From: Chiloscyllium plagiosum
Lineage: Eukaryota
Assembly (NCBI RefSeq): GCF_004010195.1
Contig: NC_057718.1
Coordinates: forward strand, 76,685,829-76,705,828
Length of the DNA stretch: 20,000 nucleotides
Direction of reading: 5' to 3'
The position numbers and the translations under genes are program-made. Shown here in pieces: positions 1 to 20,000 of the stretch (its first letter is position 1; the number at the start of each line of letters is the position of its first letter). The notes beneath the pieces are model-generated. The model worked only from the letters and a program-made list of their open reading frames with translations. It was not told the origin of the DNA and did not search any database.

Positions 1-279
1 AAAATTGCCTATAATGTTCAGGGATGTGTGGGTTAGGTGCATTAGTTAGGAGTAAGTGTAGGGGAATGGGTCTGGGTGGGTTCCTCTTCAGAGGGTCGGT
101 GTGGACTTGTTGGGCCAAATGGGCAAAAGTGAGGACTGCAGATGCTGGAAACCAGAGTTTAGATCAGCGTGGTGCTGGAAAACCACAGCAGTTCAGGCAG
201 CATCCTGCTCCTCGGATGCTGCCTGACCTGCTGCCAAATGGCCTATTTACAATCTGTAGGGATTCTATGATTCTATGAT
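1..279 (+). mobile_element. 3' half of an HE1-type SINE with CR1/HER1-derived tail, interrupted by an insertion at 123-232
   Basis: GGGTCGGTGTGGACTTGTTGGGCCAAATGG...CCTATTTACAATCTGTAGGGATTCTATGATTCTATGAT, ending in a (GATTCTAT)n-type tail. Family recognised from memory. Confidence 0.7.
123..232. mobile_element. Short Penelope-like terminal-repeat insertion with internal fold-back and 9-bp TSD
   Basis: GCCAAATGG repeated at 114-122 and 233-241. The insert is the reverse-complement homolog of about 5290-5368 (AAAGTGAGGACTGCAGATGCTGG...). 186-205 pairs with 214-233 at 19/20. Confidence 0.8.
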
Positions 280-456
280 AAAGGCAAGCATACTAAACAC
301 CTCTTCACTATCCTAACTACCTGTGACTCCACTTTTAACGAACTATGAACCTGCACTCCAAGGTCTCTTTGTTAAGCAACAGTCCCCAGGACCTTACCAT
401 TAAGTGTGTTAAGTCCTGCCCTGATTTGCCTTTCCAAAATGCAGCACTTCACATTT
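280..456 (-). mobile_element. CR1-clade LINE RT fragment
   Basis: AAGGCAAGCATACTAAAC and CCAAAATGCA blocks are shared with the CR1 copy at about 5520-5680. Confidence 0.7.
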
Positions 457-837
457 GTAGGGGAATACTGACCAAGTTAGAGACCTGGATGAACAATTAC
501 CTGCCGTGACTCTCGGGTCAGAGATTTTCACAGTCTGGTTTCTCACCAATGTCTGATGAAATAAAAATTGCATAGAAATGAGGCAAGATTGGGTAATAAT
601 AAGACGTTAATGCATGCAAATAACCCTCTCACCACTTACCAGCAAGATTCCCACAGAAAATCAAACTCTTTATTTTTCAGTATGAGAATCTAATTTCTCT
701 GATCTCATTTAATTTCCCAACTGATTTGCCATTACCATTGTCATTCAGGGCTGGGAAGATTCCACCCCAGAAAACAGCTGTTAGTCTATTTTGCAATTGG
801 ACCTGGTACTATTCATTTGGCCAGTTTATGTGACAAA

Positions 838-853
838 TGTGCCATCTAGTGGA
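838..853 (-). promoter_or_regulatory. CTCF-type core motif
   Basis: Minus strand TCCACTAGATGGCACA fits the CTCF consensus CCASYAGRKGGCRS. Motif match only. Confidence 0.5.
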
Positions 854-1599
854 TTTTGAAAACAAAGCACGCTCAGTGATAACAGATTGGGTAAGTGACT
901 TGTTGCCATGTGAAGGACATTGAAAATGCAATTCCATATTGAGTTAACAAGGTGAATAAAAATGCCCCATGCTACACATCTCTACACAGGAAACACAATT
1001 GTTTTCTAGCCAATCTAATGGTTCCATTGCAACAAAAAAAGTTACTGCACCAACTTTGACTGTTCTATGACCTGTGGACTAGGGTCTGACCAACTGTTAA
1101 CTATTTATCCAATGGGACCTGTGGTTTGTTGTTGAACCTGATTCTAGCCCCATTAGTTTAAATTGCGCCACTGTTGCACGATTTTCATGTAATGCGAGAT
1201 CACATGAGAACAGAACTATCACTTTATATCAAAACTGACTGTATAAATGCTTTTCTTCAAATTAGTGTTATTTCCATTCTCATTTTCAACAATTTATATA
1301 AAGTTGCTCAGAAAAAAGATCTGTGTTGGCTAACCTTTTCATTCTGCACTCAAAAAGGGAGCAACAATTTATAGTGCATGAGAAAATGGTACTGTTTGGT
1401 TAGCAAGTCGAATCTGGTCAGTGTATTATTCATGGAGAATGCACCCAGGAACAATTGCCGCCAACCACCAACCACATTTTGTTTAAGGTGCAATGCCTAG
1501 ACAATTTTTTTTCTTGCTTTTAGAGGATAGATCACTGTGTTTGAAATATGTAGCTTTTGGCATGCATACATGAGTTACATTTCAACCTCAATTCAATCT

Positions 1600-2996
1600 T
1601 GATTTCACGGATCAAGAGCTACAGTGGATATAATTTACTCAGCAAGTCAAGTTCAAGAAAAGTGTACAGAACAGCTACAACCTTTTAATTTGATCTTATT
1701 TGACCTCACAAAAGCCTTTGACTCTGTCAACAGGATTGGATTATGGAATGTGCTCCTTAAAATTTGGCTGCCTGTTCTTCATTGTCCTTCATTATCTCTC
1801 AACTATTGCATGATGGCATGTAAGCCATGAATCTCCGTAATCGATCCACTTCAGGCCCAAACGTATGCAAATTAAGATCAAGCCATGGTGTGTCATCTCC
1901 AGTCTTCTCCATCTTCCTTGTCACAATACCCCATCCATTTCCTTGAAGCTTCCTTCTGGTGGGGAGATAATCGATAGGAAAAGCAGGAAACTGGTGGACC
2001 TCCGTCACATCCAATTCAGAATCATGACTATCCTAAACTCTGATATTGTGCTACAATCTGTAAACTATACTTGTGCATATGTACACTCAGAGGTCAACTC
2101 CAGATTTTCAATGATACATTCACAGAGGCACATGAGACAATGGGCTTAAAATTAAATATCCATAAGACCAAGGTCATCTACCAAACTGCTTCAGCAGCAA
2201 AGCATTGCCCTCAACAATCAAGATCCAAGGTGGGCCACCAGACAATGTGGATCAATTCCCACATCTTGGAATGTCCACCTATTGAGTGCAGATTCTATTG
2301 TGCCAACATTGTCTTTGATCTTCTGAAGATCAGAGTGTTTAATGATAAAGACCTCAAATCAGATCTGAAATCAGTGTTTAGAGGGTAACAGTGTTAACAG
2401 TGGTTTTGGATGCACCAGAGACATGGATAATAATAGAAGACACCTCGAATCTCCTGAGAAATATCACTAACAACATCGCTGCAAAATGCTGGAAATGCAC
2501 TGTTAGAGTAGATGTATCAATATCAGTGTCCACGCTCAGGCCAACATTCCTAGAATTGAGGCACAGGTCACTATAAATCAATTTATTTGGGTGGGTCATG
2601 CTGTCCACTTGCCTAACACAACCTCCAAATAATGTTTTCTACTTCAGATTTCGTCATGACAATTGGTTACTAGGGGTAATTTCTTCATGGATGTCCTCAA
2701 AGCTTCCTGGAAAAAAAAATAATATTCTCACTGACACATGGGATTATTTAACCCATTATTTAACTTGCAGAAGAAGCATCTGTGAAAGAGCCCACAATTT
2801 CAAGTATCTCCACCAGGCACAGGGAGGCCAAGCGCAAACAGTGGAAGGAGCATGTGAAAACGTGAGCATCCCACCCACCCACTTCAACAGACACTACATG
2901 CCCCATCTGTGGCAGGCTTTCTGAATCCATAAATGATCTTAGGACCCACAACCCTCCACTGGAACAATATCTTTCTTGATCCCAAGGGACTGCCAA
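1600..2996 (+). mobile_element. Degraded, 5'-truncated RTE-clade LINE (RT domain to 3' end)
   Basis: DIIYSASQVQEKCTEQLQPFNLILFDLTKAFDSVNRIGLWNVLLK resembles the RTE motif DMIFTARQLQEKCREQ...FIDLTKAFDTV; also MGLKLNIHKTKVIYQ. Many frameshifts. Confidence 0.85.
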
Positions 2997-3138
2997 AGAA
3001 ATTGTTCATGAAAAATACCACTCATGTTGCCACTGAATGGTAGGAGTGCAAAATAGCTAACTTCATCTGATGATTAAATGTTTTGAAATACCTTAGGCTT
3101 TTGGATGTAGGTTTGCTTGCTGAGCTGGAAGGTTGATT

Positions 3139-3178
3139 CCAGACGTTTCGTTACCCTACTAGGTAACATCTTCAGTAG
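3139..3178 (-). ncRNA. Minimal type I hammerhead ribozyme motif in PLE terminal repeat (intact core)
   Basis: Minus strand CUA-CUGAAGA-U-GUUACC-UAGUAG-GGUAAC-GAAAC-GUC-UGG: CUGANGA and GAAA boxes, 6-bp stem II, GUC triplet, CUA/UGG stem I. Confidence 0.8.
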
Positions 3179-4301
3179 GCCTCAGGCAAAGCAATGCTGA
3201 AAATTCCTTCTTTCTATCTATATGTTTGGGTCGGTGATGTCATTTCCTATGGTGATGTTATTTCCCTTCGTGAAGTCACTTCCTCTTCCTTTTCTCAGGG
3301 GGTGGGTAATGGGGTCTAACTCGATGTATTTGTTGATAGAGTTCCGGTTGGAATGCCATGCTTCTAGTAATTCTTGTGTGTGTCTTTGTTTGACTTGTCC
3401 TAGGATGGATGTGTTGACCTTCCTCATTCGTATGTGAGGATACTAGTGGGAGAGGGTCATGTCTTTTTGTGGCTAGTTGGTGTTCATATACAGTGGTGGC
3501 TAGTCTTCTGCCTGTTTGTCCAGTGTAGTGTTTGTTACAGTCCTTGCATGATATTTTGTAAATGACGTTGGTTTTGCTCATTGTCTGTATAGGGTCTTTC
3601 AAGTTCATTAGCTGCTGTTTTAGTGTGTTGGTGGTTTGTAGGCTACCATGATGCCAAGGGGTCTGAGTAGCCTGGCAGTCATTTCCAAGATGATTTTGAT
3701 GTAGGGGAGAACAGCCAATGGGGAACTTCAAACCAGCGTCTACAGGAAAACAACACATACAGACCAAATATTGAAGTACAGAAGCAATCATCCCAACACC
3801 CACAAACGAAGCTGGACATTATTTCAATGAGCCAACACACACTGCAGCACAGAGGAACTATGCAGAGCAGAGGAAAATCACCTACACCGTGTATTAAAAA
3901 AATGGCTACCCAATGAACACAGTCCGCCGATTTCTCAGCAACAAACCCAAACAAGCAGACAAAACATATCTAGAAACCCTAGCCACTCTCCCCTACAACT
4001 AGCCACAAAAAGACAAGACACTCTCCCACTAGTATCCTCACATACGGATGAGGAAGGACACCACTTCGACTGGGACAAACATCCAGCCTAGACAAGTCAA
4101 ACAAAGACATGCATGAGAATTCCGAGAAGCATGGCATTCCAACCGGAACACTATCAACAAACACATCGAGTTAAACCCCATTTACCACCCTCCTGAGAAA
4201 AGGAACAGTAAGTGACTTTACCACAGGAAATTACATCACCACAGGAAATGACATCACTAACCCAAACCTATAAATAGAAAGCAGGATTTTTCACCTGAGT
4301 C

Positions 4302-4341
4302 CCACTGAAGATGTTATCTAGTAGGGTAACGAAATGTCTGG
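4302..4341 (+). ncRNA. Minimal hammerhead ribozyme motif, second copy (two C>T changes)
   Basis: CCA-CTGAAGA-T-GTTATC-TAGTAG-GGTAAC-GAAAT-GTC-TGG. GAAAC>GAAAT destroys the ACGT palindrome; stem II gains a U.G wobble. Confidence 0.65.
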
Positions 4342-5052
4342 AAATGAACCTTCCAGCTCAGCAAGCAAACCTACATCCAAAACCTCAACCTGAGCTACAA
4401 ATCTTCTCAAAGCTTATTAGTACCTTAGGCTTTCAGGGTGATATTAGGTAGTTTGGGCATTTTCAGATGTGAAAGTGGCAGTCTTATGTTTGTTGATGAG
4501 TTTACATGAAACAAGTAAGCAATGTTCTATTCTAGATAGCCAATATTCCACAGAATATATTTGATGTAGCCTAATTCAATGTCTAGCTTAAATGGTGAGC
4601 AAATGGCTGCGGCCTCTTTATGAGGGTGCTAAATGGCTAGTCTTGCAGTACTTGAAGGACACTGGGAGACAATCTTTCCACATCAAACTTGTCAAGTCCT
4701 CTAAGAATATTGAGCACTCCATTCTAAAGAAGGGTCACTGGATTTAGAGTTATAGAGTCACAGTCCAACCAGTCCATGCCGACCGTAATTCCAAACTAAA
4801 TTAGATCCCTCATTTCTTTTTAAATCTTTCTTCACTCACCTTAAAAATATGCGCCTTAGTCTTGAAATCCCCCATCATGGGGAAAAGAGACCTGCCATTC
4901 ACCTTATCTATACAGTTCATGATTTCAAAAACCTCTATAACATCACCCCTCAACCTACTACTCTCCAGTGAAAAATGTCCCAGTCGATCCAGCCTCTCCT
5001 TATAACTCAAACCTTTCATTCTCAGCAACAAGCAGCATCAAAGGAGAAGGAG

Positions 5053-5088
5053 AATCGACGTTTCAGGCATAAGCCCTTCTTCAGGAAT
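5053..5088 (-). ncRNA. Minimal hammerhead ribozyme motif (second PLE family)
   Basis: Minus strand AUUC-CUGAAGA-A-GGGC-UUAU-GCCU-GAAAC-GUC-GAUU; stem I is weak. Confidence 0.65.
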
Positions 5089-5241
5089 GAGGAGGGTGTG
5101 CCAAGCAGGCTAAGATAAAAAGTAGGGAGGAGGGACTTGGGGGAGGGGCGTTGGGAATGCAATAGGTGGAAGGAGGTTAAGGTGAGGGTGATAGTCCCTC
5201 CTCCCTACCTTTTATCTTAGCCTGCTTGGCACACCATCCTC

Positions 5242-5277
5242 ATTCCTGAAGAAGGGCTTATGCCCGAAACGTTGATT
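5242..5277 (+). ncRNA. Minimal hammerhead ribozyme motif (inverted partner)
   Basis: ATTC-CTGAAGA-A-GGGC-TTAT-GCCC-GAAAC-GTT-GATT; perfect 4-bp stem II, GUU triplet. Confidence 0.62.
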
Positions 5278-6177
5278 CTCCTTCTCCTTTGATGCTGCCT
5301 GACCTGCTGCGCTTTACCAGCGACACATTTTTAAGCTCTGATCCCCAGCATCTGCAGTCCTCACTTTCTCCTATTCTCAGCAACATCCTAGTAAATCTCT
5401 TCTGAACTCTCTCCAGCTTAATAATATCTTTCCTATAGCAGGGTAACCTGAACTCCAGAAGAGGCCACAGGACAACCTCAATATGACTTCCCAACTCTTA
5501 TACTCAAAAGTCTGAGCAATGAAGGCAAGCATACTAAACGCTTCTAAATCACATGTGATATAAACTTTAAAAAATTTGTGTACCTGAACCGCTAGGTTTC
5601 TCTGTTCTACAACACTACCCAAAACCCTACTTCTAATTGTACAAGTACTACGCTTGTTTGTTTTACCAAAATGCAATATCTTGCGTTGATCCAAATTAAA
5701 TTCAATCCGCCAGTCCTCAGCCTTTTGAGCTAATCGATCAAGATCTCTTTGTAATCTTAGATAACCTTCTTCACTGTCCACCATACCACCAGTTTTGGTG
5801 TCATTTGCAAACTTACTAACAATGCTTCTATATTGTCATCTAAATCATTTATATAAATGACAAACAAATGTGCACCCTGTGTAACACTGCTAGTAACAAG
5901 CTTCCTGTTCAAAAGACAACTCTCCACCACCACTGTTTCCTGCCATCGAGCCAATTTTGTATCCAATTGGCAAGCTCATCCTGAATCCTTTGTAAACTAA
6001 TTAGTCCACCATTTGGAACCTTGTCAAAGTAAACAATGTCTACAGCTCTGCTCAAGAAATTCAATCAAGTTTGTGAGATATGACTTCCCTTGCACAAAAC
6101 CATGCTAACAATGCCTAATCATTCCTTGCCTCTCCAAAATGTATAAAATTCTGTCTTTCAGGATCATCTCCAAAAAT

Positions 6178-6535
6178 CCTGAGGTTAAAGGGTGACCTTA
6201 TCGAGTGTTTTACAATCATTATGGATATAGATAAGGTGAATGGCAGGTGTCTTTTCCCTATGGTGGGCAATTTCAAGACTGAAGAGAAAGATTTAAAAAG
6301 GACGAGGGGCAACTTTTTTACACAGAGGTTGGTTCGTGTACGGAATGAACTTCCAGAGGAAGTGGTGAGTGTAGGTACAGTTACAATGTTTAAAAGACAT
6401 TTGGATAAGTACACGAATAAGAAACGTTTGGCAGGATATGGGCCTAGTACAGGTAGTTGGGACTAGTTTATTTTGAGATTACGGTCGGCATGGACTGGTT
6501 GGACCGAACGACTGTTTCCATGCTATGTGACACTA
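6178..6535 (+). mobile_element. 5'-truncated CR1 3' end nested in opposite orientation inside the minus-strand CR1
   Basis: LKGDLIECFTIIMDIDKVNGRCLFPMVGNFKT...RGNFFTQRLVRVRNELPEEVV...FKRHLDKY followed by the GGTCGGCATGGACTGGTTGGAC tail; same family as 4748-4960. Confidence 0.88.
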
Positions 6536-6955
6536 CAACTTACCCACCACCAAAGTCAGACTCACAGGTCTATAGTTTCCAGGTTTGTCCTTATATCCCT
6601 TTTTAAACAAAGCACAACATTAGCCATTCTCCAATTATCCGACACCTCACCCGTAGTTATAGATGATACAAATATTTCTGAAAGGGGTCCCACAATTTCC
6701 TCCCTGTCTTCCCCAATGTCCTGGGATACACTAGACCTGGAGATTTATCCACCTTTATATTTCTTAAGACCTCTTGCATATCCTCTTCTGTAATGTGAAT
6801 TGTTTTCAAAACATCAATGTGTATTTTTCTGCATTCACTAGCCCCCATTTCTTTCTCCACACTAAAAACTGACGTGTAATATTCATTTAATATCTCTCCC
6901 ATCTCATGAGGTTCAACACCAAGATAACCACTTTGATCTTTAAGGGGTCTACTCA
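6536..6955 (-). mobile_element. CR1 LINE ORF2 upstream fragment (linker and start of RT)
   Basis: PLKDQSGYLGVEPHEMGEILNEYYTSVFSVEK...EVLRNIKVDKSPG and ATTGGAGAATGGCTAATGTTGTG (WRMANVV) on the minus strand. Confidence 0.85.
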
Positions 6956-7058
6956 CTCTCTGTTTTCTCTCCACAGATGCTGCCAGACCTGCTGAGCTTA
7001 TTCAGCATTTTCTGTTATACTTGTTTCAAATCTCAGCATCTGCAGTTCTTTGTTTTAC
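6956..7058 (+). mobile_element. Old Penelope-like terminal-repeat fragment
   Basis: CAGATGCTGCCAGACCTGCTGAG...CAGCATCTGCAGTTC, homologous to about 5290-5360. Confidence 0.6.
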
Positions 7059-7084
7059 TTAAGTGTGAGAACAGAACACTTGGA

Positions 7085-7930
7085 AAGCATTAACAGGACA
7101 ATACAAAGCCAACATGTGTTTATCAAAGACAAATCATGCTTCATAAATCTAGTGAAGCTTTTTTTTAGAATGTAACTAATAGAATGGAATGGTGTATTTG
7201 TATTTTCAGAAGAGGTTACTGGGAAAAATTAAAGCACACTGGATTAGGCATAATATATTGGCACAGACTGAGAATTCGTTTACAGACAGGGAACAGAGAG
7301 TGGAAATAAATGAGCCTTTTTCCAGTGATTAGTGGTACCATAAGATCAATGTTTTGGCCTCAGCCATTCATGATATCTATAAATATCCGAATGAAGGAAT
7401 CAAATTCAACGTTTTGAAATTTGCTTATGGTATAAAACTAGGTGGGATTGTGAGGAACATATAAGGAGGTGGTAAGGTGATTTAGATAAATTGAGTAAGT
7501 GGGCAAACACCGTGGCAAATGCAGTACAATATGGCGAAATGTGAAGTTATACACTTTGGTGTGAAAAACAAAAAGGAAGTGTTTTATTTAAATGGTGATA
7601 TGTTTGTATGAAGGGTTCTGGATGTTGTTGTACACCAATCAATGAAGGTAAATAGGCAAGTGCAGCAAGCAATTAGGAAGGTAATATTGGCCTTCTTTGC
7701 AAGTGATTTTGAGTTCAGAAGTAGATTTGTCTTTATTCAGTTATACAGGTAACCGTACCTGAAGCATTCCAAGCAGTTTTGGTCTCCCTAGCCAACAAAG
7801 AATATACTTGTCACAGAAGGAATGCAGCAGAGGTTCACTAGGCTGCTACCAAGGACGGCAGGACTGGCCTGTGAAGAGAGATTGGTTCTACTGTCCCTAT
7901 ATTCACTAGAGTTTAGAAGAACAAAGGGCA
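7085..7930 (+). mobile_element. Degraded CR1-clade LINE RT region
   Basis: GDLDKLSKWANT, MQYNMAKCEVIHFG, QVQQAIRK, MQQRFTRLLPRTAGLACEERL, LYSLEFRR; homologous to 10904-11456. Confidence 0.85.
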
Positions 7931-8136
7931 ACTCTTTTTACACAGAGTTGGTTCGTGTATAGAATGAACTTCCAGAGGAAGTGGTGAGTGTGGGTACAGT
8001 TACAATATTACTTACATAAATGATTTGGATGCGAGCATAAGAGGTACAGTTAGTAAGTTTGCAGATGACACCAAAATTGGAGGTATTGTTGATAGCGAAG
8101 AGGGTTACAACAGGATCTGGACCAAATGGGCCAATG
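7931..8136 (+). mobile_element. Two juxtaposed CR1 fragments at the contig end
   Basis: About 7936-8007 is near-identical to 6315-6387. 8013-8136 reads YINDLDASIRGTVSKFADDTK (intact RT catalytic motif). Confidence 0.8.
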
Positions 8137-8636
8137 NNNNNNNNNNNNNNNNNNNNNNNNNNNNNNNNNNNNNNNNNNNNNNNNNNNNNNNNNNNNNNNN
8201 NNNNNNNNNNNNNNNNNNNNNNNNNNNNNNNNNNNNNNNNNNNNNNNNNNNNNNNNNNNNNNNNNNNNNNNNNNNNNNNNNNNNNNNNNNNNNNNNNNNN
8301 NNNNNNNNNNNNNNNNNNNNNNNNNNNNNNNNNNNNNNNNNNNNNNNNNNNNNNNNNNNNNNNNNNNNNNNNNNNNNNNNNNNNNNNNNNNNNNNNNNNN
8401 NNNNNNNNNNNNNNNNNNNNNNNNNNNNNNNNNNNNNNNNNNNNNNNNNNNNNNNNNNNNNNNNNNNNNNNNNNNNNNNNNNNNNNNNNNNNNNNNNNNN
8501 NNNNNNNNNNNNNNNNNNNNNNNNNNNNNNNNNNNNNNNNNNNNNNNNNNNNNNNNNNNNNNNNNNNNNNNNNNNNNNNNNNNNNNNNNNNNNNNNNNNN
8601 NNNNNNNNNNNNNNNNNNNNNNNNNNNNNNNNNNNN
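8137..8636. other. Assembly gap, exactly 500 N
   Basis: Run of N from 8137 to 8636; the round number suggests a placeholder of unknown true size. Confidence 0.99.
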
Positions 8637-8789
8637 TGTGAATGTTACCACGGACCGTTTCCGTCTGAATGGGACAGACGGTGTGATCCAGGAGAACTAC
8701 CTGCAGGGGAAGTTTGGGAATATGATGACCTTGTGTGCCATGCTGCCACTGCTGGTCTTCAGCTGCATCAACTCCATCCTCCTTCCACG
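8637..8789 (+). CDS. SLC29A1: ENT1-like equilibrative nucleoside transporter, internal exon (end of extracellular loop 1 and TM2); 5' part lost in the N gap
   Basis: Reads VNVTTDRFRLNGTDGVIQENYLQGKFGNMMTLCAMLPLLVFSCINSILLP(R), resembling human ENT1 FNNVMTLCAMLPLLLFTYLNSFLHQR (recalled). Donor CG|GTACGC at 8790, phase 2, splitting the Arg codon as in human ENT1. Confidence 0.93.
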
Positions 8790-8802
8790 GTACGCTGCGC
8801 TG

Positions 8803-10473
8803 CTCACAGGCTACTCACCGGGTCACAGACCAGATCACCGGGTCACAGGCTACTCACCGGGTCACAGGCTACTCACCGGGTCACAGGCCAGATCACCGGG
8901 TCACAGGCCAGATCACCAGGTCACAGGCTACTCACCTGGTCACAGGCCAGATCACCAGCTCACAGGCTACTCACCGGGTCACAGGCCAGATCACCAGGTC
9001 ACAGGCCAGATCACCAGGTCACAGGCTACTCACCAGGTCACAGGCCAGATCACCAGCTCACAGGCTACTCACCGGGTTACAGGCTACTCACCAGGTCACA
9101 GGCTACTCACCGGGTCACAGGCCAGATCACCAGCTCACAGGCTACTCACCGGGTCACAGGCTACTCACCGGGTCACAGGCTACTCACCGGGTTACAGGCC
9201 AGATCACCAGGTCACAGGCTACTCACCGGGTCACAGGCTACTCACCAGGTCACAGGCTACTCACCGGGTCACAGGCCAGATCACCAGCTCACAGGCTACT
9301 CACCAGGTCACAGGCTACTCACCAGGTCACTGGCTACTCACCAGGTCACAGGCTACTCACCAGGTCACAGGCTAGTCACCCGGTTACAGGCTACTCACCA
9401 GGTCACACGCTAGCTCACCTGGTTACAGGCTAGCTCACCTGGTCACAGGCTACTCACCAGGTCACAGGCTACTCACCTGGTAACAGGCCAGCTCACCTGG
9501 TCACAGGCTGCTCACCAGGTCACAGGCCAGCTCACCTGGTCACAGGCCAGATCACCAGGTTACAGGCCAGCTCACCAGGTCACAGGCCAGATCACCTGGT
9601 CACAGGCTAGCTCACCAGGTCACAGGCTAGCTCACCTGGTCACAGGCCAGATCACCAGGTTACAGGCCTGCTCACCTGGTCACAGGCTAGCCCACCAGGT
9701 TACAGGCCAGCTCACCTGGTCACAGGCCAGATCACCTGGTCACAGGCTAGCTCACCTGGTCACAGGCCAGCTCACCAGGTCACAGGCCAGCTCACCTGGT
9801 TACAGGCTAGCTCACCTGGTCACAGGCTAGCTCACCAGGTTACAGGCTAGCTCACCTGGTCACAGGCCAGCTCACCTGGTCACAGGCCAGCTCACCAGGT
9901 CACAGGCCAGCTCACCTGGTCACAGGCTAGCTCACCAGGTCACAGGCCAGATCACCAGGTTACAGGCCTGCTCACCTGGTCACAGGCTAGATCACCAGGT
10001 TACAGGCCAGCTCACCAGGTCACAGGCCAGCTCACCTGGTCACAGGCTAGCTCACCAGGTCACAAGCCAGCTCACCAGGTCACAGGCCAGCTCACCAGGT
10101 CACAGGCCAGCTCACCTGGTTACAGGCTAGCTCACCAGGTCACAGGCTATCTCACCAGGTCACAGGCTATCTCACCAGGTTACAGGCTATCTCACCAGGT
10201 TACAGGCCAGTTCACCAGGTCACAGGCTAGCTCACCAGGTTACAGGCTATCTCACCAGGTCACAGGCCAGTTCACCAGGTCACAGGCTAGCTCACCAGGT
10301 CACAGGCTATCTCACCAGGTCACAGGCTATCTCACCAGGTTACAGGCTATCTCACCAGGTTACAGGCCAGTTCACCAGGTCACAGGCTAGCTCACCAGGT
10401 TACAGGCCTGCTCACCTGGTCACAGGCTATCTCACCTGGTTACAGGCCAGCTCACCAGGTAACAGGCTAGCTA
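8803..10473. repeat. 19/20-bp minisatellite, about 84 units (GGTCACAGGCTAGCTCACCA-type)
   Basis: The 19-mer GGTCACAGGCTACTCACCR mixes with the 20-mer GGTCACAGGCCAGATCACCA to about 9480, then strict 20-bp register to the end. Confidence 0.98.
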
Positions 10474-10539
10474 TGTATACAAACTGACCCCACCATCAGA
10501 GGTATACCTGGGGGACCAGGTTGACAGAATGAGACATAA

Positions 10540-11456
10540 AATAGAAACTAGGAGGAGGAGTAGGTCATTCGGCCCTTCTAGCCTGATCTGCTATTCAGTC
10601 GGATCATAGCTGACCATCCAACTCAGGACCTGGTTGTCATTTTGTCACCTTTAATCCCCTCAGCCCGAAGAACCAAACGTCTCTTTCTTCAAAACATTTG
10701 TCCTGAACCACTTTCTGTGGTAGAGATCTCCACACGCTCCCCCATGTCTGGCTGCAGCCAGTTCCCCTTGTCTCAGTCCAAAATGGCCGCCTCTGTAACC
10801 TCACACAGTCATCCCCATCCTTTTGAACTCCCCAGTCATTGGAAAGATCTTTCCTGTGTTCACCCTGTCAAGTCCTGTTCAAAGTTTGTAGTTTTCGATG
10901 AGATCACTTCCTGGTTTTTCTAAACTCCAGTGAAAATAATCCTAACTGATCCAGTCTGTCCTCATCCACCAGCCCTGCCATCCCAGGAATCAGTCTGGTA
11001 ACCCTTCGCTGCCCTCCCTCCATCACCAGAACATCTTCCCTCAGATAAGGAGACCAAACCTGTCCACAATACTCCAGGTGTGATCTCCCCAAGATCCGGT
11101 ATAATTGCAGCAAGACCTCCCTGCTCCTGGACTCAAATCCTCTCACTATGTTGGCCAACATCCCATTTCCCTTCCTCACCGCCTGCTGTACCTGCACGCT
11201 TACTTTCAGAGACTGGGGTACAAGGACACCCAGGTCCCATTGCCCCTGCCCCTTTCCCAACCTGTCCCCATTCAGATCATCATCTGCCTTCCTGACCCCC
11301 CCCAACCCCTCACATTTATCCACATTATACTGCATCTGCTCTGTATTTCCCCACTCCCTCAGCCTGTCCAAATCCCACTGAGACATCTCTGACTGCTCCT
11401 CACAGCTCACCCTCCCACCCAGCTTTGTGCTGTCTGCAAACCTGCAGAGATTACAT
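10540..11456 (-). mobile_element. CR1-clade LINE remnant (RT C-terminal half to 3' UTR)
   Basis: FADSTKLGGRVSCEE...MQYNVDKC...VQQAVRKGNGMLANIVRGFESRSREVLLQLYRILGRSHLEYCGQVWSPYLREDVLVMEGGQRRVTRLIPGM. Confidence 0.92.
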
Positions 11457-13414
11457 TATCCCACTGATCCCCGCGGTATCCCACTGATCCCCGCGGTATC
11501 CCACTGATCCCCGCGGTATCCCACTGATCCCTGCCGTGCCCCACCGAGCCCCGCTGTATCCCACTGATCCCCGCGGTATCCCACTGATCCCTGCAGTATC
11601 CCACTGATCCCCGCGGTAACCCACCGATCCCCGCGGTAACCCACTGATCCACGCGGTAACCCACTGATCCCTGCGGTGCCCCACTGATCCCCGCGGTAAC
11701 CCACCGATCCCTGCGGTGCCCCACCGATCCCCGCGGTACCCCACTGATCCACGCGGTAACCCACTGATCCCTGCGGTGCCCCACTGATCCCTGCGATACC
11801 CCACTGATCCCCGCGGTAACTCACTGATCTCCGCGGTACCCCACTGATCCCCGCGGTACCCCACCGAGCCCCGCGGTATCCCACTGATCCCCGCGGTACC
11901 CCACCGAGCCCCGCGGTAACCCACTGATCCCCGTGGAAACCCACTGATCCCTGCGGTAACCCACTGATCCCGGCGGTAACCCGCTGATCCCCGCGGTAAC
12001 CCACTGATCCCCGCGGTATCCCACTGATCCCCGCGGTAACCCACTGATCCCCGCGGTATCCCACTGATCCCCGCGGAAACCCACTGATCCCTGCGGTAAC
12101 CCACTGATCCCCGCGGTATCCCACTGATCCCTGCCGTGCCCCACTGATCCCCGCGGTATCCCACTGATCCCTGCCGTGCCCCACTGATCCCTGCGGTAAC
12201 CCACTGACCCATGCGGTATCCCACTGATCCCCGCGGTAACCCACTGATCCCCGCGGTAACCCACTGATACCCGCGGTATCCCACTGATCCCCGCGGTATC
12301 CCACTGACCCCCGCGCTATCCCACTGATCCCCGCGGTATCCCACTGATATCCGCGTTATCCCACTGATCCCTGCGGTAACCCACTGATCCCTGCGGTGTC
12401 CCACCGATCCCCGCGGTATCCCACTGATCCCCACGGTAACCCACTGATCCCCGCGGTAACCCACTGATCCCTGCGGTAACCCACTGATCCCCGCGGTAAC
12501 CCACTGATCCACGCGGTATCCCACTGATCCCCACGGTAACCCACTGATCCCCGCGGTAACCCACTGATCCCCGCGATATCCCACTGATCCCTGCGGTAAC
12601 CCACTGATCCCTGCGGTAACCCACTGATCCCTGCGGTAACCCACTGATCCCCGCGGTATCCATCTGATCCCCGCGGTAACCTACTGATCCCCGCAGTATC
12701 CCACTGATCCCCGCGGTACCCCACTGATCCCCGCGGTATCCCACTGATCCCCGCGGTAACCCACTGATCCCCGCGATAACCTACTGATCCCCACGGTAAC
12801 CCACTGATCCCCGCGGTACCCCACTGATCCCCGCGGTACCCCACTGATCCCTGCGGTATCCCACTGATCCACGCGGTATCCCACTGATCCCTGCGGTAAC
12901 CCACTGATCCCCGCAGTAACCCACCGATCCCTGCGGTAACCCACTGATCCCCGCGGTAACCCACTGATCCCTGTGGTAACCCACTGATTCCCGCGGTAAC
13001 CCACTGATCCCCGCGGTAACCCACTGATCCCCGCAGTAACCCACTGATCCCTGCGGTATCCCACTGATCCCCACGGTATCCCACTGATCCCTGCGGTAAC
13101 CCATTGATCCCCGCAGTAACCCACCGATCCCTGCGGTAACCCACTGATCCCCGCAGTAACCCACCGATCCCCACGGTACCCCACTGATCCCCGTGGTAAC
13201 CCATTGATCCCCGCGGTATCCCACTGATCCCCGCGGTATCCCACTGATGCCCGCGGTAACCCACTGATCCCCGCGGTATCCCACTGATCCCCGCGGTAAC
13301 CCACTGATCCCTGCGGTAACCCACCTATCCCCGCGGTAACCCACTGATCCCCGCGGTATCCCACTGATCCCCGCGGTAACCCACTGATCCCTGCGGTAAC
13401 CCACTGATCCCTGC
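11457..13414. repeat. 20-bp CpG-rich minisatellite, about 98 units (CCACTGATCCCCGCGGTAWC)
   Basis: Perfect 20-bp register from 11461 to 13410; substitutions only, no indels. Confidence 0.99.
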
Positions 13415-13469
13415 CCCAAATGCTACATTACAACTTCTAGAAATCACTCATTATCTTGGCCTCGATTGC

Positions 13470-13620
13470 TTCCTGTGGGAGTGAATGCCATCACCCTCCT
13501 GCTCTCTGGGTGAAGACATTTCTCCTCAGCTCGGTGTGAAATGGTTTACTCCTCATTCTCGTCCTGCCATCCCTGGTTTTGGACAATGTCTGATTGGAAA
13601 GCTCCCACATTTGCCTTCCC
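13470..13620 (-). mobile_element. Degraded CR1 ORF2 C-terminal fragment
   Basis: SKTRDGRTRMRSKPFHTELRRNVFTQR resembles the CR1 SRTRGH.LR....F.TE.RRNFFTQR terminus. Confidence 0.65.
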
Positions 13621-13911
13621 TGGTAATTTTCTCTCCACACCCTGACAGAAATGTTTACCGTCCGGTTGTACATCCTCTACCAGGCCTCTCCGGTACTGTA
13701 TTCCCGCTCTTCCCCACTTCCTTTTTCCTGCTTTGCTGAAATCTGAGCAGTTTCCAACCCTCAGGCCTGGTTTCCATTTTTGGCCAATTTGTCTGGCCCT
13801 GGCTATTTCCGAACTTCCCTTGTTAGCCATGGCCCCCCTTTTTTGCTCTGTTATGTTTGTGACAGACAGGAAGGAGAAATTATAACACAAACCCTATCTT
13901 GCTGGAGAAAC

Positions 13912-14023
13912 GATTCCGAAGAAGGCTCACTGGACTCGGCACGTTAACATTGCTTTCCCTCCATTTGTGATGCCAGACCTGCTGAGTTTCTCCAGCTCGT
14001 TCTGTTTTGTTTCCGATTTCCAA
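13912..14023 (+). mobile_element. Old Penelope-like terminal-repeat fragment with decayed hammerhead
   Basis: CCGAAGAAGGCTCACTGGACTCGGCACGTT followed by GATGCCAGACCTGCTGAGTTTCTCCAGC; same order as 5246-5320. Confidence 0.6.
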
Positions 14024-14049
14024 AGCTTGCTGCCCGTTGTATTATTTTC

Positions 14050-14460
14050 GGAGTGAGCTATCATTGCAGGTCCCGTTAGCCATTGTCTTCTCAGTGTGAC
14101 CCCTCTCAGTAATACCAACCCGATCTCTGACAGCCAGCTCACGCCTCGTGCCATTATCACTCTGTTTAGATTCAGGACCCTGTCTTGATAAAGAATTCTA
14201 TCGTAAGTGCTTACTTTTCCCGAAAAGGTTTCCAAGTAGAGTTCCAATTATTCCTTTCACGTTGCACACGACCCAGTCTTGAATAGTTTCCTAGTTGGAT
14301 TCTCGATGTATTGATCCAGAAAACCATCTCAAACACACTCTATAAATTTACCCTGTCAGGTATTATTACGGATTTGATTTGTCCAATCCACATGCAGTGA
14401 GGGATGTCCATAATTACAGCACTGCCTGTAATTTCCTGTTTGATCGCTTCCCTAACGTTT
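14050..14460 (-). mobile_element. CR1 LINE AP-endonuclease domain remnant
   Basis: Minus strand GSAVIM.../HVDWTNQI...FIECV*DGFLDQYIENPTRK matches the VIMGDFN...DW...FL.QY..PTR APE motifs. Confidence 0.75.
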
Positions 14461-14625
14461 AGCACAACTGAATATAGATGGAGAATCTCGTGTTCCAGCT
14501 CAGGGCAAGGTGCGAGGATTGGATACCTTGGAATAGTATTGGGAAGGGTGGGCTCCCCAACAGGACCAGATTGGGATCTTGGGAACAGGTTGTAAAGTAA
14601 CAGTCTCCTCTCTCCCCAAAATCAG

Positions 14626-14765
14626 GATCCCAGAGGTGGTCCGGATCTGTGGATGCCTTGCTGCTATCTTCATCCTCTTTCTCTTCACCTCAATCCTGGT
14701 GAAAGTCTCCCTGGAACCCATCGTCTTCTTCACTGTCACCATGCTAACGATTGTCCTTATCAACA
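14626..14765 (+). CDS. SLC29A1: ENT1-like transporter, 140-bp internal exon (TM3 to start of TM4)
   Basis: Acceptor tctcctctctccccaaaatcAG|G and donor A|GTAAGT. Reads (R)IPEVVRICGCLAAIFILFLFTSILVKVSLEPIVFFTVTMLTIVLIN(S) versus human RIPQSVRILGSLVAILLVFLITAILVKVQLDALPFFVITMIKIVLINS. Phases 2/1 join both neighbouring exons in frame. Confidence 0.96.
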
Positions 14766-14799
14766 GTAAGTCTACAACGTGCTAAGAGTGTAACAGGAT

Positions 14800-15705
14800 A
14801 CTGTGTGTGTGTGTGTACACGTACTTGAGAGTGAGTAAACGAGTGTGAGTGTGTAAGTGAAAATGTCTTTAAGATACTGGATCAGTAAGTGTGATTTGGA
14901 AGCTAAGTATTGTGTTTTGTGAGTGTGAGCAGTGTGTGTGTGAGTATGTGAATGTGCAGTACAGAGCATGTGTCCACAAGACTGGGTGAGTGTGAGCAGG
15001 TGTGGGAGCCAGTGTATAAGTGTGAATGTGCAGAGTGTGTGTGTATGAGAGTGGGTGAGTGTGAGAGTGTGAGCAAGTGTATAAGTGTGAATGTGCCGAG
15101 TGTGTGTCTATGAGAATGGGTGAGTATGTGAGTGTGAGCAGGTGTGGGAGCTGATGTATAAGTGTGAATGTGCAGAGTGTGTGTGTATGAGAGTGGGTGA
15201 GTGTGTGAGTGTGAGCAAGTGTATAAGTGTGAATGTGCCGAGTGTGTGTCTATGAGAATGGGTGAGTATGTGAGTGTGAGCAGGTGTGGGAGCTGATGTA
15301 TAAGTGTGAATGTGCAGAGTGTGTGTGTATGAGAGTGGGTGAGTGTGTGAGTGTGAGCAAGTGTATAAGTGTGAATGTGCCGAGTGTGTGTCTATGAGAA
15401 TGGGTGAGTATGTGAGTGTGAGCAGGTGTGGGAGCTGATGTATAAGTGTGAATGTGCAGAGTGTGTGTGTATGAGAGTGGGAGCTGTATGTGGGAGCCAG
15501 TGTATAAGTGTGAATGTGCAGAGTGTGTGTCTATGAGAGTGGGTGAGTGTGTGAGTGTGAGCTGTATGTGGGAGCCAGTGTATAAGTGTGAATGTGCAGA
15601 GTGTGTGTGTATGAGAGTGGGTGTGAGTGTGAGTGTGTATGTGAGGGTGCATCAGTGTGAGTGTCTGAGTGTGAGCACCAGTGTGATTGAGTGTGAAGAC
15701 GTGTG
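14800..15705. repeat. GT/GA-rich cryptic microsatellite organised into about 65-77-bp monomers and a 142-bp dimer
   Basis: GTATAAGTGTGAATGTGC recurs 9 times. The variant GCAAGTGTATAAGTGTGAATGTGCCGAG occurs at 15073, 15215 and 15357 (142-bp period). Confidence 0.92.
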
Positions 15706-15729
15706 TACATTGGGAGTATATCAGACTGT

Positions 15730-15897
15730 GGTAGTGTCATACACCAGGGAAACAGGCCCTTCCGTCCGACCCATCCACGGTCAGATTTCTTAAACAGAGC
15801 CAGTCCCATTCGCCTGCATCTGGCCCCGTAAACCTTTCCTGTCCACCTGGCCGTCCAAATGCCTTGTAAATGGTGTGATTGTAGCTGCATCCACCAT
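15730..15897 (-). mobile_element. CR1 3' UTR/tail fragment
   Basis: GGAAACAGGCCCTTC...AGTCCCATTCGCCTGCATCTGGCCCGTA-like sequence is the reverse-complement homolog of about 6370-6530. Confidence 0.65.
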
Positions 15898-16614
15898 TGT
15901 CAAGCGTCTGTCAGTTCAAAGATATCCCAGAAAATTTGTAATCCAACCTGCAATGTCTATCTATGGACATTCCTCTCCCTAAAACAACCTGTCTCCTTGG
16001 CAACATGAACTGCGTGGGTCTTGTATCCAGGCAGAATTGCCAAGTAACTTCTAGACACCCAACTCCATTCCAACTTAGAATGAATTAGACAGTTTGAAAT
16101 ATCACAGCTTTGAATTTCTTAACAACGCGATGACATAAACCGACCCACAGGACGTACAAGTCCAAGCAGAAACCACCAAACCAATTCAACACGACAAGCA
16201 GCATGTCTCCCCAAAGTTGCATCCTGCAGATTGAAGAGGCCTCACTGGTGAGGATTTAAAGGAGAATTTGCCTCGCTTGGGGAAGGGGTCCCTATTATAA
16301 CCCTTCCCTTAAAATCCGTGTGATTGGAAATGGGAAGAGAAACAGGGTGAATGGTATGAGTCTTCCTCAGCACAGGAAGTGCTGGAAAGTCAGGTTTTCT
16401 ATGTGTTTGATAAAGGTGGAGGTGGAGCAAGTGGAGCAGGTTACGAGGGTGCCCGTAGAGGAAGATAATGGCAGGAATAATGGTGCCAAAGGAGAGATAG
16501 GGATGTAAAATGGGTGTCAATAATAGGAGTGAAAAGCAGAAGATGTCTTGCAAATTCAGCGAGACAAGGCATGGCCAAGAGAGGGTGGGATGGTGAAAGT
16601 AAAATAAAGGAACA

Positions 16615-16985
16615 CAGCTCATACTCTGAAGCTGTGGAGTCAACATTGAGACCAGAGGACTGTAACGTGCCCTGGGTGTGTGAGGTGTTGTTCCTTGAGC
16701 TTGTGAAGTGTTTTGGGATGTTGCAGCAGGAAAATGTCAGTGTGGGAGCAAAGGGGGGGGGGGGGTGTTATAGAAATGGCAAGTCACTGGGAGACCAGGG
16801 TCAGTCTGACAGACAGAGCGCTGGTGTTTCACACCCAGTCTGTGTCTGGTCTTGGCAGTGTGCAGGAGATGGCAGTGGGAGCAGTGAATACAGGAGGCTG
16901 GATTGAAGGAGGTAGAGTGCTTGACCTGGAAGGTGTATGTGAGGCTTTGCCAAGTGAGGGGGAAGAGGTGTTACACCTTTCGCTA
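16615..16985 (-). mobile_element. Highly decayed Penelope-like GIY-YIG C-terminal region
   Basis: Minus strand LLHTAKTRHRLG...DPGLPVTCHF...HKLKEQHL../GTLQSSGLNVD resembles PLE LLYIGETKRRLG...PVA.HFN...KLEEQHLIFRLGTLQPSGLN. Confidence 0.65.
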
Positions 16986-17231
16986 TTGTGTGGAAAGGTC
17001 AATCAAGTTCGAAAGGGTAGACACAGCAAATCCATAGATTGCATTAGGGCTATCCTGGGATCTCGTACTGGGCAAAGAGGCAGGTTTGAGAATTGGCCCA
17101 CAAGTAAAATATCCCTTAGGAACTAGTGATCATAACATGATAATATTTAATATTCAGTTTGAAATTGAGAAAATGGTTTGGAAGCATCTGTTTTTAACAT
17201 AAAGCAATAGTAATATAATGAAAATAGAGGT

Positions 17232-17590
17232 TTTGTTTATATTCATTTGTGGGATGTGGATGTCGCAGGCTGGGCCAGCATTTATTACCCCGTCCCTAGT
17301 TGCCCCCCTGAGAGGGTGGGGGGGAGCTGCCTTCCTGACCCGCTGCAGTCCGTGTGCTGGGGGTAGACCCACAATGTCCCTGAGGGAGGGAATTCCAGGA
17401 TTCGGGACCCAGTGACAGTGAGGGAACGGGGAGATATTTCCCAGTCAGGATGGGGAGGGACTCGGAGGGGGACTTGCAGGGGGTGGGGTCCCCGTGTATC
17501 TGCTGCCCCTTGTCCTTCTCGATGGAAGTGGCTGTGGGTTTGGAAGGGGCTGCCTGAGGATCTTTGGGGAATTTCCCTGGTGCACCTTGG
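17232..17590 (-). mobile_element. 3' end of an L2/CR1-group LINE
   Basis: Minus strand ends GGGGCAACTAGGGACGGGGTAATAAATGCTGGCCCAGCCTGCGACATCCACATCCCACAAATGAATATAAACAAAA, recognised from memory as a common elasmobranch LINE tail. Confidence 0.6.
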
Positions 17591-18118
17591 GATTGTTCTC
17601 CTTGGAGCAGAGAAAGTCAAGAGGAAATTTATTTGAGATGTTGAAAATATAACGTGTTTGTTGAGAGCAAAAGAGTTCCAACGTGAGGGTCAGTAATGAG
17701 AGGACACAGAGTCAGGTTGAACCAGGAGGGGGCTGAGGGGAAACCCCTGTCAGGTCGAGTGTTTTTGGGATAGAAAACCTGCTGTCTGAAGGCATGGCAG
17801 AAATCCATCCAGACAGATATCACAGAGTGACTCTGAAACCTGCAGAGCACCGCTGAGGAAGTAGGAGAAAGGTACTTAGTGGAAAACTCTTTCAGAGAAC
17901 GTGCACAGCAAGATGGGCTGAATAACCTCCTCGCTGCCTCATTATCCAGTGATTCTGAGACGAGGAGAGTGAGCCAAGATGGAACTGTCTTTACAGAGAG
18001 CAGAGAAAACCACCGTGGGACCCCCAACTTGGCTCAGTTACACACACTGGGCCTTACAAGGTGTTGCAATTGTCTGCCGCTAAAGGGAATACCAAAAAGA
18101 GGCAGCCGGTGAAAGGAA

Positions 18119-18301
18119 GGCTCAGTGGTTAGCACCAGGGACCCAGGTTCGATTCCAGCCTCGGGCGACTGTCTGTGCACATTCTCCCCGTGTCTGCGTG
18201 GGTTTCCCCCCACAGTCCAAAGATGTGCAGGTCGGGGTGGATTGGCCGTGGGAAATGCAGGGTTACAGGGTTCAGGTGGGGACTCCCACACTGCAGGGAT
18301 T
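18119..18301 (+). mobile_element. tRNA-derived V-SINE (HE1-type), internally deleted
   Basis: Pol III A box GGCTCAGTGG (18119-18128), B box GGTTCGATTCC (18146-18156), V-domain TTCTCCCCGTGTCTGCGTGGGTTTCC...CCCACAGTCCAAAGATGTGCAGG, tail CCACACTGCAGGGAT. Confidence 0.85.
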
Positions 18302-18361
18302 TAATGCTCCTGATTTCCTCCACACTGTGTGTCTGTCTCTCTCTCTCTCTCTCTCTTGCAG

Positions 18362-18496
18362 GTTTCGGAGCTGTCCTGCAGGGCAGTATCTTCGGCCTGG
18401 CTGGGTTACTGCCTGCGTTATACACTGCGCCCATCATGAGTGGTCAGGGAATGGCAGGGACCTTCGCAGCACTTGCCATGATCTGCGCCATCGCAA
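18362..18496 (+). CDS. SLC29A1: ENT1-like transporter, 135-bp internal exon (TM4-TM5)
   Basis: (CT)n polypyrimidine tract then ttgcAG|; donor A|GTAAGG. Reads (S)FGAVLQGSIFGLAGLLPALYTAPIMSGQGMAGTFAALAMICAIA versus human ENT1 SFGAILQGSLFGLAGLLPASYTAPIMSGQGLAGFFASVAMICAIAS; much closer to ENT1 than to ENT2. Confidence 0.97.
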
Positions 18497-18627
18497 GTAA
18501 GGGATTGCCTCGACATCATCGTCACCGAGCACAGAGCCTCAGGAGGGACACACACCACTCAACAACACGGTCACACACAGCCCAATCCCCTCCCAAAGGC
18601 CTAGGCAGCCATGCAAGCAGAAACCGG

Positions 18628-20000
18628 CCTGGGAGGGTTTGATAAGGGACAGTGTAGAGAGAGCTCTACTCTGTATCTGACCCTGTCCTGGGAGGGTTTG
18701 ATGGGGACAGGGTAGAGAGAGCTTTACTCTGTATCTGATCCTGTCCTGGGAGGGTTTGATAAGGGACAGTGTAGAGAGAGCTCTACTCTGTATCTGACCC
18801 TGCCCTGGGAGTGTTTGATGGGGACAGGGTAGAGAGAGCTTTACTCTGTATCTGATCCTGTCCCTGGGAATGTTTGGTGGGGACAGTGTAGAGAGAGCTT
18901 TACTCTGTATCTGACCCTGTCCTGGGAGAGTTTAATGGAAACTGTGTAGAGGGAGCTTTACTCTGTATCTGATCCTGTCCTGGGAGTGTTTGATGGGGAC
19001 AGTGTAGAGAGAGCTTTACTCTGTATCTGACCCTGTCCTGGGAGAGTTTGATGGAAACTGTGTAGAGAGAGCTTTACTCTGTATCTGACCCTGTCCTGGG
19101 AGTGTTTGGTGGGGACAGTGTAGGGAGAGCTCTACTCTGAATCTGACCCTGTCCTGGGAGTGTTTGGTGGGGACAGTGTAGAGAGAGCTTTACTCTGTAT
19201 CTGACCCTGTCCTGGGAGAGTTTGATGGAAACTGTGTAGAGAGAGCTTTACTCTGTATCTGACCCTGTCCTGGGAGTGTTTGGTGGGGACAGTGTAGGGA
19301 GAGCTCTACTCTGAATCTGACCCTGTCCTGGGAGTGTTTGGTGGGGACAGTGTAGAGAGAGCTTTACTCTGTATCTGACCCTGTCCTGGGAGTGTTTGGT
19401 GGGGACAGTGTAGAGAGAGCTTTACTCTGTATCTGACCCTGCCCTGGGAGTGTTTGGTGGGGACAGTGTAGAGAGAGCTTTACTCTGTATCTGACCCTGC
19501 CCTGGGAGTGTTTGGTGGGGACAGTGTAGAGAGAGCTTTACTCTGTATCTGACCCTGCCCTGGGAGTGTTTGGTGGGGACAGTGTAGAGAGAGCTTTACT
19601 CTGTATCTGACCCTGCCCTGGGAGTGTTTGGTGGGGACAGTGTAGAGAGAGCTTTACTCTGTATCTGACCCTGCCCTGGGAGTGTTTGGTGGGGACAGTG
19701 TAGAGAGAGCTTTACTCTGTATCTGACCCTGCCCTGGGAGTGTTTGGTGGGGACAGTGTAGAGAGAGCTTTACTCTGTATCTGACCCTGTCCTGGGAGTG
19801 TTTGATGGGGACAGGGTAGAGAGAGCTTTACTCTGTATCTGACCCTGTCCTGGGAGTGTTTGATGGGGACAGGGTAGAGAGAGCTTTACTCTGTATCTGA
19901 CCCTGTCCTGGGAGTGTTTGATGGGGACAGTGTAGGGAGAGCTATACTCTGTACCTAATCCCATGCTGTCTCTGTCCTGGGAGTGTTTGATGGGGATTGG
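18628..20000. repeat. 58-bp tandem repeat (about 23 units, runs off the window) with one 69-bp unit
   Basis: CCTGGGAGTGTTTGRTGGGGACAGTGTAGAGAGAGCTTTACTCTGTATCTGACCCTGY (for example 19501-19558); 69-bp unit at 19907-19975. Confidence 0.98.

Follow-up and report, generated by a model that had tools for sequence, protein, structure and literature searches.

A 20-bp minisatellite derived from the reverse-transcriptase motif SGVPQGSV of a CR1-type LINE and its likely spread among old LINE copies in Chiloscyllium plagiosum

The 20-bp minisatellite analyzed here derives from the SGVPQGSV-coding stretch of a CR1-type reverse transcriptase (RT), a source confirmed by comparison with related loci. The array likely arose only once, and together with an adjoining RT tract it likely spread by non-allelic gene conversion into the matching site of other old CR1 copies. 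We put the probability of the whole account, in which the 20-bp stretch was duplicated once at an AGTG repeat, expanded and copied by conversion into other old copies, at about two in three. The parts of it that are shown are the source and register of the unit, the relatedness of the arrays and their near flanks, and a bounded tract of high identity in diverged hosts. The window, i.e. the whole stretch of 20,000 nucleotides that was analyzed, corresponds to C9:76,685,829-76,705,828 in a 3.56-Gb assembly of 101,977 contigs, which was also the genome searched; 25-40 candidates were scored in each DNA search. The features are listed in Table 1.

Table 1. Coordinates of the features in the window and of the second group of loci
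Feature	Position	Strand	Remarks
3' end of old host CR1 copy	10540..10915	minus	no paralog above 75% identity among 40 scored
RT tract, ~540 bp	10916..11456	minus	~90-99% identity common to six other loci; putative conversion tract
3' junction	11457..11465	minus	last partial unit abuts RT remnant; 51 bp of L002 (583-633) and L003 missing
20-bp minisatellite	11457..13414	minus	97 full units and a partial unit at each end; from SGVPQGSV coding sequence of CR1-type RT
3' part of different CR1 copy	13405..13630	minus	joined to array at 8-nt AGGGATCA match
Host-gene exon, equilibrative nucleoside transporter (SLC29A-like)	18364..18495	plus	PF01733, E 1.5e-13
Second-group loci	C43 12.66-13.96 Mb and three unplaced contigs		L008, L014, L016, L019, L022, L030, L241-L248

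TRF analysis of the 20-kb window placed the array at 11460-13411, with a period of 20, 97.6 copies, 88% matches and 0% indels, a head-to-tail arrangement within the 10-100 bp unit size of TE-derived minisatellites. The phased units run on the minus strand from 13405 down to 11466 and translate as SG(L/I/V/A)P(R/Q)G, and the same strand reads on into NVIS / FADSTKLGGRVSCEE. The array, its unit and its same-strand run into an RT remnant, as described in a sequence-only reading of this DNA, were thus confirmed. Among the 97 units, position 7 was T, A or G in 50, 32 and 15 units and position 14 was G, A or C in 69, 27 and 1. Two points had escaped that reading: none of the 97 units equals the common single-copy 20-mer, and the upstream flank is another CR1 copy. 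A 35-nt pattern spanning two units gave 303 exact matches in the genome versus 0 for the reversed control. The G-quadruplex pattern G3N1-7 matched all along the array (37 motifs); hairpin folding of the repeat gave z values of -1.4 to -3.8 with weak centroids and is uninformative for a repeat.

The source of the unit was evident at two loci with both flanks intact. In L002 and L003, 7 and ~32 units, respectively, interrupt a continuous RT exactly at SGVPQGSV, with upstream RT sequence before the array and LGP..MSD..FADSTK after it, so that TE sequence borders the unit in register on either side; L002 reads in frame as KQQAVT-SGIPQGS. These loci bear out the proposal that the SGVPQGSV coding sequence gave rise to the unit. 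Exact genome matches to the single-copy motif numbered 800 for the G-type and 11,766 for the A-type. The CR1 3' end was rejected as a source of the unit, as only 8 nt match there and the paralogs indicate the RT motif. The RT remnant of the window had no Pfam match when searched alone; it was 62% identical to the natural copy L098 over 138 aa (E 2e-54), and both L098 and L121, another natural copy, matched RVT_1 (PF00078). This domain and the observed motif order, SGVPQGSVLGP ~20 aa before FADDTK, are those of a CR1-type LINE. A genome search with the window remnant returned 7 non-self loci at 88-96% identity, followed by loci at 84% or less (40 scored of 8,239 candidates). The name CR1 is taken over from the sequence-only reading and is provisional.

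The AGTG repeat postulated 20 nt apart in the motif was found in single-copy elements. The first step would then have been a single duplication of the SGVPQGSV-coding 20 bp by slippage or unequal exchange at this repeat, and the second the expansion of the doublet into an array. The exact flanking repeat AGTG is 4 nt long, and GA..AGTG versus GATCAGTG matches at 6-7 of 8 positions in the six in-register hosts; 4 nt is less than the 5-10 bp of the Haber-Louis model, which counts against a birth step at AGTG. The suggested polarity, with G7 and A14 (Gln) ancestral and CGG (Arg) derived, agreed with the background single-copy states: the motif was found in 36 of 40 copies examined, with G7 in 28, A14 in 34 and T7 in none of the 36. 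The short L002 array was closest to the single-copy state and carried mostly ancestral bases.

Several results point to a single lineage of arrays. In 15 of the 16 arrays or array contigs, all but L002, the frequency of derived G14 was 0.44-0.91; among the background copies it was present in 2 of 36, and T7, which those copies lack, was common in the arrays. The six in-register hosts shared 38 rare derived columns; 200 sextets drawn at random from 37 background rows, three duplicate rows being left out, averaged 8 and reached 34 at most. In trees built with 16 of the 40 background rows, the array hosts formed one group for the flank at -130..0 (6 rows, support 90/84) and for that at -260..-130 (5 rows, L002 having a gap; support 93/90), group-level supports that do not reach the level starred by the tool; none of 500 label shuffles scored as low as the array-host grouping. 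In the tree of the -400..-260 flank the array hosts were not one group. Their upstream flanks are thus related over ~260 bp, at only 66-94% identity. From these shared bases and flanks it is likely that the array arose only once.

A 5' junction was visible in 7 arrays and was in register in 6 of them, L002, L003, L061, L134, L135 and L137. Four 3' junctions were visible: two were intact, the window lacked 51 bp and L061 passed into non-CR1 DNA. Nine further contigs consisted of array only. On whether each array sits at the PQG motif of an independent CR1 copy, the junctions are mostly in register, but the arrays look like one lineage, with derived bases and near flanks in common.

Recurrent birth, with a separate origin of every array at the PQG motif of the CR1 copy that carries it, was the route favored by the sequence-only reading; it is very improbable and already largely refuted. 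What speaks for it are independent doublets in other subfamilies, two of 20 bp (L145 and L146) and others of 12-25 bp. These two were the only 20-bp doublets in a second, abundant subfamily with 11,766 exact copies of the motif, and all doublets at the motif stay at about two copies, none having expanded. Doublets of any period (12-25 bp) numbered 11 at the motif versus 15 at a control site ~45 bp upstream; these are raw counts rather than per-copy rates, the control-site figure being one of pattern matches, and the reversed-pattern controls gave 4 and 3. The motif was accordingly rejected as a duplication hot spot, being duplicated no more than the control site. The 800 exact G-type copies held four more doublets of 15-24 bp in RT context. 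The long arrays, moreover, have derived bases and flank ancestry in common, and no independent long in-register array was present among those inspected. Look-alike arrays of a 21-mer on C41, a 17-mer and a 23/24-mer on C37, a 20-mer on C27 and a 19/20-mer on C87865/C91580 were rejected, having no in-register RT flank, and the 15-mer (L133) and 20-mer (L234) arrays lay on flankless contigs.

A GGGATC- or CAGGGAT-like core in common with the unit was noted in arrays of 21 bp (L128/L152, C41:9.66 Mb), 23/24 bp (L228, C37:34.07 Mb), 15 bp (L133) and 20 bp (L234). L129, L131 and L132 are arrays of 19-20 bp, the latter two beside SINE-like sequence; their units resemble what we take to be the 5' tRNA-like part of a SINE. 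In six copies of the young subfamily (L143, L144, L147, L148, L149 and L151), GGATC stood directly before the motif with no full second unit, as if a few bases had been templated from 20 nt downstream.

Downstream of the array, the window, L002, L063 and L070-L074 were 90-99% identical over the aligned stretches; L074 and L002 look like the same locus. The 7 copies matched by a diagnostic 32-mer had a regional distribution: the last 3.7 Mb of C3 contains four, and C9, C37 and an unplaced contig have one each. Beyond the tract identity dropped to background, and for the 3' end of the window the 39 non-self matches among 40 scored were at 67-75%. Window-derived columns changed in the same way, from 36/48 in the tract to 5/48 beyond it in L002, from 34/48 to 4/52 in L070, from 30/47 to 10/62 in L071 and from 31/46 to 7/61 in L072, i.e. 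64-75% inside and 8-16% outside, with a background fraction of 0.05-0.13. L072 switched from host to donor and back to host in register. In L073 the donor-like part ended near a ~450-bp insertion flanked by a CTCCTTA duplication, with host-like sequence beyond. High identity was thus bounded, the hosts continuing in register at background identity, as in a conversion tract. The shared 3' ends predicted by retrotransposition and the shared unique flanks predicted by segmental duplication were both absent. Since the tract is bounded and these two signs are absent, we infer non-allelic gene conversion. The array would, as a third step, have been copied into the matching position of several old CR1 copies by homology-directed break repair from an ectopic template.

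Some results count against conversion. The host copies are only ~75% alike, under the quoted optimum of 89-100% identity; the array hosts L134, L135 and L137 had no visible downstream flank, and the tract copies L070-L073 had no visible array. When the upstream flanks alone were tested by permutation for clustering of incompatible sites, no significance was reached (p 0.31 and 0.32), and the partner switching seen in identities and trees is therefore tentative. W-to-S changes in the window tract stood at 34:11 versus a pooled 739:854, and some background copies were equal (fraction up to 0.74), so that GC-biased conversion is suggestive only. A matching upstream query gave nothing above 78%; the apparent preference for the RT segment may be partly ascertainment, as the query selected copies sharing that segment. 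Apart from these results, two other pairs of old copies were nearly identical over 0.9-1 kb: L018 and L023 (C100913) at 99%, differing just upstream of the shared part, and L115 and L117 (C2) at 96%.

A single birth of the array in a CR1 copy then still subject to retrotransposition in trans, its daughters diverging while their middle was kept alike by local exchange, would account for host flanks related over ~260 bp at only 66-94%, which imply an old spread, and minisatellite dispersal inside mobile elements has been described in PMC6947457. LINE copies have their 3' ends in common, however, and here the window-derived bases beyond the tract were about at background, the 3' end of the window had no close paralog (Table 1), and the far upstream flank did not group. 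We regard this explanation as unlikely.

Short templated duplications, such as break-induced copying of ~1 kb, could have dropped array and tract at places with no resident in-register CR1. The 5' junction of the window on only 8 nt of homology would suit them, as would L061 ending in non-CR1 DNA and L070 beginning after it. Yet six of the seven 5' junctions were in register, in the window, L002, L070, L071 and L072 the host goes on as CR1 3' sequence whose identity is that of the background, and no unique flank was held in common save by L002 and L074. Such duplications are quite improbable.

The window copy itself is a rearranged derivative: upstream of the array lies the 3' end of a different CR1 copy, and the join at AGGGATCA would fit microhomology-mediated rearrangement. 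Two later microhomology-type deletions may have shaped this copy as a fourth step. Loss of the LGP..YINDLD segment had been placed at the birth of the array; the segment is kept in L002 and L003 and missing only in the window. Birth in situ at the window locus is not supported either, since the array and tract found there are members of a small set of relatives. The sequence-only reading was thus supported on source, AGTG spacing and polarity and not supported on segment loss at birth, in-situ birth and the recurrent route.

Whether the shared tracts might be chimeras of a fragmented, gap-rich assembly was weighed against independently assembled contigs. The assembly contains many array-only fragments among its 101,977 contigs, no contig among those listed bridged the upstream junction of the window, and the boundaries in L070-L073 are known from the assembly alone. 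On the other hand, the tract copies differ by 1-10% in a nested manner, and a separately assembled 397-bp contig from run X1, which may be the source sample of the assembly, crossed the tract/host boundary of the window with 1 difference. Tandem joints of the unit were present in runs X1 and X6, and in run X16 of a second organism, organism C. In its run X20 a 329-bp tract contig with 18 differences was found at a depth of 39.5 versus ~3-5 for intron contigs, a depth that is not a copy number. Assembly chimerism is in our judgment scarcely credible, and the tract and the array appear older than the split of the two organisms. The contigs of organism C spanned neither array junction of the window locus, and no unconverted orthologous allele was seen.

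A second group of loci was homogenized over the same RT segment. L008, L014, L016, L019, L022 and L030 were 91-100% identical over the overlapping segment and mostly 60-88% beyond it, and no array was seen in the loci of this group. Its diagnostic 34-mer had 8 copies, five within 1.3 Mb of C43 and three on unplaced contigs. Because this array-free group was homogenized over the same segment, the array is probably a passenger and not a driver. One G3N1-7 motif was present in 6 of 8 tract rows versus 1 of 28 background rows, and in 0 of 4 second-group rows; a G-quadruplex is not required as the driver, since the second-group rows in the alignment are without the motif.

The array probably lies in an upstream intron of the transporter gene, on the opposite strand, between putative exons near 8637-8789 and 14627-14764. 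These two exons, which had no Pfam match alone, are presumably part of the gene, to judge by ENT proteins. No sign of function for the array was seen in the host gene. Other repeats lie close by. A second, unrelated 20-bp array (84.7 copies, 8804-10472) begins a few bases after the putative exon end, ends ~70 bp from the CR1 tail and had no match in the other fetched loci. Other putative introns of the gene hold a 58-bp array (22.8 copies, 18628-19953) and a compound TG-rich array (14979-15664), and ~500 N (8137-8635) stand just before a putative exon.

The birth of minisatellites from TEs and conversion between TE copies are both already known. Minisatellite birth at flanking repeats of 5-10 bp in TEs, as in the model of Haber and Louis (1998) and in Alu-derived minisatellites, is reviewed in PMC6947457 and PMC9659126, and Ahmed and Liang (2012) counted 7,276 human TE-derived repeats (PMC3389668), a list that may hold LINE-ORF2 cases. 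As in the Haber-Louis and Alu cases set out there, a short internal stretch of a dead TE with a short direct repeat was duplicated and expanded here; unlike them, the array comes from the coding sequence of a conserved RT motif of a CR1-type LINE with an exact repeat of 4 nt, and it occupies one homologous site in several diverged hosts. Satellites related to LINE ORF2 or CR1 include chicken HinfI/CR1, Phodopus PROsat and seal Pvc20; HinfI includes a CR1 segment, and the match of PROsat to L1 ORF2 covers a small region (PMC9659126, PMC6947457). Our array resembles all three, as these reviews present them, in being tandem DNA from LINE ORF2 or CR1 sequence, and differs from HinfI and PROsat in that the whole unit is a 20-bp piece still in its element. 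Among the LINE-derived satellites tabulated in the two reviews, no PQG-motif or shark case is named.

Non-allelic conversion has been described among Alu copies (PMC8230782, PMC6598467) and HERV LTRs (PMC4921805), with an optimum at 89-100% identity (PMC8230782) and a range of ~10 kb for Alu (PMC8230782, PMC6598467). Bounded tracts of near identity, hybrid copies and a dependence on proximity are common to those cases, as far as these accounts go, and to ours. Here, unlike there, the hosts are ~75% alike, the copies are separated by megabases or sit on separate chromosomes, two groups were homogenized over the same RT segment, and a minisatellite appears to ride along. Chromosome ends of sharks have a higher GC content and shorter chromosomes more simple tandem repeats, according to PMC10620051, and higher substitution rates near chromosome ends are given in PMC13100897. 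The literature search, made largely in open-access papers, found no report of the 20-bp repeat or of shark CR1 conversion cliques. What is new is a ~540-bp tract 90-99% identical among 7 loci with background 3' ends, a pattern that fits ectopic gene conversion; what sets the case apart is that conversion has likely carried a minisatellite, over megabases, into LINE fossils that had diverged.

One genome holds several stages in the life of one minisatellite, from the motif in single copy through doublets that stalled and an array of 7 units to arrays several kb long. The rough rarity of the first step is 2 in about 12,000 copies, and the data suggest that expansion is the limiting step. More tentatively, and in our estimate at slightly less than even odds, old CR1 fossils may form regional conversion cliques, in which a ~0.5-kb RT segment is overwritten among copies that are ~75% alike, separated by megabases and in some cases located on different chromosomes, and a minisatellite homes to the same codon without transposition machinery. 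If such cliques are real, divergence-based TE ages would be wrong in these regions, and LINE homology could provide a path for the spread of multi-locus minisatellite families. Should the conversion reading hold, it would offer a testable route of spread for multi-locus minisatellites and a caution for the dating of shark LINEs.
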